IMG/VR virus record: IMGVR_UViG_3300036770_003943
Coordinates: 1-64,000 of that record
Strand: one strand, 5' to 3'
Length of the DNA stretch: 64,000 nucleotides
Shown here: positions 1 through 64,000 of the stretch, piece by piece
How the letters are laid out: the number at the start of each line of letters is the position of its first letter
Position numbering within the stretch: the stretch's first letter is position 1
Position numbers and translations under genes: made by a program
The notes under the pieces: model-generated
Told to the model about the DNA's origin: nothing
Seen by the model: the letters and a program-made list of their open reading frames with translations, nothing else
Databases searched by the model: none

Positions 1-121
1 CTTTCCATTTACCTTCAAAACTTTTTTCTGTGATTGTTTCAAAAGCATTGTCTGGTGTTAATGCTCCTGGTTTTACGCCTGTCATTGCGAAAGGCTCAAT
101 TGTGTGTCCAACTGTCTTCAT
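1..121 (-). CDS. ahpC: Peroxiredoxin AhpC, 5' part only (runs off the left edge)
   Basis: Not in the ORF track. Manual translation MKTVGHTIEPFAMTGVKPGALTPDNAFETITEKSFEGKWK matches the N-terminus of betaproteobacterial AhpC (...EKSFEGKWK precedes the YPKDFTFVCPTE motif). RBS AAGGA and a TTGACT-17-TATAAT promoter lie upstream. Confidence 0.7.
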   Translation of the reverse strand, partial: MKTVGHTIEPFAMTGVKPGALTPDNAFETITEKSFEGKWK

Positions 122-180
122 AGGTCATGTTCCTTATGTTAAAAATATAATTATACATTAGATTCAAAGAAAGTCAACAC

Positions 181-819
181 TTATTTTACTAATTGGTTGA
201 CAAAATCTAGTAACAATTTATGATGATGGTAGTTATGCCAATGCGGGGCAAGAACTTTTTTGTCATACCAATAGATATCACTTTCGGGATGAGGTCCAAT
301 TAGGCCTATATTATTTTGAATAATAGCCGCTGGATCGCCGTTTTGATACTGTGCTAGATTATGATAATTGCTTCTGTTTGAAAGAAATGTACAACCATCA
401 TAAAAAAACATCGTTTCAGGCTGTTTTAGCCATGTAACAGTGGCTACGGTACTGTAACTTCGCCGAATCTCTGAGTAAGGTCTTTTTATATACTGTACAA
501 CATCTATATTTTCTACTATATCGAAATAATGTTTACCTGCCCAATAGGCTCCCATACATATTCCTAGATAGGCCTTGCCTTTGCTTATTTGATTTTTAAT
601 GACATCCTGCTTTTCGGAAATTATTTTATAAAAACTATCACTATCACCGATACCGCCTGGAAAAGCAATTACATCAAAACGTTTAAAATACCTATCTCTT
701 ATTTGGTTACTGTTAAAACACTCGATATCGTATTCATTGTTTAGTGCTCTTATAATACCGTGTACACACTGTACACTACATTCAGGATGGTTCAGAAAAA
801 CTGCTAGTTTAATTTTCAT
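181..819 (-). CDS. Class I glutamine-amidotransferase-like (BPL_N-type) protein
   Basis: FPGG..GDS, YLGICMGAY nucleophile elbow and GPHPE (His-Pro-Glu) motifs. Confidence 0.75.
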   Translation of the reverse strand: MKIKLAVFLNHPECSVQCVHGIIRALNNEYDIECFNSNQIRDRYFKRFDVIAFPGGIGDSDSFYKIISEKQDVIKNQISKGKAYLGICMGAYWAGKHYFDIVENIDVVQYIKRPYSEIRRSYSTVATVTWLKQPETMFFYDGCTFLSNRSNYHNLAQYQNGDPAAIIQNNIGLIGPHPESDIYWYDKKVLAPHWHNYHHHKLLLDFVNQLVK

Positions 820-891
820 AATTATATATTTACTAATTCTAAACCAGAATTCTGGGTAAATAGTTCAACAAGAATCTATTATGCCATTATC

Positions 892-919
892 TATAGCAGT
901 GTAAATATAGCAGTGTAAA
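892..919. repeat. Perfect tandem 14-bp direct repeat (TATAGCAGTGTAAA x2)
   Basis: Seen directly: copies at 892-905 and 906-919, intergenic. Confidence 0.9.
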
Positions 920-930
920 CTAGCAAGAAA

Positions 931-1551
931 TTACCTAACTTTCCACAATGTCATACATTTGTCTTTGCGATTATAATAGTTAAATTCATCAATTAATTCA
1001 AATTGCGTTGATAGTAACTTTCTAATATCAAGTCCATCGTCTACCCATTGAACCTGATTGAACCTATCTGAACCGATGGGCACAAAACGTATCGGTTCAT
1101 TAACTACAACCAATTGGCCGTCGGGCTTGAGTAGTTTTTTAATAAACTTAATATCATCCTTAGGATGTTCGCTGTGTTGAAGCACAAGACTAGCAATGGC
1201 TAAATCAAATCGAACATCTTGCTCAAAAGGTTCATTCTTTTTATAATGATAAGGAGAAAAATCTATATTATCAATATACTTAACCGCACAGGATAGCATA
1301 CCGTCACTTATGTCCATGCCCATTACTTTACAGTTAGTTTTTTCAAGTAATTTTTTACTTACTCTTCCAACTCCGCACCCAAAGTCTAAAACCATACTTT
1401 CGCTGCTGACTAGTTCTTGGTCAATAAGCCAATTAACAAAAAAGTTAGTTTCTTCTTCGAACTTGTTTGGATTACGCTTATCTGGCGTAAGGCATATGGC
1501 TTTAGCATGTTCAATACTTTGCGGATTAAATACATTAACATAATAAGACAT
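931..1551 (-). CDS. Class I SAM-dependent methyltransferase
   Basis: VLDFGCGVG motif I, GMDIS, FDLAIASLVLQH, LKPDG. Confidence 0.85.
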   Translation of the reverse strand: MSYYVNVFNPQSIEHAKAICLTPDKRNPNKFEEETNFFVNWLIDQELVSSESMVLDFGCGVGRVSKKLLEKTNCKVMGMDISDGMLSCAVKYIDNIDFSPYHYKKNEPFEQDVRFDLAIASLVLQHSEHPKDDIKFIKKLLKPDGQLVVVNEPIRFVPIGSDRFNQVQWVDDGLDIRKLLSTQFELIDEFNYYNRKDKCMTLWKVR

Positions 1552-1553
1552 TA

Positions 1554-2471
1554 TTATCCACCAAAAGGAATAAATTCTAATCCAGTTGATTGAATTCCTA
1601 CTAGATCAATGTCATTCAATAGCTCAGGTCGTTTAGCAGCAACAAGTAAAACATCAGCTTGACTGTAACCATATTTTTCAATAGTTTCAACTATTTCAGC
1701 TACCTGTTGAGCTGTGGCCTGTACACCAAATGTATTTTTCCATACTTGTTTGGCAAATGTTTCATTGCTTACTCCACCTGCGTCGTTTTTGTATTCATCG
1801 CTGGTTAAAATTTTAGCAGCAATTTCTTTATCAGTCCAGCCAAGTGTTTCTGCTAAAAATAATCCTGCGCCAATATAAGCTGGTGTTACATCTGTTTTAC
1901 CTACGGCTGCTGACATCATGGCATAAATTTTTCCGGCTGTGCCGCCATTATCAATATCAAATGCTAGATGTTTATCTTGAAATTTAAGTCGTTCTACATC
2001 GTGTAGAGAAAATTCAATTATTGATGATAATGTGCTGGTTATCGCCAAATTACCGTCATTGTAAATAATATTAAATTTATTTTTAGTATCGTTAAAAGTG
2101 TAAGTGTCAACGGCACTGGTTCCAGTTACATCAACTAAAATATCAATAATGCCATCGCCAATTCTTCCTAGGCCAGCCTGTGAAAATGTAGCGATTTTAC
2201 CTTGTAATCCTACTGTGTTAACAGTAAGCAGCAAATCATTATCAGGACTTAGGCCGCCAAGAGTAGTCCCAGGAATAGTCACTGTATTTCCTGGTATGTA
2301 GCCAGTGCCTAGATTTTCACTGTCTAATGACACATTATAGTAGCCATTTGTTTTGACTACATCAAATTTAGCGCCGTCGCCTGGCTCACTAGTTCCGTTT
2401 AGTCCGGTAACATTTTGATAACTGACGTTAACTGGTTTATCTTTAATACTAATGCTAGTAGTTATTGGCAT
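1554..2471 (-). CDS. Chimeric protein: virion-type beta-rich N-terminal domain plus DUF4214-like C-terminal domain
   Basis: GTGY.PG.TVTI.G..LGG..P.NDL repeat unit typical of phage structural proteins; DVERLKFQD..LAFDID..G.AG..Y and IDLVG...TG.EF.P tail typical of DUF4214 proteins. Confidence 0.6.
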   Translation of the reverse strand: MPITTSISIKDKPVNVSYQNVTGLNGTSEPGDGAKFDVVKTNGYYNVSLDSENLGTGYIPGNTVTIPGTTLGGLSPDNDLLLTVNTVGLQGKIATFSQAGLGRIGDGIIDILVDVTGTSAVDTYTFNDTKNKFNIIYNDGNLAITSTLSSIIEFSLHDVERLKFQDKHLAFDIDNGGTAGKIYAMMSAAVGKTDVTPAYIGAGLFLAETLGWTDKEIAAKILTSDEYKNDAGGVSNETFAKQVWKNTFGVQATAQQVAEIVETIEKYGYSQADVLLVAAKRPELLNDIDLVGIQSTGLEFIPFGG

Positions 2472-2557
2472 TCTGTTTCCTTTAAGTTTACATATAATTA
2501 TGCGATGTAAACAGTTTTTTTGAGCAATTTTCTATCGTTATCAAGCGAATTGGCAAA

Positions 2558-3304
2558 CTAACTCATTGCTATGTCGAACATCCAACTGTCCCAAACATTA
2601 TTTTTAATATAATCAAAGGGCATATAAAAGTAACCTTTTTCTCCCCAGTCCTCACCAAAGCTATTTCTAATTATTAACTTTTTTTGATCTAGATCATAAC
2701 CAACCACTGTGACTGCATGGCCGCCGATAATTTGTTCGTAAGCCTGGGGTAAGGGTAATTCATACTTACCGGGCAGCTCTAAATCATAAAAGCTATTATA
2801 TACACTCATGCTAATAACCACTGGATATTCCAAGTTGACAGCATAGAGTATATCGTCTAAATTTTTAACTCTATAATATTTGTTTATCATACGAGTTCGA
2901 GCATCCATGTAGCTATCTAGACTAGGTGCCTCACTAAATTTATAGGTTATGTAGGGCCAAATTGATTCAGCACATACACCAAAGTGATTTACACTTTTAA
3001 TACCATATCTTACATAGGTTCCAGCATCTTCATCAACCATATTATCATAGGCTCTAGCATTATAGTAAACAAATAATCGACTCAGGTCAACAAATCTATC
3101 CTTGAATAGTCGGTTGACCATGAGTTCAAAAGCTCCTACGACAGCTTGCCCAACACAACTGCCAAGATGCAATTGATCTTCTATCGGACTACACCAATCT
3201 CTGAGATCAACTTTATTTTTTATTTTTGTTTGATCGAATCGACACACTAGGTCTCTATTATCTGGTCTGTCCGGTCTTACTGTAAAAGTTGATCTAGAGA
3301 TCAT
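2558..3304 (-). CDS. Papain-family (C1A) cysteine peptidase
   Basis: DLR.W..PIEDQ..LGSCVG (catalytic Cys), GGHAV (His), RNSFG..WG..GYF (Asn). Confidence 0.9.
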   Translation of the reverse strand: MISRSTFTVRPDRPDNRDLVCRFDQTKIKNKVDLRDWCSPIEDQLHLGSCVGQAVVGAFELMVNRLFKDRFVDLSRLFVYYNARAYDNMVDEDAGTYVRYGIKSVNHFGVCAESIWPYITYKFSEAPSLDSYMDARTRMINKYYRVKNLDDILYAVNLEYPVVISMSVYNSFYDLELPGKYELPLPQAYEQIIGGHAVTVVGYDLDQKKLIIRNSFGEDWGEKGYFYMPFDYIKNNVWDSWMFDIAMS

Positions 3305-3305
3305 A

Positions 3306-4001
3306 TCACATTATTGTTGGATCTCGTAACATCGGTGTAGGCGACGGTGTTGGCATGCTAGTAAATCTATTGGGAAACTGTTGTATGATCCTATCAGCAA
3401 ATAATGTACTAAATTCAGAAATGAATTCATTTAATTTGTTTGTAGACAATGTGATTTCTGTAGCATTCTTAGCTTTCCTTGCCTTTACTTGTCCAATAAT
3501 ACCGTCTGCCAGTTTTGCTAACAAGTCTCGTGTAGGTTGCCATTGGTATTGCTGATTAAAGGTATTCAATGACGTAGCTAATTCATTTAACACTGTATTC
3601 ATTTTAGTTTGACTATATGCTGCGTCTGTACCTGTTTTTACAGCATGGACTAGTAATGCGGTAAGCACAGGAATACTACGCATGGCTAGATTAATTCGTT
3701 CTCCGAATTCACTGTTGTAAAAAGGCTTGGTCATATTGCCCAATCTATCTACGTCAGAGTAAATAGCTTCAAAATTATTGACTAAACTGTCTTCGGTACC
3801 ATCTACACTCATTATCATACCATTTAATTTATTAGCCAAGTTGTCAAAGTAGTTTGAAACATTTGATCTAAAAGTTAATTCATCGAAAGTTTCGTTAGTA
3901 GGTATCCTACTACGCCTGCGTTCTAAGCTAGATTTGATTTGATTGGCTAGCGGATGATCAAAATGTTCTTCTACTATGGTGTGAGTAATCTTTTTATACA
4001 C
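3306..4001 (-). CDS. Hypothetical protein with N-terminal MYKKITHTIVEEHFDHP leader
   Basis: 231-aa ORF with RBS GGAG; shares its leader with the adjacent ORF. Confidence 0.8.
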   Translation of the reverse strand: MYKKITHTIVEEHFDHPLANQIKSSLERRRSRIPTNETFDELTFRSNVSNYFDNLANKLNGMIMSVDGTEDSLVNNFEAIYSDVDRLGNMTKPFYNSEFGERINLAMRSIPVLTALLVHAVKTGTDAAYSQTKMNTVLNELATSLNTFNQQYQWQPTRDLLAKLADGIIGQVKARKAKNATEITLSTNKLNEFISEFSTLFADRIIQQFPNRFTSMPTPSPTPMLRDPTIM

Positions 4002-4010
4002 AATTTTCTC

Positions 4011-4274
4011 CTAAGGTTTGCTTACGTATTCGTCGCAAATATAAGTTGGTCTTACCAATGCGTCCCATCTAACACACATGCTAGTTTCTGGATTATAGGC
4101 TAAACAATTGGCACAACTACTTTCTCCGCTGGCTAACACGTAGCTTTGTGGTAATTTATACGGTATGACAGATCCGTCGTCGTAATACCTTTGCGGGTAG
4201 TGCCAGCTTGTTTTAGAGTTGGGAGGATTGTCAAAATGCTCCTCTACAATGGTATGTGTTATGCGCTTATACAT
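4011..4274 (-). CDS. Small protein: MYKRITHTIVEEHFDNP leader plus four-Cys (HiPIP-like) domain
   Basis: ATG at 4274 overlaps the upstream stop (TAATG coupling); C-x2-C-x8-C-x12-C spacing. Confidence 0.7.
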   Translation of the reverse strand: MYKRITHTIVEEHFDNPPNSKTSWHYPQRYYDDGSVIPYKLPQSYVLASGESSCANCLAYNPETSMCVRWDALVRPTYICDEYVSKP

Positions 4275-4900
4275 TACATTATCCACCAATTACTGTTACG
4301 ATATACCACCTGCACACTTTGGTATGGTGTACTAATTACGTAATTGATCTTGTTATCTATTTTTTCTCCCACCTGCGGTTGAATGGTAATTTTGCCCGAA
4401 CCTTGCCCATATTCATCTTTGATAATATAAACACGCCCATCTACTGCTGTGGGCAATGTTATAGTGATATTGCTAATACTGCTAACACCAATATATTCGT
4501 CTGTTAATGTAGCAGTATAGTTGGTTGTAGTTCCGTAGACATTTATAAGATCTGCTCCGTAACTACTGATAGTAATGTCACCTGTGCCACCGCTTATGCT
4601 GATGCCTGCTCCAGCTGTTAGGCTTAGAACGCCTGTGTTTTTTATGGTAAAAGATGTAGCAGGCCCATCACTTACCAATGACAGTACGCTGATGCCAACA
4701 TCAGCTGTGGGTGTAACACTGGTAACAACTCTGTCGCCGTTGTCAAATAATTCATTGGCTTCTACTGTGTTAAATGTGACATCGGCTGTGGGGCTGAGAT
4801 CCTGATTTAGGCTGATCACTCCATTGGTAACAGTGATATAATTACCAACTTGAACTACACCTAGTTCTGTTTCTGATGTCAATGGTGCTAGATATGACAT
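4274..4900 (-). CDS. Putative virion fibre/decoration protein
   Basis: T-rich beta-type sequence; C-terminal ~85-aa domain paralogous to that of 4911-5543. Confidence 0.6.
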   Translation of the reverse strand: MSYLAPLTSETELGVVQVGNYITVTNGVISLNQDLSPTADVTFNTVEANELFDNGDRVVTSVTPTADVGISVLSLVSDGPATSFTIKNTGVLSLTAGAGISISGGTGDITISSYGADLINVYGTTTNYTATLTDEYIGVSSISNITITLPTAVDGRVYIIKDEYGQGSGKITIQPQVGEKIDNKINYVISTPYQSVQVVYRNSNWWIM

Positions 4901-4910
4901 AATTAATTCC

Positions 4911-5543
4911 TTATACTATAAACCAATTGCCATCGCGGCAAAATAAATGAACACTTTGCCACGGCACTTCCATGACGTATTCTGACTCACCATCAATGGT
5001 ACTTCCGTCACTGGCGGTAACAGTTACTTTACGATTGCCGATAGGCGGGCCCATTTCAACCTTTACAATAATTTGATGACTATCTGGGCAATCTGAGGGA
5101 AGAGTGATAGTAACCGGTCCAGAACTATTAATGCCAATATAACAATCATTGTCATCAGCAGTGTAGTCTTGTGTAACCAAAATTGCTTCGCAGTGGTAAT
5201 CACAGTCTCCAGGCGGTCCAGGAGGGCCAGCTGGTCCTGTGTCACCTTGAGGACCTTGTTCTCCAGGCGGTCCTGGCGGTCCTTCAGGTCCTTGAATGCC
5301 TTGTTCTCCAGGAGGTCCAGGCGGACCAGGAGGTCCAGGAGGTCCGGGTGGACAGTCGCAGTTTTTCTCTTGGTTTTGATTAATGATGACGGTATCATTA
5401 CCTGCTCCAGTGTCAATGTCAATTCTTGCGCCTGCTAGAACTCTTTGAGCCTGTTGAACAAGTTCAGGATTAGGTCTTTCTCCAGATGTTAATTTTAAAA
5501 GAGCTTCGTTGAGTTCAACTAGTCTTCTTTCCATGGGCGTCAT
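4911..5543 (-). CDS. Collagen-like (Gly-X-Y) protein with C-terminal beta domain
   Basis: GPP/GEQ/GDT triplet run at ~5213-5350 flanked by Cys pairs; ATG at 5543 preceded by GGAG. Confidence 0.8.
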
Positions 5544-5553
5544 AGCAGTCTCC

Positions 5554-5581
5554 AAAAAGCAGCAGCCTCGTGAGCCGCTGC
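5554..5581 (-). terminator. Intrinsic terminator after 5607-6212
   Basis: GCAGCGGCT-CACGA-GGCTGCTGC stem followed by TTTTT on the minus strand. Confidence 0.65.
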
Positions 5582-5606
5582 CTTGTTTAAGTTAATTTTG
5601 GTTAAA

Positions 5607-6212
5607 TTAACCTACGTTATTGCTGGTTGCACGTTGGCCAACACCTAATTGTGTGCCAAAGTTGACCATACTATTGCGTGTGTCATTTAACTGACTGCCA
5701 AATGCCTGTAGTTGGCTTTGTAGTGAAGCAACTTGGCTTTGACCAGCAAAGTCTCTCCAATAACGACGTCCCCAACGTTCTTCTACCAGTTCGCTGTTGC
5801 GTTCTACTAGAGCACGATTTAGATCGTTGTACTTGAGATCATTGATCAGAGCACGTGTCTTCTCACCGTCTGCGTCAATCTTGTCGCTGACATAGGTCGT
5901 CTGCTTTTGCATTTCAACTTGATTTCTCAGTGCGTTGATTTCACTGTCCTTGGCTGCTGTGGCAAATCCTGCTACCATTTGTTGTTGCTGTGCTATAACC
6001 TGAGCACGAAGGTCCATGGTGTCACGTCCCACTGTAAACAAACGATCAGCAATGCTCATTTGATGATTATTAAGCGCCGATGTTAGTGTATCTGTGTTAC
6101 TACTAGTTGATGTTATAACATCATGAGCATTTTTATTGGCTTCTAATTGAATTTCAGATGCCTGTTTTTGTTGCTCAAAACGGATATCATTTAATTGGTC
6201 TTCTACTGCCAT
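5607..6212 (-). CDS. Hypothetical helical/coiled-coil protein
   Basis: 201-aa ORF with AGGAG RBS, Q/N/A rich. Confidence 0.8.
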   Translation of the reverse strand: MAVEDQLNDIRFEQQKQASEIQLEANKNAHDVITSTSSNTDTLTSALNNHQMSIADRLFTVGRDTMDLRAQVIAQQQQMVAGFATAAKDSEINALRNQVEMQKQTTYVSDKIDADGEKTRALINDLKYNDLNRALVERNSELVEERWGRRYWRDFAGQSQVASLQSQLQAFGSQLNDTRNSMVNFGTQLGVGQRATSNNVG

Positions 6213-6230
6213 ATGTTTCTCCTATTTAAA

Positions 6231-6251
6231 TATGAGATTGAAAGTCTCATA
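6231..6251. promoter_or_regulatory. Inverted repeat TATGAGA-N7-TCTCATA upstream of the RBS of 5607-6212 (operator candidate)
   Basis: Perfect 7-bp dyad seen in sequence; function inferred. Confidence 0.35.
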
Positions 6252-6270
6252 ATTACTTACAGAGAAAACT

Positions 6271-6304
6271 AGTGGACCAATATAACGTTTAGTATTAGTC
6301 CACT
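6271..6304 (-). terminator. Hairpin downstream of the LuxR-type gene (probable terminator)
   Basis: AGTGGAC.AATA...TATT.GTCCACT dyad, followed by AGTTTT on the minus strand. Confidence 0.5.
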
Positions 6305-6311
6305 CGAAGTA

Positions 6312-6977
6312 TTATCTAGCAGTCAGAGCCAATTGTGTTCTATTACGCACACACATATTTTTCATTACCGCACTGACATGAATCTTTACAGTGCTTTCAC
6401 TTATTTTTAACACCGTGGCAATTTGCTTATTACTGAGTCCGCGATTGGCAATAAGATCAAATACCTGCCGTTGCCTATCAGTCAGATGAATTTCGTTTGT
6501 TTTGTTGGGTCTTATTGTATTACCTGACAAATTTTGTATAATATGCTTTGGCCAATAGGATTTCTGTTCCAACAATGTTGTTATAGACTGTTTACCTTCG
6601 TCGATACCATAATCAGACAGCAATGGAAAAAGTCCGTCAACCCCAGATTTTTGCATCTCTTTGATATCAGATATATGCGTGTCTTTACCCACACCAAGAA
6701 CGACCAAAGGCCTTTTATCAACACTGTTGAATTTGAACAAGGTATCCATCATTAACATAAATTCACTTAAAGAACTGTGTTTTTTTACAAAGGTAGAAGA
6801 GATTGCAATGACATCTATGCCAGATTTCAAATAGCTGTTGAGTTCTTTGAAATTCTCACAGTACTTTACTTTCACTGGCCAATCTTCAAAGTCACTTTCT
6901 TTGACATTGTTTTCATCTAAATACTGTCGATAATTTTCACGAAAAATTACTAACCTGGGTTTTTTGTTTGCTGGCAT
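6312..6977 (-). CDS. NarL/FixJ (LuxR-HTH) family transcriptional regulator with degenerate receiver domain
   Basis: LTDRQRQVFDLIANRGLSNKQIATVLKISESTVKIHVSAVMK is a clear LuxR-type HTH; probable ATG at 6977 after TAAGGAG. Confidence 0.85.
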   Translation of the reverse strand: MPANKKPRLVIFRENYRQYLDENNVKESDFEDWPVKVKYCENFKELNSYLKSGIDVIAISSTFVKKHSSLSEFMLMMDTLFKFNSVDKRPLVVLGVGKDTHISDIKEMQKSGVDGLFPLLSDYGIDEGKQSITTLLEQKSYWPKHIIQNLSGNTIRPNKTNEIHLTDRQRQVFDLIANRGLSNKQIATVLKISESTVKIHVSAVMKNMCVRNRTQLALTAR

Positions 6978-7153
6978 AATTAACTCCTTATTAACAATAC
7001 TTAAAGTGTTTAATACTTTCAACTATCCAAACTTAGTATTATTATTAATGAAGTATTATTAGTAGTATTAGCTTCTATTTTAACGATATCGTAGTAAAAT
7101 GTCTACAAAATTTATATAACTTTAGTAAGTATTTGTAAGCAAGATTGCCAATG

Positions 7154-7176
7154 AAAAAGGGCACCTAAGTGCCCTT
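7154..7176 (-). terminator. Intrinsic terminator closing the tmRNA gene
   Basis: AAGGGCAC-TTAG-GTGCCCTT followed by T run. Confidence 0.8.
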
Positions 7177-7530
7177 GGTAAGTTTGGTAACAAGGTCTTT
7201 CCTACCCCGTCAGGCTTAAGCGGCTAGCTTAACTTCCTGATAAAAATAGTCGTCATTTGCGTCTATTTAGTTTGCTAGGATTACGTCCTTCGCCTATCGC
7301 ATCGTCTGGTCAAATACTGCATCACCTGTCGAACCTAATTCCGGCCCATCATAATCAGTCTGTATCGCCATTGACCCAATCAACTGTCCATATTGCTGCT
7401 TCTTCAGTTTTTGCCAGCAATCTTTTATGAACTCATTGATTTTCTGCCACATACAAACTCCTTATGGTGGACCGGGCGGGGAACTGCCCCCCGCGTCCAG
7501 TTAATTCTTCTTATTCCTTCATACGATGAT
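7177..7530 (-). ncRNA. ssrA: tmRNA, circularly permuted (two-piece) gene
   Basis: Acceptor piece ends ...GCGGGG-GGCAGTT-CCCCGC-CCGGTCC-A-CCA at 7465. Coding piece starts GGGCCGG at 7347 and pairs with CCGGUCC including the G3.U70 Ala identity pair. Tag frame 7260-7216 = ANDDYFYQEVKLAA*. Outer ends are approximate. Confidence 0.92.
7294..7452 (-). CDS. 52-aa ORF starting in the tmRNA intervening segment and overlapping the coding piece
   Basis: TAAGGAG directly after CCA, 5-nt spacer, ATG; MWQKINEFIKDCWQKLKKQQYGQLIGSMAIQTDYDGPELGSTGDAVFDQTMR*. Confidence 0.55.
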   Translation of the reverse strand: MWQKINEFIKDCWQKLKKQQYGQLIGSMAIQTDYDGPELGSTGDAVFDQTMR

Positions 7531-7536
7531 AACAAG

Positions 7537-7542
7537 TATTTA
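7537..7542 (-). promoter_or_regulatory. Late-type TAAATA box upstream of the tmRNA acceptor piece
   Basis: Same TAAATA motif as precedes structural genes in this window. Confidence 0.55.
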
Positions 7543-7544
7543 TT

Positions 7545-7628
7545 TTATGTAAACATTACTGCTAATACAAACATTAGCACTAGCAATGAGAATATTACAG
7601 TGGTATTTTTATTTTCCGGGTCGACCAT
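7545..7628 (-). CDS. 27-aa single-pass membrane peptide
   Basis: Manual translation MVDPENKNTTVIFSLLVLMFVLAVMFT; fills the gap exactly. Confidence 0.5.
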   Translation of the reverse strand: MVDPENKNTTVIFSLLVLMFVLAVMFT

Positions 7629-7629
7629 T

Positions 7630-7824
7630 TTATTTCCCCCAATACATGTCGCCTATTATCCAAGGTTTCTCAGATTCAGCAGCACGACTAATTAAATCAG
7701 TAATTTGTTCTGTTTGACTTTTTATTTCAATCTGTTGATTTGACAAAATTTTTCTTTGTCTATCAACATCGACTCTATCTAACGAATCTTCAATAAACTT
7801 TTTTACTTGTTCGTTAGCAGACAT
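7630..7824 (-). CDS. Hypothetical protein
   Basis: 64-aa ORF in operon spacing. Confidence 0.6.
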   Translation of the reverse strand: MSANEQVKKFIEDSLDRVDVDRQRKILSNQQIEIKSQTEQITDLISRAAESEKPWIIGDMYWGK

Positions 7825-7827
7825 GAC

Positions 7828-8223
7828 TCATTGAAATGTTTGCGTAAACCTGCGACCTCGATATTCAAATGTAACTATTTCACCAGCTAAAACTTGAACA
7901 GGCTGTTGACTACAACGTATCTGCATTTCTACTGTGCCACCGTCGTTTTGACTACCCAGTTGTCCGCCAATTACAGCACCAGCTGCTGTGGCAATTTCTC
8001 TGCCATGACCTCCGCCAATTTGATTACCAATGGCAGCACCGACAATGGCGCCGACTACACCACCTCCTGTATTTCGTCTTTCAACTGGGACCTGAGTACA
8101 CTGTTGTTGATAGCTAGTAACATATCTAGGCTGACGTGCCACAACAACAGCAACATCTTGTGTCATTGACTGGGCGTAGACGGTTGGACTAATTAACAAA
8201 AGTGATAGAATAAGTTTTTTCAT
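7828..8223 (-). CDS. Glycine-zipper 2TM envelope protein with signal peptide
   Basis: MKKLILSLLLISPTVYA signal; GGVVGAIVGAAIGNQIGGGHGR..ATAAGAVIGGQLG zipper. Confidence 0.85.
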   Translation of the reverse strand: MKKLILSLLLISPTVYAQSMTQDVAVVVARQPRYVTSYQQQCTQVPVERRNTGGGVVGAIVGAAIGNQIGGGHGREIATAAGAVIGGQLGSQNDGGTVEMQIRCSQQPVQVLAGEIVTFEYRGRRFTQTFQ

Positions 8224-8229
8224 TTTATG

Positions 8230-8442
8230 TTATAGAATAGTTGCAATGTCTTGCTCAATGGTCATTTTACCTTCGCAGGCTACGTTCCATTTAACTACCC
8301 CATCTTCTATAGTTTTTTCACCGTACATCGGTACAAAAATTTTAAAATCTTTTACCAAATGTTCTACACCATTTTCAAAAATTCTCCACACATAATCACT
8401 TGAACCATGGTGAGTATTATACCTAATATGATACTTTTTCAT
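8230..8442 (-). CDS. Hypothetical protein
   Basis: 70-aa ORF coupled to neighbours. Confidence 0.65.
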   Translation of the reverse strand: MKKYHIRYNTHHGSSDYVWRIFENGVEHLVKDFKIFVPMYGEKTIEDGVVKWNVACEGKMTIEQDIATIL

Positions 8443-8768
8443 TGTGCCTCTGCTCGAATTAAAACTTCTTGTGCTGCTCCGTTTACTAACATAATTACTT
8501 TCTTATATGTTATTCCATCAATAACAACATATTGTGGATTTTGAACTATTTGTGGTTGCTGAACAATTACAGGATCCGGACGAGTTGCCGCATAGACCAC
8601 TGTGCCACCTATTAAGGCGGGAACGATCCAGCTATGATTATGATGCCAGTGATGGGCAGGCGGAGCCCAATGTCTGTGCTGTCTGTGTCCATGATGTGGT
8701 CCTGCTAGTGTTTGACCGGCATATGTTATGCCTAGAGCTGCTACTAAACCTATAACAAAATGTTTCAT
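8439..8768 (-). CDS. Secreted His-rich small protein
   Basis: Signal peptide ending ...QTLA; GPHHGHRQHRHW..HHWHHNH; W.VPALIGG.V hydrophobic patch. Confidence 0.7.
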   Translation of the reverse strand: MKHFVIGLVAALGITYAGQTLAGPHHGHRQHRHWAPPAHHWHHNHSWIVPALIGGTVVYAATRPDPVIVQQPQIVQNPQYVVIDGITYKKVIMLVNGAAQEVLIRAEAQ

Positions 8769-8816
8769 AATAGTTCTCCTATATACTATTTAATGCTTTG
8801 AGCAAAATTTGGTTGA

Positions 8817-9665
8817 CTATGTCCAAAGACTTTCCCGAATTTTGATCAAACGACACATCATTTCGGTATCTTCGTCTTGTTGTTCTTGCTCAATCTTTTG
8901 ACATAGATCCAAAATTCTCATAGTTTCCTTACGCTCATCCTCGGTCTCGCTTTCGCTGCCTAAAAATGCCAAATCACTTAACCCTTGTTCTCTGGCTTTT
9001 TCTCTACTCAAATCACAGCGAGCACTCCAACCACTGGCATCGTGTGGGTCTGGACGGTTGGGATAGACTTCTTTCCACCAAGTGTATAGTTCAAGAATTT
9101 CCCGTGCTGCTATGGCTTGATGAGTGGGTTCTTCCCGTTCGCCCTCTTCAATAAAGTCTTTATTGGTCAAAGTCATTGCCCATTTAAGATGATCTACACC
9201 GGCTTCTGGACTACGCCAAGTACGCCAACGGAACCATCCTGTGGAATACCAAGGACTCTTATATTTCTCACGAGCCTCCTTGTCCCAGGCTATGTGACTC
9301 CAAGCAGACTCAACTTCAACAAAATCAACGAGCTCATTGAAAAGACAAGGCAGAAAACGATTACCAACATCACGCCACTGCCCCCGTGGAATATCTCTTG
9401 GGTGTGCAGTAAGAGCGTGAGTGCGAGTGATCCAACGATTATTAATATAATACTTAAGGTCATAAACACGATCAATAGGCCACCATAAAAAACTCTGTAC
9501 GTAGTCAAGACCTTCTTCAGTGATCCAATATCTAATGGGATACTTTTCCTTGGAGGCCTTATGCCATGTGGCCCAACCCAGACTGGTCTCGGCAGTGGGC
9601 TTGTCTGATCCACGTAGCCAATCAGCAAACCTGCTACAACTCCAGTAATGTTTTCTAGTGGCCAT
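8817..9665 (-). CDS. Hypothetical Trp-rich phage protein
   Basis: 282-aa ORF with AAGGA RBS. Confidence 0.8.
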   Translation of the reverse strand: MATRKHYWSCSRFADWLRGSDKPTAETSLGWATWHKASKEKYPIRYWITEEGLDYVQSFLWWPIDRVYDLKYYINNRWITRTHALTAHPRDIPRGQWRDVGNRFLPCLFNELVDFVEVESAWSHIAWDKEAREKYKSPWYSTGWFRWRTWRSPEAGVDHLKWAMTLTNKDFIEEGEREEPTHQAIAAREILELYTWWKEVYPNRPDPHDASGWSARCDLSREKAREQGLSDLAFLGSESETEDERKETMRILDLCQKIEQEQQDEDTEMMCRLIKIRESLWT

Positions 9666-9964
9666 TAAATGTTTCCTTTTTTCAATCTTTGGATAAATCT
9701 CGCCTGTACCAACAATTCAGCCGATTCGGGATCTCGCAATATTTCATGCCATTCTTTCGCTATAATAAGCAATTTTTCCAAGTCCTCTTCGGGAATTTGA
9801 GCTTCGATAATGTTTATGTCGTCATGAATCATATTATTTGTCTTGTCAATATCGATGATTGGATCTAAAAAAACATTTAATGTCATTATTCTTGGACGTT
9901 TTGTTATACTACTAACATTGATATTATAGTAGTTAGCAATACTAGTCAAGGACTTATTTTTCAT
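9665..9964 (-). CDS. Hypothetical protein
   Basis: ORF 9665-9988; likely ATG at 9964. Confidence 0.6.
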   Translation of the reverse strand: MKNKSLTSIANYYNINVSSITKRPRIMTLNVFLDPIIDIDKTNNMIHDDINIIEAQIPEEDLEKLLIIAKEWHEILRDPESAELLVQARFIQRLKKGNI

Positions 9965-10391
9965 TGTTAATAACACCTTCCAATGCATTGTTTATTTGAC
10001 TGAGGCAAATATTCGACTGTGTATAACCATCGACTAAAGCCTGCTTGTAACTTTCAGTAGGTAAGGAATACTGACTATCTCGAGTCATCTTATAGACCAT
10101 AGCGATAATATTTTCATATGGTTTGCCATTCAATGGCTTGACTACTACTTCTTTCTTTATGTAGTAAAAGGGAAAACCTTCAAATTGATCTAAACTAAAC
10201 TCGCAGTCCTTTGATAAACTCCAAAGTACTCCCCACATACCTTTAGATAAATCATGTTCAATATCCGCATGATTTCTAAATACCAATTTATAATTTTCTA
10301 AATAAGCAGGTCCGATACAATCGGCTGCTGGACACCTTATTTTCATATGACTTTTATTGGTATTATATCCATAGGCAAAGTAGTATCTCAT
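9954..10391 (-). CDS. Gamma-glutamylcyclotransferase (GGCT/AIG2-like)
   Basis: YFAYG.N..M..RCP.A, WGVLW, LD.FEG.P..Y; ATGA overlap with upstream gene. Confidence 0.85.
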   Translation of the reverse strand: MRYYFAYGYNTNKSHMKIRCPAADCIGPAYLENYKLVFRNHADIEHDLSKGMWGVLWSLSKDCEFSLDQFEGFPFYYIKKEVVVKPLNGKPYENIIAMVYKMTRDSQYSLPTESYKQALVDGYTQSNICLSQINNALEGVINNEK

Positions 10392-10711
10392 ACTGTAACT
10401 TTTATTATATTCTTTACTGTAAAACTGCGCCATCCAGCGGCCTCTAAATCATACACTGCTATTGTAGTTGTGCTTTCTTTACGCTTAACTTCGGTTTGAG
10501 ATTCAGTTATCGCAGGAATCAGCCGTGTGCTTCGCGTACATCGCATGGTTCTTTCTGTGCCATCTTTTTTAAAAAAGACCACGGTAATTTCCTGATTACT
10601 TAATAAACCCAGTAACCATTCACGCAGCTTGGCCCAGTCATATTCGGTCCAGTCTTTGCTGTCATCGAAATTAAACTGTGCTTGATTTTGCTCTTGATTT
10701 AACATAGTCAT
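10388..10711 (-). CDS. WYL-like SH3-fold protein (WYL_2 type)
   Basis: TVVFFKKDGTERTMRCT and VYDLEAAGWRSF motifs. Confidence 0.75.
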   Translation of the reverse strand: MTMLNQEQNQAQFNFDDSKDWTEYDWAKLREWLLGLLSNQEITVVFFKKDGTERTMRCTRSTRLIPAITESQTEVKRKESTTTIAVYDLEAAGWRSFTVKNIIKVTV

Positions 10712-10784
10712 AGATCCATTAATTGTTAACTGCTAGTCTTTTTTCTAAATTTGGTTAATACACTAGTAAGTGTATAAACTCCTT

Positions 10785-10820
10785 AATATGAGTATACGAT
10801 ATAATCTTTACGTTGTCAAG
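10785..10820 (-). promoter_or_regulatory. Sigma70-type early promoter
   Basis: TTGACA-17-TATACT. Confidence 0.75.
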
Positions 10821-10835
10821 CCCTGAATAACCAAT

Positions 10836-11216
10836 CTAGTAAATTTCTTCGTAACTGGCTATTACACTGACATTAGTAACTGTACTGGCACCAGTTACTG
10901 CTAGGTTTATACTTTGGCCTTCTTCCAAATATAAGGTATTAACTTTGGTTATGATATCTCGACGATCCCACCAAACTATCGGTGATGCTGGTGTAGTTGC
11001 TTGCCAATTATCTAATACATAATTTACACTATTTTGGTTAATTCTAAAACTAAACACATAGGCAATATTGTTAGTCCAAATACTCAGATGATTTATTTTA
11101 ATTAATTTACCGCTATTAGCAGCATTGGTTAGTAAAGTGGTAGACAGTGCGGTGATATTAAAGGTAGCTGTTTTACCAATAATTCTTATTGCTGCTATTA
11201 TATTAGGTGCGGCCAT
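10836..11216 (-). CDS. Small putative virion protein
   Basis: MAAPNII.. start, beta-rich, ends ASYEEI. Confidence 0.6.
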   Translation of the reverse strand: MAAPNIIAAIRIIGKTATFNITALSTTLLTNAANSGKLIKINHLSIWTNNIAYVFSFRINQNSVNYVLDNWQATTPASPIVWWDRRDIITKVNTLYLEEGQSINLAVTGASTVTNVSVIASYEEIY

Positions 11217-11224
11217 GTTAATAC

Positions 11225-13501
11225 TTATCCAAAGACCATTGAAATTCCCACGGCTCTTGCCTGAGCACTAGCATTTGCTGAATTAGCTAGGTTTAATTGT
11301 GGCTCATCTGCCGGAGGGCTAACTGGACCAAGACTATCATGATACTCTATCAGAGTTTGAATTTTAGTATTATTTTTTCCTTTAATATGAAGGTAAAGTT
11401 TATAATTAACTGGATTGGTTGTAATATAAGTTCTAGTAGTATCTGTTAAACTGGTGCTTACCTTATTACTATATATAAATTCGTTTACTGGTAGACTTGA
11501 TACATTTGCTTCGCGATTAGTACTAAGATTAAGTTCAATGATATTACTAGATATTTCTGCAGTTAATTCTTCTACTCCAGTTAACTTGCTGTTAATTGGA
11601 CTGCTATCGTTTTCTGGATTTGATATAGTAAGAAGATAGTCGTAGTTATCTGTTAACGGTAATTTAGTGTCGTTTATGATTTCTATATTAGGATCAAATT
11701 TGATAGCTGCTAAAATTTCTGTTGGAGCAGCAGATGGGCTATTGCTGTTAGCAAGGTAGCAGATAATCTGATTTATGTCGTAGCCACTGTCATCATTTAT
11801 ATATTGTTTTAGGAAAAAATACTTACCAACCCCAACTTGTTGTACATATTTTATAATACGATTTCCTTCAATCACCAGTCCTTCATCATCAAAAGTTTCT
11901 TCATCGTTTTGAATAGTATATCCATTATTATACTCTAACACAGTGTTTGATGTAGTATAGCTAGCAGTTTCACTGACCACGGTGGTTGTAATACGATACC
12001 GTCTTCTCTTATAGGCATAATCATAATTTACAGTAGCTCCTAATGGATCAGTGTTAGTAGCATTGACCAAATTTAGCCATGCTTTACGATAAGCCTGACT
12101 AAGATCATAGGTTCTATCAGCCAATGGTATAACAGTTGGACTAGTGCTGTCAACTACTATGGTACCTGATTGACTGCCTCCTTGTTGTCGCCAATATAGT
12201 GTATTTGGAGTGGTAGGGTTTTGTATATTCACTGCCCAATCTATTTCACCAGTGGAAAATTCTGTAGTAGTGTCTGCGGTAATTACATCTAAGCCTAATC
12301 CATATTCAGGATCTTTTGTATATCTTATACCACTAGTCCAAACTAGGGTATGGCTGGCATCACTGTAAAATTTAATTATGGTAGAGGATAATTCTAGACC
12401 AATTCTATAATGCTTGCCTCTGGCTATGTTCACATCTGATACCACGGTTCCTTGATTATTTTTTATCTTAATAGAGCCAGATTCTTCGTAAAACAAATAG
12501 TCATACTGTTCATAGCCAGCGGTGGGATTAGTAGTTGGTGTAGCAATATTAAGATCGGTATTAACTGTATCCCACCCCATGTAGTTTGGATCTCCTGTTA
12601 TAGTTTTTTTCTCAAAGCCAATTACATTACCGCAATAGTCTAAGATTTCTACAACTTGAAACCGAACATTATCAGCAAATAATGGATCTGTTCTATTCAA
12701 GACAAAATCCACATCTCCAGGAATCATCATTGTGGTTGGATTCTTATATTCGATACCATTTTTATCTTTTACCACAATATCATCGCTGGCACTTTTAGTT
12801 CTTCTTATGGCATTTACAGTATTTCTTTTTTCATTAATACCCAATGGATCAGTAAGATTTTTACCTAAACGTTTTAATTCACTGTTAAGTCTGCGCTTCT
12901 GTCCTTTAAGGTTAGCTTCAAATGCTGTCATTGTGCCGGATAAATTGACAGGATCATTTTTGAATTGCTGTATAGCATTTTTTAATGATTTTAAATCACC
13001 AGTTACATTACTCCAATCTATTCTTAATCCAGTTGGGCCGCCGCCGAGACATACCTTAGGATTGCTGGTTTGTGCCAAAGCATTCATTATATTGTTTGCT
13101 TGGCCAAATAAGTTTTGATTAAGTTGTCCAAGTACATCAGGAATTTTAGGAGCCGCAACTGGGCTAGGACAGAGGCCACCTAGACTGAATACATTACTAA
13201 TTTGTCCTAAGGTAGCATTAACTTGTCCCAGTATTCTATCATAGCCACTTAGACTTTTGAAGTTATTAAGGGATGACTTGAGTTGAACCAAGGCAGCACT
13301 TAGAGTTGACAGTGCGCTAACACCGCTTAAGTCTTTGATCAAATCGTCTATAGCTAATTGTACACAAACTAATTTTCCTTTCCATAAATCTTTAAGACGC
13401 CCAGCCAGCAACATACAAATAAGATCTTTTTCATTCCTTGGTAAGTTGGCTGGAAATGTTACCTTTAGTGCGCCTGTGTTTAATGGAGGAATTGTGGCCA
13501 T
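11225..13501 (-). CDS. Large putative virion structural protein
   Basis: 758 aa, T/N/S-rich C-terminal two-thirds, follows the PAAR gene. Confidence 0.65.
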   Translation of the reverse strand: MATIPPLNTGALKVTFPANLPRNEKDLICMLLAGRLKDLWKGKLVCVQLAIDDLIKDLSGVSALSTLSAALVQLKSSLNNFKSLSGYDRILGQVNATLGQISNVFSLGGLCPSPVAAPKIPDVLGQLNQNLFGQANNIMNALAQTSNPKVCLGGGPTGLRIDWSNVTGDLKSLKNAIQQFKNDPVNLSGTMTAFEANLKGQKRRLNSELKRLGKNLTDPLGINEKRNTVNAIRRTKSASDDIVVKDKNGIEYKNPTTMMIPGDVDFVLNRTDPLFADNVRFQVVEILDYCGNVIGFEKKTITGDPNYMGWDTVNTDLNIATPTTNPTAGYEQYDYLFYEESGSIKIKNNQGTVVSDVNIARGKHYRIGLELSSTIIKFYSDASHTLVWTSGIRYTKDPEYGLGLDVITADTTTEFSTGEIDWAVNIQNPTTPNTLYWRQQGGSQSGTIVVDSTSPTVIPLADRTYDLSQAYRKAWLNLVNATNTDPLGATVNYDYAYKRRRYRITTTVVSETASYTTSNTVLEYNNGYTIQNDEETFDDEGLVIEGNRIIKYVQQVGVGKYFFLKQYINDDSGYDINQIICYLANSNSPSAAPTEILAAIKFDPNIEIINDTKLPLTDNYDYLLTISNPENDSSPINSKLTGVEELTAEISSNIIELNLSTNREANVSSLPVNEFIYSNKVSTSLTDTTRTYITTNPVNYKLYLHIKGKNNTKIQTLIEYHDSLGPVSPPADEPQLNLANSANASAQARAVGISMVFG

Positions 13502-13503
13502 GT

Positions 13504-13776
13504 TTAGTTAACAAATACGTTTGGACTATAAGGTTTGTGTCGCTCATGGCCACAAGTATCTTTATCACCTACACGATTAATACCTTTATTTTCAATGTAA
13601 ACATTTTTACTACCATTTTCAGTGAAAGCAATAACGTGCGCTTTTTTCCCATGAGGCGCTACGTTACTACCGTCAACACTAACTAGTAGATTATTCGCAT
13701 ATACACTGTTTTGCAGTACCTTTGTGATTTCTGCGTCAGCATCATTTCGATCAGAGTATCTGTGAACCTGCGGCAT
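13504..13776 (-). CDS. PAAR-like tail spike tip protein (gp5.4-like)
   Basis: G..VAPHG...H, GS.NVYIE...I.RVGD...CGH motifs. Confidence 0.8.
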   Translation of the reverse strand: MPQVHRYSDRNDADAEITKVLQNSVYANNLLVSVDGSNVAPHGKKAHVIAFTENGSKNVYIENKGINRVGDKDTCGHERHKPYSPNVFVN

Positions 13777-14077
13777 GTAATATACTGGATTTTCTAACCG
13801 GCGAAATTCCAGTGGTGCTTTCTATATAGGCATCTTCTACCTTGTCATTGGTAGCTGCTATACAAATAATATTGGTTGTTTTAAACAAATATTCAGCATC
13901 TGGATCTGCGGTCATCATAAAAGGCACCATCGCGAGCCCATCCCTACTGGCAGCAAGAATAACTGGTTTACTCATGGTAATTCCTTCTGAATCTTGAAGA
14001 ATTACACGACCAACCACTTCATCTCCACTGGTTAACTTAAGACTTAGTGTTTTTCCTACATTATTTTCTTTTAACAT
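13751..14077 (-). CDS. Sm-like fold protein
   Basis: LKLTSGDEVVGRV..., P.IL......L.MVPFM pattern common in T4-like phages. Confidence 0.55.
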   Translation of the reverse strand: MLKENNVGKTLSLKLTSGDEVVGRVILQDSEGITMSKPVILAASRDGLAMVPFMMTADPDAEYLFKTTNIICIAATNDKVEDAYIESTTGISPVRKSSILHAAGSQIL

Positions 14078-14085
14078 ATTAGTAT

Positions 14086-14325
14086 TTATTGTGTTTTAAG
14101 CCACGCAACTAGATCAGTATAACCACCAACGGCCTGATCATTGATAAAGATTTGAGGAACTGTGCGTGGGGCAACTCCTAAACGAGTCGTTAATTGTTCT
14201 AACAACTGTTCTCTTGTATCGATATTAATGTAATGCTCTGTATATTCCCATCCTTTGCTGTCAAACAATTTCTTTGCTTGGACACAATAAGGGCAATTAT
14301 CTTTTGTGTAAATCTCCACTTTCAT
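14086..14325 (-). CDS. grxC: Glutaredoxin
   Basis: CPYC active site, TVPQIFI, GGY.DL. Confidence 0.93.
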   Translation of the reverse strand: MKVEIYTKDNCPYCVQAKKLFDSKGWEYTEHYINIDTREQLLEQLTTRLGVAPRTVPQIFINDQAVGGYTDLVAWLKTQ

Positions 14326-14456
14326 TTTCTTTATCCATTTCCTTTGCTATCTTTTCGCATTGATCTTTGAGACTGCACCTCCGTGTGCTGACCCTAACAG
14401 TGGCTACTTGATCCATACAAGACCCTGCTACTCCCATACCCGCTAGCGGACACCAA

Positions 14457-14987
14457 TCATCTTCCTGGGGGATTGTAAGTTTGTTCGTATTCATAGCGAG
14501 CAACTCTATAGAACTGGTCTTGAGTGCCAGGTTCCTGAACTAGATAGTCCCCTGGCTTTAATGTCATTGGCGAACCCCAGGGTGCTGTAAAATTAACAGC
14601 CTGTGATCCGGTGTATTTGGCCACCATTCTAACTGCATTGATATCAGGTTTGCGTCGACCATTGCCGGCTTCGATGGGATAATTTTTAACTAACTTAGAT
14701 TCTGCACCAATGTTGTATTTTTCTTTGCTGGGCCCGCTAACAATGACATCTCCTATATTGACAGCCTTGAAGGTTTCGTGCCCATCCTCGGTTATAGTTT
14801 CAAGTTGAAACTGTTCACCGCTTTTTCCAAAACTTAGAGCAGGCATTTGATCAATGTTTTCTTGATCAATTGGCTGTTGTACAGGACTATAAGTTAGATC
14901 CTTTTTATGAGTTGGTAAAAACTTTAGTTGGCTAGCAACTTGATTGATATCAACTTCATTTAATGTTATTTCATTTATTTTCATCAT
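14457..14987 (-). CDS. PGDYG-family-like protein with MKINEI..E N-terminal extension
   Basis: APWG..MTLKPGDYLV and Y.V....YEQTY motifs. Confidence 0.6.
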   Translation of the reverse strand: MMKINEITLNEVDINQVASQLKFLPTHKKDLTYSPVQQPIDQENIDQMPALSFGKSGEQFQLETITEDGHETFKAVNIGDVIVSGPSKEKYNIGAESKLVKNYPIEAGNGRRKPDINAVRMVAKYTGSQAVNFTAPWGSPMTLKPGDYLVQEPGTQDQFYRVARYEYEQTYNPPGR

Positions 14988-14995
14988 AGCTCCTA

Positions 14996-16108
14996 TTATA
15001 ACGCAGGTAATGCGTCGTAGTCAATACTGTCGCTCATCACACCAATCACATAATTAGTGCTTTCATTTTCCTGTAAGGCTGTTTGCTTCTTGCTAGTGTC
15101 GCTGTGTTTATTAAACCAAGGAATAGGGGTTGTTTTTGGTGCAGGTTCATGATACTTGAGACCAATTTCTTTTAGAGCACCAGCAGCAGTATAATCAACA
15201 AAGTCTTTTAATATATGTGCGTTCAATCCAATCACAGGACCTTTCTTAAACAAATAATCAGCCCAGGCTTTTTCTTCACGTATAACATCCATGTAGAGTT
15301 GATAGACTTCTGCTTCGCATTCCTGTTTGGCCTGTGAGAATCTTAGATCTTCTTTAGCCACCTGATTAATCAACCAAGCAGTCCAACCTTTGTGCAATAA
15401 TTCATCTTGTAGTATTAAACTGATAATGTTTCCATTACCAATAAAGATCTTATTCTCCACCATTGCCAGGCTAGTGGCAAAACTTACCATAAACCTTAGT
15501 GCCTCAAGAGCATAACTGGCATTAAGTGCTAACCAAATTGCTTTAATATGTGTTGATTCAAGAAATGGTATAGATGGAGGCTCGGAAGTTTCTTTAATAC
15601 AATTTAATTTATGCAGGTCATCGTAATATTTGCCTACACTACTTGCCATACTTACAATCTCTTGTGTATCGTGTATAGTGTTGAATACATCCTTGGGTAC
15701 ATTATAGATGTTACGAATAATATGACTGTAACTGCGACTATGTATGTTAGTCTCAAAGAATGTCCAATTGTAAACTAAGGCTTCTAATTCAGGTAAACTA
15801 ATTACAGGAGTAAAAATTTGACTAGGTCCACGACCCTGTATACTGTCAAGAGCAGTTTGTCTAAGCAAGTTGCTGGTAAAAATATGTTTCACAGCATCGC
15901 TAGCTTCTTTGAAATCTTGTGCGTCTTTAGTTAAACTAATCTCTTCTGGTACCCAAAAGAAACCACGAGCAGTTTTTTCAAACTCGGCGAGTTTATTGTA
16001 TTTGACTTCTTCGAACCTTTGTACGGTCACTGGACCCATGACATCCAAAAACATCTTGCGATTGGTATAGTCGGTAGATTTGGTAAGATTATACTGTGCT
16101 GAACTCAT
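14996..16108 (-). CDS. nrdB: Ribonucleotide reductase class Ia beta subunit
   Basis: FWVPEEI, E..HSRSY, LEALRF..SF, DE.LH iron ligands; QE.E...Y C-terminus. Confidence 0.97.
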   Translation of the reverse strand: MSSAQYNLTKSTDYTNRKMFLDVMGPVTVQRFEEVKYNKLAEFEKTARGFFWVPEEISLTKDAQDFKEASDAVKHIFTSNLLRQTALDSIQGRGPSQIFTPVISLPELEALVYNWTFFETNIHSRSYSHIIRNIYNVPKDVFNTIHDTQEIVSMASSVGKYYDDLHKLNCIKETSEPPSIPFLESTHIKAIWLALNASYALEALRFMVSFATSLAMVENKIFIGNGNIISLILQDELLHKGWTAWLINQVAKEDLRFSQAKQECEAEVYQLYMDVIREEKAWADYLFKKGPVIGLNAHILKDFVDYTAAGALKEIGLKYHEPAPKTTPIPWFNKHSDTSKKQTALQENESTNYVIGVMSDSIDYDALPAL

Positions 16109-17003
16109 TTATATTTCCTATTTTATTTACTCTGGCAAAATTGCTAATACATTCATCGTAACTTTTAAATAATGGTCTCCATGCTGGTCTTAGCATAGTT
16201 GTTACACAAAATACAGCATGTAATCGAGGCATGGTTCCTTTGTTGTAAAAAGTATGGCGCATATGGCCGTTAAAAAGATATAATGATCCATCTGCTGGCA
16301 TATGAAATGTACCCATTGATTTTCCTGTTTGAGGATGATAGAATTCTGTAGCGCAATATTCATTTGTATATACAGGGATATGTACTCTTATATCTCCGTC
16401 AACGTGGCTACTACTTATCATATTATCTTTTGTAAGTAAAAATCGTCCATAATATAAAACAAGGTTACTGTTTAAAAATGTGTCTAGCATAGGACGAAAG
16501 ATGTCTGCCCAGTCGTTTAAAACAAAATAGCTAGTTCCCTTTGTTCTTGTTTTTTTAATATCATAACTTAGTTTAAGATCTGGACGGTCATCCCAATTAA
16601 TTAAATCGATGCTATCTTCAGTCTTCTTTTTATCCCATTTTTCAAACCAAAGAGAATCAAAGGTATATCCATAAGGTGTAAAGTAAAGAGTTTGACCAGT
16701 CTTTGGATCGGGATTATTTGTTATGCTACTAGCATCTAAACTGTCATAATTTGGATCTACAATTTTGTCTTTTACATAATCATGTTGTATACTAATACCA
16801 CTATATTTTTCCCCATAGATTGTGGTATCTTTTTTCCTATAGTTAAGTTTTTTACTCAATGAATCTAATTTACGTATAAATTGTTCACTGGCCTTGAAAA
16901 ACGGATTCTCAAATCTAATAACAGTCCATGTGGCCTGTTCTATTTCAGCTGAATGAACCAATTGTGGTATTTCTTCCCACTTTACTGAAGGCATCATGGT
17001 CAT
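16089..17003 (-). CDS. Asp/Asn beta-hydroxylase-like Fe(II)/2OG oxygenase
   Basis: H-V-D...RVHIP..TN...H motif set (SHVDGDIRVHIPV; NGHMRH; RLHAVF). Confidence 0.7.
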   Translation of the reverse strand: MTMMPSVKWEEIPQLVHSAEIEQATWTVIRFENPFFKASEQFIRKLDSLSKKLNYRKKDTTIYGEKYSGISIQHDYVKDKIVDPNYDSLDASSITNNPDPKTGQTLYFTPYGYTFDSLWFEKWDKKKTEDSIDLINWDDRPDLKLSYDIKKTRTKGTSYFVLNDWADIFRPMLDTFLNSNLVLYYGRFLLTKDNMISSSHVDGDIRVHIPVYTNEYCATEFYHPQTGKSMGTFHMPADGSLYLFNGHMRHTFYNKGTMPRLHAVFCVTTMLRPAWRPLFKSYDECISNFARVNKIGNINEFSTV

Positions 17004-19345
17004 AGAACACAGCTTTCGCAGACTTCATCATCTTGTTCTAGTTCATATTTGATTGTGTTCAAATGAATAATGTTTTCATCTTCATTGGCTACTCGAGATC
17101 CGGCTTTGTTTATTAAACTATAATAAAAAGTTTTCAAACCCCAATGGTGAGCCAACATTAAATTTTTAGCTATTAAAGTTGTTGGCACTTTGCGATCATG
17201 ATACCAAGCAGGGTTATAGAATGTATTAGTGCTTATGCTTTGATCTACATAGGCTGCTAACACTGCTGCGGTTTTTAAGTAGTCAGTACAATCACGTTGT
17301 TCCCACATCAATTGATATTTGTTCTTAAGTTTTTGATATTCAGGGACTACCTGTGTAAAACTACCTGCTTTACTTTCTTTGGTTGAAATCAAGCTCATAG
17401 GTAATTCAATTCCGTTAGTAGAATTGATAACAACAGAACTAGATTCAACAGGAGCAATAGCCATGAGTGTCGCATTTCGAACTCCATACTGTTTCATATT
17501 TTCTCTCAATGGTTCCCAATCTAACTCAGGAGTAAAGTCAGTTAATTCATTGCTTCCTTGGGCCCTACGCTCCCAAGGAAATATGCCTCGGCCATAATAA
17601 GTTAATTTACTATCCTTACATGGACCACGTTCCTTAGCTAGTTCTACCGTGGCTTCTGTTAGATAAAATGCTTGATGTTCCATCCATGTTTTTACTTCAT
17701 GTAGCGCATCAGCTGCTCCGTACTTATAGCCACGTTTAGCATGCCAATAAGCCAAATTAGTTACACCAATACCTAATGGCTGTATTTCATCATTACTGAG
17801 TTTACTTTGTATACTTAAGAAGTCTTGATAATCAAGTATGTTACAAAGACTGCGCTGAAGAATGCGACAAGCCCTACGCATGTCTTCAGGATTACGGAAT
17901 GAGCCCCAATTTATACTACCGAGTGTACATAAGGATATGCGGCCTGTATCATCATCCAAACGTTTAAAGGGCACAGTAGGAAGTAATATTTCACAACATA
18001 AATTTGACTGATATATGGTATGATACTCAGGATCAAACGGACCTTGGTTCATTACATTATCAATGAACACAAGATATATACGTCCTGTATCAGTTCTTTC
18101 CTTAAGTATTCCTCCCTTAAATACTTCCTCAGCACTCATAATCTTTTTACGTAGATCCGGTTGCTTCTCGTATTTAACATATAATTCTTCAAATAATTCA
18201 ACATCCCTATAAAATGCTTCATAGAGATCTGGTACTTCATTAGGATCAAAGAAAGTAATGTTTTCTTTATTTTTGAATCGGCGCCAAAAGAATGCTGATA
18301 AAACTACTCCGTAGTCCATATGGCGAACGCGAGTTTCTTCTGTTCCTTGATTATTTTTTAGTACAATAAGATCGTCAAATTGATAATGCCAAATTGGATA
18401 AAACACTGTTGCGCTGGCATTACGAATACCACCTTGACTACAACTACGTAGGTCTCCAAACCATTTTTTCAAAAAAGGAATCATACCAGTGTGCATGATC
18501 TCCCCGCCTCTAATGGGACTACCTAAAGGTCTAAGTCTTCCAATCTCTAAACCAATACCAGCTCGCTTACTGGCATATTTGGCCATCATCTCTCCGCTAG
18601 CAAAGATACTGTCCAAGTCATCATCACTGCGAATAAGCACACAACTAGAGAACTGTTTGGTGGGTGTGCCCAGACCAGCGAGCACAGGAGTAGCCAAAGT
18701 AAAGAGACCGTCACTTGCGGCACTATAGTATTCTTTAATGTAGCGCATTCTGGCATTGTTAGGTTCCTCTTTGTGAAATACTGTAGCGGCTGCTATCATG
18801 TAGCGTATCTGTGGTGTTTCGTAAATTTCTTTTGTAGCACGGTTGCGAACAAGATATTTTTCAATTAGTTGTTCAATAGCAGCATAACTATACTGTTCAT
18901 CTTTGTCGTGTTCTAACATATTGTTCATTCTGTCCCAATCTTCAGGAGTATACCAAGTTAATAATTCTTCACTGTATAGTCCAACCGCGACATTTTTTAG
19001 TACAATATCATAGATGTGCGGCACTGCGTAGCTGCCGTAGACATCCTTACGTAACATGCTAACACGTTGTTTTCCAGCCACATATTGATAGTTTGTGTGG
19101 CCGATATCTGGATTATGTTCTACATCAATTAAATCGACAACTGCTCTGAGTGTAACTTCGTCAATTTCTCTAGTTGTAATTCCGTCATAAAAATGTGGCT
19201 GTGCTTTGATTTCTATCATGCTTTGGCTTACATCTGCTATGCCTTTTACTATTTTTGCTATTTGGGATTGCCATTTTTCTATTTGTAGGGGTTCTGTTGT
19301 GCCATTTCGTTTTAGGACATTAATACTTTTGCCTGATATTGTCAT
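17000..19345 (-). CDS. nrdA: Ribonucleotide reductase class Ia alpha subunit
   Basis: N-terminal ATP cone, ATP..AG, SSCVL, SNLCCEI, C.LGSIN, APVESSS, DQSIS, KT.YY. Confidence 0.98.
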   Translation of the reverse strand: MTISGKSINVLKRNGTTEPLQIEKWQSQIAKIVKGIADVSQSMIEIKAQPHFYDGITTREIDEVTLRAVVDLIDVEHNPDIGHTNYQYVAGKQRVSMLRKDVYGSYAVPHIYDIVLKNVAVGLYSEELLTWYTPEDWDRMNNMLEHDKDEQYSYAAIEQLIEKYLVRNRATKEIYETPQIRYMIAAATVFHKEEPNNARMRYIKEYYSAASDGLFTLATPVLAGLGTPTKQFSSCVLIRSDDDLDSIFASGEMMAKYASKRAGIGLEIGRLRPLGSPIRGGEIMHTGMIPFLKKWFGDLRSCSQGGIRNASATVFYPIWHYQFDDLIVLKNNQGTEETRVRHMDYGVVLSAFFWRRFKNKENITFFDPNEVPDLYEAFYRDVELFEELYVKYEKQPDLRKKIMSAEEVFKGGILKERTDTGRIYLVFIDNVMNQGPFDPEYHTIYQSNLCCEILLPTVPFKRLDDDTGRISLCTLGSINWGSFRNPEDMRRACRILQRSLCNILDYQDFLSIQSKLSNDEIQPLGIGVTNLAYWHAKRGYKYGAADALHEVKTWMEHQAFYLTEATVELAKERGPCKDSKLTYYGRGIFPWERRAQGSNELTDFTPELDWEPLRENMKQYGVRNATLMAIAPVESSSVVINSTNGIELPMSLISTKESKAGSFTQVVPEYQKLKNKYQLMWEQRDCTDYLKTAAVLAAYVDQSISTNTFYNPAWYHDRKVPTTLIAKNLMLAHHWGLKTFYYSLINKAGSRVANEDENIIHLNTIKYELEQDDEVCESCVL

Positions 19346-19412
19346 TAGCAGTTTCCTTTTTCTCTCGTATATTTTATAGGTAGTGAGTATTTAACTGTCT
19401 CAAGTGATAATT

Positions 19413-19871
19413 CTACTGTATTTTAATATGGTTCAAATCCTGTTTGGAGAATCGTTTAAGTGTTTCAAATTCACAGTCTACTAGGTTTAATACTTGTCCT
19501 AGCGTATAATTTAGCAGATATTTCTCATCAATAACTACCACTAGATGAATATCTTTTTCACTAAAGTTATTAATTAATTCGATAGCCACGGGTAGTTCAG
19601 GCATACACATCCATAAAGTGTAGGCTTGTCCTAAAGCTATAGCACTGCGACAAAATTCGCCTCGATTTATCAATTCCCAAGGAGTAGGCCAATGCTGACT
19701 ATCATAAGGATCTATAGTTTTACGAACCCAGGGTGCATAGGTCCACCATGACATAACGGAATGTATCGATTCAGTTAAATCTAGTCCAGCTAAATTCGCT
19801 CTAAGTTTTCTCCAAGCTAAGATTTTTTCACTAGTAGTGCCGTACCAGAGTGTAGTGTCGTACTCTATCAT
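19413..19871 (-). CDS. Hypothetical protein, possibly transglutaminase-like cysteine protease (BTLCP fold)
   Basis: PWEL...GEFC..AIALG..YTL...H.VVV.....LLNY pattern; ATG at 19871 overlaps the upstream stop. Confidence 0.45.
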   Translation of the reverse strand: MIEYDTTLWYGTTSEKILAWRKLRANLAGLDLTESIHSVMSWWTYAPWVRKTIDPYDSQHWPTPWELINRGEFCRSAIALGQAYTLWMCMPELPVAIELINNFSEKDIHLVVVIDEKYLLNYTLGQVLNLVDCEFETLKRFSKQDLNHIKIQ

Positions 19872-20533
19872 TGGCTGTAGAAACGATCTACTCTTTTTGT
19901 CCATTCTTCGCAATAATAATCAAACTCGTTGCCTTCGATAACAAAAGGCTGTAAGTTAGCATCTCTATCTACAATATTGATTACACATTTATTAATATTT
20001 GTTCCATGTATTTCGTTATGAGCTAAAGCATAGGCGCAGGTTTGTAAAAAGTAATCAGTAATCCATTCTCGACGTTTGGGTTTTTTACTGGTTTTGTGAT
20101 CAATAATAGCAGCCTGACCTTGATGTAGACCAACCATGTCTGTAGTTCCAGCATATAATCCAGGATAATAAACACTGGCTTCAATGCCCCAAACTTCATC
20201 AACATGACAAAAAGCAGACTCAATCATTGTGTCTGCCATCTTTTTAGCCATTTCGTGTATGATGTTTGTGCCGGAAGGTCTTGGTTCACCTAGTACATGA
20301 CGTTCTAGATGAGTATGCATCAGTGTGCCTAACTCAGCCGCTTCTTTACTAATTTGATTAGCATTCGCTTGGCCAACACGATTGCGCCACTCAATAAGAT
20401 GCGTTTTATCAGCAGTTTTATCAAGTATAGTAGTAACGCTGGCAATTTTACCAGAGGGAGTATCATAAAGTCTTTGTCCGTTTACTTCTACTCGTTTTAA
20501 TTTTTCATAAGTGTATTTAGGATTAAGTAACAT
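19868..20533 (-). CDS. PD-(D/E)XK family exonuclease
   Basis: SVTTIL, GT.MH..LE, E.......YAGT.D......IIDHKTS. Confidence 0.88.
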   Translation of the reverse strand: MLLNPKYTYEKLKRVEVNGQRLYDTPSGKIASVTTILDKTADKTHLIEWRNRVGQANANQISKEAAELGTLMHTHLERHVLGEPRPSGTNIIHEMAKKMADTMIESAFCHVDEVWGIEASVYYPGLYAGTTDMVGLHQGQAAIIDHKTSKKPKRREWITDYFLQTCAYALAHNEIHGTNINKCVINIVDRDANLQPFVIEGNEFDYYCEEWTKRVDRFYSQ

Positions 20534-20565
20534 CTGTTTATTATACTACAATAACTAAACAATGT

Positions 20566-20916
20566 CTACCAACTAACTAACCACTCAAAGGTATCACTTG
20601 TCATTGCGTTGGTTCTCCTTTCTATAGAATAACCCAAATCAATGAAATAGGAAATAATTTGCCCCATCTGTAGAAATTTTGCTCTATCTTCCAAATTGCC
20701 TTGCCATACATTATAGTAGGCTATAGCAGTTGTTCTGTCAGATGTTCCAATGGCCGCTATACTGGTCATCGTTGTGCCTGTAACAGTTATTTCATATAAG
20801 CCTGAGGCAGCCGCAGTTAAAATTGATTCTTCAATATCTCTAATTTCGTTAAAAATTACCAAATCATTTTGTGCTTTAGCTCTGGCTGCTGTAGCTGTTA
20901 ACATTATGTTGTTCAT
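20566..20916 (-). CDS. Hypothetical protein
   Basis: 116-aa ORF, ATGA coupled. Confidence 0.7.
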   Translation of the reverse strand: MNNIMLTATAARAKAQNDLVIFNEIRDIEESILTAAASGLYEITVTGTTMTSIAAIGTSDRTTAIAYYNVWQGNLEDRAKFLQMGQIISYFIDLGYSIERRTNAMTSDTFEWLVSW

Positions 20917-21242
20917 CGAAGTTGATCCAATGCCTGTTTTGTTGCGACTTTTTTCATTTTTTCGTTATTTTTATCTAGTTTGGTAGTCATCAATTTTGGT
21001 TCATTTTTGTTTATAGCTATACTATCAAGTGTGGCCGAAAGTACTATATCTTTTAAATCATTTCGATGCCTATTTAAAAGATCGATCATTAGCTCCGCTG
21101 TAATATTATCTTCGCTATCTAGATCGTTAAGCAGCTGATCCATATTAATTGAATCAGCGCCTTCTGCCTTAGCTCTTAATAATATTGGTTTGATGAGGCT
21201 AAGAACCTGCTGATCACTGTCAACCAACTCGTATAAACGCAT
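20913..21242 (-). CDS. Hypothetical protein (MRLYEL N-terminus; putative head protein)
   Basis: 109-aa ORF in late operon. Confidence 0.7.
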   Translation of the reverse strand: MRLYELVDSDQQVLSLIKPILLRAKAEGADSINMDQLLNDLDSEDNITAELMIDLLNRHRNDLKDIVLSATLDSIAINKNEPKLMTTKLDKNNEKMKKVATKQALDQLR

Positions 21243-21910
21243 TATTTTAGCTCTCGTCCTGTTGGCAACTCTTCTCCACTAGCAGCATCAGCCATTCCAA
21301 ATTCATCCTCTTCAGGCTCTAATGCTGGTTCCATGCTTGGCTCTTGGCCTGGCATTTCCATTGGACTTTCACCACGTAGTATACCTTCTGCTTGACTAAC
21401 ACTATCTTTTCCTGCTTTAACTGCGGTGAGCAATGTGGCAAAGGCAGCGTCAGCAGCATCATTGAATTGCTGTCCTATGTCTTGACCAAATTCTACCTTA
21501 ACTCTTTCTACTAAAGGCATTAGATCGTCAGTTTGCATTTGAGCTACATCTTCGGCCATACCTTGTAGTTTTTCAACCATGTTCTTAACTACGAGAATTA
21601 ATTCTGCTTTAGCTAGTTCTTCGCCGCTTTGCTCGTTAACTCTACGCTGTGTACGCATTGGGGCTATTTCTTTTAATACATGCTTAAGAGCTTCAATGAT
21701 CATGGTATTTTTGACATATCTATTGTCATTTTGATAATTTCTAACTGAAGCAGATAGATTTCGGTTTTCTACTACCAGCTTGTTTATGAGTGATTGAACC
21801 TGTAGCGCATCGCCGTGTGCTTGTAGTTTCAAACCATATTGACTGTTTAGAAAATTCTCGATAATACGCTTTTTGCGTTGATCTGGATTAAAAATTTCAG
21901 TGGTATTCAT
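21242..21910 (-). CDS. Putative prohead core/scaffold-like acidic protein
   Basis: Helical, acidic tail ending GRELK, late TAAATA box upstream. Confidence 0.5.
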   Translation of the reverse strand: MNTTEIFNPDQRKKRIIENFLNSQYGLKLQAHGDALQVQSLINKLVVENRNLSASVRNYQNDNRYVKNTMIIEALKHVLKEIAPMRTQRRVNEQSGEELAKAELILVVKNMVEKLQGMAEDVAQMQTDDLMPLVERVKVEFGQDIGQQFNDAADAAFATLLTAVKAGKDSVSQAEGILRGESPMEMPGQEPSMEPALEPEEDEFGMADAASGEELPTGRELK

Positions 21911-21934
21911 AGTGTCGATCCTTTGATGTATTTA

Positions 21935-22432
21935 TCAATATATTTTAGATAATCGTCTTTTTATTTCTAGTAGTCTATGTCGTTTTTCTAAAAGTACATG
22001 ACTGTAGAATTCATTTTTATTGGTTTTTGTTTTTTCACTAAAAAAATGAATATCTTCTCTACACCTATAATATTCTTGATCTAATTCATAAATCATAACA
22101 TACTTAGGACAAGCTGTACCAATAGTTTTGTTTAAGTTAAAAATAATATTAAGGGCACTATTAAATAAACTTATACTTTTATATACAGTATTCCCTGTGT
22201 GTTTATCATAGATATCATATCGATGTTGTTCGTGTGGAATTAAAAGATATCTGTCATAAAATAGCACTCCTTGGGATGTTTCTTTAGCTGTCGCTATCAT
22301 GCCTAATACACTGTCCGGCAAAGTTTTTTCAATAAGATTTTTAACTTTTTTGTTTATGTGTTCAACGTCTAGTTTATCTTTTTTGTAGTTTGTAAAATAC
22401 TGTTTTTGTTTCTTCATTATAAAATCTATCAA
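21935..22432 (-). CDS. Hypothetical protein
   Basis: 165-aa ORF; start uncertain (overlaps upstream ORF). Confidence 0.6.
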   Translation of the reverse strand: MIDFIMKKQKQYFTNYKKDKLDVEHINKKVKNLIEKTLPDSVLGMIATAKETSQGVLFYDRYLLIPHEQHRYDIYDKHTGNTVYKSISLFNSALNIIFNLNKTIGTACPKYVMIYELDQEYYRCREDIHFFSEKTKTNKNEFYSHVLLEKRHRLLEIKRRLSKIY

Positions 22433-22589
22433 TTATTCCATTCTTAGTCATTTCTTCTGCCAATCGCTGTTGCCTTTCTTCGAGGTCATGACGATTTACA
22501 ATGTCTTGTTTTTTTAGTAAATGAATGAAAGCACGTTGTTCGTTGGTAATCATATAGCCTAGGCCAGTTACCAGTTCGCTCACTTTCAT
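22374..22589 (-). CDS. Hypothetical small protein (MKVSEL N-terminus)
   Basis: 71-aa ORF, ATGA coupled. Confidence 0.7.
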   Translation of the reverse strand: MKVSELVTGLGYMITNEQRAFIHLLKKQDIVNRHDLEERQQRLAEEMTKNGIIDRFYNEETKTVFYKLQKR

Positions 22590-22984
22590 TTTTTTCTCCA
22601 GCTGGTATCTGCCACCGGACTTTGCTTGTTTACATCTGTTCTTTCTTGACTACCTTTATGACTTATTTGAATTCCTTTTATTCCCATCATTTTGTCTGCT
22701 TTTTTAATTAGATCAATTTCTTCAGAAGTATAACCGATCATGGCTAAGTTTTCAGCCCATACACTTTCTTGTCCCCAATTTGGATCGTCGCTGGCTGCTG
22801 CTGCTGCCAATGCTATACCATAACGCATTTGCATATAAGTATCAGTATTTCTTATTCTAGGTTCAATTATTGCGCTGGGAATAGCTTCATCAACACCACC
22901 GTGTTTTACAACGCCATAGTCTTTTAGTCGATGCCCGACATAGCCATGGTAAATTCCTTCTTTTATAATTTCCTTTATTTTCAT
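22586..22984 (-). CDS. Hypothetical protein, paralog of 49037-49441
   Basis: MKIKEIIKE start; VNK.SPVA..W.KK tail shared with the paralog. Confidence 0.75.
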   Translation of the reverse strand: MKIKEIIKEGIYHGYVGHRLKDYGVVKHGGVDEAIPSAIIEPRIRNTDTYMQMRYGIALAAAAASDDPNWGQESVWAENLAMIGYTSEEIDLIKKADKMMGIKGIQISHKGSQERTDVNKQSPVADTSWRKK

Positions 22985-23403
22985 CGTTTCATTCTCAACA
23001 ATAAGTTTTGTATTTGTTTAACTTCAGGTCTGTTGGTCATTGAAGGATCATTTAGCACATTTATTAAGTCTGTCGTTTCTTGATCTTTATCCGAATCCAT
23101 CTGTCCGTTTGGGTTTGTTGGTTTACCGGCTATAGTCGGGCTTGAAGGAGTTGGTTGTATAGGTTTGAATCCACTTTTAGGTTTAGGCACTTGACTGTAT
23201 TCTATGGCTACGTTAAACCTATCATCATATTTGGATAGTAAATTTCTAGCATCTTGAAGATTATCTTTGCTGATAAAATCGACTAGATCAAGTACCTCGG
23301 TAAATTTAAGGTCTTTAGTAATAGCTGCTATGTCGGCATCATCCATGTTACCGCTTGGGTCTACAAATCTTATAAGATCTTTTAAACTTCTATCATCTGC
23401 CAT
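22981..23403 (-). CDS. Hypothetical protein
   Basis: 140-aa ORF in late operon. Confidence 0.7.
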   Translation of the reverse strand: MADDRSLKDLIRFVDPSGNMDDADIAAITKDLKFTEVLDLVDFISKDNLQDARNLLSKYDDRFNVAIEYSQVPKPKSGFKPIQPTPSSPTIAGKPTNPNGQMDSDKDQETTDLINVLNDPSMTNRPEVKQIQNLLLRMKR

Positions 23404-23406
23404 ATA

Positions 23407-23703
23407 TTACCTATTTACTGACTTATTCAAAGATTTGAGTCTCTTACTCAAAGGGTTAAACATTTTGGTTCTACGTGCCTTTCGAACTATCTTTGCATTG
23501 AAACGCTTACGTATACGTTTCATCATGAATCTCTTCTTTACATTTATTGCTCGGCTACAAGCTCCAAAACTGCTTACTGTTCGACCTTTCTTTTTACCAC
23601 TAGTACAGCGTATCATACGCTTGAGCTTTTTACCACGCTTGGCCCAAACACGTTTTGCTTCTGTTACTGTATCTTCTCCGACAATTTCAATCTGTTCATT
23701 CAT
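23407..23703 (-). CDS. Highly basic small protein, probable prohead core/DNA-condensing protein
   Basis: Acidic 15-aa N-terminus ending VTE, followed by a K/R-rich body. Confidence 0.55.
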   Translation of the reverse strand: MNEQIEIVGEDTVTEAKRVWAKRGKKLKRMIRCTSGKKKGRTVSSFGACSRAINVKKRFMMKRIRKRFNAKIVRKARRTKMFNPLSKRLKSLNKSVNR

Positions 23704-24047
23704 ACCGGAATCTTAGTTACAACATAGGCCAAGGCACTTATTAATGCGGCCACTATAGTGGCACTGGCGGCCACTATAGCCTTAAATCTATGTTCGCTTG
23801 AACGTTGGATGATTTCTTTCAATTCTTCCATGTCTTCAGATTGTTTACGCTTCATTTCGTGAACTTCTTCCGACAATTTTTCCAAGCGGACGTCTAAGGT
23901 GACAAATTTATCTTCCAATCTTTTATACCTCTCAGCACATAGTGTGACATGAGTTTCTAAATTCTGTTTCTCTATATCATAAACATTATCAGACACAATC
24001 TTATCCTTTCGTTTAAATAACTTATTAATGAGCCTAGATTGTGCCAA
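23700..24047 (-). CDS. Coiled-coil protein with C-terminal transmembrane helix
   Basis: Heptad region plus IVAASATIVAALISALAYVV; true start may be GTG near 23996. Confidence 0.6.
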   Translation of the reverse strand: MAQSRLINKLFKRKDKIVSDNVYDIEKQNLETHVTLCAERYKRLEDKFVTLDVRLEKLSEEVHEMKRKQSEDMEELKEIIQRSSEHRFKAIVAASATIVAALISALAYVVTKIPV

Positions 24048-24078
24048 AATGAATGCCTAATAGTGTATTTATCGAATT

Positions 24079-24522
24079 TTACAAGTTATCATTACGAACG
24101 AAATAGATGCTTCTTTGACTATTAGCAGATGTTTCAAACACATTCACATCAAAACTTGCTGTTTCATCTAAATTATCATAAATCGGTAGTCCGTCAATAT
24201 CTCTTTCTAGTGTTTGAACAGTAATGCTGCCAACTCGTTCGCTGGCAAATCTCAGTATCCAAATGTTATGATTTCCTGTAAAATCTCCTCCAAAACTAAA
24301 TTCGTCCATGTCAGCTGCTACTATTTTTTCAACGCTGGCCAGTATAGGCTGACTACCTAAACTAATTGCCTGTAATAAAACATTTAAATTCTGTGCTTGT
24401 TCGTAGGTATTACCAGCTGCTGGATCATACACGCCTGTGTCAGTTATATCTACTAATGTATAGCAGGTAAAATATTCAATGTTACCGCCGACTACTTCAC
24501 CGGTTCTTGCTGTGGATGGCAT
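24079..24522 (-). CDS. Putative virion protein
   Basis: 147-aa ORF, TAAATA box and GGAG upstream. Confidence 0.65.
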   Translation of the reverse strand: MPSTARTGEVVGGNIEYFTCYTLVDITDTGVYDPAAGNTYEQAQNLNVLLQAISLGSQPILASVEKIVAADMDEFSFGGDFTGNHNIWILRFASERVGSITVQTLERDIDGLPIYDNLDETASFDVNVFETSANSQRSIYFVRNDNL

Positions 24523-24557
24523 ATTAAAACTCCTTTTAATTATTTATGAACTAAAAG

Positions 24558-24586
24558 AAAAACCGCAGAACTTTCGTTGCTGCGGC
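24558..24586 (-). terminator. Intrinsic terminator
   Basis: CCGCAG...CTGCGG stem followed by TTTTT on the minus strand. Confidence 0.7.
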
Positions 24587-24609
24587 TTCCCATCCCAAAA
24601 CTAGTAGGA

Positions 24610-24987
24610 TTAAACTGCGCTTGCAGATACTGTAAAACCAACACCCGCTGATACAGTTGAACCTGTTAAATCTACTGGACCAACACCAACGCTATCGCCT
24701 AAAGCACGAATTGCTGCTTGTAATGTTGCAGCTGACGGAGCAGCGTGTCCATCACAAATTACATGAATAACACCAGTTGAAGCATTTGCCATGTCATAAG
24801 CAATTATCCCTGTTGGCAAAGCAAACAAAATTGATTCTGCTGCACCTAGAGTAACATCTTCTGCACGTAGATCAACCGCTGTTGCGCTAGCATCTTTCGC
24901 TGTAATTAAATAAAACGCTAATGTTGCACCTGGATTATAAATACCACCATCTGTGGTTCCAACATTTCCATTAACTCGAGTTACCAT
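24610..24987 (-). CDS. Putative virion (head decoration-like) protein
   Basis: MVTRVNG start, Ala/Gly/Thr rich, strong AAGGAG RBS, own terminator. Confidence 0.6.
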   Translation of the reverse strand: MVTRVNGNVGTTDGGIYNPGATLAFYLITAKDASATAVDLRAEDVTLGAAESILFALPTGIIAYDMANASTGVIHVICDGHAAPSAATLQAAIRALGDSVGVGPVDLTGSTVSAGVGFTVSASAV

Positions 24988-25029
24988 TTTACTTCTCCTT
25001 TAATCTGTCGAAAACTTTGTTTCTTAAGT

Positions 25030-25797
25030 TTATTTATCATCTTTAGGTCCAAATAAGCTGTAACCCAACTTATATCCTCCTAACAAACCAGCTATAGGCG
25101 CCAGTTTAGTCAAACTACCAGCAGCAGTTTTTGTACCGTAGCCTAAATTAGCTAACTCGGCATCTATTGGTCCTGAAATCTTGTAGCCTTTAGTTTTGCC
25201 CATATCCTCGATAAAAACTGATAATTCACTGCGTTTAGCAAAACGTTTATAATATTGTAGCATTCTGGTTACTACTAAGCTACGTTGCATATCATTTAAG
25301 GCAGGCCATTCTTGTACCAGTCGCCTTATGCTGCGTAATTTACTGTCTGTTATATTTAACTGTTTTTCTAATCTCAGCAATAAAATACCCGCATCGGGTG
25401 GTGTGATCGAGCCTGATGCAATTAAATCTAAGTATCTTTTAATAGTAGGCACATTAATGTTTAGTTTTTTTCTCAATAATTCATCAGCTTCATAGTTTTG
25501 ATCTATTTTTTTACTAAAAATACTGTTTGGGTCACTGAGAATATTCATACTAACATATAGATCTGTACCGCTTAATCTTGCTTTATTAAAGGACCTATAA
25601 AACATAGTACGATCGGCATATGTACTGCTCACTGGAGCTGTTTCGTACTCGTTATATAATACAAACAAACTGAGTAAATCTAAGAAGGCAAAATTTGCTA
25701 CGTTTCTTAAATTTAAGCTGCCTATTAATCCAGCAGTCCGATATTGTCTACTTTCAACAAGTAGATCCCAAGATTCTAATTGTTCAAATTGACTCAT
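25030..25797 (-). CDS. Hypothetical protein
   Basis: 255-aa ORF. Confidence 0.75.
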   Translation of the reverse strand: MSQFEQLESWDLLVESRQYRTAGLIGSLNLRNVANFAFLDLLSLFVLYNEYETAPVSSTYADRTMFYRSFNKARLSGTDLYVSMNILSDPNSIFSKKIDQNYEADELLRKKLNINVPTIKRYLDLIASGSITPPDAGILLLRLEKQLNITDSKLRSIRRLVQEWPALNDMQRSLVVTRMLQYYKRFAKRSELSVFIEDMGKTKGYKISGPIDAELANLGYGTKTAAGSLTKLAPIAGLLGGYKLGYSLFGPKDDK

Positions 25798-26044
25798 ACT
25801 TTGATTCTTTTATTTGTTTAATTCCCCGTTTGAACTTCATATCATCTCCGGTTTTAAGACTATTAAATAGACGTTTGAGTAAATCATCACTTTGATTTTT
25901 TGGAAAATTCTCTTGTATATATTCAACAAGATACTTTGTACTTGCTATGAGATTGATAGCTTTATTTTCGATAAAACTTTCTTTGTCTCTCTGTGGTACA
26001 ATGTTAGTAATTTCTTCTAAGATTGACTTGGTTTGCCTACGCAC
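25784..26044 (-). CDS. Hypothetical protein
   Basis: GTG start, AAGGA RBS, TAAATA box. Confidence 0.7.
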   Translation of the reverse strand: MRRQTKSILEEITNIVPQRDKESFIENKAINLIASTKYLVEYIQENFPKNQSDDLLKRLFNSLKTGDDMKFKRGIKQIKESKYESI

Positions 26045-26165
26045 GATAAAAATTCCTTGTATTTTATTTATCGAAATTTTTTATTAACTAGCAGCCTTAG
26101 ACGTTGAGTCTAAACACAAAAGCACACAATATAAAGATAAATAAACTTAACATCGGAGCAGAATT

Positions 26166-26633
26166 ATGACATTTCAAAGCACATCATTTGATATGAACAG
26201 CGTTATCAATAAACTACGTACTATAGCAGAAAACGGGGCTGAAAATCTAAGTGAACTAGATCCGGGCGCAGAAGTTGGCGGCCAAGAAATTGATAATGCC
26301 AGTTTTACTAGAACCATGGCAAGACTAGCAGCAATTAAAGATGCTGTAGCCGAAGAAAACTATAACGCTTTAAGGGCAGGGGTTCGTAGCTTATACATGA
26401 ATCGTCGGCCTAATCTACAACAAATGACAGCACTAATGGATCTTCTAGAAACTGTACTTAGTTACGTAGCTGAAGATAATGCTTTATTCCAAAGACTTAA
26501 ATCAGACCTAGCACAGGACAAAGCTGGAGATGTATTCCCTAATGAACCAGCTAGTACGGCAGAACCAACTGCTGGCACTGCTGCCAGCGCACCTGTTGCT
26601 CAACCTCCAGCAATGAGAGGCATGAAAGTTTAA
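26166..26633 (+). CDS. Hypothetical protein (isolated plus-strand gene)
   Basis: TAAATA box and GGAG RBS; stop overlaps the helicase stop. Confidence 0.75.
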   Translation: MTFQSTSFDMNSVINKLRTIAENGAENLSELDPGAEVGGQEIDNASFTRTMARLAAIKDAVAEENYNALRAGVRSLYMNRRPNLQQMTALMDLLETVLSYVAEDNALFQRLKSDLAQDKAGDVFPNEPASTAEPTAGTAASAPVAQPPAMRGMKV

Positions 26634-28030
26634 ACTTTCTTCAATATATTAGCTAACCGATTGCTCGAGTCCATAGTTCGCAACTGCGGCGTGGGCTCTT
26701 TTTTATCAATGATTTCCCCTGTTTCTGGATCTATTGTAGTACTGTGACGGCGTAGTCTTTCGTGTAAGATATCCACTGTAGTAGGAACCGATTCAGCATC
26801 TTCAGCTATGTCTGTTATCCTAAGGCTAGTAGTATCAAATTGTAATTCAATTTTAGTTCCCACCGCACTGCTACTGCGAGTTTTCATAAACTGTATTTGA
26901 ACACGTTGGCGCTCACGCATGGTAATACTGTTAAAAATACCAATAACATTATCCGCAGTCTGTATCTTACTAAGACCTCCTGCGATATGACTATGATCAA
27001 ACTCTACACTTTCTACAGCACCTCTATTCAACTGGCTGGCTGTACAAAATAGATAATTACCCTGTGTAGACATTGCTCTTAGTTCTTCACTTACCAATTT
27101 ATCCTTAATAAACAAGTCTGCTACACTGATCTTTTGACTAGCTGGCATCATCAAGTCTAAATAATCTACGATTATCCAATCAATCTTTTTATTATGTTGT
27201 ATTTGGAATTCTTTAATCCAACTCTTAAGATCATTGACAGTAATGCCGGCTGTGAGTTGTACTATTTGTATCCGACCTGCTGTTTTTCCTTTAAGGCGAA
27301 TCTTCATGTCAACTTCATCGATATTGCGATATATTTCTTTTGTAGCAATGCCCATGAGCATGGCATCCATACGCATACTACAAAGTCCTTCGCTGAGTTC
27401 TAGACTAAAGTAAACACCATTAAATCCAAGTTGACTCCAGTTAAGTGCGAGGTTCTGTAAGAACAAGCTCTTACCCGCTCCGCTACCGCCAGCAAAAATA
27501 TTAAGCTCACCACGATTAAAACCACCATATAATTTATCATCAATACTTTTCCAGCCAGTGCTGGTTCCTCCGTTCATATTCTTAAGTCTAGTAAGACGCT
27601 CTATGGGATCAGCATAATAGTCTGTTCCAAAGCTCTTAGGTAATCCCACACTGGTGGCATCTTTGATTATTCGTTCTACTTCTCCGTACCGCTGCTTGTC
27701 TAATAAATCAGCACTTTTTAATATGGCTTTTTCTAATGCTTTATGTCTGGCAAACTGCTCAAACTCACTGAGAAACCAATCCTTGTGTGCTTGAATTTCG
27801 TGTACAGTTAGTTCCAGGCCAGTTACTGCTTTGATCTGCTCGATAGTCGGGCAGTCACTATATTTGTTAACATAATCTTTAATAAACTCTGCTGTTTGTT
27901 GTAGACTTTTACTGAAGTATAAGGATTCGAGTACGTTCTGACAGCGGCTCAATAGATCCTTGTCACTGATTAAGAATTCTAAAAATAGTTTTTGTAAATC
28001 ATTGCTGTATTCTTTTATTTCTTCATTCAT
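26630..28030 (-). CDS. gp41: DnaB-like replicative helicase (gp41-like)
   Basis: GGSGAGKS Walker A, SLEL, IIVDYLD, TASQLNR, K.R.S; ATGA overlap with primase. Confidence 0.95.
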   Translation of the reverse strand: MNEEIKEYSNDLQKLFLEFLISDKDLLSRCQNVLESLYFSKSLQQTAEFIKDYVNKYSDCPTIEQIKAVTGLELTVHEIQAHKDWFLSEFEQFARHKALEKAILKSADLLDKQRYGEVERIIKDATSVGLPKSFGTDYYADPIERLTRLKNMNGGTSTGWKSIDDKLYGGFNRGELNIFAGGSGAGKSLFLQNLALNWSQLGFNGVYFSLELSEGLCSMRMDAMLMGIATKEIYRNIDEVDMKIRLKGKTAGRIQIVQLTAGITVNDLKSWIKEFQIQHNKKIDWIIVDYLDLMMPASQKISVADLFIKDKLVSEELRAMSTQGNYLFCTASQLNRGAVESVEFDHSHIAGGLSKIQTADNVIGIFNSITMRERQRVQIQFMKTRSSSAVGTKIELQFDTTSLRITDIAEDAESVPTTVDILHERLRRHSTTIDPETGEIIDKKEPTPQLRTMDSSNRLANILKKV

Positions 28031-28998
28031 TTGCAATACCTTTTTGCCATAAGTCGTATTTTAGTTGGACTATGTTCAACTGCTTGTAGTATACTATAGA
28101 CTGCGAACAGTCTTCCGTATTTAAGTACAGCGTCGCTTACATCTTTACAATCTTCCCATTCAGGAAAACTAGCACTCCAACCATAGTCTGCTGCTCGCAT
28201 AACCAAGTCTCGTCCAGCTAGATCCCTGTCAGGGATCACCACAGGTTCTATATTTAATTCTTCTATCAATTGTATTTGTCTTTCGCTGATATTATTACTG
28301 CCCACACTAACGCCTTGCGTAAATAAGGCGTCAAACTCCCCTTCACTGACTATGATATATTCACTATTTAAAGAAATATTGTCTAAGCCAAATACATACT
28401 CAGCCGGTGCTTTTCTTATATACTTCCTGACTTTTTCAGGAACCGTCCCGGCATATCTGGCCAGATAGCCGACTAGTTTATTTTCATAAGTATAAGGAAG
28501 AATTATGCGTTGATTCAAACCAAGATATTCATAATCTGTTTCAAGCCATACCGCCAAGTCAGATAGCTGTCTTTTTTCTAGATATTCTAATTTAACAGGA
28601 TCAGCAATTGGCCTGAACTCAAAGCCGGGATCAAAATCAGGCCAATCAGGTCGCCATTTAAATTCAGGTTCCCGCTTGACTAATTGTTCTAAGTCAGCTT
28701 GACTGAGTAGTTCTAAGGCTAGGCGTTGTATTTCGGCTTCGTCAAACCCTAGTTGCCGCATTAGCTTTCGTATCTTAAAACCCAAACTCCAACCAGGCAT
28801 CCATCCTGTTTTAAAATCACAGTTAAAACAGTGATAACTTAGTCCGCCATCTGGCTGATAGAGTATACCTCCTCTGCGTTTAGTATCTGGCCTGCTTTGG
28901 CCATTTACCACACACATGGGACAGTTTAAACTGATCCATCCTTTGGGACTAGGTTTTCCGTTTATTCTGCTTTTAAGCAGTGTTTGTAAGGCCATCAT
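28027..28998 (-). CDS. gp61: DNA primase (Zn finger plus TOPRIM)
   Basis: CPMC...HCFNC, R.I.P, EGEFDA, PDRD.AG, KD..D. Confidence 0.9.
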   Translation of the reverse strand: MMALQTLLKSRINGKPSPKGWISLNCPMCVVNGQSRPDTKRRGGILYQPDGGLSYHCFNCDFKTGWMPGWSLGFKIRKLMRQLGFDEAEIQRLALELLSQADLEQLVKREPEFKWRPDWPDFDPGFEFRPIADPVKLEYLEKRQLSDLAVWLETDYEYLGLNQRIILPYTYENKLVGYLARYAGTVPEKVRKYIRKAPAEYVFGLDNISLNSEYIIVSEGEFDALFTQGVSVGSNNISERQIQLIEELNIEPVVIPDRDLAGRDLVMRAADYGWSASFPEWEDCKDVSDAVLKYGRLFAVYSILQAVEHSPTKIRLMAKRYCK

Positions 28999-29010
28999 AG
29001 CCTTGTAATT

Positions 29011-29793
29011 TTAACTTCTATACAAGACTTTGTCAACAGTTCCTGTGTTCGCTATATTTGGTGTATGTTTTATTCTTATCCATTTAGCATCGGCAGTAAA
29101 GTTTTCGCCCACTGGGCCTGTGTAATTTGTATAAGTTAATACAGCTGATCCTGAAGACCAAGTTATGGGAAAATATCCCAGTACACTGTTGTATTCTACC
29201 GTACCTTCGACTTCAATGGTACCAGTATAATTTGTCATATTAATTTGTACAGTGTGTAGGTTTCCAGTGTCATTATTTGCTATATTGCTGGTCAATGGCT
29301 GGCTGGTATAAGTACCAGCCGACACAGTGAAGGTACACGATTGACTGGCTATAAACTTAGGATATGCTCCGTCTAATATTTCAATTTCAAGTGTTACTCG
29401 ACGATTGTTATCAGTATATAAACTTTGTCCTAGCCCATCAGTTTGATGTAGTACTGCGCTTATTTGATAAAAACCAGGATCAACATTTACTATTTCACTT
29501 TGAAATATGGTTAGTTCGCAAAAACCAGATTCTGGTTTAACTAACTGTGCTCTCTTTTGAAAGATCAGTTCTCCTGTACGTACATTCATTAGATTAACGT
29601 AGACTGATTTGTTAAGTAGGTTAATTGGTTTACGATCCTGATTTTTAACGTCAAAACCTAACGTACTATCCACACCTTTATAGATAGTTTTTCTTGTGGT
29701 ATTGAAAGGCATATTTCTAGTCTCACTAAATCCTTGAGCACTTATTAGAGTACTCACTTGTGGATAATGTAATAGGGTAAATGTATCACTCAT
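29011..29793 (-). CDS. Putative virion/baseplate protein (Ig-like N-terminal domain)
   Basis: IYKGVD..L.F.VKNQDRKPI.L; late TAAATA box. Confidence 0.6.
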   Translation of the reverse strand: MSDTFTLLHYPQVSTLISAQGFSETRNMPFNTTRKTIYKGVDSTLGFDVKNQDRKPINLLNKSVYVNLMNVRTGELIFQKRAQLVKPESGFCELTIFQSEIVNVDPGFYQISAVLHQTDGLGQSLYTDNNRRVTLEIEILDGAYPKFIASQSCTFTVSAGTYTSQPLTSNIANNDTGNLHTVQINMTNYTGTIEVEGTVEYNSVLGYFPITWSSGSAVLTYTNYTGPVGENFTADAKWIRIKHTPNIANTGTVDKVLYRS

Positions 29794-29840
29794 AATTATA
29801 TTTATTTAAAATAATGGTTAGCAGATTATAAATAAACCCG

Positions 29841-30209
29841 ATGGCAGATTATCACAACATACTCAACAAGTTCCCGTTTTTGTGTTTATGTAAGACAGGG
29901 GAAGAAGAACTTATAGGAATAATGCAAAACTACAGTAATACTCTAGTTAGTATCTACGTCTATAATTTTTTAAACACTAAAGAAGACAAACAACTATTCT
30001 TAGAATACGGCGATGAATGGTGGTGGCAAAGCAATCGACAATTACCGATAAACTTGGTAGTAGGTTTAAAATTTAAAAAACTTAGCTATTGTCTAAGAAC
30101 CTACAATGTAAAAGATTTTGAACTGGTACAAGGTGAACCAGTAAGTCTACAAAATATTATTACTAAAAGAATTAAACGTCGTCAAATACAACTAGTTCAG
30201 AAACTATAA
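29841..30209 (+). CDS. Hypothetical protein (isolated plus-strand gene)
   Basis: TAAATA 6 nt before ATG; WWWQSNRQLPIN motif; overlaps the end of mini-DnaE. Confidence 0.8.
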   Translation: MADYHNILNKFPFLCLCKTGEEELIGIMQNYSNTLVSIYVYNFLNTKEDKQLFLEYGDEWWWQSNRQLPINLVVGLKFKKLSYCLRTYNVKDFELVQGEPVSLQNIITKRIKRRQIQLVQKL

Positions 30210-30760
30210 CTAAGACGGTTCATCTGTAGTACAATAGCCATGGCGTAGCCAATCGCATGGCTCTTTTTAAAGCTGTAAACATCATCGGTTTTAACCCATA
30301 CTTCACGTTCAATTACCGACCAGGGTTGATTTATTAAATGTCGTTTGCCTGGTCTTATCACAGCCAGTACCATAGCTAGTTGTTCTATACTTCGTGGTCG
30401 CATTTGTCTTACAATGTCCGAATGATTATGGATGTGAAACAATTGCTCAATAATTTCCTTATGCTCTAACAACTCCCATTGAGGTTCAAATTCAAGCAAA
30501 TGATCTATTTGTTCGTTACTGGTAAAATCGCAGTATATACCTACATTTAAAAGATCTATCTTAAACCATCCTTTATCTTCAGCTTGTTTGTAATCAAGAG
30601 TAGCCATACTAGTAAATGGGTTAACAGGAGCTTCATGGAAATAAACTCCTGTGTTATGCTTACGAGGTTTATTATCATCCAAAATCATAGCAGGAACATG
30701 TGGTATTATCTTTAGTATTTGTTCTCGATCAGCAAAATCAATGTCAATATCTGTGCTCAA
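30197..30760 (-). CDS. dnaE: Minimal DNA polymerase III alpha (family C) catalytic-core protein
   Basis: DIDIDF, KHNTGVY, FKIDLL, P.S...LA.VLA.IRPG and SFKKSHA.GY motifs in DnaE order within 187 aa. Confidence 0.8.
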   Translation of the reverse strand: MSTDIDIDFADREQILKIIPHVPAMILDDNKPRKHNTGVYFHEAPVNPFTSMATLDYKQAEDKGWFKIDLLNVGIYCDFTSNEQIDHLLEFEPQWELLEHKEIIEQLFHIHNHSDIVRQMRPRSIEQLAMVLAVIRPGKRHLINQPWSVIEREVWVKTDDVYSFKKSHAIGYAMAIVLQMNRLSYSF

Positions 30761-31053
30761 TGTAAGGTTCCTTTGTTTTCAGGAAAAGGATAGATATTTT
30801 TACGTCGATCATAGATAGCACTGACGATTTGTTCGTAATCTTCTTCGTTTAACGCAGTTCTATATATGCTTAGAGCCATGGTGGTCATTATACTGGCCAC
30901 TGCCAATGGATCATGGTGGTCTAAACTTTTGTTAATCATGGCTAGAAAGTCATGATATAGATCTTCTGTACTTTTATTAGACATTATTTTTTCTAACTTT
31001 TTTATTAGCACGATTTTCTGCTGTGTACAATCGCTGTTCAAGTTGATGTACAC
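30757..31053 (-). CDS. Hypothetical protein
   Basis: ORF with GTLH acidic/His tail; start may be the internal Met (MSNK). Confidence 0.6.
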   Translation of the reverse strand: MYINLNSDCTQQKIVLIKKLEKIMSNKSTEDLYHDFLAMINKSLDHHDPLAVASIMTTMALSIYRTALNEEDYEQIVSAIYDRRKNIYPFPENKGTLH

Positions 31054-31210
31054 GCTTTAGTAGTCGTTGAAATGTTTCCGCACTAGGTACGTATATTAAA
31101 TTATTATCAATTTCTAATTCTACCATACCGTTTAGAGTACGTGCCTTAGGAGTATTTCTTCTATCTTTAAGTAAAGCTGGCACTGCTTGTTGACTTGAAT
31201 ACTGACTCAT
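30977..31210 (-). CDS. Hypothetical protein
   Basis: ATG at 31210 overlaps the upstream stop. Confidence 0.6.
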   Translation of the reverse strand: MSQYSSQQAVPALLKDRRNTPKARTLNGMVELEIDNNLIYVPSAETFQRLLKRVHQLEQRLYTAENRANKKVRKNNV

Positions 31211-31887
31211 TTTATCTCCGCTTGATTGAAAACCGTTTGAACCCATTCGGCATCTTCACGTTGTCGCAATACTTTTGCTCTCCAACTGTTGGGTTCCATA
31301 TAGTCTATAAGAGTTTGTATTTGACCTGGTTCAAATCTATCTATTAATCTACTACCCTGATCTGTGGCAAATGTACACCAAGGACTAATTCGACCCATTC
31401 TTATATCCTGTACAGCCTGGGCAGTATCCACTGATTGAAAATAATTCTGCCAGTCTTGTTTGGTTCTTTCTGCCCATGCTTTCATATTTAACACACTTCG
31501 TTCGATTGCCCGTTCTACTGATTCCTTTTTAGTTTGCTCCTTTACATAGTGATCGAACACAGCATCGCTGGTCCATCTTCTCATAGGAACACTATTCATA
31601 ATTAAAAATCGAACAAAATCTTCTCCTTTAGCTAGATTAAGATCAATTATGTACTTGGCCAATTTCATGAATCCTTTGTACAAACTATTGCCAACAAAAT
31701 CTTCATAGCTTTTTTCTTTTTTAGCATTAGGCATAGTAAGTTTACGAAACAGTAACCAGCTTTGAAAAGCTATACGATTTTGAACCTGATCTTTATCCAA
31801 TATTCTACGTTTGGCTTCGCAAAGATGCGAAGTTAATGTAGATTCTCGCGAAAATTCTTTTTTACAATACCTACACAGGTAAGTCAT
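31207..31887 (-). CDS. Hypothetical protein with N-terminal C2H(C/H)-type zinc finger
   Basis: YLCRYCKKEFSRESTLTSHLC. Confidence 0.7.
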   Translation of the reverse strand: MTYLCRYCKKEFSRESTLTSHLCEAKRRILDKDQVQNRIAFQSWLLFRKLTMPNAKKEKSYEDFVGNSLYKGFMKLAKYIIDLNLAKGEDFVRFLIMNSVPMRRWTSDAVFDHYVKEQTKKESVERAIERSVLNMKAWAERTKQDWQNYFQSVDTAQAVQDIRMGRISPWCTFATDQGSRLIDRFEPGQIQTLIDYMEPNSWRAKVLRQREDAEWVQTVFNQAEIK

Positions 31888-32431
31888 TAGCAGCAGCAAT
31901 TATATCTTTGTCTTTAATTTGAAACTGATCGAGAATGTCCCGAGCATGTGACCTTGTATAGGATCTAAACAATAGATCTAACTCCTGTTCATTGAACTCA
32001 GGATTCCTATCAGCTAACCAATTACGAAAAGCGTTGGATTTAGTTCGTCGACCTTTTCCAGGCTGTATATATGGGTGTTTAACTGATTGTCCAATACCAA
32101 CCATACTCATTAGCTTCCATTGTAGGTCGGGGCAGTGTTTAAGGTCGCTAAAGTTAGTGTTAACTAGCTCGTTGGTCATTATCAGGTAATGTTCTATGAT
32201 GTCATTATTGGCACTTTCAGCACTGCTTAAATAACGCATAACTAACCATGGACTAAAACCTTTAGTTTCTTCGGTATTTAAACTTTGATAAAAATCTTTT
32301 TTTCTAGTGTCAGCAGCTGGTAAGACACGCTTAAACATATCTAACATAGGTGCTTTCTTTTTCTTATCCTTGTCAGGGAAGCTCTGCTTGCTCCAGTTAG
32401 TTACATCAGTTAGATCATATTTTTCTTTCAT
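31871..32431 (-). CDS. gp62: Probable clamp loader small subunit (gp62-like)
   Basis: FSPWLVMRYLS motif and H..LQW.L....G pattern. Confidence 0.6.
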   Translation of the reverse strand: MKEKYDLTDVTNWSKQSFPDKDKKKKAPMLDMFKRVLPAADTRKKDFYQSLNTEETKGFSPWLVMRYLSSAESANNDIIEHYLIMTNELVNTNFSDLKHCPDLQWKLMSMVGIGQSVKHPYIQPGKGRRTKSNAFRNWLADRNPEFNEQELDLLFRSYTRSHARDILDQFQIKDKDIIAAANDLPV

Positions 32432-32442
32432 ATACTATTATA

Positions 32443-32943
32443 TTATATCATCTTCTCAATAGCAAGTACTTCTGGTAACTTGTTAGTTTCTTTGACAAAA
32501 TAAGCACACAGTGGTTTTTCGCCAGAATCCAATGGTACTGCTAATATGTGCCCGTGCTTTAACTTGGGAGTAAACCAACGTATGTCTTGAAAAATATTTA
32601 CTATTTCAAGTGGCTGAAAGTCAGGCCTAAAACTACTGATTGGGTTAAAAACAAATGCGCTAAACCCTCTATCATTTACATTCATAATAGGGACTATTTC
32701 AGGATCTCCATGATCCTTTTCTCCAATAACAATGTACCAGTCTAAGGGAACCTGTACAGTGTACTCACCAATTTTAAGTACAGCAGCAGGTGCGTGAAAT
32801 GTTTCCATAAAGATTAAAGGTACGAAATGGTAATCAACATTACGTGGATCAATCCAATCTAGCACTGCGTATCGAAGATCTTCAACTTCGTCGGGCAACT
32901 GATTTAGTTCAAATGCTGTATTGTCTACTGTTAGTATCTTCAT
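32443..32943 (-). CDS. Hypothetical all-beta protein, possibly degenerate Hint domain
   Basis: Strand pattern resembles Hint blocks; no catalytic Cys1 or terminal Asn. Confidence 0.4.
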   Translation of the reverse strand: MKILTVDNTAFELNQLPDEVEDLRYAVLDWIDPRNVDYHFVPLIFMETFHAPAAVLKIGEYTVQVPLDWYIVIGEKDHGDPEIVPIMNVNDRGFSAFVFNPISSFRPDFQPLEIVNIFQDIRWFTPKLKHGHILAVPLDSGEKPLCAYFVKETNKLPEVLAIEKMI

Positions 32944-34391
32944 TTATATTTTACTTTCTGTAAGTTGTAAGGATAACCTGCTTCCTCATAGTATTTCTTT
33001 CTTGTAGCAAGATGTCGCTTGCTAAACTTCGCACTGCTGGTTACGTCCCAAATTTCCACATGGTCCTTATCTTCTGCCCGTCGAATTCCACGGCCAATAC
33101 TTTGGATAACCCTAACAAAACTCTTTCCCGGCTCCAACAAAACAAGATTAAATATCCTAGGTATATTAATGCCTACAGCAGCAACACCATATGTGGCCAC
33201 GATAACTTTATTTTGACTAGTAGCTACTTCATCATATTCGTCTTTTCTATCTGAAGTTTTCATTGCACCGCTGACAAAACTACTTTCTGGAATACGTTCT
33301 ACTAACATTTCTCCGCATTTAACTCTGTCAACCAATACCAAAGTGTTTCCAGTCGAGCTAATGCGTTTGACAAAGTTTGCTATATGGTCGATTCGTTGTA
33401 TATTTGTGGTAAGAAATGTAAGCTCTTCTTGATAACTAGAATACTCTGCTGTATCCTGCAACTGAAGAATATTTACTTGACAGTTGGCTAATACTCCAAT
33501 ATCTTGTAAATCACGAGCAGCAATTTTATTTATTACTGGACCAATGGAGGCTAACAAGGTAACTTGTTCATAATTTTCTTTAGGGATGGTTCCAGTCAAC
33601 CCCCAGCGAATGGGCACATGAGCAAAACTAGAAGTTAATAGTTGTTTGAGTATATCAGCCTTAGCTTGATGACACTCATCCACTATCACTGCGATTACAT
33701 CCTGGGCAAAATCGTCAAGACTAACTTGACTTTCGCCGTTTTTAAATTTTTTTTCCATACTATTAAGGCTTTGCCAAGTACAAATAGTATGACGCTTATC
33801 TAACTCTTTCTTATCACCGAAGTAGACACCAACATCTAAGCCTAATAGGTCATAATCTTCGTAGGTCTGTTTTACTAAGTCTTTATTTGGCACTATAACT
33901 AGACTACGCCCATACTGTTCAACAGACTTACTTAATGTGGCAGTCATTACAGTTTTACCAGCTCCGGTGGCAATCTCTTGAACACACTGAGGTGCTTCTA
34001 AGAATTTGTTTATGGCCTCAATTTGATAGTCACGAAGGCTAACCGGCTCACCTGCCTTAGGATGTTTTTTTGGCCACTGTATATGACTGTGCATGTTTTC
34101 ATGCGCCGGTGTAAAAGAGAAATTATGATGAGGTCTGAGATCATCTATTGTTATATGATAACCGTGATCAATTATGCTAGGTAAAATTTCTTCTAGTAGA
34201 TTAAAAAAACTCGAACCTCCTAGGCTAAAGAAACTTACACAGCCATCCCATCGGCCTAACTTATAAGCAGGGCTGTGATAAGCCCATGGCTGGAAATACT
34301 TTAATTTCTTTTCTAGACTACGTCTAAGCCCTGCGTCTAATCCTATGAACTTTATGTTTACTTCATCTTTAATTTGTATAGTACATTCCAT
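32940..34391 (-). CDS. uvsW: SF2 DNA helicase UvsW
   Basis: LRDYQ, ATGAGKT, DECH, GLTGT, GINIP, QSIGRG.R. Confidence 0.95.
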   Translation of the reverse strand: MECTIQIKDEVNIKFIGLDAGLRRSLEKKLKYFQPWAYHSPAYKLGRWDGCVSFFSLGGSSFFNLLEEILPSIIDHGYHITIDDLRPHHNFSFTPAHENMHSHIQWPKKHPKAGEPVSLRDYQIEAINKFLEAPQCVQEIATGAGKTVMTATLSKSVEQYGRSLVIVPNKDLVKQTYEDYDLLGLDVGVYFGDKKELDKRHTICTWQSLNSMEKKFKNGESQVSLDDFAQDVIAVIVDECHQAKADILKQLLTSSFAHVPIRWGLTGTIPKENYEQVTLLASIGPVINKIAARDLQDIGVLANCQVNILQLQDTAEYSSYQEELTFLTTNIQRIDHIANFVKRISSTGNTLVLVDRVKCGEMLVERIPESSFVSGAMKTSDRKDEYDEVATSQNKVIVATYGVAAVGINIPRIFNLVLLEPGKSFVRVIQSIGRGIRRAEDKDHVEIWDVTSSAKFSKRHLATRKKYYEEAGYPYNLQKVKYK

Positions 34392-34421
34392 AGACTATTA
34401 TAGCATACCTGTCATAGTATA

Positions 34422-35306
34422 TCAACCTTGTTTAGGTTCAAAGTAAGTATTATACACCGTTGAATAGTTCATAATTAGAATCTCTGTTCCTTTACTTTTC
34501 TTCTTGTAAGTTTTAGGATTATTAATATGTCCTCGAGTAGCGGCACTACGGTAGACACTTTGCTTGTGCCATGTAAACTTATCTTCAGGATAAAAGTGAT
34601 GAAGGTCATCAAAATCGTAATAGCTTAAGGCAAATTTGCCTTTTATATTGGCTAAAACATCTGCTAGTTCTTGATGTTTTTCTCTTGGAAAGTCTTTGCT
34701 GTAGTAAAACTCCATATTGTAGTAAGGAGGATCAACATAGAAAAAAGTAGTTTCACTGTCATATTTTTTAATAAGATCAATACAGTCGATTTTTTCAACT
34801 TGATTTATGCTGGCTAATCGATGCGTGATTTTGTCTGTAGATAGTTTTTTAATCAGTGTATCGTATTTGCTAGGATATTTGCCACCTGCTTTTTGCTCAG
34901 TAAAGTAAGGTACATTGTTAATACTAAGGGCTGTGCCGGCAAAGACCTGCGTTTGAAGATAAAGATATTTCAAGGCTAGATCCAAATCGCCTAGTCTAAC
35001 TGTCTGCCAATCCAAGTCACCAAATAGCTCTTGTTGGTATTGTTTGTATAAAGCAAGATTGCTTTTAGGTGTTTGGATCATTAGGGATAATAAATCTTTT
35101 GATCTAGTTCGAAAGCATTCGAACACATTAGCCAGCAATGGATTAAAGTCATTATATACCTTAAATTTAGCTGACTCAACCTTTTGACTTTTGACTGAGA
35201 CCCACCCAGCACCACCAAACACTTCTATAAAATTATCAAAGCGATGTGGAAACAGTGGATCCATCCACTTAACGTGATGTGCTTTACCGCCAATATAAGG
35301 AAACAT
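34422..35306 (-). CDS. dam: DNA adenine methyltransferase (Dam/D12 class)
   Basis: FPYIGGK, EVFGGAG (motif I), YVDPPY (motif IV); target specificity not determinable. Confidence 0.9.
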   Translation of the reverse strand: MFPYIGGKAHHVKWMDPLFPHRFDNFIEVFGGAGWVSVKSQKVESAKFKVYNDFNPLLANVFECFRTRSKDLLSLMIQTPKSNLALYKQYQQELFGDLDWQTVRLGDLDLALKYLYLQTQVFAGTALSINNVPYFTEQKAGGKYPSKYDTLIKKLSTDKITHRLASINQVEKIDCIDLIKKYDSETTFFYVDPPYYNMEFYYSKDFPREKHQELADVLANIKGKFALSYYDFDDLHHFYPEDKFTWHKQSVYRSAATRGHINNPKTYKKKSKGTEILIMNYSTVYNTYFEPKQG

Positions 35307-35344
35307 AGTGTATTATATACTTCTAATAAGTAAAAATCAATCTT

Positions 35345-35749
35345 TTATTTATCGGCTAGCCAAGCTGCGAAATCTTCGCAGTTGTTCATGGTTAGTGGAA
35401 TGTAATCTTCTGGGCCGTTCTCGAGTTTAATAAAATGTTTTTCTTTTAATTCTTGTATATAATCTAAAATTTCTTCTAGACTGATATTACTGATCCATTC
35501 ACTAAGACCAGCTTCGTTACTCAATCTGCGAGACTTAAAATGTCGTTTTATCTTTTTTTCGGCTTCTTTGACGTCTATATCTTCACCAAGATATATACAA
35601 ATAAACTTTTCTGTCCATACCGGACCTACTGCTTGTTGATAAGCAGCAAGCCTTGTTCTTATTTTATCTAAAGCAGATATACCTACCTTATAGTGAGTAG
35701 CGTTGACGACTCCCGGGCAAGTTCTGATATAAAGAGCGTAGGGTCTCAT
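35345..35749 (-). CDS. T5orf172/MUG113 (GIY-YIG superfamily) nuclease-like protein
   Basis: LYI...YKVGIS.....RL..YQ...E.E..IK..F...R....EW. Confidence 0.7.
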   Translation of the reverse strand: MRPYALYIRTCPGVVNATHYKVGISALDKIRTRLAAYQQAVGPVWTEKFICIYLGEDIDVKEAEKKIKRHFKSRRLSNEAGLSEWISNISLEEILDYIQELKEKHFIKLENGPEDYIPLTMNNCEDFAAWLADK

Positions 35750-36837
35750 TGTACAGGAAAGGTACTTTCTGGTTGTGCTAGTCGAAACTTTGAGCCATGC
35801 TTTAGATAGGTTAAAATTAAGCCGCTGGTTACTACGACTGGGTGCGCCGCAAGACTGCCAAAGTGACTTAAAAATTGCTCTTTCAATCTAATATGAACTT
35901 TCTCACTTTGACCATATACGTTAGTAAGTATGTTTCCAAATTCTAAATCAAAGTCACGTGATAACATTTGACCTGTTTGTAATTCTGTCTGTTGATAGAG
36001 CCTTGCCATGGCCAACATCATAATACCACGTACTTCTTCCATGGGCCAAGTATCCCGATGAAACTTTAAGCTACGAGCAAGATATACACCTTTAATTCCA
36101 CTGCTAGCTTGAACTAGATCATAAGCACCATACAAATGTTCAATGTGACTGATATCACCGGCCTTATCACTGGTTCTCTTAATCTGACAGTGGTTACTGT
36201 CTACAATGTTTTGAATAATAACAGGTTCGGTTATTCCGCATTCAACTGAAACCATGTGTGCGTCATAATTACCACAAATTCGTTTACCAAATCTATTAAT
36301 AGTCAAAAAGCTGCGACCGGCTTTAAGTATAAGAATCTTCTCAGCTTCTTCTAAACTATGTTCATCATCAACGTCAGCTTCAGTATACCATATAGGCAAG
36401 TGACTCCATCCTTGCCGTTCGCATTCTGCCCTAGTATGACTTCCATCCCATAACAGAAAAGTTTCGCTTTTAGGATCTTTAATAGCACATGGAACAATAA
36501 TCATGTCTGGTTCAAACATACCTTCGATCTTAGCTACATGATTGGGACTTAGATCACGTTGAAATATTGGATTAATTCCAACTGAATCCATATGAGCCCA
36601 AGTAAATTTAGGTATATTTAAATTTCTAGGATCTACACTACAGCGAGGTTTTGGCGGAGGACCCAAAACTGCGTCTATTACTTCATTTATATCTTTACTG
36701 GGTATAATCCCGGAACTATAATTTTTGGCCATTTCTCTTAAATCAATGGCCGCATCTTCGACATCAAAGGGTATTGAGAATTTACTCAGAACGTCCGTGA
36801 TACGCTGCTCTTTTTGTTTGGTTTTGCTAAGTTTCAT
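35746..36837 (-). CDS. ParB/Sulfiredoxin-like (DGQH-type) domain protein
   Basis: INP.FQRDL....V.KI...F, FLLWDGSHT. Confidence 0.65.
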   Translation of the reverse strand: MKLSKTKQKEQRITDVLSKFSIPFDVEDAAIDLREMAKNYSSGIIPSKDINEVIDAVLGPPPKPRCSVDPRNLNIPKFTWAHMDSVGINPIFQRDLSPNHVAKIEGMFEPDMIIVPCAIKDPKSETFLLWDGSHTRAECERQGWSHLPIWYTEADVDDEHSLEEAEKILILKAGRSFLTINRFGKRICGNYDAHMVSVECGITEPVIIQNIVDSNHCQIKRTSDKAGDISHIEHLYGAYDLVQASSGIKGVYLARSLKFHRDTWPMEEVRGIMMLAMARLYQQTELQTGQMLSRDFDLEFGNILTNVYGQSEKVHIRLKEQFLSHFGSLAAHPVVVTSGLILTYLKHGSKFRLAQPESTFPVQ

Positions 36838-36838
36838 A

Positions 36839-38941
36839 TTAGAATACTTTGTTAAACATTACACCAGCACCAGTAGCAGTATTACCTGCTTGCCCTGCTA
36901 CATTATATTGTCTGGCCAGGTTCACTGTCAATCTTGCGTTTTGATTATTAATCACAGTGTAACCTAATACTAGATCCAAAGGACGAATATCTGATTTCAG
37001 ATTCACAATTTCCTTAGTTACAATAGGATCCGCACTAACTGTACCATCAGCCAATTCAGTAAACTTGTAATCTGTTACTGCGCTCACAGTAGCTGAACCA
37101 TTCTTAATGGCAACCGGACTAACTAAGCTAAGACTAACTTGATCTCGAACACTATCTTTGAATACTATATTGTGATGCGCTATACCAACCTTCCAAGTCT
37201 GGCTAGTAATAGCCCCATTGAATTGGACAAGACTACCACTTAGGTTACTGACCTGCGTAACAGCCAAACCATAATGGCCAAACAAACTTGTATCACCAAA
37301 CTGTCGGGCTAGCCCTAATTGGGCATAACTAGTGCTGCTGTCACCATAGGCTAGACTACCTGCTCCGTGATTACCCAAAAAGCCTGAACGTTCAGACAAG
37401 CCTCCGAGTTGGAAACTCGCTGTAGTTGAACCCATATAGTAATCTACTTGGTTAGCTAAACCGTTATCAGACTTCATTAATTTTACTGAGTAGTCAGAGC
37501 CTGTGGGCAATACAACTTCACTATAGTTATAGGGTGTTAAGGCTAACCAAGCACTGCCGTATTGGTAAGTTTGTAGTTTATTTACAGCAGTAGCTTTAGT
37601 CAAATCAACTGCGTAATGACGCCCAATTTCATCTAAAGTCATTGTATTCTTTAATACATAACTGTTGGATAATCCTGTGTTAACTGAATTTACTGTACCT
37701 GTTCCAGCAATGCTAGAACCTGCTACTAGCCCTTGACTAGGCATGGCCATTTTTAATGTACCTGTTGGCTTAGTTGCCTGGCTGAAGTTGACTAACCCAT
37801 ATCCATAAACTTCATCAACGCCAGGGGCACCTAAATCTGTAGCAGTAGTCTTAACTAGACTGACAATCTGTGCCGCACTAAGTTGTGGCCAAACCTGTTT
37901 GATTAGTGCAACACCCCCACTGACATAGGCAGCGGCCGGACTTGTACCAGAGACATAACTTGTCACACTTCCTGGAATAATCTGGTTTGGAGTTGCGGTG
38001 GGAATATTTTCTCCTGGTGCTACTACGTAAAAATCTTTTACACTGTATTTGTCGGCACAAACTGTGCCTTGTACGTCAGAACAAAAGCCCCCAGCCCGGT
38101 TGCTAAAACTGCTAATTACATTCTTGTTATTCACACTACCTACAATCAGCATCCTGCCTCCTAACATAAGGTTACCTACTGAATCGGTTTTAGTAGCATA
38201 AGCACCCGGATATTGGCTATAAGCCAAGCCTTGGTTGCCTGCCGCGGCAACTATTACCATGGTCTTACTAGCATTGGCAAAATTTGCCAAGTCTTGGGCC
38301 GAGTTACTGTATAAGTCTGTATACGGAGCAGGAGCCTTGTATACTCCTGGAGACATTTTTATTACTCCACGCTGAAACGCAGTGTCATAAGTGGCGCCTA
38401 AACTTAGATTTGCTACAGTAGCACCGTTAGCTTCGGCCCAAGTTAATGCTTGATTGATGCCGTTTGTGCTAATACCATTAGTAACAGGAACCCATTTTTT
38501 CTGGTAATTATTCCAAACTAACCCTTGTGCGACCTGAGCCAGTAATAACTTAGCTCCAGGTGCTACGCCTACCGTTCCAATATTATCCAACTTACCTGCC
38601 GCCACTGCCGCCATCTGCGTTCCATGTGTACTCCAGCTAGCTGTGAAGAAAAGATTTGAACGAAAATTATTTGGATTAAGGCGAGTGTTTTCAGCTACAA
38701 TTTCACTAAAGTTTCTAAATCCTAATACCTGACCTCTAAGGTCATTATGAGTAATATCAAACCCACTGTCTAGTATAGCAATCTTAACACCGGTTCCAGT
38801 AATACCTCGACTCCATGCTTCTGTTACACCGGTTTGGTTTAACACCGATGTGCTTAGTGATTCTTTATTTGCCTGAGCTAGCACACTTTGACTAATTGCC
38901 AAAGCTATCGATACGCTAAGAACTTTTGCTTTAAATTTCAT
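36839..38941 (-). CDS. Secreted subtilisin-like (S8) serine protease with C-terminal beta-rich domain
   Basis: Signal peptide; AILDSG (Asp), HGTQMA (His), AAAGN, SGTS.AA..VSG (Ser); terminal Phe. Confidence 0.92.
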   Translation of the reverse strand: MKFKAKVLSVSIALAISQSVLAQANKESLSTSVLNQTGVTEAWSRGITGTGVKIAILDSGFDITHNDLRGQVLGFRNFSEIVAENTRLNPNNFRSNLFFTASWSTHGTQMAAVAAGKLDNIGTVGVAPGAKLLLAQVAQGLVWNNYQKKWVPVTNGISTNGINQALTWAEANGATVANLSLGATYDTAFQRGVIKMSPGVYKAPAPYTDLYSNSAQDLANFANASKTMVIVAAAGNQGLAYSQYPGAYATKTDSVGNLMLGGRMLIVGSVNNKNVISSFSNRAGGFCSDVQGTVCADKYSVKDFYVVAPGENIPTATPNQIIPGSVTSYVSGTSPAAAYVSGGVALIKQVWPQLSAAQIVSLVKTTATDLGAPGVDEVYGYGLVNFSQATKPTGTLKMAMPSQGLVAGSSIAGTGTVNSVNTGLSNSYVLKNTMTLDEIGRHYAVDLTKATAVNKLQTYQYGSAWLALTPYNYSEVVLPTGSDYSVKLMKSDNGLANQVDYYMGSTTASFQLGGLSERSGFLGNHGAGSLAYGDSSTSYAQLGLARQFGDTSLFGHYGLAVTQVSNLSGSLVQFNGAITSQTWKVGIAHHNIVFKDSVRDQVSLSLVSPVAIKNGSATVSAVTDYKFTELADGTVSADPIVTKEIVNLKSDIRPLDLVLGYTVINNQNARLTVNLARQYNVAGQAGNTATGAGVMFNKVF

Positions 38942-38955
38942 AAATTATCCTTAAT

Positions 38956-38976
38956 AAAAAGGGCAGTTTCCTGCCC
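38956..38976 (-). terminator. Intrinsic terminator between AAA ATPase and subtilase
   Basis: GGGCAG-GAAA-CTGCCC followed by TTTTT. Confidence 0.75.
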
Positions 38977-38982
38977 ATAAAA

Positions 38983-40062
38983 CTATGCTTCCTTACGCTT
39001 AAGGATTGTAGTTTCTGCGAGACGTCTCCAATTGCTAGGACTAAGTTTACGTAAGTCCGCAATCTTAAGCACTGTACGCAAACTGAGTTCACGCAAGCGA
39101 CTACGCTCTGTCCAAACAAAGTCAACAATTTCCTGATCTGCACCATCTTCAAAATTGTACGAGTTCAACATGCCATCACGCACAATCTGCTTGATACGCA
39201 AAAACTTGTCACGCATAGTGTCAAGTGTAAGATCCAGATAGTGACAACGACTTTCTAATGCGTCCAAATGGTCCTTGAGTTTCTTGCTACGAACATGCTC
39301 AAACTTAATGTTAGTAATAAAAATCACACTACCTTTGAACTCAAACTTGTCGGGCACACCTTCACGACGCAACATGCTGGAGTCTGTGTTCCAACTAATG
39401 GTACGCTTCTTGCTTGAATCCAATGCTGCCTTGAGGATGTTAAGTGACAAGTCGTCAAGCAAAATGCTGTCGCAGTCATCAAACACTAGAACATTGTTTT
39501 TGTCTGCGTATTGAAACAACTTGCAGTAGAGTCCAATAGCACTCATAGCACCTTTGACTACTTCAAAGCGATTTTTACGCTGAGCCATTTTGTCAAAGAG
39601 GCTGGCCTGTTCAAGTACCTTCTCAACACCAAAACTCTTGCCAACTCCTGGGGGACCTGACACAATCATTGCACGAACGGCACCTGTAGTTGCACCTTCT
39701 GCCATTTCATCTAGAATGTCAAAACGCTCACGAATTCGTTCAATCGCTTGTTCTTCTGTTTCTGTATATGTTGCGGGTTCGACTGCCTTGAGCATTTGAA
39801 AGACATTATCGTCTTCTTTGTTAGCACGATTGCGTTCACTGTCTGACATGTCTACGATACTTTGTCCGCTCAACGTAATATCCTCACGTGAATTAATTTT
39901 GATTTTGACTTCTGCTGGGAAGCCAGGAAAGTTTCCTTCGTTAGCTACCTTAATAACAAAGCCACCTTTTGCGCTATCTTTGATATCGCCAAGTAAGCGA
40001 AAAGTTTGACCACGAACATCTATGTTACGATAACTGCCACGAAGAACGGTAACTTGAGCCAT
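38983..40062 (-). CDS. AAA+ ATPase
   Basis: GPPGVGKS Walker A, VLVFDDCD Walker B, VIFITN sensor 1, LESRC arginine finger. Confidence 0.88.
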   Translation of the reverse strand: MAQVTVLRGSYRNIDVRGQTFRLLGDIKDSAKGGFVIKVANEGNFPGFPAEVKIKINSREDITLSGQSIVDMSDSERNRANKEDDNVFQMLKAVEPATYTETEEQAIERIRERFDILDEMAEGATTGAVRAMIVSGPPGVGKSFGVEKVLEQASLFDKMAQRKNRFEVVKGAMSAIGLYCKLFQYADKNNVLVFDDCDSILLDDLSLNILKAALDSSKKRTISWNTDSSMLRREGVPDKFEFKGSVIFITNIKFEHVRSKKLKDHLDALESRCHYLDLTLDTMRDKFLRIKQIVRDGMLNSYNFEDGADQEIVDFVWTERSRLRELSLRTVLKIADLRKLSPSNWRRLAETTILKRKEA

Positions 40063-40125
40063 TTTCAAAACTCCTGTTTTGTTTAACTATAGAGCTAGTA
40101 TAACACTCTAGCCAATTTGTGTCAA

Positions 40126-40323
40126 TTAAACTACCAATTCATCGCTGTCAACGAGCACACGAGTTGTGGGCTCTGACCTCCAACGGAGTTGGACGGGCTT
40201 GTCCAGGACAACTGTATACTGGACCTTACCACCGTATTTTACACGACTGGATTCAACCAGGCCCGAAACTGTATTACCATGGTAGTTAGCAGTAACTTGC
40301 TCGCCGTCTTTGATCCAACCCAT
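40126..40323 (-). CDS. Small early protein (SH3-like beta fold)
   Basis: Own promoter and AAGGAG RBS. Confidence 0.8.
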   Translation of the reverse strand: MGWIKDGEQVTANYHGNTVSGLVESSRVKYGGKVQYTVVLDKPVQLRWRSEPTTRVLVDSDELVV

Positions 40324-40400
40324 TTAGTGCTCCTTGTTGCTGTCTATGTGTATATTATAACAAATCGGCTAATTCTGGTCAACCAAAATCTGTGTTGTTT

Positions 40401-40610
40401 TTACGCCACAAAATCAAAGATGTAGCCATAGGAGCCATCTGGGCTGATCTGAACCTTGCCCACGCCGTAGTCCTTGCTCAACCGGTGAAACACCTTGCGG
40501 GCTTCAGCTTCGGTGCAAACCACTGACAGCGAACCACAAAAGAAACTAGCCGCATTGTCCTGCTTGAGCACCTTAGCGACCTTGTCCAACACCACTGCTT
40601 CAAATCCCAT
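40401..40610 (-). CDS. Small early protein
   Basis: ATG at 40610 after AAGGAG; own promoter. Confidence 0.8.
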   Translation of the reverse strand: MGFEAVVLDKVAKVLKQDNAASFFCGSLSVVCTEAEARKVFHRLSKDYGVGKVQISPDGSYGYIFDFVA

Positions 40611-40669
40611 TTGCTGCTCCTTGTTATTTACTATACCTACAGTATACAATCTTGTCCAATTTGTGTCAA

Positions 40670-40891
40670 TTAAAGTGACACGCAGTGCCAGCCTTCACGC
40701 TCAATTTTACGACGTGCTTCTAACATAGTCTGGCGCAATTTTGCCACTTCTGGAGTAAACGGTGCTGCGAGTCCACCCAATTGCTGTAATTTAAGCAGAG
40801 CAGCATCACGACGCTGATAGGTCTTGACAGCAATCTCAGGCACTAAAAACTTACGATTTGATAACGCTGGGCTGGTATAAACTACTTTCAT
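40670..40891 (-). CDS. Small basic early protein
   Basis: ATG at 40891 after AAGGAG; own promoter. Confidence 0.8.
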   Translation of the reverse strand: MKVVYTSPALSNRKFLVPEIAVKTYQRRDAALLKLQQLGGLAAPFTPEVAKLRQTMLEARRKIEREGWHCVSL

Positions 40892-40950
40892 CTCTTGCTC
40901 CTTGTTTTTCACTATACCTATAGTATATAACCGAGACCAATTTGTGTCAA

Positions 40951-41373
40951 TTATTCTACCGTGTAGGGACGATTCCACGTACCGATATTGACGTCAACGT
41001 ACCAGCCCACATCGAAGTAATCCGTTTGAATGTCCGAATTATCATGGTTTCCATCGTTCATAGCGGGCATCAATTCTTGTAGAAACTTGAGTGCTTTACC
41101 GCTAAAATGGTCCTGATACCAGTAGGGATTGACGTCAATAGCCTGCTTGTCACGCAGGTATTTTACTCTGTCGGGTTCCATTTGGGAGCCGTAGGGCTTG
41201 GTAGTAAGGGTGGTAATATAATTTTCTACGAAGTCAATCTTGCCGCTCTTAATTTTGAGCATGAGAGTTGAATGGTTACGTACTGACAGTGAGCCTTTTA
41301 CGCCGTATTTTTTCAATACTGCTTTGATTTTTGGGGCTAATTTTGCCTTGCGTTCTTGACTGATATAAGCCAT
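40951..41373 (-). CDS. LPD29-like (large polyvalent protein-associated) domain protein
   Basis: SD.QTDYFDVGWY motif; K...G.K.S.S....S.L N-terminus. Confidence 0.6.
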   Translation of the reverse strand: MAYISQERKAKLAPKIKAVLKKYGVKGSLSVRNHSTLMLKIKSGKIDFVENYITTLTTKPYGSQMEPDRVKYLRDKQAIDVNPYWYQDHFSGKALKFLQELMPAMNDGNHDNSDIQTDYFDVGWYVDVNIGTWNRPYTVE

Positions 41374-41382
41374 CGTCTGCTC

Positions 41383-41466
41383 CTAGAGGTACTTGAAAAT
41401 ATTGACAATTAATACTAAACTTCCTGATCCAACAATGCCTACTGTGAAGTCTTTTATGTCCTGCAT
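41383..41466 (-). CDS. 27-aa membrane peptide
   Basis: MQDIKDFTVGIVGSGSLVLIVNIFKYL; first ORF after promoter, its stop overlaps the next RBS. Confidence 0.5.
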   Translation of the reverse strand: MQDIKDFTVGIVGSGSLVLIVNIFKYL

Positions 41467-41524
41467 AACTATATCTTTATTTACACTATACCTATAGTAT
41501 ACGGATCTTCCCAATTTGTGTCAA

Positions 41525-41986
41525 TTAACCCAACGTAGTGTCTTCCATGCCTGCGACCCTAAGTTTTGTGATATTGTTAATTTGGAAGGATTTACTATCG
41601 ATGGCTTTCATAAGCCCTAAAAACTTATTTCTAACCATGGCAAATTCGTTGATTAATAGCTGCCATTCATAAACTTCTGGGTCTCCGTCAACATAGCGAT
41701 CAGCGTCTCTACTAGTTAATGCTCTATTATATGTTTCAGTATATTTCTTAAAGGTGTCACTGCGCCGACGTCTAAGTTGTATATTAAGATATTCTAATAT
41801 AGCTTCAATTTCTTGAAGTTGGTTAAACCGATGTTCGACTATGCCTGGCATTAGTCTGGCATTCATTTCTAGATTACCTTTAAGACTTGTTTCTATCCTA
41901 GCACTAAGTATCTCAGATTCGAAATAGGCAATAGCATCGGGCAATAGTTCAATATTTCCCGTTACTTTTCGATACCAGTCACTCAT
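41525..41986 (-). CDS. uvsY: Recombination mediator UvsY-like
   Basis: Helical 153 aa, Y.R.L..RD...YVDGD, next to uvsX. Confidence 0.7.
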   Translation of the reverse strand: MSDWYRKVTGNIELLPDAIAYFESEILSARIETSLKGNLEMNARLMPGIVEHRFNQLQEIEAILEYLNIQLRRRRSDTFKKYTETYNRALTSRDADRYVDGDPEVYEWQLLINEFAMVRNKFLGLMKAIDSKSFQINNITKLRVAGMEDTTLG

Positions 41987-42243
41987 TGATCATCGTAATC
42001 GTAATTATCTTCTTCGTAACTGTCTTCTTCTGCAAAATTTTCAACAGCGTACAAATCTTTAATAACGGTATCTAGAACTGCGTCTGTGCCTAACAGTTCT
42101 TCACTTACACTATCCATATCATAGTGATTTTCCAAGCTGCGAAGAAACGCATTAGCAGCATCATATCTTTCTTTTTTATCAATATAACTCTTTACACTCG
42201 CCCAAACATCAGCAATCAAATTAACTTCATCATCATGTAGCAT
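41983..42243 (-). CDS. Hypothetical acidic protein
   Basis: 86-aa ORF coupled to uvsX/uvsY. Confidence 0.75.
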   Translation of the reverse strand: MLHDDEVNLIADVWASVKSYIDKKERYDAANAFLRSLENHYDMDSVSEELLGTDAVLDTVIKDLYAVENFAEEDSYEEDNYDYDDQ

Positions 42244-43300
42244 CCACAGTCTCCTTGGTCGTGTCTGCTTTATTTACATTAGATGCTAAATCTCTTAGCA
42301 TTATGTCTGCCATTACTCGATCTAACATTTCACCAGTCCATGCTTTGCGAAATGCTTTGTCTGTGTTGCCATCTTTATAGGTATAAACGTAGCTGTTGCC
42401 TTCACGTTTAAGCTGACCTTTTTCTTCGAGCATGTCAAAAAGGCCGCTGTATGGATCCATTCCAGTGGAATAGGGAATTTTGACTTGTACACTTTCAAAA
42501 GGTTTAGCATAGCGTGTTTTCATAACTTTACAAGCAGCTCTAATTCCATTTACTTCACTAGTTTTATTGCCGTCTTCATCTTCTTTCAATTTGAGTTTTC
42601 GCATGGCAACTACAATACTACTGGCGTAAATAAAGCCTTGGCCTCCGCTAATTTTATCGTCTGGATCAAACATATCTTGACTAGCGTAGGTGTGGTTGGT
42701 AGCTACTAATCCCACATTGTGACTACCAAACATATTTACACAGTTACGTACCAGTGCGGTTAGTGCTTTGGGTTTACGACCCATATCACCTTTAAGGTCG
42801 CCTGCGTCAAACTGATTAACATCTGTAGGAGTCAGCAACATGCCTAGGCTGTCAATAATAAACAAAACTTTTGGCCGATCTGTTACAGGCAATTCTTTGT
42901 AGTCAGCAATAAACTTGCTAATGGTCTTGGCCACATCGTCAATCATGGCCATGTTAAGTTTGAGCAACTTGTCATCGGCAGTGCTGACTCCCAGGGCGTG
43001 TAACCATGCCTCGTCTAAGGCATTTTCACTGTCAACTAATACTACAAAGATACCCTGTTCTTGGGCGTGTCGCACAAGGTTGCCTGAACAGATATAACTT
43101 TTACCTGCTCCACTTTCACCAGCGAACACTGTGACCTTACCCAATGGAACTCCTTTGAAAAAGTCTCCACTGATAAGATAATTCAGTGTATAGTTGCCAG
43201 TGCTGATCCAATCTGTAGGATCGTTAAAACCAATACTAAGGCCGTCAATGGCCTTGGTTAAATCTTTTCTAAATTTGCTTACATCAAACGGGCGTGTCAT
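42233..43300 (-). CDS. uvsX: RecA-like recombinase UvsX
   Basis: STG...LN..ISG, GESGAGKS, DSE.A, IDSLG, SGG.G..YASS. Confidence 0.95.
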   Translation of the reverse strand: MTRPFDVSKFRKDLTKAIDGLSIGFNDPTDWISTGNYTLNYLISGDFFKGVPLGKVTVFAGESGAGKSYICSGNLVRHAQEQGIFVVLVDSENALDEAWLHALGVSTADDKLLKLNMAMIDDVAKTISKFIADYKELPVTDRPKVLFIIDSLGMLLTPTDVNQFDAGDLKGDMGRKPKALTALVRNCVNMFGSHNVGLVATNHTYASQDMFDPDDKISGGQGFIYASSIVVAMRKLKLKEDEDGNKTSEVNGIRAACKVMKTRYAKPFESVQVKIPYSTGMDPYSGLFDMLEEKGQLKREGNSYVYTYKDGNTDKAFRKAWTGEMLDRVMADIMLRDLASNVNKADTTKETVDAT

Positions 43301-43544
43301 TGTAGTTATCCCTTTGGTATTCCATGATCATCTTAGTCACAGGGTCTAATTCTTTGGCAAAGTAATTGGGCATGTCTTTAGACATCATTTCCAAAATATA
43401 ATCACTAGGGTAGTGTTTTAGTAAATTCCTAGCACGTTCACGTACAACCTTTGGAACTTTTGGAGTCATAAGTGGGCTAGTAAGTTCCATAAGAAACTTC
43501 CTAGTTTGAATAATATTACGATAACGTTCGTCTGGTAAAGTCAT
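43284..43544 (-). CDS. BPSL0761-like hypothetical protein
   Basis: MTLPDERY...QTR.FL..L...TP.VP..VR..AR.LLKHYP. Confidence 0.65.
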   Translation of the reverse strand: MTLPDERYRNIIQTRKFLMELTSPLMTPKVPKVVRERARNLLKHYPSDYILEMMSKDMPNYFAKELDPVTKMIMEYQRDNYNDTPV

Positions 43545-43613
43545 GCTGTCATACCTTGCTTTGCTTAATCTGCGTTTTTTCAACATTGTGGTAAGGGGCT
43601 TTCGCCCCTGTCT

Positions 43614-44597
43614 TTATTTGGCTTGCTGACGATTGCGAATCATAGCAAGAATGTCATTGACATTCTTTTTGCCTTCGGGTGTAGCCGCAGGATCTGGATC
43701 AAACGGAGGATCATCTTCTTCCTCAATCACTGGCTTGCTAGCTACTACTGTAGGCTTAGATTGAACAGGAGCACTTACTTCTGAAGTTTCAGTGTCAGTA
43801 GCACCTAAGTTTAAACCGCTAGGCTTAAAATGTTGTCCCCAGCGTTGAGGATCATATAATTCACCATCTACACTAGCTTTAAACATTTCATACATAATCT
43901 CAATTTCTTCTTTGCTAGGTTTCTTTGGCATAAAATCGTTTAGATTAAATAGACCATGTGTAGCAATACTTTGAAGTTCGACTTCGGTCAGACTGCGTTC
44001 ACGTCGAGCAAAACTGCTGGTTGTGTAATCAGCATATTGACCTTTGGTAGTTTTAGTAAGACGGAAATCGGTGCCGCTGACATAATCTGTGAATAGATGT
44101 TCCATTTCCGGATCCATTAACGCAGCCTTGACAAGATTAAAGATGCTGCTATTAATAATAAATCTACGGATTGGATTTTCTGGCACTGTTTCTTCCGCTA
44201 GTGCGCTTTGTACTACGAATCCTTGAAAAACGTAACTACGTTTTTTCCAATACTTGTTTGCTAGTTCTTTGAGACTAGCGTCCTTGTACCAAGGACGAAT
44301 CTCAGCATGGATTGGACAGGTTTCTTTCCACATCTCCACACAGGGAACTTTTACTGTAACACGACGATTCTCATCATGGCCTTTTATTCCGCCAAATTCA
44401 ATATTAATGATTTGACGTTCGCGCCATGGAAAATCATTGGTTTGATCACCGTCAGGTAAAAACCTTAATACTGTTGTTGAATTTTCGGGGATATTCCAAA
44501 AAGGAAAGATTGCGTTGTCGCCGCCGCCGGTTTTATTTCCAGCGTTTTTGCTTTCTTGCTCTAATAAACGAGCTCTAATTTCTGCCAATGTAGCCAT
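43614..44597 (-). CDS. gp32: Single-stranded DNA-binding protein (gp32-like)
   Basis: MATLAEIRARL start after GGAG; LRFLPD, PC......CP, G.DF.L.K, acidic tail. Confidence 0.9.
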   Translation of the reverse strand: MATLAEIRARLLEQESKNAGNKTGGGDNAIFPFWNIPENSTTVLRFLPDGDQTNDFPWRERQIINIEFGGIKGHDENRRVTVKVPCVEMWKETCPIHAEIRPWYKDASLKELANKYWKKRSYVFQGFVVQSALAEETVPENPIRRFIINSSIFNLVKAALMDPEMEHLFTDYVSGTDFRLTKTTKGQYADYTTSSFARRERSLTEVELQSIATHGLFNLNDFMPKKPSKEEIEIMYEMFKASVDGELYDPQRWGQHFKPSGLNLGATDTETSEVSAPVQSKPTVVASKPVIEEEDDPPFDPDPAATPEGKKNVNDILAMIRNRQQAK

Positions 44598-44690
44598 AGT
44601 TTTTCTCCATAATATGCCAGTTAAATGTGCCTGGATCATGAAACACTTGTCTCATGAACGAATTATAGCAAATTAATATCTGCTAAGTCA

Positions 44691-44715
44691 AGAGCAAGTT
44701 CACCGAACTTGCTCT
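44691..44715. promoter_or_regulatory. Perfect 11-bp inverted repeat between a late TAAATA box and the sigma70 promoter of gp32
   Basis: AGAGCAAGTTC-ACC-GAACTTGCTCT. Confidence 0.6.
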
Positions 44716-44729
44716 ATATATTTACCTTA

Positions 44730-45995
44730 TTATTTCAATATCTGTTCTACTGTGTATTTTTTCAATGCCGATTCAAAAAAATCATTAAGCCTAAAATTGT
44801 AGTCTTGTTTGGTTTCTGCTACCTGTGCTTTGCCAATAATGCCTCGGGTTAAATTTTCTACATCAACTGGGTCCAAATATCCTTGACTCATGTGTTCTTG
44901 TACTTGAGAAAGAGATTTTTCTAACTCAGCATCTTCCAAAACAGGAAGAACCAAGTTAATTAGTTCGGTGGTATTAACTGTTGGACTTTCATATACAACA
45001 AATGAATATAGACTGGTGTCAGGCATTTCTTTTACTGTAATGCTGGTGCTTTCTTCGATTTGTTTTTTGAGTTCTTCGTAGGTTTTCATTGCTTCCATTT
45101 TAGCTTGGTACTCTTTTAAGTACCCATTAATTTTAGGAAGCAGGTCAGTTATGCTTTCATCAAATACATTTTTTGTTAGTTTTTCTTTTAAACTTTCGAT
45201 GTTTTCTTCGTTACTTTCGTGTACATCTTTCATTAAACGTTCTGAGTTGTACCTGCCTACAAGATCTTTGATTTCTGATAAACGCTGTCCTAAAGCAAAG
45301 TGTATATCATTGGCCTGTTCTTGTAACCCGTTGCTTTTAATGTAACGTGCTAACTGTAGTAATTGATTGCGCTCCTCACTTAGGCTAATAATTTTCTGTC
45401 CGATTTCATCGTAAGGAGTTCCGCCTTCGGCAACATGACGAGTCATTGTTCGTGCTGCGCCTAAATGAATGAAAGGAAATTTAAATCTTTCACCTTGATT
45501 GTTTTCGATAAAAAGTGCTCGAATATTTCTGCTTCGGCTACCATGTATTTCTTCGTTCACTGGTTTGCTGTGCCTAATAATTAGTTTGGCACCATTGGCC
45601 TGCTGGTAGCTAGTTTTTTGACTGCCAGCTATAGGGCCCAGACTTTCATTCATTTTAACCATATTTTCAACATCCTTTAATTCTATTTCTTTACCTGTAT
45701 AAGGACGCAAATCAACATTCATCCCAAACATTTTTGCTATTCCGTCTCGAATAGTATGATGTAATTTTTTAATTTTGTCGTAACCACCATCGCTATATTT
45801 TATTTTTATAACACGTTGATCTTCGCCGTCTTCTACTATTTCGACAGTAAACTTTTCATCTGTACTGTAAAAATATCTGCCTTTTTTAGCATTGAGAATT
45901 CTTTTTCCATCTTTGTCGAATATAATAACAGTATGTCCGAACCCTTTTAGTTGATCGAACACCCTATCAGCAACGGTATCGTAATCTATAGCCAT
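44730..45995 (-). CDS. Putative head morphogenesis/structural protein
   Basis: 421 aa, late TAAATA box, adjacent to terminase. Confidence 0.5.
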   Translation of the reverse strand: MAIDYDTVADRVFDQLKGFGHTVIIFDKDGKRILNAKKGRYFYSTDEKFTVEIVEDGEDQRVIKIKYSDGGYDKIKKLHHTIRDGIAKMFGMNVDLRPYTGKEIELKDVENMVKMNESLGPIAGSQKTSYQQANGAKLIIRHSKPVNEEIHGSRSRNIRALFIENNQGERFKFPFIHLGAARTMTRHVAEGGTPYDEIGQKIISLSEERNQLLQLARYIKSNGLQEQANDIHFALGQRLSEIKDLVGRYNSERLMKDVHESNEENIESLKEKLTKNVFDESITDLLPKINGYLKEYQAKMEAMKTYEELKKQIEESTSITVKEMPDTSLYSFVVYESPTVNTTELINLVLPVLEDAELEKSLSQVQEHMSQGYLDPVDVENLTRGIIGKAQVAETKQDYNFRLNDFFESALKKYTVEQILK

Positions 45996-46015
45996 GTATA
46001 TATTTACCTATTTTA

Positions 46016-47551
46016 TTAAATTATACCGATCGGCATTGGGGCAAGGAATTCGGTACTGTCTCGTTCTACTAGACGTTTGTAAGTTCTGTCGTCATATTTC
46101 ATTAAATGTTCGATAAGTCTAACAGCCAACAGGGTGCCCATAACTAAGTCATCTGTTTCACCTTCCTTAGCAGCGAAACTAGTTCCATGGGCTACAAATG
46201 TTTTAAATTCTTGTATAAGATTTTTACTTCGTGGCACCATCTTACCTGACTCTAGATAGTATTTTAGCTTGGTACAAGCAGCAATTTTACTTTTATTAGT
46301 AGTATTGAATCCTTTACGCTTACCACCAGGCTCGCTGAGAAAATATCCTGGTATTCGTTCTTCACCATATTCTTGTATGGCTACTAGAGCAGCTTCACCT
46401 AAAGTATTATTTTCAACGCTCCAGTATATTTGATCGTTACCTATACCACTATCTCTAACATGTTCGAGGATATTAATTAATACTCGCAATTGTCCACGCA
46501 CATCGGTTTTATTGTGCTGCCATTCTGCCACTTGAATTAAATCTGGTAATCTATATACTTCAATAGCAGCAGGATCTCCTCCGGTACCCAAGCTCGGGTC
46601 CCAAGCAATGACGTACATAGAGTCTTTTTCAATAGTGTCATATATGCGTAATTGTCCTATTCTACCAATAGGATCAACTCCTGACATATTAGCCAGGAAC
46701 ATACTGTTAATAAGAGTTTCATCGGCACTGATAAATTTACATTCATGTTCTCGCAAAAAGCGTTCTTCTCCGATTTTACTGCGTTCAGTATTTCCCCATT
46801 GGTCATCTCTATCTGGGTGATCACTCCATATATATTTTATACTGGCAAAACCATTCTTACCTAACTTTTGATTATTACCATATTCGTCAATGTTTTTTGT
46901 AGCTTCGTTCCAAATTTGAGCAAACTGATCATTATCTTGGTTTGGTGTGCTGGTAATAATACACTTACCGCCGGTTGCTAGGGTAGGACTCAATGAAGTC
47001 CAGAATTCCTTAGCGATACGTGGTGGTACAAACGCAAACTCATCTAAGTATACTAAGGTCAAGCTCATACCACGGCCAGTGTTTTCAGTTGTTGTGGCAC
47101 TGACTATTCTACTACCATTATCAAAGTCTATACTGCCTTTGTTATAGCTAGTAGCACCAGCTTTAATCCAACTAGGAACATTTTCATACATGAATCGCAC
47201 ACGTTGCATTATTTCTTGTGCGCCAGTGTATTTGTGAGCTGCTATTAATATAGTACTATCAGGCACAAACATAGCATACCAAAGCAAATAAGCAGCAGCA
47301 CAGGTAGATTTGCCCATCTGTCTACCTAGCATGTTAATGCTATATTTGTTTTGATGGTAGCAGGCTATTAGTTCGATTTGGTAATCATATAACTCGAAAG
47401 GTACACGACCTTTCGTCGGGTGCTGAATCCAAATATAGTTGCGTATAAAATATACAGGATCAGTAGCGGATTTAATAATTTCCGCTATCTGATTTTCTGA
47501 ATAATTTTCTTTTTTATATGCCGGCTTAATTAAACCTGCTTGAGTGCTCAT
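46016..47551 (-). CDS. gp17: Terminase large subunit
   Basis: RQMGKST Walker A, YLDEFAF Walker B, STPN, DPS.G.GGD, DDLVM nuclease motifs. Confidence 0.97.
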   Translation of the reverse strand: MSTQAGLIKPAYKKENYSENQIAEIIKSATDPVYFIRNYIWIQHPTKGRVPFELYDYQIELIACYHQNKYSINMLGRQMGKSTCAAAYLLWYAMFVPDSTILIAAHKYTGAQEIMQRVRFMYENVPSWIKAGATSYNKGSIDFDNGSRIVSATTTENTGRGMSLTLVYLDEFAFVPPRIAKEFWTSLSPTLATGGKCIITSTPNQDNDQFAQIWNEATKNIDEYGNNQKLGKNGFASIKYIWSDHPDRDDQWGNTERSKIGEERFLREHECKFISADETLINSMFLANMSGVDPIGRIGQLRIYDTIEKDSMYVIAWDPSLGTGGDPAAIEVYRLPDLIQVAEWQHNKTDVRGQLRVLINILEHVRDSGIGNDQIYWSVENNTLGEAALVAIQEYGEERIPGYFLSEPGGKRKGFNTTNKSKIAACTKLKYYLESGKMVPRSKNLIQEFKTFVAHGTSFAAKEGETDDLVMGTLLAVRLIEHLMKYDDRTYKRLVERDSTEFLAPMPIGII

Positions 47552-48363
47552 TTTTCAGATTTAAATTGTTTGTATTCTTTTATCATTTGCTGTTCACTGA
47601 GCGGATTATCTCCCTGACCAGCTGGTCTATTCAAAGCACTTCCGGGCTTACCTCTGCCACTGCCCTTCAATGCCCAATCACGAATATCACCGTAGGGTTT
47701 CGGATCTCGTTCATTAGTATGAATAGGTGTATTTTCCCATGCTTCTTGTGTCATTTGTTCTTGGCTAACCTGAGTTCCTTGTGCTACACCGGCCAACTTC
47801 ATTAACATCATTAGTTCAGCGGGATTATCTGTAGTAACATTTAAATTCTTATCACCACGCTGAATGTTTAACGTATAACGGTCAGGTGATTGCTGTTCCT
47901 GTGCTGCCATCGCTCCTGGCATACTCAATGGACTCATGTCACCACATTCTTCCAATGACTCCTTAGTAGCTTCCTGTTCATCATCTTCGCCGATACTACG
48001 TTTTTTCATTGAAGCAAGGCCAGCTTGACTGCTCGGATGGACTTGTGATCTTTCAAGATCGCCAAGACTTAGTGGACTACGCTTACTGGGAGGTAATTTC
48101 ATTTTATCTCGGGCTTGTTTTCCAGCTTCAATTGAATCAAACTCATCCTCATCATCCATTGGTGTTTCTTGAATAGACTGTAAGTGTCGCAAAACATTTT
48201 CAATATCTTCGTTTTTTTGTTTACGCATTTGTGCAAAGTCGTGTTTATCGATATCGCCGTCTTTATCTTTGTCTAGTTTTTTTTGGCCGCCTACAAGTTC
48301 CTTAGTTTCTTGTACAGTGACATCTAGTTGTTGTAGTTTAGTTAAAATATCAAACATTTCCAT
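47548..48363 (-). CDS. Hypothetical acidic protein (putative internal head/core)
   Basis: Low-complexity acidic sequence with D.D.DG..D..DF motif. Confidence 0.65.
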   Translation of the reverse strand: MEMFDILTKLQQLDVTVQETKELVGGQKKLDKDKDGDIDKHDFAQMRKQKNEDIENVLRHLQSIQETPMDDEDEFDSIEAGKQARDKMKLPPSKRSPLSLGDLERSQVHPSSQAGLASMKKRSIGEDDEQEATKESLEECGDMSPLSMPGAMAAQEQQSPDRYTLNIQRGDKNLNVTTDNPAELMMLMKLAGVAQGTQVSQEQMTQEAWENTPIHTNERDPKPYGDIRDWALKGSGRGKPGSALNRPAGQGDNPLSEQQMIKEYKQFKSEK

Positions 48364-48364
48364 A

Positions 48365-49018
48365 TTAGTCCCTCGCAAAGGTAGGCTGTTTACCTAGTTT
48401 AGCAGTTTTAGTTAAAGGGCTGGTCTTCACAGCATCTTTTGGATCTCCAATTATTGGTTCACTTAGAGGAACATCTGGGTCCTTTAGTTTTGGTTGCTTA
48501 GTCTCTTTTTTACGAGCATCGCTTAATTTTTTTAGTTCTTTAAGAAATGCGCTGTTATATTTGTCACCATATAAATCACTAGCTTTTTCTTCGGCTGCTT
48601 CATCTTTAGTGTAATCTGTGCCTATCTTAGCTTCTAACTTTTTTGGATTTTTTAGAAATTTTTCTTGTTCTTCGTCACGTTGAGCTTCGATTTCTCTTGG
48701 CTCATTGGCATTTCTGACTACTACTGATCCTTCAGGCAAGTCTAATAACTTAGCTAGTTCTATGTGTAACATTTCGGTGCTAACTGGCAAATTAGCAGTA
48801 AAATCTATAATATAAACTTCAGCCATATCCATGTTAGGAAAATCCAATGGACGTTTCATTAGTATTGTTTTGTTAGGACGACTTATACGCTCGGCATCAT
48901 ACTTTTCTAGATGATGTTCAATTTTATCCATCATTTCATCGGTAACATCACAGGCAATCTTAATCCGGATATCGTGTTTTTGTAAAATTGATTCTATATA
49001 TTCTCTAAGAGTTTTCAT
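48365..49018 (-). CDS. Hypothetical protein with MKTLREYIE N-terminus
   Basis: N-terminus resembles T4 capsid-targeting sequences. Confidence 0.7.
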   Translation of the reverse strand: MKTLREYIESILQKHDIRIKIACDVTDEMMDKIEHHLEKYDAERISRPNKTILMKRPLDFPNMDMAEVYIIDFTANLPVSTEMLHIELAKLLDLPEGSVVVRNANEPREIEAQRDEEQEKFLKNPKKLEAKIGTDYTKDEAAEEKASDLYGDKYNSAFLKELKKLSDARKKETKQPKLKDPDVPLSEPIIGDPKDAVKTSPLTKTAKLGKQPTFARD

Positions 49019-49036
49019 GGGTAGATCTCCAATAAA

Positions 49037-49441
49037 CTATTTATGCTTATGGCTATCTTTCTTTTTCCATTTAGAACTAGCAACTGGACTTACTTTGTTT
49101 ACTTGTTTATCTTCAACGCTTTTATTTTTAGGATTTGGATGTAATTCATCGGTCCAGACTAGACCATTGGCTTTATAAGCCTGTTTAAGCATATCTGTTT
49201 CATGTTTTGTGTAAGGATTAATTAAATTATTTCTTCCTACCCAGCTTTCGCTACTGCCTTTTAAGGGAGTAATACCATCAGCTTCTGCAGTTTTCATACC
49301 TAGTCTATACAAGTCGTAAACTCGATCAGCAGTACCAGATACTAAATGAGCACTAGGTAACGTGTTGATAGCATCAGTGTGAAGTCGACCTGCTGTCTTA
49401 GTGTAGTTTCTATCTTCGATTATTATTTCGCGAATTAGCAT
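49037..49441 (-). CDS. Hypothetical protein, paralog of 22586-22984
   Basis: MLIREIIIE start; shared internal motifs. Confidence 0.72.
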   Translation of the reverse strand: MLIREIIIEDRNYTKTAGRLHTDAINTLPSAHLVSGTADRVYDLYRLGMKTAEADGITPLKGSSESWVGRNNLINPYTKHETDMLKQAYKANGLVWTDELHPNPKNKSVEDKQVNKVSPVASSKWKKKDSHKHK

Positions 49442-49474
49442 GATAGTATCTAGCAAAATAAGCTAGATATCTTA

Positions 49475-49969
49475 TCATACTTTAGTATTATTATTTTTTA
49501 AGTTTTGATTAATAATGTTTAATATAGCATTTCTATCTGTATTAAGTTCCGTCGGTTTGTCTGCGTCTTCGTCTTTGCCTAGATCTTTTTGTAGCCTTGC
49601 TAGTCTCAACTGAAGTTCGACCATCTTAAGTTTTTTTTCTAACTTAGTTGTTTTAGCAGTTATAGCATTGCCCATCATAGTGCTAGCGACTTCGAATATT
49701 TTACCAGCATTGCGATCATCTACATTAAAGCCTAAATCCATTAATTTTTCATAACTATCCATAGCCTTATTGGCATATTCATCTAAATCCCTGTCCTCTA
49801 TTTCTAAGCCACGAACTTGAGGTAGTGCTTCGTTAATACGATTAGCCACAGTAAGTTGATCTTTAACACGTTCTATAGTGTCAGGCATAGGGATAATTTC
49901 TGCTTTAGGTGCAGGTTCTTCGTCGGGCTGTGAATCTATGTTAAAAAATTCTTCTAGTCGTTTAGTCAT
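49475..49969 (-). CDS. Putative terminase small subunit
   Basis: Helical 164 aa, DR..IL C-terminal motif, packaging-gene context. Confidence 0.5.
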   Translation of the reverse strand: MTKRLEEFFNIDSQPDEEPAPKAEIIPMPDTIERVKDQLTVANRINEALPQVRGLEIEDRDLDEYANKAMDSYEKLMDLGFNVDDRNAGKIFEVASTMMGNAITAKTTKLEKKLKMVELQLRLARLQKDLGKDEDADKPTELNTDRNAILNIINQNLKNNNTKV

Positions 49970-50433
49970 CTTTTTTTCACTCTTGTTGTTGATTTAGTCT
50001 TAGGTTGCCAATTCCGATAAATGTCTTCCTCAGTGAGTATTCTAAATTTCATACCATGTGTTTGACACCAAGCACGACATGCCTCCCATTTGGCCATATT
50101 CAAAACTACTGCAGCTTTTTCTTGCTGCGTTCGTGCCTGTTCTAATAAGGCTTGATTTCGAGGTTTAACTTCTATAACTTCGCTAATTTTATTCCCATTC
50201 TTGTCTTGATACGTAATTAAAAAGTCGGGATAATAAAAAGTATTTCTTCCAGTAAAAGGATTACGGTAAGGAATCCTGAGACTTTCACTAGCCCAAGCTA
50301 TTATATTGGGGTGGTTATCACAAAATCTCATGACTGTTAGTTCCCAACCACTGCGATATTTAGGATTATTATTGCCTATATATTTTTGAGGATTAACAGG
50401 ACTGAAAAAACCCTGTGTATAATTATTGGCCAC
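49966..50433 (-). CDS. gp4: Head completion nuclease (gp4-like, TnsA-type PD-(D/E)XK)
   Basis: YRSGWE...M.FCD, W.SE...IPY, Y.PDF, IEVKP, KW.AC..W, F.ILTE. Confidence 0.88.
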   Translation of the reverse strand: MANNYTQGFFSPVNPQKYIGNNNPKYRSGWELTVMRFCDNHPNIIAWASESLRIPYRNPFTGRNTFYYPDFLITYQDKNGNKISEVIEVKPRNQALLEQARTQQEKAAVVLNMAKWEACRAWCQTHGMKFRILTEEDIYRNWQPKTKSTTRVKKR

Positions 50434-50712
50434 TTAAACCGCCTGTTGTCTGATATTGGCAGGTATAAAGCTAGAATCAACGTAACCGATCTGACTGCTG
50501 TTAGTGCGTGAGTTATTTAAGCTAGCATATATTTCCTGATCAAACCTTATACCCTGACTACTAATACTACGAACAATTTTGTCCAAACTTATATCTAATT
50601 CTAAACTTATGGTATAAAGATTTTTACCTAATAGTTTAGCCTGCTCTGGACTAAAATTCAATGATAATAGTTTGCCGTAGAGTAAATCAAATTTATTTGA
50701 TTCTATAGCCAT
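50434..50712 (-). CDS. Hypothetical protein
   Basis: 92-aa ORF. Confidence 0.7.
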   Translation of the reverse strand: MAIESNKFDLLYGKLLSLNFSPEQAKLLGKNLYTISLELDISLDKIVRSISSQGIRFDQEIYASLNNSRTNSSQIGYVDSSFIPANIRQQAV

Positions 50713-51365
50713 TATAGGACATCACTAAAAGTAGTTGTAGGATTACTAGCAGGACTGATTTGTTCTGTATCTTCGTCGTAGGTAACACTTTCATATCTAA
50801 CACTAATTTGCCAAGTTACAGCATCGCTAGCACTATAATCCAAAGTGTCGTGCTGTACATCAACAATTTTAGGACGCCATAGAGTTACTGTGCTTTTATT
50901 TTCTAATTCAGTCAAATCTTGATTACTATTGTAAAATCTAATAATTTCAATCTTATCTAATGGACAATCTTTTGTGGTATCTAATAATTTTAAACCAAAA
51001 TCATCAAAACCTTTTCTTAGACTGGTTTTTTGTTGTGCGAAATTGCCGCTAATAATATTCATGTAGGCCTTGATAAACTTTTGAAATCTATTATCTAGAG
51101 TATCATTAAAACTCATACTAATAGGTTCAAAGTTCATTTTAGTAGGTATAGGTTGTCTGACATTCCAACTATTAGCTATTTCTGTATCTATGCTATACTT
51201 TGGTAATTCAACTGTTCGTACACTGTCAAATATAAGTCGAGCAGGAGTTTGTAGTTTATCTACATATTGACTGCTGTAAAATGCGATCTGATAATGGTAC
51301 TTAGTGCGGACTGTTTTTAGTCCGCCCAAGTTATACCATGTCATAGCCTGCGTTAAAGCTGCCAT
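50712..51365 (-). CDS. Tail-tube-like baseplate protein (gp19/gp54 fold)
   Basis: V.LPK..I, FEPI...F.D, .LDY......W.I..RYE. Confidence 0.7.
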   Translation of the reverse strand: MAALTQAMTWYNLGGLKTVRTKYHYQIAFYSSQYVDKLQTPARLIFDSVRTVELPKYSIDTEIANSWNVRQPIPTKMNFEPISMSFNDTLDNRFQKFIKAYMNIISGNFAQQKTSLRKGFDDFGLKLLDTTKDCPLDKIEIIRFYNSNQDLTELENKSTVTLWRPKIVDVQHDTLDYSASDAVTWQISVRYESVTYDEDTEQISPASNPTTTFSDVL

Positions 51366-51374
51366 TGACTATCC

Positions 51375-51986
51375 TTATGTGGCCTGATTACCTGCTCCGA
51401 TAGGTAATACGCCAGATGTTAGAGCGCCAGTTGTAGTTGCTGATGCTTGTTCATCGCTGTGAATATCAGCATTATCATAACGAATCTGCAGAGTGATTGT
51501 CATAACATCGCTGGTAGCGTAGTTATTCTCACCGTAGTTTACGTTTTGAATAAAACATCCAGCCAAGCTCCATGTTTCTAATACTTCACCTGGTTGACTG
51601 CCATCTAGCTGTTCTATTACCATGCCAAACTTATAATCACGACCTGCTACTGGAGCACTTTGTAAACCATGGCTCAATTGCTTTTGTAATTGACTGGCCA
51701 CATGCTTACTCACTGTATTATTAATATCATCTCTTAGAGTTAGCGTAATTGGTTCCCAGGTATGCTTACCAGCCACGTATACTTTACTATTATAGGCATC
51801 AATAGTAATCTCATCGTGTGTTAGGCTAGGTCTCGATACACTAACTGTATTTTGTGTAACTTCTACAGTAGGACCATTATTACGACCAAAATCAAATAAT
51901 AATACTCTGAATCTATATTGAAGTTTAGGCATAACCATTGAGTTACCGCCTACTGTAGGAACTCCAAACTGTGTTAAATCTGCCAT
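51375..51986 (-). CDS. gp19: Tail tube protein
   Basis: PKLQYRFRV, AGK..WEPITLT.RDD, W.L.GC....VNYG...Y, I.L.IRYDNA. Confidence 0.9.
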   Translation of the reverse strand: MADLTQFGVPTVGGNSMVMPKLQYRFRVLLFDFGRNNGPTVEVTQNTVSVSRPSLTHDEITIDAYNSKVYVAGKHTWEPITLTLRDDINNTVSKHVASQLQKQLSHGLQSAPVAGRDYKFGMVIEQLDGSQPGEVLETWSLAGCFIQNVNYGENNYATSDVMTITLQIRYDNADIHSDEQASATTTGALTSGVLPIGAGNQAT

Positions 51987-52013
51987 CTTAATCTCCTTCG
52001 GCTCATTTATTTA

Positions 52014-54431
52014 TCATGCTGATAATTCGCCGGTGTTGACCACACGAATTGGAATGTAAATGAATTCAGCTGCCTTGGCTGGTTCAATGGCTACATCAAT
52101 CCAAAGTTCGTTTCTGTCAATTCTGGCAGGTGTGTTATTTGTTTCGTCGCAAACAACAATAAAATCGTAGATGGCTCTTTTGGCTAGTAAATCTCCTAAA
52201 AAGCTATCAAATACTTGTTTAGCATTTGCTCTTGTAATTTTGTCGTTGGGCTCGAAAATAAACGGACGAGCTAACGGATCAAAACGCTCACGTAGGTATG
52301 CTAATAGTCTGCTTACATTAACACGGTCTAATGCGCTGGTAAAGTTTTGTAAAGTTCTTTGACCAAATACAAATAAACCTTGTCCTGGGAATCTAGCGAT
52401 GGGATTAATACCTACCCTGCTACCATCACCATATAATGTATCTCGTTGTCCAGGTGTTAAAGATACTGCGATAAATTCGCCTTCGCTGTTAATATAACCA
52501 ACATTGCTGGCATTTGTTACTACACCTCGTGTCAAACCAGCTGGAGCGAACCAAGGATAAGCAACTTGATCATTATAGGCAAATGTTCGTAGTGCTATAT
52601 GACTAGCAGGTACTACTACGTTATTACCGTCTAAATCTGTAGTCAATCCACTGGGATAATAGGCAGCAGCTTGATTCGTTGATGTAACTAGGCCATCTTC
52701 GCCATTAGTTGTGGCCAATGATCCAGACATCCAATCTAACAATGATTGTCCAGCCGGATTCAGTCTAAATGGTGTATCAACAATAATAAAACCTGTTTCT
52801 TTTCTATCAACGTTTAAAGTCAGCATTTCATCTAGTAATTCTGGATAGCCAGGAGCAGCAATTAGTGTAAAGTAAGTCATTTCTTCTCTAATTTGTGTAT
52901 TAGAACTTACTGCTGCCTGCATAGCTTTGACGACTGCTTGACGCTGTGCTTTTCTTAACATATATGGAGAACCATCTGCTTTGTTTCCACTGTAAGTTGC
53001 CCAAACTTTTGCGCCAGTTGGAACACCTGAACCATCTAGTACATTTGAATAAATTTTCACATTGCCTGTACTTACAATGCTGTTCCAGCATAATATACCG
53101 TTTGGATATAGTGCAGGATCTGGGGCATTAGTGTCTATTAGTGTAGCACCACCTGCATTGCTAGTATCACCTGCTGTGTCAGTTAGGTCAGCGAAAATTA
53201 CACCGTTTGGTGTAGTTTGATCAGCTGTGTCTCTTGCTACCCATGCTGAACCATCATAGACATAAATTGCCGGATAGTTTTCAATGTCGCTGTTATTGAT
53301 CCAAACGTCTCCGCCAGATGGACTAGTTGGTTCTTCACTGTCAATTGTCACTGTACCCGAAACTGGAATCCAGTTTCCACTACTCTTAGTATATAAATCA
53401 GCTGTTAAACTACTATTATACCATAATGTACCTAATGTTGGCTCAGATGTAGGAGCATCAGCATTAGCTTCTTCACCTAGGCTACTCCAAGATGTTGTAT
53501 AATAGCGCAGTTCGATATTTGCTGTACCGTCTGCTACTTTAGCGTACATTTTTCCGCTGACTAATGAACTACCAAAACCAGTAGTAGCTGCGCTATCAGT
53601 ATCATAAACAGGAACATTTTGAATTACCCATGGGCTGCTTGCTGGTAAATTAGCACTTACATATTTTTTAACAATTACTTTTAGACCATTGTTGGGAGTA
53701 GTTGTTTTAATCCAAACATCACCGATCGCTGTAGCAGTAGGAATATTGTAGTGTGCTCTAGCAAAAACAGTTTTTCCTAATCCAGCATTGGTACAAATGA
53801 CCCAAGAGCCTGATACTTTTTTGTAGAATTGATAGCTGCTTACTGTGCTGGTAGCAACAAGGGCATAATCACCGTTACTACCTATTGTGTTTAATGGAGC
53901 AACACCTAAACTACTAACTGTATCTGCCAAATCTGTAATTATTGTAACATCCTTGTTGACCCAACTCGCTGTGCCAGTAGCACTCGCTTCAAACAGACCG
54001 TACACACTAGTTGTTAAATCAAACCAAAACGTACCATTGGCCGGAGCACTACGAGGTTCTCCGGGATTACTTTCTAATTGTGCTAAATCAATATCTGCCC
54101 TTAGAGCATATGCTCTATTAGCAATACCCAAAAAACTATAGACTGCTAGTAGCCCATATTCATTCGTTTCAGCACCGTGTACTGGGGTGCCATCGATTAC
54201 TTTAAATTGTGGCTGACCAAAATATTCAACTAATTCACGCTGACTGGTCAGCAAATAAGGTTTGTTAGCATTAACTGGCTTGGTTGCTTCTGCATAACCG
54301 GTAGCACTAAGATTAACTTTATTTGATTCTGTGGCTAGAATAATTAACGGTACAGAACCTTGCCCTGCTGATCCATATTGGCTTTCGTCTGTAACTGTAA
54401 CTGATACGCCCGGGGATACTAGTGTAGCCAT
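52014..54431 (-). CDS. gp18: Tail sheath protein
   Basis: LVSPGV.V...DES, FG.P, PWFAPAG..RG, G.RT......LDR.NV.RL, FEPND..TR. Confidence 0.96.
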   Translation of the reverse strand: MATLVSPGVSVTVTDESQYGSAGQGSVPLIILATESNKVNLSATGYAEATKPVNANKPYLLTSQRELVEYFGQPQFKVIDGTPVHGAETNEYGLLAVYSFLGIANRAYALRADIDLAQLESNPGEPRSAPANGTFWFDLTTSVYGLFEASATGTASWVNKDVTIITDLADTVSSLGVAPLNTIGSNGDYALVATSTVSSYQFYKKVSGSWVICTNAGLGKTVFARAHYNIPTATAIGDVWIKTTTPNNGLKVIVKKYVSANLPASSPWVIQNVPVYDTDSAATTGFGSSLVSGKMYAKVADGTANIELRYYTTSWSSLGEEANADAPTSEPTLGTLWYNSSLTADLYTKSSGNWIPVSGTVTIDSEEPTSPSGGDVWINNSDIENYPAIYVYDGSAWVARDTADQTTPNGVIFADLTDTAGDTSNAGGATLIDTNAPDPALYPNGILCWNSIVSTGNVKIYSNVLDGSGVPTGAKVWATYSGNKADGSPYMLRKAQRQAVVKAMQAAVSSNTQIREEMTYFTLIAAPGYPELLDEMLTLNVDRKETGFIIVDTPFRLNPAGQSLLDWMSGSLATTNGEDGLVTSTNQAAAYYPSGLTTDLDGNNVVVPASHIALRTFAYNDQVAYPWFAPAGLTRGVVTNASNVGYINSEGEFIAVSLTPGQRDTLYGDGSRVGINPIARFPGQGLFVFGQRTLQNFTSALDRVNVSRLLAYLRERFDPLARPFIFEPNDKITRANAKQVFDSFLGDLLAKRAIYDFIVVCDETNNTPARIDRNELWIDVAIEPAKAAEFIYIPIRVVNTGELSA

Positions 54432-54492
54432 CTTGTTCTCCTTTTTAACTTAACTGTATTTAGTAAAAAATTGGAGAAAAGACGATATTTAT

Positions 54493-55146
54493 TCAAATGG
54501 CCATTTTTTGTGGTTCATGATGCACCAATTGGAATACTTGCTTGTACAAGTCATCAATGCTGTGATTATTGTCAATTATCGCATCAAAATTTGTAGCAGT
54601 CCAGCTATACTCACTGGAATGAATATTAAAAGTATCTAACTCACTTTTACCTAAGGCCCAGCCGATAGTACTCGGACCGCTCATATAGGCACGAGCAGCA
54701 TCCATCCAGGCTGGCTCATCGCCACGCACTACTCTAATAACGATGCCACCTTGGTTTTTAATTGCTTTAATTTCATTAGGAAATCTACAATCACTGATAA
54801 CAATATCGTCGTTGGTTTTTCTTAATTTGTTTTCTAAACTAGCCACCCAAATGTCATCATTAAAGTGATTACGTAAAACATCAGTGCCCCAATATTGTAA
54901 AACCCATCTTGGGGTAAGATGATCTATTTCAAGTCTATTAGACCACCAAGTGTCGACTTGTTCTCTCCATTGCCGGGCTTCTTTAGTTCGACCTTCTAGT
55001 AAAGTTCGATCCCATCCAAACACGGCCGCTACCGCATCCTTTAAGGTATTAGCAAAACTTTCTCGTCTGAACTCATGTACATTAACAAGGTAATCAGCAA
55101 TAGTATCCTTACCGGCACCTATAAGGCCACACACACCAATAATCAT
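54493..55146 (-). CDS. gp1: Deoxynucleoside monophosphate kinase
   Basis: G..GAGKDT, SFA..LK, TPR..LQ..GT, ISD.RFPNE, H.SE. Confidence 0.93.
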   Translation of the reverse strand: MIIGVCGLIGAGKDTIADYLVNVHEFRRESFANTLKDAVAAVFGWDRTLLEGRTKEARQWREQVDTWWSNRLEIDHLTPRWVLQYWGTDVLRNHFNDDIWVASLENKLRKTNDDIVISDCRFPNEIKAIKNQGGIVIRVVRGDEPAWMDAARAYMSGPSTIGWALGKSELDTFNIHSSEYSWTATNFDAIIDNNHSIDDLYKQVFQLVHHEPQKMAI

Positions 55147-55200
55147 AAGTTATCCCTCTTGATGTATTATATAGTATATAATGTCTCGATGTCAATTGAA

Positions 55201-55407
55201 TTATTTGTTTTTATCCGTAGGACTTTCACCAGTAAGTGATGGCCTAGCAAACCAAAGTTTAAACCATTCATCGCTTCCAGGTCTAATATTATGCTTACGT
55301 TGATATTCAGCTTTACTCGTGCCTATACTACCACTCACTGGACTGTCACTGCCGTCTGTTTTTTCATGAATGCCTGCTAGTATCCTAAGTTTATCTAAAT
55401 CATCCAA
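55201..55407 (-). CDS. Small hypothetical protein
   Basis: IRPGSDEWFKLWF motif; start uncertain (TTG 55407). Confidence 0.6.
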   Translation of the reverse strand: MDDLDKLRILAGIHEKTDGSDSPVSGSIGTSKAEYQRKHNIRPGSDEWFKLWFARPSLTGESPTDKNK

Positions 55408-56146
55408 TGATAAATCCCCCGTAACCTCCGCCGTCAACATAATTCTTTAGATCTTCTTCTAGTTTTTCTATGTCTGCTTGTGCTTCACTTTTTAATGCGT
55501 CTCCATTTAAACTGGTCCCACCTTGTGGACCGGCAATGGTGGCAAACTTACTACGTGCTTCTCCTAACATAAACTTGGCCTTGGCAAAAGCGTAATCTCT
55601 CAACCAACCTGTAGCATAAGGATCCGTTAATAAATCTTCTTCGTCACGTTCAATCCAACACCACAAATACATAGTGTCATCTGATCTAAATTTACGATGA
55701 AACACAATTGTTTTATCAGTTTGTACAAAATGAAAAGTAACATAGCCGCCGAACATTCTTGCCAAAAGCTCACGTCTGTCAGCATACAATTCATAATTCA
55801 TTAGACCAGGAAAATTAGTAGCATTTTGTAGCAGCATGTTATTAAGGTACATAGTATTAAAAGGCTCAAAGTCTACTCCAGTACCGCTAGTTCCAGCCGT
55901 ACCTGTTTGCCTTAGTATAGCTTCTCTTACTAAGACAACGTTAGTTGGCAACTGATATTCTTGCTTTTCTGGTATGATATCTAAGGGAATAAATCGTTCT
56001 GCTACGGCGCGACTGCTACGAGCTCTATATTTTCTAAATGCTTGACTTAGAGCGAGATCATAATGAGCAGAGTCGAGTTCTACATCGACCATGCCTCCTC
56101 CTAGTCTAAGTTCTATGTCTTTTATTACGTCTTCTTTAATACCCAT
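55400..56146 (-). CDS. gp13: Neck protein gp13-like
   Basis: RLG...VDVEL, W..DYA.A..K..LG..RSKF...GP.G...LNG..L..E. Confidence 0.88.
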   Translation of the reverse strand: MGIKEDVIKDIELRLGGGMVDVELDSAHYDLALSQAFRKYRARSSRAVAERFIPLDIIPEKQEYQLPTNVVLVREAILRQTGTAGTSGTGVDFEPFNTMYLNNMLLQNATNFPGLMNYELYADRRELLARMFGGYVTFHFVQTDKTIVFHRKFRSDDTMYLWCWIERDEEDLLTDPYATGWLRDYAFAKAKFMLGEARSKFATIAGPQGGTSLNGDALKSEAQADIEKLEEDLKNYVDGGGYGGFIIG

Positions 56147-56181
56147 AAAAAATCCCCCGATAATATATTTATCGAGGGATT
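56147..56181 (-). terminator. 12-bp hairpin plus U run containing a late TAAATA box
   Basis: AAUCCCUCGAUA-AAUAUAU-UAUCGGGGGAUU-UUUU-AUG. Confidence 0.7.
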
Positions 56182-56193
56182 AAGTATATGATA

Positions 56194-57390
56194 CTACTTA
56201 TAAACTTTGACTAAGACTGTTTCAGACCCAATACGTCCATTTAGTTTAATTTCGGTACTCTTAATACCTTTAAACCATTTTTTAGCTGCGGGTTTGCCAG
56301 TATCTGAGAACTCTTTAATTTGCTTGTCAGGCTTGCGTAGAGTTTTTTGGACACTAGTGGCTTCATCAAATCCAAAGATCTTTGACCCTTTTACACTGAG
56401 CTTACCCATATGGCTGTCAGCAATGTAAATACCCAACTTACGAGTCTTTGTATTATATACCCACAGTTCTTCCGCTGTAAGAATGTTAACTGGGTCCACA
56501 CTTTTAAGTTTTAAGTCAGCAAACTCTTTGAGATACTGTAGTTTAGCAACTACTTTTTCCGGCGGCACTGCTTTCTTTTTACGCGGAGCTTTAGCTGCCT
56601 TTTTAATCATGCCATAACTATTACAGTCATTAAGAGCTTGTTGCCACCAAGCAATTACAGCCTTGACTTGCCGCTTGCCCCAATGTTTATATGCTTCTAC
56701 TAACTGTCCTTCTTTGCCTTCGGCAACTAGTTCAAATTCATTAATGTTTCGTTGAACAGTGTTAGCAATGTATTTGACATGAGCAGGTTGAATATTGTGC
56801 CTAGTTAACAAGTCGACTAATTTTGGATCTCCTTTAAAGTCATTTTTGATAAAATCATCAAACGCACCTTCTAGGTCTCCCATACAGCCTTGAGCTTTTT
56901 CACGTAGGCGATCTTGAATGTTGAACTTAGGTACAACTGGCTTGGCCTGTTCGATGGCTACTGGAATTAATTTTGAATCATGTCCAGTCAATTTGAGTGC
57001 TCGGACCACACTACGTAAGGTACCGAACTTTAGCTTAAGTCCTAGTCGGCCAGCACGTAGAATAAAGCCAATAGTGCTTCCGGGACTAAGTTCTCCTTTT
57101 TTGATAGCTTCAACTTGACTGCGTCGACGTGGGTTACGGTTAAGGAATTCTAGCAGCCATTCCTGGCTTTGCTTGCTGTCTTGTGTAAAATTATACCAAT
57201 TTAAAGTGCGAGCAACACGAATACGATACTCACGATGACTCCAAATATCTTGTTCATCTAAACCAGGATGCTGCGGTTCGCTTCCCACATATTTGGCATC
57301 GGCATCTTTATAGACGACAGCTTTAGGCGCAGGCTCAAAACGCCAAGCAATTTTATTTCCGCTTAGTTTTGGTTGTTTTCGAGTTGCCAT
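56194..57390 (-). CDS. Hypothetical protein
   Basis: 398-aa basic ORF with AGGAG RBS. Confidence 0.8.
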   Translation of the reverse strand: MATRKQPKLSGNKIAWRFEPAPKAVVYKDADAKYVGSEPQHPGLDEQDIWSHREYRIRVARTLNWYNFTQDSKQSQEWLLEFLNRNPRRRSQVEAIKKGELSPGSTIGFILRAGRLGLKLKFGTLRSVVRALKLTGHDSKLIPVAIEQAKPVVPKFNIQDRLREKAQGCMGDLEGAFDDFIKNDFKGDPKLVDLLTRHNIQPAHVKYIANTVQRNINEFELVAEGKEGQLVEAYKHWGKRQVKAVIAWWQQALNDCNSYGMIKKAAKAPRKKKAVPPEKVVAKLQYLKEFADLKLKSVDPVNILTAEELWVYNTKTRKLGIYIADSHMGKLSVKGSKIFGFDEATSVQKTLRKPDKQIKEFSDTGKPAAKKWFKGIKSTEIKLNGRIGSETVLVKVYK

Positions 57391-57817
57391 ACTTTCTCCT
57401 AATTAGTTCAAATGCCTTATGCATCAATAATGATTCTTTACTATAGGCTTCAATTTCCCATGGTCTGTCCAAATACTTGTTTTTAGTTAGTTTACCTAAC
57501 CAAAAATAACCATATCGTTTATTATGAGGTTTGATCTTTAATTGTCCAAGAACAAACTGTTTGATATGTACCATTTCATGTGCTAGTATCCTAGCCATTT
57601 TGTCTTGTTTCAATGTACTCTGTAAGAAAATGAAATACTGCCCATCATGTTCGGTAGCAAAGCCATCTGCTTCAAAACTACTCTGAACATCCCGACGAGT
57701 TACTATAGTAACACTTTTTGGATTTTTGTCCAATTTTAATAGCAAGGCATAGGCCTGCGCCAATTCAACGAGTACCTCTCGTTTTAACTTGCTACGACAA
57801 TTAGCTTGAATGTCCAT
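57353..57817 (-). CDS. Zn metallopeptidase (HExxH, SprT/ImmA-like)
   Basis: LAHEMVHIKQ and PWEIEAY. Confidence 0.8.
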   Translation of the reverse strand: MDIQANCRSKLKREVLVELAQAYALLLKLDKNPKSVTIVTRRDVQSSFEADGFATEHDGQYFIFLQSTLKQDKMARILAHEMVHIKQFVLGQLKIKPHNKRYGYFWLGKLTKNKYLDRPWEIEAYSKESLLMHKAFELIRRKYGNSKTTKTKRK

Positions 57818-57853
57818 TTTCACAGTATAGCAAATTAGTCATTTTATGTCAAT

Positions 57854-57875
57854 AAAAAACCCGCCTAAGCGGGTT
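57854..57875 (-). terminator. Intrinsic terminator after the porin gene
   Basis: AACCCGC-TTAG-GCGGGTT followed by TTTT. Confidence 0.8.
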
Positions 57876-57892
57876 AAATTAAGTTCCTACGA

Positions 57893-58912
57893 TTAGAAAC
57901 GATGACGCACTCCAACGCCCATTACACGAGTATCTGCCCATGCTGCGTTAGTACGATTAACTCCATCATTTGTGTAGTCAGTGTCACGCAGAGCTGCGTA
58001 GATGTCTGTACGCTTGCTCATAGCATGACTTACTCCCAGTGCCCAACTAGCTGTTTCAGCACTGCGGCTACCTACAAAATTGTGGTCGAAGTGGCTGTAA
58101 CTAGCCATAATGGTATTGCCTTTGCCCATCGGCAAACTAGCACCAATGCTGTAACCTTTATCTTCTTTGGTTACTAGATCACTGTTTTCTACACGATTCC
58201 ATTGTGCGAATAGTTTGGCTTTTTTCAAGTCAATGCTGACGCCACTGATGAACGATGTCATATTATGACGTCCTGGTCCAGCATCAATTTCTTGCCATGT
58301 AGCGGTAAAACCAACTGGGCCTTGAAACATCATTGCTCCAACACTTTTACCACCTTGTTTACTGCCAAACGCATCGTCTTGTACACCAGCTGAATATACA
58401 CCAGTTAGTGCCAATGGACCAGCATTAGTTTTAACTAAAACAGAATTGTTCCAGCCTGTGTCGCTGCCACCGCCTGCTAGATTATAGTTGTTTACACCAA
58501 AACGCTGTGTAACCATGGGAGAAAATACAAAACTATCGCCTAACGCATTAAACGCAATAGTTGAAATAAAGTAAGGAGTGGTTACACGACCTACTTGTAG
58601 TTCAGCCGCCTTGTTGCTTAATCCAACATAGGCATTGCGAGCAAACATTACATCGCCATTAAAACGTCCTTGTTGAGCAGTGTCTGGGCGTAAAAATTGT
58701 TCTAATACAACATTAGCCTTTACTCCGCCACTTAGGTCTTCCGAACTACGAATACCAATGTAACTGGTTGTCATACCGCCGGCGTTAACCTGTGCAGGCG
58801 ATTTACCGTCAGTCTTACCAACATAACCGTCGACTAGACCATATATACTGGTTTGAGCTTGTGCTAATGAAGCAGCTCCAGCAAGTAATGCTGCCAATAA
58901 AAGTTTTTTCAT
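57893..58912 (-). CDS. Gram-negative general porin (betaproteobacterial type)
   Basis: Signal peptide, SIYG.VD.Y, S..G.R.SEDL.GG, R.A.VGL, Y..SKRT..Y, GVRHRF terminal Phe. Confidence 0.93.
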   Translation of the reverse strand: MKKLLLAALLAGAASLAQAQTSIYGLVDGYVGKTDGKSPAQVNAGGMTTSYIGIRSSEDLSGGVKANVVLEQFLRPDTAQQGRFNGDVMFARNAYVGLSNKAAELQVGRVTTPYFISTIAFNALGDSFVFSPMVTQRFGVNNYNLAGGGSDTGWNNSVLVKTNAGPLALTGVYSAGVQDDAFGSKQGGKSVGAMMFQGPVGFTATWQEIDAGPGRHNMTSFISGVSIDLKKAKLFAQWNRVENSDLVTKEDKGYSIGASLPMGKGNTIMASYSHFDHNFVGSRSAETASWALGVSHAMSKRTDIYAALRDTDYTNDGVNRTNAAWADTRVMGVGVRHRF

Positions 58913-59106
58913 TCTTGTTTCCTTTTTAAAATCATATACACTAATATATAGTTGCTTTTACCTATTAATGTACATGTAGTCATTATTTAAATCATCTCTT
59001 ACGGTAGGATAAAACAAACTATAACTATTATCGTTGTAGATTAGCAACAATAATATACCTACTTAAATTGAAAAGATAAAAATCAATAGCAGGTAAATAC
59101 TATACT

Positions 59107-60153
59107 ATGCCTAGACTAAGCCTTTGGAAAACAGAAAAAACATCTGACTATCACTTTATGGATAAAGTGATTCGCGAACAATTTTTGGTTGGTGGTACTG
59201 GAGTTTTGGTACACAAATATCTTAAGCCGGCGGATCAAGGAGCCAGTAATGATGCTACCAGACCTAACTATAATGTTGAAAGTGAACTAAACGAAACTAA
59301 AATACAAGATCTATTATTTCTCGAAAATAGAGATAGAATTTATGATCCTGACATTTATGAACTACGTGGAGTATATAATGTAGGGGATCAAGACTTTGAC
59401 TTAACGCAGTTTGGGTTATTTCTTAGTGCTGATACTATTTTTATTACGTTTCACACCAATGATATGGTAGAACGAATGGGACGTAAGCTCATGGCTGGAG
59501 ATGTATTAGAATTACCGCATGTTAGAGACGACTTACTGTTAGATCAAACTAAACCAGCAATTAATAAATTCTATGTGGTACAAGATGCCAGTCGTGCTGC
59601 CGAGGGGTTTAGCCAAACTTGGTATCCTCATATATGGCGTGTCAAAGCTAGCCCGATGACTGATGCTCAAGAATATCGAGACATTCTTCAGAAAGTATCT
59701 GAAAACAATGTAGATACTTTAAAAGATGCCCTAAGCACATATCAGCGTGAATTAGAAATAAGCAATGCTATAGTTGAACGAGGTCAACAATTAGCTCCAA
59801 CTATTTTAGACAATGATAATAACCTATTAACCGATGCTACTAAAGGCTATCAGAAAAATGCCGACGATGTATATGATCACGGAGAAACTTTGGCTTCGGG
59901 ATTAAGTTTTCCAATTAACCCGCAGCAAGGCGATTTCTTTCAACGTACAGATTACAGCCCGCCAGTATTGTTTGTATATCGTGGTACAAGATGGCAAAGA
60001 ATGTCTGTACAAAATGGTGCTGTAGATGTTAAAGATAAAAACTTAAACGCAGCCCCGTTCATTAACAATGATGCTACCACTGTGGTAGGAAATGAAGAAG
60101 TTCCAGAGCGTCAAGCTCTAAGCCAAGTTATCAAACCCAAAACGGATTTCTAA
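59107..60153 (+). CDS. gp14: Neck protein gp14-like (head-tail connector)
   Basis: MPRLSLW..., FLENRDR.YD, DL.QFGL, GRKLM.GDVLELPH. Confidence 0.7.
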   Translation: MPRLSLWKTEKTSDYHFMDKVIREQFLVGGTGVLVHKYLKPADQGASNDATRPNYNVESELNETKIQDLLFLENRDRIYDPDIYELRGVYNVGDQDFDLTQFGLFLSADTIFITFHTNDMVERMGRKLMAGDVLELPHVRDDLLLDQTKPAINKFYVVQDASRAAEGFSQTWYPHIWRVKASPMTDAQEYRDILQKVSENNVDTLKDALSTYQRELEISNAIVERGQQLAPTILDNDNNLLTDATKGYQKNADDVYDHGETLASGLSFPINPQQGDFFQRTDYSPPVLFVYRGTRWQRMSVQNGAVDVKDKNLNAAPFINNDATTVVGNEEVPERQALSQVIKPKTDF

Positions 60154-60155
60154 CT

Positions 60156-60293
60156 ATGCACATTTATAGAATAAAAAATTTAGTTAATGGCAAGATATAT
60201 ATAGGCCAAACTGTACAAAAAAATCCTAAGATGAGATGGTGCGCCCATATCAATAATGCTAGAAAAGGAGGCGACAGTTTAACGCTGTTGTAA
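60156..60293 (+). pseudogene. Truncated GIY-YIG homing endonuclease (45 codons)
   Basis: MHIYRIKNLVNGKIYIGQT.....MRW..H; stops before the catalytic Glu. Confidence 0.8.
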
Positions 60294-60297
60294 GACT

Positions 60298-61650
60298 ATC
60301 AATTTTTTTTACGATGAACAAATAAGAAGATACCTAACGCAGTTCATGCGTATATTGGGTGGCTTTAGTGTCAAAACTGGTAAGGACAGAAATGGCAATG
60401 AGACCTACATACAAGTACCAGTAAGATATGGTGATATCAACCGTATGGCTGCTCACATCCTTAAGAATCAAAGTGAGAACATGATCAACACTGTGCCTTT
60501 TATCAGTTGTTATGTGACTGATTTACAGATTAGTGCTGAACGTAGAATGAATCCAACTCATACTGATAAGGTCAGAGTTTATGAAAAGAAATTCGATACG
60601 ACCACCGGAGAGTATATAGATAGTGAAGTAGGTAATACTTATACTATCGAAAGATATATGCCAGTGCCCTACGACCTTACAGTACAAGTAGATATATGGA
60701 CTAGTAATACAGATCAAAAATTACAAATATTAGAACAATTACTAGTGTTGTTTAACCCTAGTATTAACTTAAAAACTAACGACAATCCTTTTGATTGGAG
60801 TAATTTAACTTATACAGAATTAGTCAACGTAGTATGGAGTGTAAGACAAGTTCCGTCAGGGACTGATGATATCATTGACGTAGCAGCGTTAAACTTTACA
60901 TTGCCTATATTAATAAACCCCCCAGCAAAAGTAAAACGTCAAACTCTAATACATACCATACTGACTGAAATACGCAGATTGCGAGATGATCAAGAACTTG
61001 ACTGGGTGCCATCAAACCCTACTCCAAACAAAGAATGGGTCGTTGTTACTTTTGAAAACTTTAAACTACAGGTACGAATAGAAGGGGATCACGCACTCTT
61101 ACTTAATAGTTCTGGTGGAAATACCGATGCCAATGGTGATGTTTTAAGTTGGGAAGAAGTTCTTAAACCATTCGGCGAATTAAGATTGGGCATTAGTAAT
61201 TTGAGACTGCGTAGAGGAGCAGATCCTAGCGATTTCAGCGAAGATATTATCGCAACGTTCACAGGTTTAGATCCAACTGTTTTAAACAAGGCTTATATAT
61301 CCTTGGATACTGATAGTTTACCCAGTGCTACTGTGCCTGCAGTAAATGCTATTATTAACCCTACTAAGTCTGCCCCAGGATCTGGGTTACCGACAGCAGT
61401 AACTAACCAACGGTATCTTGTTCTTCAAGCAGTACCACAAAGTACATTTTGGGGAGTAAACACCGCGAAAGCCAATGACATAATTCAATATAACGGCAGT
61501 TCATGGATAGTTAGCTTTGATAGTTCAAGCAATTCTAGTGCCGTTGTCTTAAATACTGCTACAGGATATCTTTACGAATGGCGCAATCAACAATGGATCA
61601 GCGCAGTTGAAGGTACATATCAAAACGGTTATTGGAGATTGTATTTGTGA
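60298..61650 (+). CDS. gp15: Tail terminator/sheath stabiliser gp15-like; start codon uncertain (ATC 60298 or ATG 60346)
   Basis: FFYDEQIRRYL.QF.R, VP..YG, P.I, MPVPY.L...VDIW.SN.DQK.Q..EQ...LFNP. Confidence 0.85.
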   Translation: MNFFYDEQIRRYLTQFMRILGGFSVKTGKDRNGNETYIQVPVRYGDINRMAAHILKNQSENMINTVPFISCYVTDLQISAERRMNPTHTDKVRVYEKKFDTTTGEYIDSEVGNTYTIERYMPVPYDLTVQVDIWTSNTDQKLQILEQLLVLFNPSINLKTNDNPFDWSNLTYTELVNVVWSVRQVPSGTDDIIDVAALNFTLPILINPPAKVKRQTLIHTILTEIRRLRDDQELDWVPSNPTPNKEWVVVTFENFKLQVRIEGDHALLLNSSGGNTDANGDVLSWEEVLKPFGELRLGISNLRLRRGADPSDFSEDIIATFTGLDPTVLNKAYISLDTDSLPSATVPAVNAIINPTKSAPGSGLPTAVTNQRYLVLQAVPQSTFWGVNTAKANDIIQYNGSSWIVSFDSSSNSSAVVLNTATGYLYEWRNQQWISAVEGTYQNGYWRLYL

Positions 61651-62123
61651 AGCAGTTTAAAGGAGTTGGTGGTATAATAGTTAGTGAAAAAACAGGCAAA
61701 GTTCTAACAGTGTTACGTAGCAGCAAAGAAACCCATCCTAATACTTGGACTTTTGCGGGTGGTAAAGTAGATGCCAATGAAACAGCCAGCCAAGCTCTAA
61801 TCAGAGAACTAGAAGAAGAATTACAACTTATCAAAGTTAAAAAAATTATTCCCTTACATAGGTATCAAAGTAGAAGCAAAGATTTCATCTACGATACTTT
61901 TATTGTGTTAGTAAAACAAGAATTTATTCCTGAATTAAACTGGGAAAATAGTGGTTATGCTTGGACATATATAAATACTTTACCAACACCATTACACCCT
62001 AAGACAAGACAAATGATTACATCTAGCAGAATTATCAATAAGTTTAATAATTTTTATACTTGGGTAGACAAGAAGAATGGCAGCGACGATAATACCATTT
62101 CCGAAGAGCGAGTCGGCACTTAA
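61647..62123 (+). CDS. NUDIX hydrolase
   Basis: W..AGGKVD.NET..QA..RELEEE Nudix box; GTGA overlap with the gp15 stop. Confidence 0.9.
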   Translation: MKQFKGVGGIIVSEKTGKVLTVLRSSKETHPNTWTFAGGKVDANETASQALIRELEEELQLIKVKKIIPLHRYQSRSKDFIYDTFIVLVKQEFIPELNWENSGYAWTYINTLPTPLHPKTRQMITSSRIINKFNNFYTWVDKKNGSDDNTISEERVGT

Positions 62124-62466
62124 AAAAGCTCGCAGCTTGGACCTTTATTACTGCTGGGACAGCAGGCTTAATAATCCTTTACTCAACAGCATATACCGTC
62201 AAGAAACTAGTTATGTAGAAAGATGGTTTCTACAAAGTCAATACTTATTAAATCAAGAAGAACTAGACCATCCCATCATGAAACAATTATTAACCAAAGA
62301 AGATAATACCCTAAGTTTACTTATTGATGTTACAGAAAAAGATTTAGCTGTTCAAAGATATTTTAGTGATGTAATTAATTATGACAGTGTTACAGTTAAT
62401 GTTAATAAGCTAAACAGATGGATGGCTAAGTGGCAATGTCTACAACAATATCGTCAACGACGCTAA
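62077..62466 (+). CDS. Hypothetical protein
   Basis: 129-aa ORF with AAGAAGA upstream. Confidence 0.65.
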   Translation: MAATIIPFPKSESALKKARSLDLYYCWDSRLNNPLLNSIYRQETSYVERWFLQSQYLLNQEELDHPIMKQLLTKEDNTLSLLIDVTEKDLAVQRYFSDVINYDSVTVNVNKLNRWMAKWQCLQQYRQRR

Positions 62467-63064
62467 AAGCCTTAGTGCCAATGTGAAGTAATTCGGCAGT
62501 TGTTTTTACGTCTAGCCAAGCTGTTATGTTTTTAGCTAACACTTTTCTAAAAAACTCTATATCTTCACCGGTATATTGCATTTGATTAGGATGAAACGCT
62601 ATCTCAAACCATGGTAATTCGATTTCATCAAACACAGTAATTTTGATTAGACAAAACCCCAAGGCCATACATTCAACGGGTATATGACTTTCGGTCTGTT
62701 CAGCTACATCTATATAACTTTCCCAAGCGTCAATTTTATGCCAAGCTGTAGTAATATAAGGTTCAACTCTTTTACTATAAGCAGCACCCACTAGATCTTC
62801 ATCAAATTGAATAAGATTTAAAACATGTTCAGGCTCAAATTGAATGTCACTGTCAATGAATAAAACATGCGTAGCTCCCCACTCATAAGCACACATTACT
62901 AGTTCATGTCTTTGATTTACGATTAATGTGCCTGGACATAAAAACAATCTATGTTCAATTTCATTTTTAGTTAAGAACTCACTGAGATTATACATGCTAT
63001 AGGCAAAGGCACTATGTACAGTATCTCTCGCTGGTACACAAACAGCAATTTTTACTTGATTCAT
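62426..63064 (-). CDS. Glycosyltransferase family 2-like protein
   Basis: V.VP.RD, LFIDSD (DxD), GFCLI...VF, PWF, GED..F. Confidence 0.82.
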   Translation of the reverse strand: MNQVKIAVCVPARDTVHSAFAYSMYNLSEFLTKNEIEHRLFLCPGTLIVNQRHELVMCAYEWGATHVLFIDSDIQFEPEHVLNLIQFDEDLVGAAYSKRVEPYITTAWHKIDAWESYIDVAEQTESHIPVECMALGFCLIKITVFDEIELPWFEIAFHPNQMQYTGEDIEFFRKVLAKNITAWLDVKTTAELLHIGTKAFSVVDDIVVDIAT

Positions 63065-63597
63065 TTTACAGGTTTAAGAATAATACGTTGCTTGTTTAAG
63101 TTATTAGCAGTTTCGGTAGGTACTATACCAATCTCAGTTTCTGCTTTAACTGTAGCATTTTTTACTAGATTGGCCAACTTCAAACTATTCTGAATAGTTT
63201 TAATGTAACTTTCTTCGGGCAATCGAATTAACTTGGTCATAGTGTCTTCACTGAGTTTATCATTAACTAATAATTCAACAGCAGCAATTTTACCTAGTAG
63301 ATCAATCCAATAGTTTTCTTCGTAGGCCTGCCAATTTTTAACTACTCTTAGCATTTCTTGAATATTTTGTTGTTCTAAGTACTCTACTAACAAATCGTGT
63401 TCTTCTTTGAGGCATGTCTTTTCGTAGACAGGCAATTTAGAGTTAGCTAAATCACTGGTAATTTTTCTAACTCGATTAACGAGGCTAATGTAAAAACGTG
63501 CTTTACCTACTCCAGTATTTCCTCGGAAGTTTTCAAACTCGTAGCTACTTTCTACGTGATGCGGTGTTATTTCAAATAGTTCTTTTAATGATATCAT
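63061..63597 (-). CDS. Hypothetical helical protein
   Basis: 178-aa ORF, ATGA coupled. Confidence 0.75.
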   Translation of the reverse strand: MISLKELFEITPHHVESSYEFENFRGNTGVGKARFYISLVNRVRKITSDLANSKLPVYEKTCLKEEHDLLVEYLEQQNIQEMLRVVKNWQAYEENYWIDLLGKIAAVELLVNDKLSEDTMTKLIRLPEESYIKTIQNSLKLANLVKNATVKAETEIGIVPTETANNLNKQRIILKPVK

Positions 63598-64000
63598 AAA
63601 TGTAAACCAGTTAGAGTTTTGTCGTCGCCAATATATCCGACAGGAAAGGTATTAAATGCTAAACTTATTCTTGTTTTTTCATTTTCCACTGGCGGCACAT
63701 GATGACCAGTAGAACTTGGAAAAACTAAACAACTATACTGAGTAACAGGATACCACCAACTCGGACTATTAAACACATTGAATTCTTTTGCTGGTATGTC
63801 TAATTGTTTCCAAGAATCTTTATGGAAGTATATACGATCTGAATCGCTGGTTTGAATATAAAATACACCACTTAGAAAACTGTTTGGATGAGCATGTTTA
63901 TGATGGAATTGACCTTTTTCACTATAATTAAACCAGGTTTGAGTCAATCGAAGACGAATATCTTTTTCTGGACAATATAGTTGTGTGAAATATGTGTCCA
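63594..64000 (-). CDS. Fe(II)/2OG oxygenase (TIGR02466-like), 5' end beyond the window
   Basis: H.H.H.NS.LSGVFY, FPS...H.V......RISLAFN; frame open to the window edge. Confidence 0.85.
   Translation of the reverse strand, partial: DTYFTQLYCPEKDIRLRLTQTWFNYSEKGQFHHKHAHPNSFLSGVFYIQTSDSDRIYFHKDSWKQLDIPAKEFNVFNSPSWWYPVTQYSCLVFPSSTGHHVPPVENEKTRISLAFNTFPVGYIGDDKTLTGLHL

Follow-up and report, generated by a model that had tools for sequence, protein, structure and literature searches.

The 187-amino-acid open reading frame (ORF) at positions 30197 to 30760 on the minus strand of the DNA analysed here is most probably (probability roughly 0.8) the C-terminal unit (C unit) of the minimal DNA polymerase III alpha that group 2.2 jumbo phages, those with a T4-like core, encode in two pieces, and would dock with a separately encoded N-terminal unit (N unit) to give a DNA polymerase of about 350 amino acids. 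The stretch under study, in the following called the window, comprises positions 1 to 64,000 of the IMG/VR record IMGVR_UViG_3300036770_003943, a single linear contig of 231,776 bp with 38.5% G+C, which CheckV rates as about 65% complete. For group 2.2 jumbo phages, the split minimal Pol III alpha was described computationally in 2021 by Iyer, Anantharaman, Krishnan, Burroughs and Aravind (Viruses 13:63, PMC7824862), so that the novelty seen in the ORF by the original prediction does not hold. The kind is known, and the ORF is a further, unannotated member of it from an uncultivated phage. Beyond Iyer et al. 2021, a literature search returned no biochemistry or expression work on the N or C unit. 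Added here are residue conservation, the superposition of a whole model, the 1:1 co-occurrence of both units, their predicted docking and the conserved gene blocks at both units.

The ORF itself proved to be real, and its strand, which was absent from the original prediction, can be added to the description. The TTG start overlaps the stop of a small upstream ORF (TTGA), and the 3' end shares 13 nt with a convergent 122-aa gene. In the alignment the start position matches that of homologues, whose proteins open two to three residues before DIDIDF. The five Pol III alpha motifs quoted earlier were all found in the 187 residues and in the order then stated, namely TDIDIDF (residues 3-9), KHNTGVY (34-40), KIDLLNV (67-73), PRSIEQLAMVLAVIRPG (122-138) and SFKKSHAIGY (163-172). 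The ORF, its start signal and the motif elements are located as follows.

30197 to 30760, minus strand: C unit ORF of the split minimal Pol III alpha, 187 aa, TTG start
30769 to 30773, minus strand: AAGGA, resembling a Shine-Dalgarno sequence and placed 8 nt upstream of the TTG, taken from the nucleotide sequence itself
30734 to 30751, minus strand: DIDIDF, residues 4-9, forming the first beta strand and containing D4, D6 and D8 (E. coli D401, D403 and D405), aligned to PDIDIDF of M. tuberculosis DnaE1
30641 to 30661, minus strand: KHNTGVY, residues 34-40, return strand of the hairpin replacing the thumb, with H35 and G38 invariant
30545 to 30562, minus strand: KIDLLN, residues 67-72, with the third carboxylate D69 (E. 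coli D555) and K67 (K553), aligned to KFDFLG by hhalign
30344 to 30355, minus strand: RPGK, residues 136-139, finger motif equivalent to E. coli RPGP (639-642), with R136, P137 and K139 invariant, aligned by phmmer, profile and hhalign
30245 to 30271, minus strand: FKKSHAIGY, residues 164-172, equivalent to E. coli GFNKSHSAAY (755-764), with H168 at the position of H760 and with Y172, aligned to FNKSH of M. tuberculosis DnaE1

Judging from the topology and the superposition of the whole model, KHNTGVY probably corresponds to E. coli KHAGGV (510-515). H760 is the steric-gate residue of the E. coli enzyme. E. coli Pol III alpha has been described as having a steric gate (PMC8485763).

Conservation was examined in 198 non-redundant homologues of 37-80% identity. 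The catalytic Asp triad, which had been described as retained, consists of D4, D6 and D69 and is identical in 198 of 198 sequences; variation of the triad among homologues, put forward beforehand as evidence that would count against a DnaE assignment, was looked for and did not occur. Across the homologue alignments D4, D6, D8, K67, D69, H35, G38, R136, P137, K139, H168 and Y172 are invariant. The family comprises 3569 homologues at E<=0.001, of which the 120 listed are 185-199 aa long; over the homologue sets inspected, lengths range from 185 to 221 aa. As had been expected, the ORF is shared with related large phages: tblastn revealed the C unit in 96 isolated phage records, and among the matches listed all are jumbo phages or fragments thereof, for example PA5oct-like and RaK2/121Q-like phages, Atu_ph07, Phosso and XacN1. 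The identity to any isolate is at most 50%. Closest among long relatives are the JGI contigs Ga0574185_000007 (335 kb) and Ga0485267_0000005 (233 kb) with C units that are 73-76% identical.

The likeness of the 187-aa protein to DnaE exceeds chance. With the single sequence, Pfam returned DNA_pol3_finger alone and below threshold (E=0.088), while phmmer against the PDB gave three collinear sub-threshold stretches on M. tuberculosis DnaE1. The match to phrog_11778, annotated as 'DNA polymerase', covers residues 3-184 at E=5.7e-66. The HMM comparison to DnaE that had been proposed gave significant results in two forms: a 35-sequence family profile run against the PDB found DnaE1 with four collinear stretches (E=1.7e-4), Pol III alpha making up nine of its ten matches, and hhalign placed residues 40-139 on E. 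coli DnaE 529-642 at E=3e-4. The AlphaFold2 model of the C unit is confident and compact (pLDDT 89, pTM 0.75), and the top 15 Foldseek hits of this model are all C-family polymerases. VIA-align superposed 186 of the 187 residues on Taq Pol III alpha 460-837 with Z 9.5 and also placed the model on E. coli 399-780, M. tuberculosis DnaE1 418-806 and PolC 970-1294. Over these four enzymes Z ranges from 9.5 to 6.3, with the first unrelated fold at Z 3.4. Profile, hhalign, Foldseek and superposition results thus back the DnaE descent claimed earlier.

In the model superposition the 187 residues trace a DnaE span of about 380 residues, most of the finger inserts being skipped. The DnaE thumb of about 70 residues is reduced to a tight beta hairpin in the AlphaFold2 model, with strands at residues 21-28 and 31-41. 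The finger Arg residues of E. coli RRAMGKK, which hold the triphosphate in DnaE, have no obvious counterpart in the C unit.

At its N-terminus the C unit opens exactly at the DxD strand, and the GRGS (GS-motif) nucleotide-binding element is absent from it. In E. coli DnaE a GRGSGAGS loop and helix (residues 361-393) precede the DxD strand. This loop and helix bind the incoming nucleotide in DnaE, and the GS/NTP-binding element is a defining part of the Pol-beta-like fold. A counterpart of this part is encoded separately in related phages. With Pfam PF07733, one gene above the curated cut-off was detected in each of Phosso, PA5oct, Atu_ph07, RaK2 and XacN1, distant from the C unit. The N units of these five isolates, which represent the family phrog_11127, are 169-182 aa long, end with ...VWGVGRGSSVASY...EFL[RKNE]-stop and are collinear with E. 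coli 330-393.

N units were found in five of five isolated phages and in three of five IMG/VR relatives (G002, G003 and G004), one of which, G002, has 364 kb and is 100% complete; the two relatives in which no N unit was found are contigs of only 29-32% completeness. The distance between both units is about 180 kb in G002 and G003, whose genomes are complete or nearly so, and at least 43 kb in PA5oct. The tblastn counts of C units and N units in isolates are equal by genus (Escherichia 34/34, Pseudomonas 11/11, Salmonella 8/8, Erwinia 8/8, Xanthomonas 4/4). Neither fusion nor adjacency of the units was seen: within flanks of 6-10 kb, the other unit was absent from all 80 N-unit loci and from all 87 C-unit loci.

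The stop of the N unit and the start of the C unit fall within a loop or linker of about seven residues in E. coli DnaE. No intein halves were found at the split site: N units end at EFL[RKNE]-stop and C units start with M-x-(x)-DIDIDF, with no extra residues on either side. Since this leaves no room for intein halves, the association of both units must be non-covalent. The view of the ORF as a self-sufficient mini-DnaE has to be given up, because the GS-motif NTP-binding half of the palm is not part of it and forms a separate protein of about 170 aa in the relatives.

The lack of PHP, thumb, most of the fingers, clamp-binding and OB domains in the ORF was described correctly, and it extends to the whole genomes of complete relatives. 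Pfam gave no PHP or HHH_6 match in the 100% complete G002 or in four isolates, and the complete relatives carry a family B polymerase and both units together with no PHP or HhH/beta-binding domain. It follows that the other DnaE domains are truly missing rather than encoded elsewhere. An ordinary split DnaE, with the missing domains placed elsewhere in the genome, had been weighed against the original prediction; this turned out to be right for the N half of the palm in the relatives and wrong for the other DnaE domains, which are encoded nowhere.

The formation of a heterodimer from both units is predicted by structure modelling. The cognate units of G002 served as the pair; the C unit of G002 shares 54% identity with the window protein. 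An ipSAE of 0.91 was obtained in three runs, compared to 0.00 for the best of three controls; the benchmark mark for ipSAE is reached by 58 of 80 solved complexes and by 2 of 110 mismatched pairs. In the predicted interface, residues 2-9 (DIDIDF strand) and 165-168 (KKSH) of the C unit face residues 122-135 (GRGS loop) and the C-terminal EFLR of the N unit, which is how an intact DnaE active site is arranged. The docking score may stem from the predictor's memory of solved intact DnaE structures. It would accordingly be read as a sign that the pair resembles an intact palm rather than as proof of binding.

In the record itself, the search for complementary split subunits that had been suggested gave a divided result. 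A T4-like family B polymerase, also to be searched for according to the earlier plan, is present as an 880-aa ORF at record positions 197611 to 200253 with PF00136 at 198022-199227. In the 231,776 bp, about 65% of the genome, no N unit was detected by a GS-motif regular expression, phmmer with E. coli DnaE, a 5-sequence HMM, tblastn, genome search or phrog_11127, and Pfam gave no match to a PHP domain or PF07733 in IMGVR_UViG_3300036770_003943. Three candidates for missing pieces were dismissed. A weak tblastn match at window positions 7432-7515 ('W.TGRG', three of five N-unit queries) lies inside a tmRNA gene and is due to chance. The upstream 98-aa ORF (30757 to 31053) has no GS motif and no family matches, and its family occurs in 8 of 175 loci at varying positions. 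For the convergent 122-aa gene and a 230-aa zinc-finger protein, considered as thumb or finger pieces, PDB profile searches showed no DnaE similarity.

In other phages the N unit belongs to a conserved block that comprises a tail-like protein (69 of 83 loci), a protein of about 76 aa (83/88), the N unit, a phrog_14844 protein (82/86) and a gp31/GroES-like co-chaperonin (80/82). None of these five genes was found in IMGVR_UViG_3300036770_003943. Since the record is about 65% complete and the entire five-gene block is missing together with the N unit, the block probably lies off-contig, in the unassembled third of this phage's genome, and we infer an N unit as partner for this particular phage, too. 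Its position could not be predicted from synteny with the complete relative G002, which is too rearranged, and none of the 80 IMG/VR N-unit loci has close neighbours in common with the record. The phrog_14844 protein, which carries a VNARGDxLGPGG motif and is encoded directly downstream of the N unit in the 82 of 86 loci (for example L095:1234-1473, minus strand), may act with the N unit as an additional partner, or be just a syntenic neighbour. Outside the window, record positions 133305 to 133670 (minus strand) hold a MazG-like gene that shares 71% identity with the copies which G002 and G003 carry about 600 bp away from the N unit. Here it is located in another neighbourhood, beside a 430-aa protein with a putative ligase-like start, which indicates that the region is rearranged.

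The C unit resides in a conserved gene order of UvsW helicase, p166, p186, p230, C unit, the opposite-strand 122-aa gene, a 'virion structural protein' of about 260 aa, gp61-type primase and DnaB/gp41-type helicase. The neighbours discussed here are located in the window at the following positions.

26630 to 28036, minus strand: DnaB-like (gp41-type) helicase, by Pfam and PHROG
28027 to 28998, minus strand: gp61-type primase, by Pfam and PHROG
29841 to 30209, plus strand: convergent 122-aa gene (phrog_11637), whose product has a WWW..NR motif that is invariant and a C-terminal tail that is basic
31207 to 31899, minus strand: 230-aa p230 (phrog_11058), whose N-terminal C2H2-type zinc finger (C9, C12, H25, C27) is invariant

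The genes for primase and helicase lie 1.2-3.6 kb downstream of the C unit. Among loci with sufficient flank, a primase is encoded within 6 kb downstream in 65 of 67, the convergent gene in 79 of 81, p230 upstream in 80 of 82 and UvsW in 46 of 52. The conserved order may only reflect a frozen order of the replication module and is weak evidence for a tie to priming. The ORF had been assigned to a primase/helicase/clamp-loader cluster, of which primase and DnaB-like helicase were confirmed and the clamp loader was not; the nearby AAA+ protein (38983 to 40068) gave a match to phrog_1250, a PHROG without functional annotation, and a weak DnaC-like match only. Besides gp41-like and gp61-like proteins, the window also encodes UvsW, UvsX, UvsY and gp32-like proteins. 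For the convergent phrog_11637 protein, Pfam, PHROG and PDB profile searches gave no recognisable fold or family. The family profile of p230 matches eukaryotic-type zinc-finger proteins in the PDB at E=3.8e-10.

Further features of the window were noted in passing. The small ORF at 30757 to 31053 on the minus strand, which probably spans only 30757 to 30984 (about 75 aa), adjoins the C unit on its upstream side in the closest relatives alone, and its homologues elsewhere occupy other sites, one of them in G003 at a distance of 1.3 kb from the N unit. Within the region for replication and recombination, positions 36839 to 38941 on the minus strand encode a 700-aa protein that contains a complete subtilase domain (Peptidase_S8, E=2.7e-40). 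A tmRNA gene of the permuted (two-piece) type is located at 7174 to 7574 on the minus strand, in an ORF-poor gap of about 600 nt between minus-strand genes. It scored 108.7 bits with Rfam RF04321 (E=2.9e-20, full model) and 68.8 bits with alpha_tmRNA RF01849, both above gathering, and was not detected by ARAGORN. The tmRNA type, taken together with the best isolate matches of the C unit, which are Sinorhizobium and Agrobacterium phages, hints at an alphaproteobacterial host.

From these data the following mode of action can be proposed. The C unit carries that half of the palm which binds metal and primer/template, together with the finger core, contributing the D4/D6 strand, the D69 strand, RPGK, and KKSH with the steric-gate His and the Tyr that would line the nascent base pair. 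The N unit (about 170 aa, phrog_11127, PF07733) would supply the GRGS nucleotide-binding loop and its helix. Docking of both would complete one palm of Pol-beta fold, about 350 aa in total, and the resulting enzyme, devoid of proofreading, clamp-binding and OB domains, would work beside the family B replicase. That group 2.2 jumbo phages also carry a T4-like family B polymerase was reported before (PMC7824862). Synthesis that is templated and dNTP-selective is favoured by the fact that the steric-gate His, the Tyr and the RPG motif have been kept, and templated dNTP polymerisation is accordingly the reaction we would expect of the two-piece enzyme. With no thumb, clamp-binding element or RRAMGKK arginines, processive synthesis is doubtful, which suggests short-patch synthesis.

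For the cellular role one can only speculate about the extension of primers next to the primase, the filling of gaps or repair; repair, or else synthesis of one strand, was suggested by Iyer et al. (PMC7824862). A more specific proposal would make the heterodimer the smallest known C-family core, template-directed and extending or handing off primers with the adjacent gp61-type primase in a family B replisome that is archaeo-eukaryote-like in all other respects. We regard this as a tentative idea that is rather less probable than its opposite. If true, it would represent a phage analogue of the division of labour between DnaE3 and PolC or between Pol alpha and Pol delta.

Other explanations of the ORF have to be compared with the two-piece polymerase. 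Both units together might be active in something other than templated polymerisation, as a tailing enzyme or as a maker of signalling or decoy nucleotides in phage-host conflict. Many such activities are supported by the Pol-beta fold (PMC11646218), the thumb, clamp-binding and most finger elements are lost, and the phage already has a full family B replicase. Nevertheless, the invariant His168, Tyr172 and RPG motif that have been retained are the contacts of DnaE to template and nascent base pair, and the gene is part of a replication module with primase, helicase and UvsW, the primase being nearby in nearly all loci. We therefore consider a non-templated activity unlikely.

Still less probable, and in our opinion very improbable, is a catalytically competent mini polymerase or nucleotidyltransferase made up of the 187-aa protein alone. 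The missing GS/NTP-binding element, the presence of an N unit in every complete relative and the prediction that the N unit buries the first strand as well as the KKSH face all contradict this explanation, which can draw on a complete and conserved ORF with all three carboxylates. It could also refer to the lack of an N unit in the 232 kb of this record; the record is, however, only about 65% complete, and the whole N-unit block including the gp31-like co-chaperonin is missing as well. An inactive remnant, meaning a decayed DnaE fragment with a structural or regulatory role, would be in line with the extreme deletions compared to DnaE and with a Pfam result limited to a sub-threshold finger-domain match, yet it is the least credible explanation in view of the triad, K67, H35, R136, H168 and Y172 being invariant in homologues of 37-80% identity, the tight length of 185-199 aa among the 120 listed of 3569 and the confident, compact AlphaFold2 model.

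Understood as one half of a two-piece polymerase, the protein belongs to a family that shows how little of a bacterial replicase keeps an active site, about 350 residues on two chains compared to more than 1100, with the chain break running through the catalytic sheet itself. The family offers a natural minimal model for the working and the origin of C-family polymerases. It also raises the question of the purpose of a second, bacterial-type polymerase in a T4-like replisome.

In comparison to known systems, the window protein agrees with the C unit of Iyer et al. (phrog_11778) in its length of about 190 aa as a protein of its own, in its start at the DxD strand, in accompanying a T4-like family B replisome and in the lack of any other DnaE domains. 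Homologues of that C unit occur in PA5oct, RaK2, Atu_ph07, XacN1 and 121Q-like phages, from which the window copy is not different in kind; it differs in originating from an uncultivated phage, in its identity of at most 50% to isolates and in having no N unit on the contig. With the bacterial Pol III alpha enzymes (DnaE1, DnaE2, DnaE3 and PolC) the C unit has in common the Pol-beta-like palm with the catalytic Asp positions and, in the fingers, the motifs RPGP and GFNKSH with the steric-gate His. The bacterial enzymes possess PHP, thumb, full fingers, beta-binding/HhH and OB domains and carry the N-terminal half of the palm on the same chain, whereas the phage C unit is devoid of PHP, beta-binding/HhH and OB and finds this half on another polypeptide. 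The cyanobacterial split-intein DnaE (dnaE-n and dnaE-c) is likewise a C-family polymerase derived from two distant genes. There, a full-length DnaE of over 1000 aa results from trans-splicing by intein halves, which the phage units do not have. In Bacillus subtilis, DnaE3 extends RNA primers and then hands off to PolC. A possible analogy of the phage enzyme to B. subtilis DnaE3 and to eukaryotic Pol alpha would be functional only, as a second, non-proofreading polymerase beside the main replicase, in this case encoded near the primase.

What the first reader, a model, noticed from the sequence alone, without database searches (positions are those of the whole stretch)
34422..36837. ParB-like (DGSH) + T5orf172 nuclease + adenine methyltransferase trio
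Three consecutive genes encode a ParB/Srx-like domain with FQR and DGSHT (variant of DGQHR), an ATGA-coupled GIY-YIG-superfamily nuclease, and a Dam-class MTase with its own TTGATT-17-TATAAT promoter. ParB-DGQHR domains, T5orf172 nucleases and MTases are recurrent parts of DNA-modification and conflict systems. Inference: a phage-encoded restriction-like or competitor-exclusion module, with early independent MTase expression protecting self DNA.
Basis: inference. Interest (0 to 1): 0.6.

Follow-up and report, generated by a model that had tools for sequence, protein, structure and literature searches.

The report
Swappable ParB-fold plus nuclease phage cassette
A giant freshwater phage carries a tightly coupled gene pair, a ParB-like nucleotide-switch protein plus a tiny DNA-cutting enzyme, that related phages swap for alternative versions at the same spot, with a DNA methylase as an optional but recurrent neighbour; it looks like an undescribed two-part nuclease used in conflicts between genomes.

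Summary
Three consecutive minus-strand genes encode a ParB/Srx-fold protein (363 aa; FQRD and DGSHT motifs), an ATGA-coupled T5orf172/MUG113 protein (134 aa) and a D12 N6-adenine methyltransferase (294 aa) preceded by TTGATT-17-TATAAT.

The functional unit is the pair, not the trio. In 45 of 45 viral loci that have a relative of the ParB-like gene plus downstream DNA, the small nuclease gene follows directly. The junction overlaps or sits within 1 nt in 40 of 45, down to 29% identity. None of these 45 loci has the methylase.

The pair is accessory. In 48 of 57 related loci the flanking AAA and helicase genes are adjacent, with no pair. Related phages hold divergent ParB-like genes at the same spot, some coupled to an HNH nuclease instead of T5orf172. 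One phage pair with 85% identical flanks differs exactly by this cassette.

Starting from the methylase reverses the picture. Seven of nine distinct informative methylase loci lie next to a ParB-like gene (six of the seven with a small gene abutting it), in three flank contexts and on either side.

Best reading: a mobile, NTP-switch-controlled two-subunit nuclease resembling a split GmrSD, with a facultative methylase partner. This is a new variant of a known kind. All biochemistry is inferred.

The parts
35746..36837 (-). ParB/Srx-fold protein of 363 aa. The N-terminal 73 residues are unassigned, residues 74-186 form the ParB-CTPase-type fold, and residues 187-363 form a helical domain. It is a divergent relative of Pfam DUF6551.
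   Evidence: AF2 pLDDT 96.2. PadC Z 10.5, KorB 9.5, Srx 9.2. Atlas clusters named ParB/Sulfiredoxin, one with DUF6551 in 88% of members, TM 0.64/0.72 over 255 residues. 34 of 70 remote homologues hit DUF6551. Invariant motifs: FQRD, WDGxHT, N181, K185.
35345..35749 (-). Minimal T5orf172/MUG113 (GIY-YIG clan) protein of 134 aa, the putative nuclease subunit.
   Evidence: Pfam MUG113 1.7e-5 and T5orf172 9.6e-5, both above the gathering cut-offs. PHROG 681 endonuclease 1.2e-6. The nearest Atlas feature clusters carry T5orf172. Family invariants are Y7 K21 G23 I24 R33 Y37 E64 E84 W85.
35746..35749 (-). ATGA stop/start overlap that couples the two genes.
   Evidence: Sequence. The junction is overlapping or within 1 nt in 40 of 45 related loci.
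34422..35306 (-). D12-class N6-adenine DNA methyltransferase of 294 aa, a facultative neighbour of the cassette.
   Evidence: PF02086 4.1e-17. FGGAG and DPPY motifs. It is the only D12 hit in the 232-kb record. 13 viral loci have homologues at 70-78% identity.
36902..36931 (-). Perfect sigma-70-like site TTGACA-18-TATAAT, 65 nt upstream of the ParB-like ATG, inside the 3' end of the S8 protease gene.
   Evidence: 12 of 12 matches. This is a consensus match only; no transcript data exist.
35312..35340 (-). Promoter-like TTGATT-17-TATAAT upstream of the methylase. The -10 box ends 5 nt before the ATG.
   Evidence: The same geometry recurs at 9 long ORFs in the record against about 0.5 expected.
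36839..38941 (-). Upstream flank: secreted S8 subtilase of 700 aa, itself an accessory insert in the same slot.
   Evidence: PF00082 2.7e-40. Present between AAA and helicase in only 6 of 57 related loci.
32940..34391 (-). Downstream flank: superfamily-2 helicase of 483 aa, the conserved boundary of the slot.
   Evidence: ResIII/Helicase_C and PHROG 16. At least 593 relatives in viral contigs.
38983..40068 (-). Conserved AAA protein (PHROG 1250), the other boundary of the slot.
   Evidence: It lies directly next to the helicase (gap 86-1789 bp) in 48 of 57 related loci.

Best explanation
Genes 36837..35345 form a mobile, accessory two-gene cassette. It encodes a ParB-CTPase-fold (DUF6551-type) nucleotide-binding subunit, translationally coupled to a minimal nuclease subunit. 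Here the nuclease belongs to the T5orf172/GIY-YIG superfamily; sister cassettes use HNH. The cassette sits in a hyperplastic slot between the conserved AAA and helicase genes of a T4-like jumbo phage. Inferred mechanism: the ParB-fold subunit binds an NTP and DNA and supplies the targeting or licensing that the 134-aa nuclease lacks. The two would then act as one NTP-gated endonuclease, a split analogue of GmrS/GmrD-type enzymes with a different nuclease fold. Inferred role: a genome-conflict function, meaning cleavage of competing or cassette-less phage DNA (marker exclusion or homing) or of other foreign DNA. The D12 methylase at 35306..34422 is a facultative partner. It is absent from most cassettes, but where it exists it is almost always beside one. 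Plausibly it marks DNA in concert with the ParB-fold protein or shields the phage's own genome. Shown here: the fold, the family links, the coupling, the sporadic distribution, the cassette swaps, the methylase adjacency and purifying selection. Inferred only: NTP binding, complex formation, nuclease activity, the target and any effect of methylation.
For: Fold and family. Phage ParB-fold/DUF6551 proteins bind NTP in vitro (bioRxiv 10.1101/2025.10.10.680097). The same survey reports ParB-fold fusions to HNH and to N6_N4 methylases, which independently ties these three activities together. Pair as a unit: a profile of the small protein finds it directly downstream in 45 of 45 loci, with coupled junctions in 40 of 45. 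Nuclease displacement: the small partner is HNH (PF01844, 6e-6) in L057 and L066, and by similarity in L079 and L081. HNH-partnered ParB-like proteins form one clade with 98/87 support. Cassette swap: L057 and L058 are 85% identical in DNA on both flanks but cannot be aligned exactly over the pair. L062 keeps the window's S8, methylase and helicase flanks (helicase 78% identical) around a ParB-like gene so divergent that tblastn misses it. Accessory status: AAA is directly next to the helicase in 48 of 57 loci, and a pair sits between them in 6. Functional constraint: dN/dS is 0.02-0.17 for both genes, and no broken copy was seen. Methylase link: 7 of 9 distinct methylase loci have a ParB-like neighbour against 9 of 79 helicase-anchored loci (Fisher p = 5e-5, or 0.02 when collapsed to three flank contexts). 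The pair lies downstream of the methylase in L064 and upstream in L066. A second, unrelated methylase (N6_N4) lies beside ParB-like genes in L009 and L062. T5orf172 domains are proven nucleases in phage ICP1 (PMC8263062).
Against: No biochemical or expression data exist for any member. The window's protein itself matches no ParB, DUF6551, DndB or GmrSD_N model. The P-motif arginine that the preprint found essential for NTP binding is a threonine here (DGSHT), so NTP binding is not assured. Only 4 of 20 small-protein relatives reach MUG113 at E <= 0.01. The helical-domain match to BrxU is weak (Z 4.7). Methylase adjacency could simply reflect accessory genes piling into the same few hyperplastic regions, and the loci are not phylogenetically independent. 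Strong conservation (60-80% identity across many contigs) is less typical of fast-evolving conflict genes.
Confidence: 0.55

Rival explanations
1. This is a classical restriction-modification-like trio. The ParB-like and T5orf172 proteins cut unmethylated DNA, and the D12 methylase protects the phage's own genome.
For: The methylase is adjacent to ParB-like/nuclease cassettes in 7 of 9 methylase loci. In the own record and in G003 the only methylase of these two families is the one next to the pair. ParB-fold fusions to methylases and to HNH are known.
Against: None of 45 loci with the pair has the D12 methylase. Four of five large contigs with the standard pair show neither a D12 nor an N6_N4 methylase in 110-184 kb. 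A methylation-blocked nuclease would then attack its own genome. Cassettes of very different sequence, presumably with different specificity, sit next to methylases that are 70-78% identical. GATC is not depleted (O/E 1.09).
Confidence: 0.15
2. This is a purely selfish two-part homing endonuclease. The small nuclease cuts the empty or rival allele of the AAA-helicase slot during co-infection, the ParB-like protein gives site recognition, and the methylase is a passenger in a recombination hot spot.
For: The distribution is sporadic within a syntenic intergenic slot. Swaps are exact and in place. Both partner folds (GIY-YIG clan, HNH) are the classical free-standing homing nucleases of T4-like phages, and T5orf172 nuclease genes mark boundaries of genetic exchange in ICP1 (PMC10448857). 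The DNA just downstream of the nuclease gene is hypervariable.
Against: No homing endonuclease is known to need a roughly 360-aa ParB-fold partner. Both genes are intact and under strong purifying selection in every copy seen, whereas homing genes often decay. The same pair also sits next to a ligase or in other contexts, so no single target site is evident. The methylase enrichment is left unexplained.
Confidence: 0.2
3. This is a housekeeping recombination or replication nuclease, such as a junction-resolving or concatemer-processing enzyme loaded by a ParB-like clamp. That would fit its place among UvsX, helicase, primase and ligase genes.
For: The neighbours are UvsX, helicases and primase in the window and ATP-dependent ligase in the marine clade. 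A recombination role was proposed for T5orf172 proteins of jumbo phages (PMC7824862). No RuvC or endonuclease VII was found in the 232-kb record. Purifying selection is strong.
Against: The pair is absent from 48 of 57 related AAA-helicase loci and from the closest helicase relatives L072, L073 and L085, so it is not a core function. It is replaced in place by very distant versions with another nuclease fold. The record is only 65% complete, so the absence of a resolvase is not shown.
Confidence: 0.1

Closest known systems
Pfam DUF6551 (PF20188), phage ParB-CTPase-fold proteins
   Same: The whole-protein architecture is the same: a ParB/Srx fold followed by a helical domain (TM 0.64/0.72, rmsd 2.3 A over 255 residues to a cluster in which 88% of members carry DUF6551). 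34 of 70 remote homologues found with the family profile hit DUF6551, down to E 7e-30. The wider family consensus is DGQHT. A phage DUF6551 protein bound NTP in DRaCALA assays.
   Different: The window's protein does not reach the Pfam model at E 0.01. It has about 70 extra N-terminal residues. The strict coupling to a T5orf172 or HNH gene is not described for DUF6551, and was not seen in the distant branch I examined (Sinorhizobium phage Phosso, L050, L052).
GmrSD / BrxU / SspE type IV restriction enzymes (DUF262 ParB-like NTPase plus DUF1524 His-Me nuclease; GmrS and GmrD are separate polypeptides in E. coli CT596, from my own knowledge)
   Same: A ParB-fold nucleotide-binding module with a DGxxR-type motif is joined to a nuclease module, with a helical region after the ParB fold. 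BrxU is the best match of residues 187-363 (Z 4.7), and SspE matches the N-domain at Z 3.4.
   Different: The nuclease fold differs (GIY-YIG clan, or a small stand-alone HNH, rather than DUF1524). There is no DUF262 model hit. The system is encoded by a lytic jumbo phage rather than a bacterial defence island. Dependence on DNA modification is unknown. The structural similarity of the helical part is weak.
DndB / DGQHR-domain proteins (and DpdB, from my own knowledge)
   Same: A ParB-fold ATP/GTP-binding protein with QR and DGQH(R/T) motifs works alongside DNA-modifying enzymes. 7 of 70 remote homologues give weak DndB hits.
   Different: No dnd or dpd genes are nearby. The motif ends in Thr, not Arg. 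The partner is a nuclease.
T5orf172-domain nucleases of phage ICP1 (Odn/Gp88 and T5orf172 homing endonucleases)
   Same: The same nuclease domain family with the catalytic Arg and Glu retained. They are phage-encoded, used in conflicts between mobile elements, and lie at boundaries of genetic exchange.
   Different: The ICP1 enzymes carry their own DNA-binding domain in the same polypeptide. Here the protein is essentially the bare domain (134 aa) and is always coupled to a separate ParB-fold protein.
ParB-methylase and ParB-HNH fusion proteins, and the phage 'ParB-terminase large subunit' locus
   Same: ParB fold, adenine methylase and HNH nuclease recur together in phages and prophages.
   Different: Here they are separate genes. 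The methylase is D12 class rather than N6_N4. The locus is about 9 kb from the terminase gene and lies in a replication module.

Membership tests
ParB/Srx (ParB-CTPase) fold superfamily | The characteristic alpha/beta fold of roughly 100 residues | tested here: met
   Residues 74-186: PadC Z 10.5 (rmsd 2.2 A, 97 aligned), KorB 9.5, SbnI 9.3, SerK 9.3, Srx 9.2, pNOB8 ParB 8.5. Foldseek probability 1.00. Model pLDDT 96.2.
ParB/Srx (ParB-CTPase) fold superfamily | Box I (QxR-type) and Box II (GxxR P-motif) nucleotide-binding motifs | tested here: inconclusive
   The profile alignment to Noc places FQR on FQPR and DGHHT on GERRW (E 0.25). Q93, R94, D131, G132 and H134 are at least 90% conserved over 102 sequences. 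However, the position of the P-motif Arg is an invariant Thr (T135).
ParB/Srx (ParB-CTPase) fold superfamily | NTP binding or hydrolysis | not testable with these tools
   Known only by analogy with a DUF6551 phage protein in bioRxiv 10.1101/2025.10.10.680097.
Pfam DUF6551 (PF20188) | Score above the model's gathering cut-off (26.8 bits) | tested here: not met
   No hit at E <= 0.01 for the window's protein. 34 of 70 remote homologues do hit. Structural TM is 0.64/0.72 to a DUF6551 cluster. It is a divergent relative, not a model-level member.
DndB / DGQHR domain | DGQHR motif and dnd (or dpd) gene neighbourhood | tested here: not met
   The motif is DGSHT. The neighbours are an S8 protease, a nuclease, a methylase and a helicase.
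GmrSD-family type IV restriction enzyme | DUF262 (GmrSD_N) domain | tested here: not met
   No PF03235 hit for the window's protein. Only 2 of 70 remote homologues hit, at 1.4e-4.
GmrSD-family type IV restriction enzyme | DUF1524 His-Me finger nuclease domain | tested here: not met
   The partner here is T5orf172/MUG113. Sister cassettes have a small HNH (PF01844), not DUF1524.
GmrSD-family type IV restriction enzyme | Cleavage dependent on modified DNA | not testable with these tools
T5orf172 / MUG113 (GIY-YIG clan) | Pfam score above gathering cut-off | tested here: met
   MUG113 25.7 bits against 22.3; T5orf172 23.3 bits against 20. Only 4 and 3 of 20 relatives reach E 0.01, so the branch is divergent.
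T5orf172 / MUG113 (GIY-YIG clan) | Conserved catalytic Arg and Glu of the GIY-YIG core | tested here: met
   R33 and E84 (in the SEW motif) are invariant in 20 sequences down to 19% identity, together with Y7 and K21-x-G23-I24. The assignment of catalytic roles is by analogy to Gp88.
D12-class N6-adenine DNA methyltransferase | PF02086 above cut-off, plus the SAM motif FxGxG and the catalytic DPPY | tested here: met
   63.2 bits against 22. FGGAG and DPPY are read in the translation.
Dam (GATC) equivalog, TIGR00571 | Score above 114.85 bits | tested here: not met
   57.4 bits. The target sequence is unknown. GATC O/E is 1.09.
Type II restriction-modification system | Nuclease and cognate methylase inherited together | tested here: not met
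   None of 45 loci with the pair has the methylase. 2 of 9 methylase loci have no ParB-like gene nearby.
Free-standing homing endonuclease gene | Sporadic presence in an otherwise syntenic intergenic site | tested here: met
   A pair lies between AAA and helicase in 6 of 57 loci, while the two genes are adjacent in 48. There is an exact in-place swap between L057 and L058.
Free-standing homing endonuclease gene | Nuclease and DNA-binding domain in one polypeptide; cleavage of the empty allele | tested here: not met
   The 134-aa protein is essentially the nuclease domain alone (domain spans residues 7-100). Cleavage of the empty allele is not testable here.

The most novel reading that the evidence does not exclude
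DUF6551-type ParB-fold proteins are NTP-driven DNA clamps or loaders. They deliver interchangeable minimal nucleases (T5orf172 or HNH), and sometimes methylases, to DNA. On this reading they form a previously unrecognised, widespread class of modular two-subunit nucleases that large phages exchange as cassettes to exclude one another during co-infection. The adjacent orphan methylase would serve as immunity or as a second client of the same clamp.
Probability: 0.3. Interest if true: 0.75.

Novelty: new variant of a known kind. Interest (0 to 1): 0.62.

Why it matters
ParB-CTPase-fold proteins outside chromosome segregation are a current open topic, and what phage DUF6551 proteins do is unknown. 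This locus assigns one large branch of them a concrete, testable partner: a minimal nuclease that evolution has replaced with another nuclease fold while keeping the two-gene architecture. That replacement is a strong genomic argument that the pair is a nuclease machine. The locus also shows clean, datable cassette swaps between otherwise near-identical jumbo-phage genomes, which is a useful natural experiment on phage-versus-phage conflict. Finally, it points to a methylase whose position depends on the cassette. The family is abundant in aquatic viromes: 253 word-search hits, and 310 representatives at E <= 0.001.

Tried and rejected
1. A first AlphaFold2 run on 30 close homologues gave pLDDT 51 and was unusable. 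It was replaced by a run on a 102-sequence alignment.

2. Direct sequence searches of the 363-aa protein gave nothing usable. PDB returned only a spurious L37 hit. The isolate-phage collection returned only Sinorhizobium phage Phosso at 23% identity. Megablast found no match.

3. Complex prediction on the ParB-like and T5orf172 proteins gave no verdict (scores 0.52, 0.00, 0.00). This counts neither for nor against binding.

4. My interim view that the pair is a core replication-module gene rested on 45 of 45 co-occurrence and identity similar to the helicase. I rejected it after anchoring on the helicase, which showed that most relatives lack the pair.

5. My interim view that the methylase is an unrelated moron rested on 0 of 45 loci. 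I softened it after anchoring on the methylase.

6. The Holliday-junction-resolvase idea is demoted. No RuvC or endonuclease VII was found, but the record is 65% complete and the pair is accessory.

7. A profile search of PDB with the small protein's family gave only chance hits.

8. I found no T5orf172 partner next to the distant DUF6551-like genes in L050, L052 and L054.

9. The marine-type ParB-like protein has no relative among isolated phages, so no cultured model is at hand.

10. A narrow HNH profile found no ParB-HNH fusion among the stored homologues.

Full report
**What is there.** The window is the first 64 kb of a 231,776-bp IMG/VR virus record that CheckV rates 65% complete. It is a roughly 38% GC, T4-like jumbo myovirus. 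It encodes UvsX, a DnaB-like helicase, a primase, ribonucleotide reductase, a large terminase and a tail sheath.

The finding covers three consecutive minus-strand genes:
- a 363-aa protein at 36837..35746;
- a 134-aa protein at 35749..35345, whose ATG overlaps the first gene's TGA as ATGA;
- a 294-aa protein at 35306..34422.

Upstream lie an AAA protein (PHROG 1250) and a secreted S8 subtilase. Downstream lies a superfamily-2 helicase.

**Checking the three domain calls.** The 363-aa protein hits nothing in Pfam, PHROGs, PADLOC or NCBIfam. The word search nevertheless found 253 relatives, mostly 60-80% identical proteins from metagenomes. A profile of 30 of them gave only a weak PDB hit, to the ParB-family protein Noc (E 0.25). 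That alignment places FQR on Box I and DGHHT on the GERR P-motif.

A profile search of 1.84 billion representatives gave 310 hits at E <= 0.001. Of 70 of these, 34 match Pfam DUF6551, 7 match DndB, 2 match GmrSD_N and 1 matches ParB_N.

With a 102-sequence alignment, AlphaFold2 gave pLDDT 96.2. Residues 74-186 superpose on ParB/Srx-fold proteins: PadC at Z 10.5, KorB at 9.5, and SbnI, SerK and sulfiredoxin at about 9. The full length matches viral Atlas clusters named ParB/Sulfiredoxin, one of which carries DUF6551 in 88% of members (TM 0.64/0.72). The C-terminal helical domain has only a weak best match, to the GmrSD enzyme BrxU (Z 4.7).

FQRD, WDGxHT, N181 and K185 are invariant down to 30% identity. 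The protein is a divergent DUF6551-type ParB-fold protein in which the P-motif Arg is a Thr.

The 134-aa protein passes the Pfam cut-offs of MUG113 and T5orf172. It retains Y7, K21-x-G-I, R33 and E84 across its family.

The 294-aa protein is a D12-class N6-adenine methylase with FGGAG and DPPY motifs. It scores below the Dam equivalog cut-off.

The TTGATT-17-TATAAT site exists, but it ends 5 nt before the ATG. The pair has a perfect consensus site of its own at 36931..36902.

Near-identical contigs in aquaculture and freshwater metagenomes from other studies bridge the gene junctions.

**The pair is the unit.** Forty-six viral loci encode a relative of the ParB-like protein, at 29-76% identity. 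A profile of the small protein finds it immediately downstream in all 45 loci that have downstream DNA. In 40 of these the junction is ATGA, TAATG or a 1-nt gap. In two loci a second T5orf172 paralogue is wedged between the two genes. Both genes are single-copy in the record and evolve under dN/dS of 0.02-0.17. None of the 45 loci contains the methylase, and five large related contigs have no homologue of it.

**The pair is accessory and swappable.** I anchored a search on the helicase, which has at least 593 relatives, of which 80 loci were kept. Among the 57 loci where both AAA and helicase are seen:
- AAA lies directly next to the helicase in 48;
- only the S8 protease lies between them in 3;
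- a ParB-like gene lies between them in 6.

The ParB-like genes in this slot belong to several distant subtypes. Some are coupled to a T5orf172-like gene (L075, L083). Others are coupled to a 141-162-aa HNH endonuclease (L079, L081, and L057 and L066 elsewhere). Some have unclassified small partners (L080, L088).

L057 and L058 are 85% identical in DNA on both sides but cannot be aligned exactly over the pair. One carries ParB-like plus HNH and the other carries ParB-like plus T5orf172. L062 keeps the window's S8, methylase and helicase flanks around a ParB-like gene that only the broad profile detects.

On a tree of the ParB-like proteins, the HNH-partnered ones form one supported clade, so each cassette is inherited as a unit. 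Displacement of one nuclease fold by another within a fixed two-gene architecture is the strongest genomic argument that the small partner's job is DNA cleavage, and that the ParB-fold protein works with it.

**The methylase is facultative but not random.** Thirteen viral loci carry the methylase at 70-78% identity. After removing duplicates and truncated loci, nine distinct informative loci remain, counting the window. Seven of these have a ParB-like gene within about 2.5 kb. They fall into three different flank contexts:
- next to the helicase (the window and L062);
- next to a conserved 278-285-aa protein (L057, L058, L060);
- next to an ATP-dependent ligase (L064, L066).

In the last pair the cassette sits downstream of the methylase in L064 and upstream in L066, while the flanks are 72-75% identical.

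The comparison with helicase-anchored loci (9 of 79 with a ParB-like gene) gives Fisher p = 5e-5, or p = 0.02 if the seven are collapsed to three contexts. These loci are not independent, so the numbers are only indicative.

On the ParB-like tree, methylase adjacency appears on seven separate tips.

An unrelated N6_N4 methylase, preceded by a 208-aa or 214-aa ORF, lies beside ParB-like genes in L009 and L062. In G003 and in the window's own record, the only methylase of these two families is the one next to the pair. A recent survey reports ParB-fold fusions to N6_N4 methylases in phages and to HNH in bacteria. This independently links the three activities.

**Interpretation.** The best-supported reading is a mobile two-subunit nuclease cassette. 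A DUF6551-type ParB-fold NTP switch provides DNA engagement and licensing for a minimal nuclease. This is analogous to split GmrS/GmrD but uses other nuclease folds.

Its sporadic, swap-prone distribution between conserved genes points to a conflict or selfish role, such as exclusion of rival phage genomes, homing, or restriction of foreign DNA. It does not point to a core replication role.

The methylase is an optional associate. It could shield the phage's own DNA, be a second client of the ParB-fold protein, or be a passenger in the same hyperplastic region. A strict restriction-modification model fits poorly, because most cassettes have no methylase.

NTP binding, complex formation, nuclease activity, the target and any effect of methylation are all inferred. 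The complex prediction gave no verdict.

**Comparison and novelty.** The parts are known kinds: ParB-CTPase fold/DUF6551, the T5orf172 nuclease domain and a D12 methylase. Two searches of the held paper library (DUF6551; T5orf172 with ParB) returned no description of this combination:
- obligate coupling of a DUF6551-type protein to a bare nuclease domain;
- interchange of T5orf172 and HNH partners;
- in-place cassette swapping in jumbo phages;
- recurrent methylase adjacency.

I rate it a new variant of a known kind.

Noticed in passing
whole record G000; in the window at 35340..35312, 34425..34397, and upstream of the ATGs at 28998 and 14987: Sigma-70-like promoters whose -10 box ends only 3-9 nt before the ATG of long ORFs. 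There are 9 such ORFs of at least 150 aa, against about 0.5 expected by chance. This suggests leaderless or near-leaderless mRNAs in this phage.
   Followed up: partly
whole record G000 (231,776 bp): TGCA is strongly depleted (O/E 0.25) and CGCG is depleted (O/E 0.40), while GATC is not (1.09). This may reflect restriction pressure from the host on TGCA sites.
   Followed up: no
window 36839-38941 (-): A 700-aa secreted S8 subtilase with a signal peptide. Only residues 49-382 are assigned by Pfam, and the C-terminal 300 residues or so are unassigned. It is itself an accessory insert in the AAA-helicase slot, present there in 6 of 57 related loci.
   Followed up: partly
window 60156-60281 (+): A GIY-YIG half-domain (model positions 2-41, 29 bits) in a 65-aa open frame between two tail-sheath-like genes. 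It is probably a remnant of a homing endonuclease.
   Followed up: no
L002, L004, L009, L017, L024 downstream of the T5orf172 gene: The DNA immediately downstream of the nuclease gene is hypervariable among relatives. It holds PstS plus a phosphate porin, a GroEL-like chaperonin, an AAA_5 protein plus a DUF2201 metallopeptidase/VWA protein, or an N6_N4 methylase.
   Followed up: partly
L027:7059-7625 and L032:5368-5865: A second gene is inserted between the ParB-like gene and its usual T5orf172 partner. In L027 it encodes a 188-aa protein that hits MUG113 at 1.5e-7. The 165-aa L032 insert was not scanned.
   Followed up: partly
L066:2556-3254: An additional 232-aa HNH endonuclease gene (PF01844, 5e-13) overlaps the start of the ParB-like gene, so this cassette has HNH genes on both sides.
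   Followed up: no
L057/L058:4155-4991, L060:4089-4946: A conserved 278-285-aa protein with no Pfam hit always sits directly upstream of the D12 methylase in one group of phages (48-92% identical among them). It could be a partner of the methylase.
   Followed up: no
runs X2, X3 (aquaculture) and X4 (freshwater): Near-identical copies of the whole stretch occur in metagenomes from other studies besides the subsurface sample that probably yielded the contig. The phage is therefore widespread in fresh water.
   Followed up: partly

What the first reader, a model, noticed from the sequence alone, without database searches (positions are those of the whole stretch)
40063..41527. Zero-gap promoter-RBS-ORF cassette array of early genes
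Four promoters share the exact 14-mer TTGACACAAATTGG, a 17-nt spacer and TATACT. In all four the -35 box starts at the base immediately after the TAA of the upstream gene (41525, 40951, 40670, 40126). Downstream they share a TATAGT element, and three units in the array use an AACAAGGAGCA RBS. Each unit is a self-contained expression cassette carrying a small unknown gene (including an LPD29-like one), and the repeats could act as recombination joints for shuffling anti-host genes, as proposed for promoter-repeat modules in T4-type hypervariable regions.
Basis: partly seen in the sequence, partly recalled or inferred. Interest (0 to 1): 0.6.

Follow-up and report, generated by a model that had tools for sequence, protein, structure and literature searches.

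The report
Promoter-linked swappable gene cassettes in phage
A giant uncultured phage keeps a row of small unknown genes, each joined to the next by the same ~59-base stop-codon–promoter–ribosome-site linker, and close relatives differ by whole genes gained, lost or replaced exactly at these linkers, a tidier variant of the promoter-mediated gene shuffling already known from T4-type phages.

Summary
On the minus strand, four exact TTGACACAAATTGG boxes each start on the base after a TAA. Each TAA is the real stop of the upstream gene. A 17-nt spacer, TATACT, a TATAGT five bases on, and a ribosome site follow.

The window is the first 64 kb of a 232-kb fragment of a ~330-kb jumbo phage; PA5oct is its nearest cultured relative, and a distant one. 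The array lies between the UvsY-like gene and an AAA ATPase gene.

In about 25 related contigs this frame is conserved. The interval between the two genes varies from 252 to 2444 bp, holds 0–5 cassettes, and draws on at least 25 unrelated ORF families.

Near-identical relatives (96–97% protein identity in g140) show three discrete events, all with breakpoints inside linkers:
- a 287-bp cassette indel flanked by AACAAGGAGCA direct repeats;
- replacement of one ORF, from just after the −10 box to the TAA/−35 junction;
- a leader swap that carries a 27-codon ORF.

Circles, promoter activity and an anti-host role remain untested.

The closest known system is the PeSL of T4-type phages. The linkers here lack its stem-loop and have a fixed zero-gap stop/−35 fusion, which is rare in RB49 (1 of 22). 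I rate it a new variant of a known kind. The "LPD29-like" label is not supported by Pfam.

The parts
41525..41986 (-). UvsY-like recombination mediator gene. Conserved left anchor of the variable region. Its TAA (41525-41527) abuts the first -35 box.
   Evidence: phrog_231 at 1e-17 and Pfam UvsY at 4.5e-4. Conserved at 61-86% in L006-L033.
41467..41527 (-). Linker P1: TAA 41525-27, -35 TTGACA 41519-24, CAAATTGG box, -10 TATACT 41496-41501, TATAGT 41485-90. The leader has no clear SD in this genome.
   Evidence: In L006 the leader after TATACTA is a different 19-nt sequence without the small ORF.
41383..41466 (-). g27: a 27-codon hydrophobic mini-ORF (MQDIKDFTVGIVGSGSLVLIVNIFKYL). Its TAG overlaps the SD of g140.
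   Evidence: Conserved with conservative changes and a GAGG SD in L086 and L088. Absent in L006 and L007.
40951..41373 (-). g140: cassette gene of a very large phage family of unknown function.
   Evidence: phrog_10415 at 2e-43. More than 5000 90%-clusters and 1427 50%-clusters. dN/dS 0.03-0.12. AF2 pLDDT 95.6 with no PDB fold match. Some relatives are fused N-terminally to methyltransferase + DUF4942.
40892..40953 (-). Linker P2, 59 nt between stop and ATG: TAA 40951-53, -35 40945-50, -10 40922-27, TATAGT 40911-16, RBS AACAAGGAGCA 40896-906.
   Evidence: Only 4-5 mismatches in 65 nt against L006/L007, while flanking synonymous sites differ by 51-60%.
40670..40891 (-). g73: cassette ORFan.
   Evidence: No Pfam, PHROG or PADLOC hit. 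dN/dS 0.06-0.15. The L006 allele is only 59% identical inside otherwise 85-90% flanks.
40611..40672 (-). Linker P3, 59 nt: TAA 40670-72, -35 40664-69, -10 40641-46, TATAGT 40630-35, RBS 40615-25. Left joint of the g69 indel.
40401..40610 (-). g69: cassette ORFan present here but absent from the closest relatives.
   Evidence: Absent in L088, L091, L006 and L007. A 44% homologue is the first cassette in L013/L016. The g69-less junction is seen in run X4.
40324..40400 (-). Non-canonical linker P5: an 18-nt gap after the g69 stop, then TTGACC 40377-82, 17 nt, TATAAT 40354-59, RBS AACAAGGAGCA 40328-38. Right joint of the 287-bp indel.
   Evidence: The segment 40376-40418 is shared with other contigs in three runs.
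40126..40323 (-). g65: cassette gene, predicted small SH3/Tudor-like beta-barrel.
   Evidence: Present in WIN, L006, L007, L088, L020 and L021. Replaced by an unrelated 82-aa ORF in L086. dN/dS 0.04-0.15. pLDDT 89.6.
40063..40128 (-). Linker P4, 63 nt: TAA 40126-28, -35 40120-25, -10 40097-102, TATAGT 40086-91, leader AAACAAAACAGGAGTTTTG. Orthologous in all relatives upstream of the AAA gene.
38983..40062 (-). AAA ATPase gene, a homologue of PA5oct gp126. Conserved right anchor.
   Evidence: phrog_1250 at 1e-85; Pfam AAA and AAA_16. 131 related loci. 44.7% identity to PA5oct.
38961..38976 (-). Terminator-like hairpin GGGCAGGAAACTGCCC followed by a T-run. It is the first terminator-like site downstream of the AAA gene; one weak 3-GC hairpin without a T-run also matches inside the array (40676-40690).

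Best explanation
This is a hyperplastic region of an uncultured ~330-kb jumbo phage. It sits between the UvsY-like gene and a conserved AAA ATPase gene. It is built from independent small-gene cassettes joined by one conserved linker of about 59 nt.

Linker anatomy, from stop to start:
- TAA, the stop of the upstream gene, fused without a gap to a sigma70-type -35 box;
- TTGACA followed by CAAATTGG;
- a variable 9-nt stretch;
- TATA(C/A)T;
- a conserved leader, ..TATAGT..AACAAGGAG;
- ATG.

How it most likely works:
1. Inferred from sequence and conservation: each linker is a strong host-RNA-polymerase promoter plus ribosome site, so every cassette is expressed on its own soon after infection. 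I found no convincing terminator between units, so transcription probably adds up along the array. It would run through the AAA gene to the hairpin at 38961-38976.
2. Shown by comparison; the mechanism itself is inferred: the linker is the only sequence shared by otherwise unrelated cassettes, and it runs exactly from stop codon to start codon. Homologous or microhomology-mediated recombination inside it inserts, deletes or replaces whole ORFs. Both neighbours keep their reading frames, a promoter and a ribosome site.

The linker therefore serves as both expression signal and recombination joint.

The cargo genes are real genes under purifying selection. Their functions are unknown; an early host-takeover or anti-defence role is only an analogy.
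For: Anatomy.

Conservation of the linker:
- 49 unique zero-gap linkers occur in the clade. Lengths are 53-63 nt (mode 59), the boxes are near-invariant and the spacer varies.
- 28 of 39 promoter hits in close relatives have zero gap to a real upstream stop, and all 28 use TAA. In the distant group the figure is 1 of 17, and that one uses TAG.
- In this genome, promoters that do not follow an ORF directly have no TAA at that position. Junction stops are 9/9 TAA, while the genome as a whole uses TAA 54% of the time. The TAA is therefore a stop codon fixed to the cassette, not a promoter base.
- Orthologous linkers differ by 6-8% where flanking synonymous sites differ by 51-65%.

Plasticity:
- The frame UvsX-g86-UvsY-[variable]-AAA-S8 is conserved. 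The interval is 252-2444 bp and holds at least 25 ORF families in mosaic order.

Breakpoints:
- A 287-bp g69 indel is flanked by the AACAAGGAGCA repeat.
- The g65 replacement in L086 runs from TATACTGTAGG| to AGTTTAA|TTGACA.
- The g27 leader swap runs from TATACTA| to |GGAGCAGA.
- Run X4, an independent sample, shows the g69-less and g27-less junctions.
- 54% of the ends of alignments of 150 nt or more lie in linkers, against 14.6% expected.

Other support:
- g140 occurs in other genomic contexts, again followed by a zero-gap promoter.
- No stable hairpin or conserved stem-loop lies in the linkers.
- Cargo genes show dN/dS of 0.03-0.15.
Against: Not tested directly:
- No transcription data exist. 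Promoter activity, start sites and 'early' timing are inferred from consensus and conservation only.
- Only assembled contigs could be laid, not raw reads. Circles and within-population recombinants could not be looked for.

Breakpoints are not always in linkers:
- The divergent g73 allele of L006 changes inside the ORF, about 20 nt after the ATG and about 45 nt before the stop.
- Roughly half of the long-alignment ends lie outside linkers. Those counts are not phylogenetically independent.

Other weaknesses:
- The repeat at the g69 indel is only 11 bp. Slippage or illegitimate joining followed by selection would give the same picture.
- Enrichment of surviving breakpoints between genes is partly expected from selection alone.
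Confidence: 0.72

Rival explanations
1. The linkers are only promoters and have no role in recombination. Rearrangements arise anywhere by illegitimate recombination. Selection keeps only those that leave ORFs and their signals intact, so surviving breakpoints appear to sit in linkers.
For: The microhomology at the g69 indel is only 11 bp. The g73 allele exchange in L006 has its ends inside the ORF. 46% of long-alignment ends lie outside linkers. Strong purifying selection on the linkers is explained by promoter function alone.
Against: All three events seen on a near-identical background (g69, g65, g27) have both ends inside linker sequence, at shared motifs. In L007 the spacer of the linker after g65 resembles that of the linker before it, as exchange between the two would give. 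Promoter-repeat recombination and circles were shown experimentally for the analogous PeSLs (PMC2839356).
Confidence: 0.18
2. The apparent shuffling is a metagenome assembly artefact. Contigs from different co-occurring phages were mis-joined at the repeated linkers.
For: In the probable source run, Logan contigs break at 40405-40434. Summed depth peaks at linker positions, showing that these stretches are shared by several genomes in the sample.
Against: The exact repeats are at most about 35 nt, shorter than reads. The order g140-g73-g65-AAA is recovered independently in several samples and collections (L006, L007, L088, L089, L091). In the source run one contig spans 39000-40434 and another spans 40405-42503, both with 0 mismatches, so both g69 junctions are covered. 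Flanking genes co-vary in divergence with the cassettes.
Confidence: 0.04
3. The array arose by tandem duplication of a single promoter-gene unit followed by divergence, so the repeats are relics of duplication and not functional joints.
For: The units are head to tail with near-identical linkers of fixed length.
Against: The ORFs of the array and of its relatives fall into at least 25 families with no detectable similarity between families. Spacers are conserved between orthologous linkers in different genomes, not homogenised within a genome. The same linker type occurs 138 kb away beside unrelated genes.
Confidence: 0.03
4. The conserved extras (CAAATTGG after the -35 box; TATAGT after the -10 box) mean that the linker is chiefly a regulatory site. 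It could be two overlapping promoters one helical turn apart, a sigma70-dependent promoter-proximal pause site, or an operator for a phage shut-off factor. Recombination would then be a by-product.
For: TTGGnn-18-TATAGT scores 9 of 12 as a second promoter at three of the four units. The -10-like element TATnGT is kept at the same offset across the clade. TATAC/GTATA and ACTATA/TATAGT are palindromic.
Against: Nothing here tests binding or pausing. This reading does not explain the zero-gap TAA or the cassette turnover, and it is compatible with the main explanation.
Confidence: 0.3

Closest known systems
PeSLs (promoter-early stem-loops) of T4-type phages: RB49/phi1, T4/PST, KVP40/nt-1 (Arbiol et al. 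2010, PMC2839356; Comeau et al. 2014, PMC4122927)
   Same: - Repeated sigma70-type promoter motifs of about 60-100 bp run from the upstream gene's stop codon to the downstream SD and start.
- They are concentrated in hyperplastic regions in front of ORFans.
- Insertions, deletions and replacements between close relatives map to them.
- They sit next to conserved replication/recombination genes.
   Different: - There is no stem-loop or terminator part.
- The stop codon is fused with zero gap to the -35 box. In RB49 the gap is mostly 3-16 nt, and zero in 1 of 22.
- Linker length is nearly fixed at 59 nt.
- Extra conserved boxes are present (CAAATTGG, TATAGT).
- The host phage is not a Straboviridae member but a ~330-kb jumbo phage. 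Its nearest cultured relative is PA5oct (Arenbergviridae), at 45% identity in the AAA protein.
- Mini-circles were not tested here.
Morons of lambdoid phages (promoter-gene-terminator units inserted between genes)
   Same: They are self-contained transcription units carrying accessory genes, inserted at gene boundaries and variable between relatives.
   Different: Morons carry their own terminator and are typically expressed from the prophage. They are not joined by one shared linker sequence that could itself act as the recombination joint.
Integron gene cassettes
   Same: They form arrays of single promoter-less or small ORFs bounded by a repeated joint. Whole ORFs are gained, lost and reordered at that joint.
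   Different: Integrons use a site-specific tyrosine recombinase, structured attC sites and one common promoter. Here there is no integrase nearby, every unit has its own promoter, and exchange is presumably by general or microhomology recombination.
Small-ORF cluster upstream of gp126 in Pseudomonas phage PA5oct
   Same: Four ORFs of 65-73 aa lie directly upstream of the homologous AAA gene. The phage uses host RNA polymerase and TTGAC/TATAATA promoters (PMC7318152).
   Different: In PA5oct the small ORFs overlap or abut each other, with no per-gene promoter linker.

Membership tests
PeSL (promoter-early stem-loop) regulatory cassette | Strong sigma70-like promoter (-35, about 17 nt, -10) | tested here: met
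   TTGACA-17-TATACT scores 11 of 12 in four units, and TTGACC-17-TATAAT in a fifth. The boxes are conserved and the spacer varies across the clade. This is sequence evidence only; activity was not measured.
PeSL (promoter-early stem-loop) regulatory cassette | Stable stem-loop acting as terminator or attenuator within the motif | tested here: not met
   MFE is -5 to -11 kcal/mol with z from +0.5 to -2.0. No G+C-rich stem with a T-run lies in any linker; the only site the terminator scan reports inside the array is a weak 3-GC hairpin in the 3' end of g73 with no T-run. The consensus fold of 15 orthologous linkers is -0.33 kcal/mol.
PeSL (promoter-early stem-loop) regulatory cassette | Motif begins with the upstream gene's stop codon in an AT-rich stretch and ends with the SD and start of the downstream gene | tested here: met
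   The stop codon is part of the motif, but with zero gap instead of an AT-rich spacer. The SD and ATG follow at a fixed distance.
PeSL (promoter-early stem-loop) regulatory cassette | Concentrated in hyperplastic regions, upstream of ORFans | tested here: met
   5 of the genome's 18 strong promoters lie in this 1.46-kb array. The cargo has no Pfam or functional PHROG hits. The region is hypervariable.
PeSL (promoter-early stem-loop) regulatory cassette | Indels and replacements between close relatives have their ends at the motifs | tested here: met
PeSL (promoter-early stem-loop) regulatory cassette | Recombination between neighbouring motifs yields mini-circles | not testable with these tools
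   Only assembled contigs were available. One ambiguous contig joint, 41373|GTCGTT|40898 at depth 3.2, is equally explained by a relative.
Pfam LPD29 (PF18847), for the 140-aa protein | Match to the family HMM above the gathering score (27 bits) | tested here: not met
   No hit at E<=10 by hmmscan or by a six-frame search of the genome. No Pfam domain is precomputed on 120 homologues. The only hint is an Atlas neighbour cluster in which 19% of members carry LPD29.

The most novel reading that the evidence does not exclude
The zero-gap TAA-promoter-RBS linker is a dedicated, clade-wide 'seamless joint'. Recombination between neighbouring linkers, perhaps by the adjacent UvsX/UvsY/gp32 machinery, would release ORF-plus-linker circles. 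These circles could re-insert at any other linker in this or a co-infecting phage, giving an integrase-free cassette exchange system. The conserved CAAATTGG and TATAGT boxes would serve a second, regulatory purpose, such as sigma-dependent pausing or a shut-off operator.
Probability: 0.2. Interest if true: 0.7.

Novelty: new variant of a known kind. Interest (0 to 1): 0.5.

Why it matters
It extends promoter-mediated modular shuffling, so far described only for T4-type Straboviridae, to an uncultured freshwater/aquaculture clade of ~330-kb jumbo phages. It does so in a stripped-down and very regular form: stop codon fused to the −35 box, a 59-nt linker, and no terminator.

The regularity gives a simple sequence signature (TAA|TTGACACAAATTGG…) for finding accessory-gene cassettes in metagenomic phage contigs. 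Such cassettes are the usual hiding place of host-takeover and anti-defence genes.

It also offers a natural, compact design for swappable expression cassettes.

The dozens of ORFan families that pass through this one locus are a ready-made candidate list for functional screens.

Tried and rejected
- Megablast of the locus against cultured phages found nothing. Only protein-level relatives exist; PA5oct is the best, at 44.7%.
- Function of the cargo genes. Pfam, PHROGs and PADLOC gave nothing useful for g27, g73, g69, g65 or ten cassettes from relatives. A PDB sequence search was blank.
  - g140 folds confidently (pLDDT 95.6) but has no fold match: Foldseek E>0.3 and VIA-align Z<=5.
  - g65 is a generic SH3/Tudor-like barrel.
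- LPD29 membership is rejected at the HMM level.
- A stem-loop or terminator in the linkers is rejected.
- Cassette families from relatives' arrays do not occur elsewhere in this genome. g65 is absent from five larger related genomes; g140 is present in one of them, at another position.
- Reads. Only Logan contigs were available, so no starts, no strand, no minor variants and no circle junctions could be assessed. The single 'go-back' joint is ambiguous.
- The first all-HSP breakpoint count was confounded by linker-to-linker hits. It was replaced by the count on alignments of 150 nt or more.
- The T4-type late promoter TATAAATA is not enriched, so I make no claim about a T4-like temporal programme.
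Full report
**What is there.** The window is the first 64 kb of a 231,776-bp linear IMG/VR virus record. CheckV rates it 65% complete and its G+C is 38.5%. Related records that are complete or nearly so are 328-332 kb.

Nearly all genes lie on the minus strand. Around the finding the order is: terminase large subunit, a virion protein, a gp32-type ssDNA-binding protein, a small ORF, UvsX-like recombinase, an 86-aa ORF, UvsY-like mediator, the array, an AAA ATPase, an S8 subtilase, and further on a DNA methyltransferase.

The nearest cultured relative by the AAA protein is Pseudomonas phage PA5oct (Arenbergviridae) at 44.7% identity. There is no nucleotide-level match to any cultured phage.

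**Check of the observation.**
- TTGACACAAATTGG occurs four times exactly on the minus strand, and no further copy appears with up to two mismatches. It occurs nowhere else exactly in the 232-kb record.
- Each copy is preceded directly by TAA, and each TAA is the genuine stop of an ORF of 65-153 codons.
- The spacer is 17 nt and the -10 box is TATACT in all four.
- TATAGT follows at a fixed 5-nt distance in all four.
- AACAAGGAGCA occurs three times.

- One of the three AACAAGGAGCA sites belongs to a fifth unit. Its promoter is different (TTGACC-17-TATAAT, 40382-40354) and lies 18 nt after the g69 stop, not at zero gap.
- The first promoter is followed by a 27-codon hydrophobic ORF (41383-41466). 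Its TAG overlaps the ribosome site of the 140-aa gene, so that gene has no promoter of its own.
- The 'LPD29-like' label is not reproduced by the Pfam model. The only hint is a language-model neighbour cluster in which 19% of members carry LPD29.

**The linker is a conserved, clade-wide element.** In this genome only 18 sites fit a profile of the strong promoter. Five of them lie in this 1.46-kb array and six in a second cluster at 175-180.5 kb.

The zero-gap junction of a real stop codon followed directly by TTGAC and a proper -10 box occurs nine times in the genome. All nine are on the minus strand and all use TAA. Long ORFs in this genome use TAA only 54% of the time. Promoters that do not follow an ORF directly have TTA, AAC, TAC, GTC, GGC, AGC or TGG at that position. 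The TAA is therefore a stop codon welded to the promoter, not a promoter base.

In contigs of the close clade (L006-L026), 28 of 39 promoter-profile hits have zero gap to a real upstream stop, and all 28 use TAA. In the more distant group the figure is 1 of 17, and that one uses TAG.

Forty-nine distinct zero-gap linkers from the clade give the consensus TAA TTGACA CAAATTGG n9 TATA(C/A)T aTAggtATAGTaAaaAAcaAGGAGc n6 ATG. The distance from stop to start is 53-63 nt, with a mode of 59.

The boxes are near-invariant while the 9-nt spacer is free, which is the footprint of a functional promoter. Orthologous linkers of the window and of L006/L007 differ at 6-8% of positions (17% for one). Synonymous sites of the flanking cassette genes differ at 51-65%.

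**No terminator part.** The linkers fold no better than shuffles: -5 to -11 kcal/mol, z from +0.5 to -2.0. The terminator scan reports no G+C-rich stem with a T-run in any linker. Its only site inside the array is a weak 3-GC hairpin in the 3' end of g73 with no T-run (40676-40690). The first convincing site is the hairpin at 38961-38976 just after the AAA gene. Fifteen orthologous AAA-upstream linkers have no conserved stem-loop, with a consensus energy of -0.33 kcal/mol. The only pairing is a small AAAAC/GTTTT helix with the SD in its loop.

**The region is hyperplastic.** A search with the AAA protein found 131 related loci. In L006-L033 the frame UvsX-g86-UvsY-[variable]-AAA(-S8) is kept. 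The UvsY-to-AAA distance runs from 252 to 2444 bp. The interval holds 0-5 cassettes drawn from at least 25 mutually unrelated ORF families in mosaic combinations:
- g65 occurs in the window, L006, L007, L020 and L021.
- g69 occurs in the window and in L013/L016.
- F10 occurs in L010 and L020.
- F1 occurs in six loci, next to different neighbours.

Nearly every cassette in the close clade is preceded by the same linker. The cargo genes are real: dN/dS is 0.03-0.15 for g140, g73 and g65.

**Breakpoints.** Contigs that encode g140 at 96-97% identity allow base-level comparison on an almost identical background.
1. g69 with its downstream non-canonical promoter is a 287-bp indel. L088, L091, L006 and L007 read ...TATACTGTAGGTATAGTAAAT-AACAAGGAGCAC-AAGATG(g65). 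In the window the same AACAAGGAGCA stands at both ends of the extra segment.
2. In L086, g65 is replaced by an unrelated 82-aa ORF. Identity stops at TATACTGTAGG| just after the -10 box and resumes at AGTTTAA|TTGACA, the stop/-35 junction.
3. The g27 leader is swapped between TATACTA| and |GGAGCAGA relative to L006. In L007 a 464-aa radical-SAM-like gene on the other strand sits at that position.

Contigs of an independent aquaculture metagenome (X4) carry the g69-less junction and the g27-less leader.

Over all non-redundant pairs of close loci, 54% of the internal ends of alignments of 150 nt or more lie in linkers, which make up 14.6% of the sequence. These counts are not phylogenetically independent.

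Two counter-examples: the divergent g73 allele of L006 changes inside the ORF ends, and about half of the alignment ends lie outside linkers.

g140 also occurs in quite different genomic contexts. There too it is followed by a zero-gap TAA|TTGACC promoter.

**Interpretation.** The simplest account is that the linker serves two purposes.

As a near-consensus sigma70 promoter with a strong SD, it gives each accessory gene its own expression by unmodified host polymerase. PA5oct is known to rely on the host polymerase and on TTGAC/TATAATA promoters (PMC7318152). With no convincing terminator between units, transcription probably accumulates towards the AAA gene.

As the only homology between unrelated cassettes, running precisely from stop codon to start codon, it lets recombination exchange whole ORFs without damaging either neighbour. 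The first part is inferred from sequence and conservation. The second is supported by the comparative breakpoints, but the mechanism is not shown. It could be homologous recombination, microhomology-mediated joining, or slippage, and circular intermediates may or may not be involved.

A selection-only reading remains possible. In it, random breaks occur anywhere and only intergenic ones survive. It explains the shared motifs at both ends of all three recent events less well.

Assembly artefact is unlikely. The exact repeats are about 35 nt or less, the same orders are recovered in several samples, and both g69 junctions are spanned by error-free contigs in the probable source run.

Tandem duplication is excluded by the lack of any similarity between cassette families.

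The extra conserved boxes might form a second promoter one helical turn downstream; TTGGnn-18-TATAGT scores 9 of 12. They might also be a sigma70-dependent pause element or an operator. None of these could be tested.

**Comparison with what is known.** The closest known system is the PeSL of T4-type phages (PMC2839356, PMC4122927). PeSLs are repeated promoter motifs that run from the upstream stop codon to the downstream SD. They are concentrated before ORFans in hyperplastic regions and mediate indels and replacements, and mini-circles have been demonstrated for them.

The present linkers share all of this except the stem-loop, which was tested and not met. They also differ in three further ways:
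- The stop/-35 gap is fixed at zero. By the same criteria, RB49 promoters sit mostly 3-16 nt after the stop, and only 1 of 22 is at zero.
- The linker length is nearly fixed.
- The host lineage is a jumbo phage outside Straboviridae.

In PA5oct the small ORFs upstream of the homologous AAA gene are packed without individual promoters. I therefore rate the array as working like a PeSL array but not as a PeSL in the strict sense: a new variant of a known kind.

**Cargo.** g140 belongs to a very large phage family, with 1427 clusters at 50% identity. In some proteins it is the N-terminal domain ahead of a methyltransferase and DUF4942. Its confident model has no known fold relative. g65 is a small SH3/Tudor-like barrel. 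Nothing supports or excludes an anti-defence role.

**Verdict.** The mechanism is partly inferred. Interest is moderate.

Noticed in passing
window 36839-38941 (-): A 700-aa Peptidase_S8 subtilase has an N-terminal signal peptide and a C-terminus ending ...MFNKVF. It is conserved directly downstream of the AAA gene in most relatives (41-59% identity). A secreted or outer-membrane-type protease is unusual cargo for a jumbo phage.
   Followed up: partly
G000 174000-182000 (locus L096), outside the window: A second cluster of six strong sigma70-type promoters. Two of them (178901, 180154) are zero-gap linkers nearly identical after the -10 box to those of the window. They lie among small ORFs next to a MoxR-like AAA ATPase and a VWA/metallopeptidase-like gene.
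   Followed up: partly
window 41383-41466 (-): The 27-codon hydrophobic ORF g27 is conserved in L086 and L088, where it has a GAGG ribosome site. In the window that site reads GATAT, so the ORF may be poorly translated or decaying here.
   Followed up: partly
window 40898 / 41373 (run X2): One low-depth contig joins the RBS end of linker P2 (40898), through six other letters, to the ATG of g140 (41373). This is either a relative with a canonical linker before g140 or a circle/tandem junction of the g140 cassette. Contigs cannot decide between them.
   Followed up: no
L007 2404-3798 (-): A 464-aa radical-SAM-like gene (phrog_14086, CxxxCxxC motif) lies on the opposite strand, inserted between UvsY and the g140 promoter in one relative.
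   Followed up: partly
L007 4538-4860: The spacer of the linker after g65 (gggtccggctg) resembles that of the linker before it (gggtcctgctg), unlike the orthologous linkers in other genomes. This may be sequence conversion between the two linkers flanking one cassette.
   Followed up: no
window 40063-40085 (-) and orthologues: The leader of the AAA gene keeps an AAAAC-AGGAG-TTTT(G) helix with the Shine-Dalgarno sequence in its loop across 15 relatives. The helix is weak, and two pairs show changes.
   Followed up: partly
G000 83934 and 89581 (-), outside the window: An identical stretch of at least 70 nt beginning TAATTGACATGGCTTCG occurs twice, 5.6 kb apart.
   Followed up: no
window 40376-40418: The 3' end of g69 plus the -35 region of its downstream promoter is shared with other contigs in three different runs, which then continue with different sequence. 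Divergent g69 homologues elsewhere appear to carry the same 3' flank.
   Followed up: no

Follow-up and report, generated by a model that had tools for sequence, protein, structure and literature searches.

Gene order at the gp14-gp15 junction

The analyzed window comprises the first 64,000 nucleotides of a 231,776-b IMG/VR virus record (IMGVR_UViG_3300036770_003943), which represents an uncultured jumbo myophage. Its gp15 is about 37% identical to those of PA5oct, Atu_ph07 and SCTP-2, whereas a DNA similarity search with positions 59900-60700 against GenBank phages yielded no matches. The gene in the position of T4 gene 14 (59107-60153, + strand, 348 aa) ends with TAA at 60151-3. It has no Pfam hit but matches PHROG 11591 'virion structural protein' (E=1.7e-91), and its PA5oct homologue is a virion protein confirmed by mass spectrometry. 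The name gp14 is given by position only. Upstream, on the minus strand, lie a weak SprT-like/DUF6782 metallopeptidase-like gene (57353-57823) and a gene for a 339-aa protein with a signal-peptide-like N-terminus (57893-58912), which matches Pfam Porin_4 (E=6e-37). The latter gene is found beside the virion gene in two related contigs, L038 and L064 (L numbers denote the loci compared here). It looks like a phage-borne Gram-negative porin conserved in this clade and hints at a proteobacterial host. Downstream, gp15, the tail sheath stabiliser or tail terminator gene, extends to 61650 and is directly followed by a NUDIX hydrolase gene (61632-62123, + strand), as in PA5oct.

Between the two virion genes, ATG 60156 opens a 45-codon ORF (60156-60293, + strand) which ends with TAA at 60291-3 and matches the Pfam GIY-YIG domain (E=3.2e-7), but only over profile positions 3-38 of 78. 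The gp15 frame is closed by TAA 60280-2 and continues with CGC TGT TGT AAG ACT, followed by ATC at 60298-60300 and then AAT TTT TTT TAC. The first in-frame ATG is at 60346-60348, in codon 17 counted from ATC, and there is no ATG, GTG or TTG between the closing stop and this codon. Counted from ATC 60298, gp15 has 450 codons (60298-61650, + strand) and begins with N-F-F-Y-D-E-Q after the first codon. The Pfam profile T4-gp15_tss (PF16724, E=2.8e-27, 95.9 bits against a cut-off of 25) matches residues 4-230, with residue 4 corresponding to profile position 2, and the solved T4 gp15 chains 4HUH/3J2M (E=8e-5) align from residue 2. PHROG 227 is matched at E=6e-25. A Shine-Dalgarno (SD) sequence, AGGAGG, is located at 60266-60271, 26-27 nt before ATC in the linear sequence. 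It is followed by a predicted hairpin (60271-60291) of 8 bp, three of them G.U, in which 60271-78 pairs with 60284-91 around a 5-nt loop (60279-83) holding TAA 60280. The hairpin leaves a spacer of 6 nt (60292-60297) before ATC. Locally, the fold has -9.5 kcal/mol (z=-2.4, with 6 of 200 shuffles as stable), although in a 91-nt context it is not significant (z=+0.85).

The sequence of this junction is supported by independent assemblies. A 17.7-kb Logan contig of the probable source run matches positions 59000-62000 with 0 differences. A 659-nt contig from an aquaculture metagenome of another study covers 59884-60542, including the remnant ORF, ATC 60298 and the run of eight T residues, with 0 differences and 0 gaps. 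A freshwater run from a third study covers 60105-60255 and 60300-60475 with 0 differences. Since these are contigs, rare variants would not show, but an assembly error is very unlikely.

ATC 60298 occupies the ancestral start position of gp15

In PA5oct, gp15 is a virion protein detected by mass spectrometry, which is annotated to begin with M-N-Y-F-Y-D-E-Q, and its ATG overlaps the upstream stop. In about 110 distinct relatives without the insert, a canonical start is found at exactly the codon of ATC 60298 or 1-4 codons upstream. It is almost always ATG, overlaps or lies within a few nt of the upstream stop and mostly has no SD, which is the signature of translational coupling. The nearest relatives read ATG AAT TTC (M-N-F-F-Y) at this position, and codons 2-16 of the window gp15 show only synonymous differences from them. 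The first 16 residues are the best-conserved block of the family back to T4 gp15. Gene callers nonetheless choose ATG 60346, and they often pick the corresponding inner ATG even in relatives in which the upstream ATG is present (for example, L037-L040 and L019), so that many database entries of 434 aa are 16 residues short. No SD precedes ATG 60346, which is probably an internal Met codon.

The insert derives from a GIY-YIG homing endonuclease gene

A profile search of IMG/VR recovered three more contigs with ATC at the gp15 start (L064, L077, L078), in which the upstream 33 nt align without gaps to window positions 60265-97. A pattern for ATC-AAY followed by the N-terminus added L126, L127 and L128, whereas a strict pattern for the SD-hairpin module found only the three contigs already known. 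In L127, three consecutive in-frame ATC codons (283-291) precede AAT. When ATT, ATC or ATA (AUH) was allowed at the start, 77 stretches were found, which reduce to 41 distinct contexts. In all 79 matches, the frame is closed upstream and holds no canonical start. Given that this pattern demanded ATH and the N-terminal residues, the set cannot measure frequency or N-terminal conservation. Indeed, an apparent all-AUH clade in a 108-row tree proved to be a sampling artefact: an unbiased sample of that clade contained 29 ATG, 1 TTG, 4 AUH and 2 odd cases among 36 contexts, that is, about 11% AUH.

Seven contigs (L128, L129, L131, L140, L161, L162 and L197) carry an intact 169-182-aa GIY-YIG homing endonuclease gene (HEG) at this site, and the L131 copy matches PHROG homing endonuclease families at E=1e-27. 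The HEG ATG overlaps or directly follows the upstream stop, whereas the last codons (K/L/M-E-A-S/A-V-stop) contain GGAGGC. The HEG stop lies in the loop of a short hairpin, and gp15 begins 15-16 nt after that stop with ATT, ATC or ATA. In L128 (IMGVR_UViG_3300011268_000834), which has the 182-aa HEG, both the upstream virion gene and gp15 are interrupted by frame changes, reflecting either a poor assembly or a decaying genome. Searches of IMG/VR and JGI contigs with back-translated patterns of the HEG N-terminus gave no hits, as the HEG lineage of the window is too diverged, and intact copies were reached only through gp15.

Comparison with the intact copies shows that the window carries a deletion derivative of a ~175-aa HEG. 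Codons 1-37 of the remnant ORF are 39-48% identical to the intact HEGs over these residues, and its ATG sits 2 nt after the upstream stop, where relatives have the gp15 ATG. Read in the gp15 frame, positions 60259-82 spell L-E-K-E-A-T-V-stop, equivalent to the C-terminus of the intact HEGs (K-E-A-[SA]-V-stop). Thus, TAA 60280 is the HEG's own stop, and the 45-codon ORF is an out-of-frame fusion of HEG codons 1-37 to the last six HEG codons (60262-60282). The deletion junction is inferred to lie at about 60262-60268, within the A-rich AAAAGG run. The TAA at 60291-3 is derived, with A at 60292 where all 31 aligned relatives have T. Without this change, which may be compensatory, the ORF would run across the start to TGA 60314-6. 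The last HEG codons also form an 8-codon ORF in the gp15 frame (60256-60282, + strand; M-L-E-K-E-A-T-V-stop), resembling the M-E-A-S-V-stop mini-ORFs that overlap the upstream stop in L164, L141 and L188.

Other lineages keep in-frame mini-ORFs of 11-15 codons, only M-E-A-S-V-stop, or the bare module directly after the upstream stop (L150, L180). Independent deletions of different extent all keep the 3' module. The insert is always located between the same two genes, but its presence is patchy, as expected of a homing element. In the gp15 tree, the ATC-type sequences fall in three separate places among ATG-type kin, which forces at least 3 changes, and L064 is nested with the insert-free L056 and L098. 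Sliding identity revealed no clear co-conversion tract. No cultured phage in GenBank has the cassette, and no description of it was found in a literature search, although the latter did not cover all journals.

SD-led initiation at AUC as the favored mechanism

Several lines of comparative evidence point to SD-led initiation at the AUH codon, with the hairpin as a bridge. First, the SD and the start type go together. All 41 AUH contexts carry a GGAG-type SD, whereas 81 of 87 canonical-start contexts have no SD-like tetramer and the remaining six have it inside codons of the upstream gene. GGAGG is nearly invariant in 32 module sequences. It should be noted that AGGAG occurs at chance frequency genome-wide and that K-G/K-E codons favor it. 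Second, the distance from the SD to the start is bimodal. It is 7-8 nt in nine contexts without a hairpin (for example, L126 has the stop, GGAG, 7 nt and ATC) and 25-27 nt in 32 contexts with a hairpin, which then leaves 6-9 nt, with nothing in between. The genome's own genes have GGAG 6-7 nt before ATG. Third, the stem covaries. Among 29 distinct sequences, 6 of 8 pairs show changes on both sides, 77% of cells are paired against 30-72% when the partners are slid, and the covariation score of 0.224 (against 0.134+-0.012) is reached by 0 of 500 shuffles. However, covariation counts sequences rather than independent events, two inner pairs are unpaired in the commonest hairpin variant, which is weak (-3.5 to -6 kcal/mol), and the fold of L064 is no better than shuffles. 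Finally, the first canonical start downstream varies from codon 13 to codon 40 in the AUH lineages, indicating that no internal start is general.

We propose, with moderate confidence, that a free-standing GIY-YIG HEG once sat between the upstream virion gene and gp15 and replaced the ancestral coupled arrangement with its own. The HEG AUG takes the coupled position, the last codons (K-E-A) spell a strong SD, and gp15 begins with AUH behind the hairpin. In the window, the HEG has decayed but the 3' module is intact. A 30S subunit would bind AGGAGG, the hairpin would fold away the intervening 21 nt, and initiator tRNA would start gp15 at AUC 60298 at the spacing preferred by the genome, giving full-length gp15 with an N-terminal Met at a reduced rate. 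That AUC is decoded as the start, and that the hairpin rather than nearby termination delivers the ribosome, are inferences from sequence comparison: no RNA run holds the locus, and the host, and therefore its start-codon stringency, is unknown. Nevertheless, there are precedents. AUC supports initiation with an N-terminal Met at 1-3% of AUG in E. coli (bioRxiv 10.1101/063800), and AUA can equal AUG within an optimised initiation region in vitro (PMC5499595). The model does not explain two module-bearing contigs, L220 (about 549) and L273 (about 897), which have TCG at the gp15 start position, with ATC one base out of frame and no canonical or AUH codon in the open frame. L231 has TTG there. 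AUH starts are not a general habit of this genome. Other combinations of SD and ATH are ATT codons one codon ahead of a canonical start, with one weak exception on the minus strand at 67598 of the record (GGAG, 4 nt, ATC, a 125-codon ORF with the first canonical start 13 codons in). No tRNA genes, and thus no phage-borne initiator-like tRNA, were found in the 231.8-kb record.

These results support the sequence-only reading, which had proposed that a GIY-YIG remnant displaces the gp15 start and that AGGAG is bridged by a hairpin to an in-frame ATC, with three refinements. The module is not a by-product of decay but the native 3' end of the intact HEG cassette, TAA 60280 is the HEG's own stop, and the 45-codon ORF is an out-of-frame fusion. 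The alternatives raised in that reading, a degenerate intron or a sequence error, are not supported.

Alternative explanations

The best surviving alternative, although unlikely as the sole mechanism, is a termination-reinitiation relay, in which ribosomes finishing the upstream gene restart at AUG 60156, translate the 45-codon remnant, stop at UAA 60291-3 and restart 4 nt later at AUC, the SD and hairpin being incidental. The relay is attractive for the window because gp15 is normally coupled, the remnant ATG keeps the coupled geometry, and the window-specific T>A at 60292 creates the nearby stop. In most relatives, some ORF ends 1-16 nt before the AUH, and coupling needs very short distances (PMC10666635). 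By contrast, L150 and L180 have no ORF ending nearer than 31 nt, and about 20 nt abolishes coupling in E. coli. Furthermore, the relay does not explain the conserved GGAGG, the covarying stem or the bimodal spacing. It may still add to the SD route. A 30S left on the SD after termination of the remnant ORF could use the same geometry.

It is improbable that gp15 of this phage starts at ATG 60346 and lacks the first 16 residues, the ATC and upstream codons being untranslated relics. This is the first canonical start, gene callers choose it and the leader is A/U-rich, but no SD lies before it, the lost block is the most conserved part of the family, its codons show only synonymous differences from the nearest relatives, and the first canonical start wanders in other AUH lineages. 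An artefact (ATG>ATC or the length of the T run) or a dead allele carried along by co-infecting wild type could be considered for a metagenome assembly with a homopolymer of 8 T, but is very unlikely, since contigs from a second assembler and from two other studies and habitats are identical where they cover the region, and the same ATC-AAT start with the same module occurs in at least 6 diverged lineages, including contigs above 100 kb. Recoding or splicing (a degenerate group I intron, ribosomal bypass from AUG 60156, a frameshift from the remnant ORF, or readthrough of the HEG stop) is equally unlikely: although GIY-YIG genes often live in introns and the mini-ORF of L064/L077-type relatives is in frame with gp15 and separated from it by one TAA, there is no Rfam match at E<=10 in 59800-60700, the 142-nt insert is too short for an intron, inserts are only 31-144 nt in many lineages and those of 31-65 nt keep the same design, the window's remnant ORF and the HEG stop of L127/L128 (16 nt upstream of ATC) are out of frame with gp15, and several lineages have no upstream AUG at all.

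Relationship to known systems and implications

The proposed initiation region is closest to the split ribosome-binding sites of T4 genes 38 and 25 (Nivinskas et al. 1999; Malys & Nivinskas 2009; reviewed in PMC3014915), where a hairpin at an intercistronic junction of late structural genes reduces the spacing from 22 to 5 nt and from 27 to 11 nt, respectively, and the structure is conserved among relatives. Here, however, the start is AUC/AUU/AUA rather than AUG, the SD and the 5' arm lie inside the last codons of a mobile endonuclease gene whose stop is in the loop, and the element is patchy and mobile rather than clade-wide. Expression signals of essential genes are also embedded in T4 seg/mob endonuclease genes, such as the gene 32 promoters inside segG (PMC2988022). 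In those cases, as in this one, a free-standing HEG displaces the native signal of the downstream gene and carries the replacement in its own coding region, which penalises deletions that remove it. The known cases are promoters, whereas here the embedded signal is the translation initiation region, combined with loss of the AUG, and the body of the HEG is repeatedly lost while its last 35 nt or so persist. In E. coli, infC and pcnB likewise have a conserved AUH codon (AUU) preceded by an SD, but here there is no evidence of IF3-type autoregulation, all three AUH codons interchange, and the gene is a phage structural gene whose relatives use AUG. The overlap of the HEG start with the upstream stop (TAATG or TGATG in intact copies) resembles that of mobE after nrdA (UAAUGA; PMC2988022) and suggests coupled, promoter-less expression, although in the present case the HEG has taken over the position of the downstream gene's own start codon.

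A more speculative possibility, which we consider tentative, is that the cassette makes its own 3' end indispensable. On invading the junction, it would swap the coupled AUG of gp15 for a weak AUH that works only behind the SD and hairpin encoded in the last HEG codons, so that phages could lose the enzyme but not its tail end. In this view, AUG is actively selected against behind the strong SD, the third base being T, C or A in 41 of 41 contexts and never G. This would be a translational form of mobile-element 'addiction', spread by homing across phage lineages that share only about 50% gp15 identity. That the start is set by SD-hairpin geometry rather than by the codon, given TCG in L220 and L273, is very unlikely.

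If correct, the proposed mechanism would be a natural, evolutionarily replicated case of AUC/AUU/AUA initiation of an essential phage structural gene, with AUG-type, hairpin-type and hairpin-less relatives as internal controls. It would extend the split-SD mechanism of T4 genes 25 and 38 beyond T-even phages and would show a homing endonuclease rewiring translation, not only transcription, of its neighbor. In practical terms, gene callers truncate gp15 by 16 or more residues, or miss its start, throughout this large family of aquatic phages.
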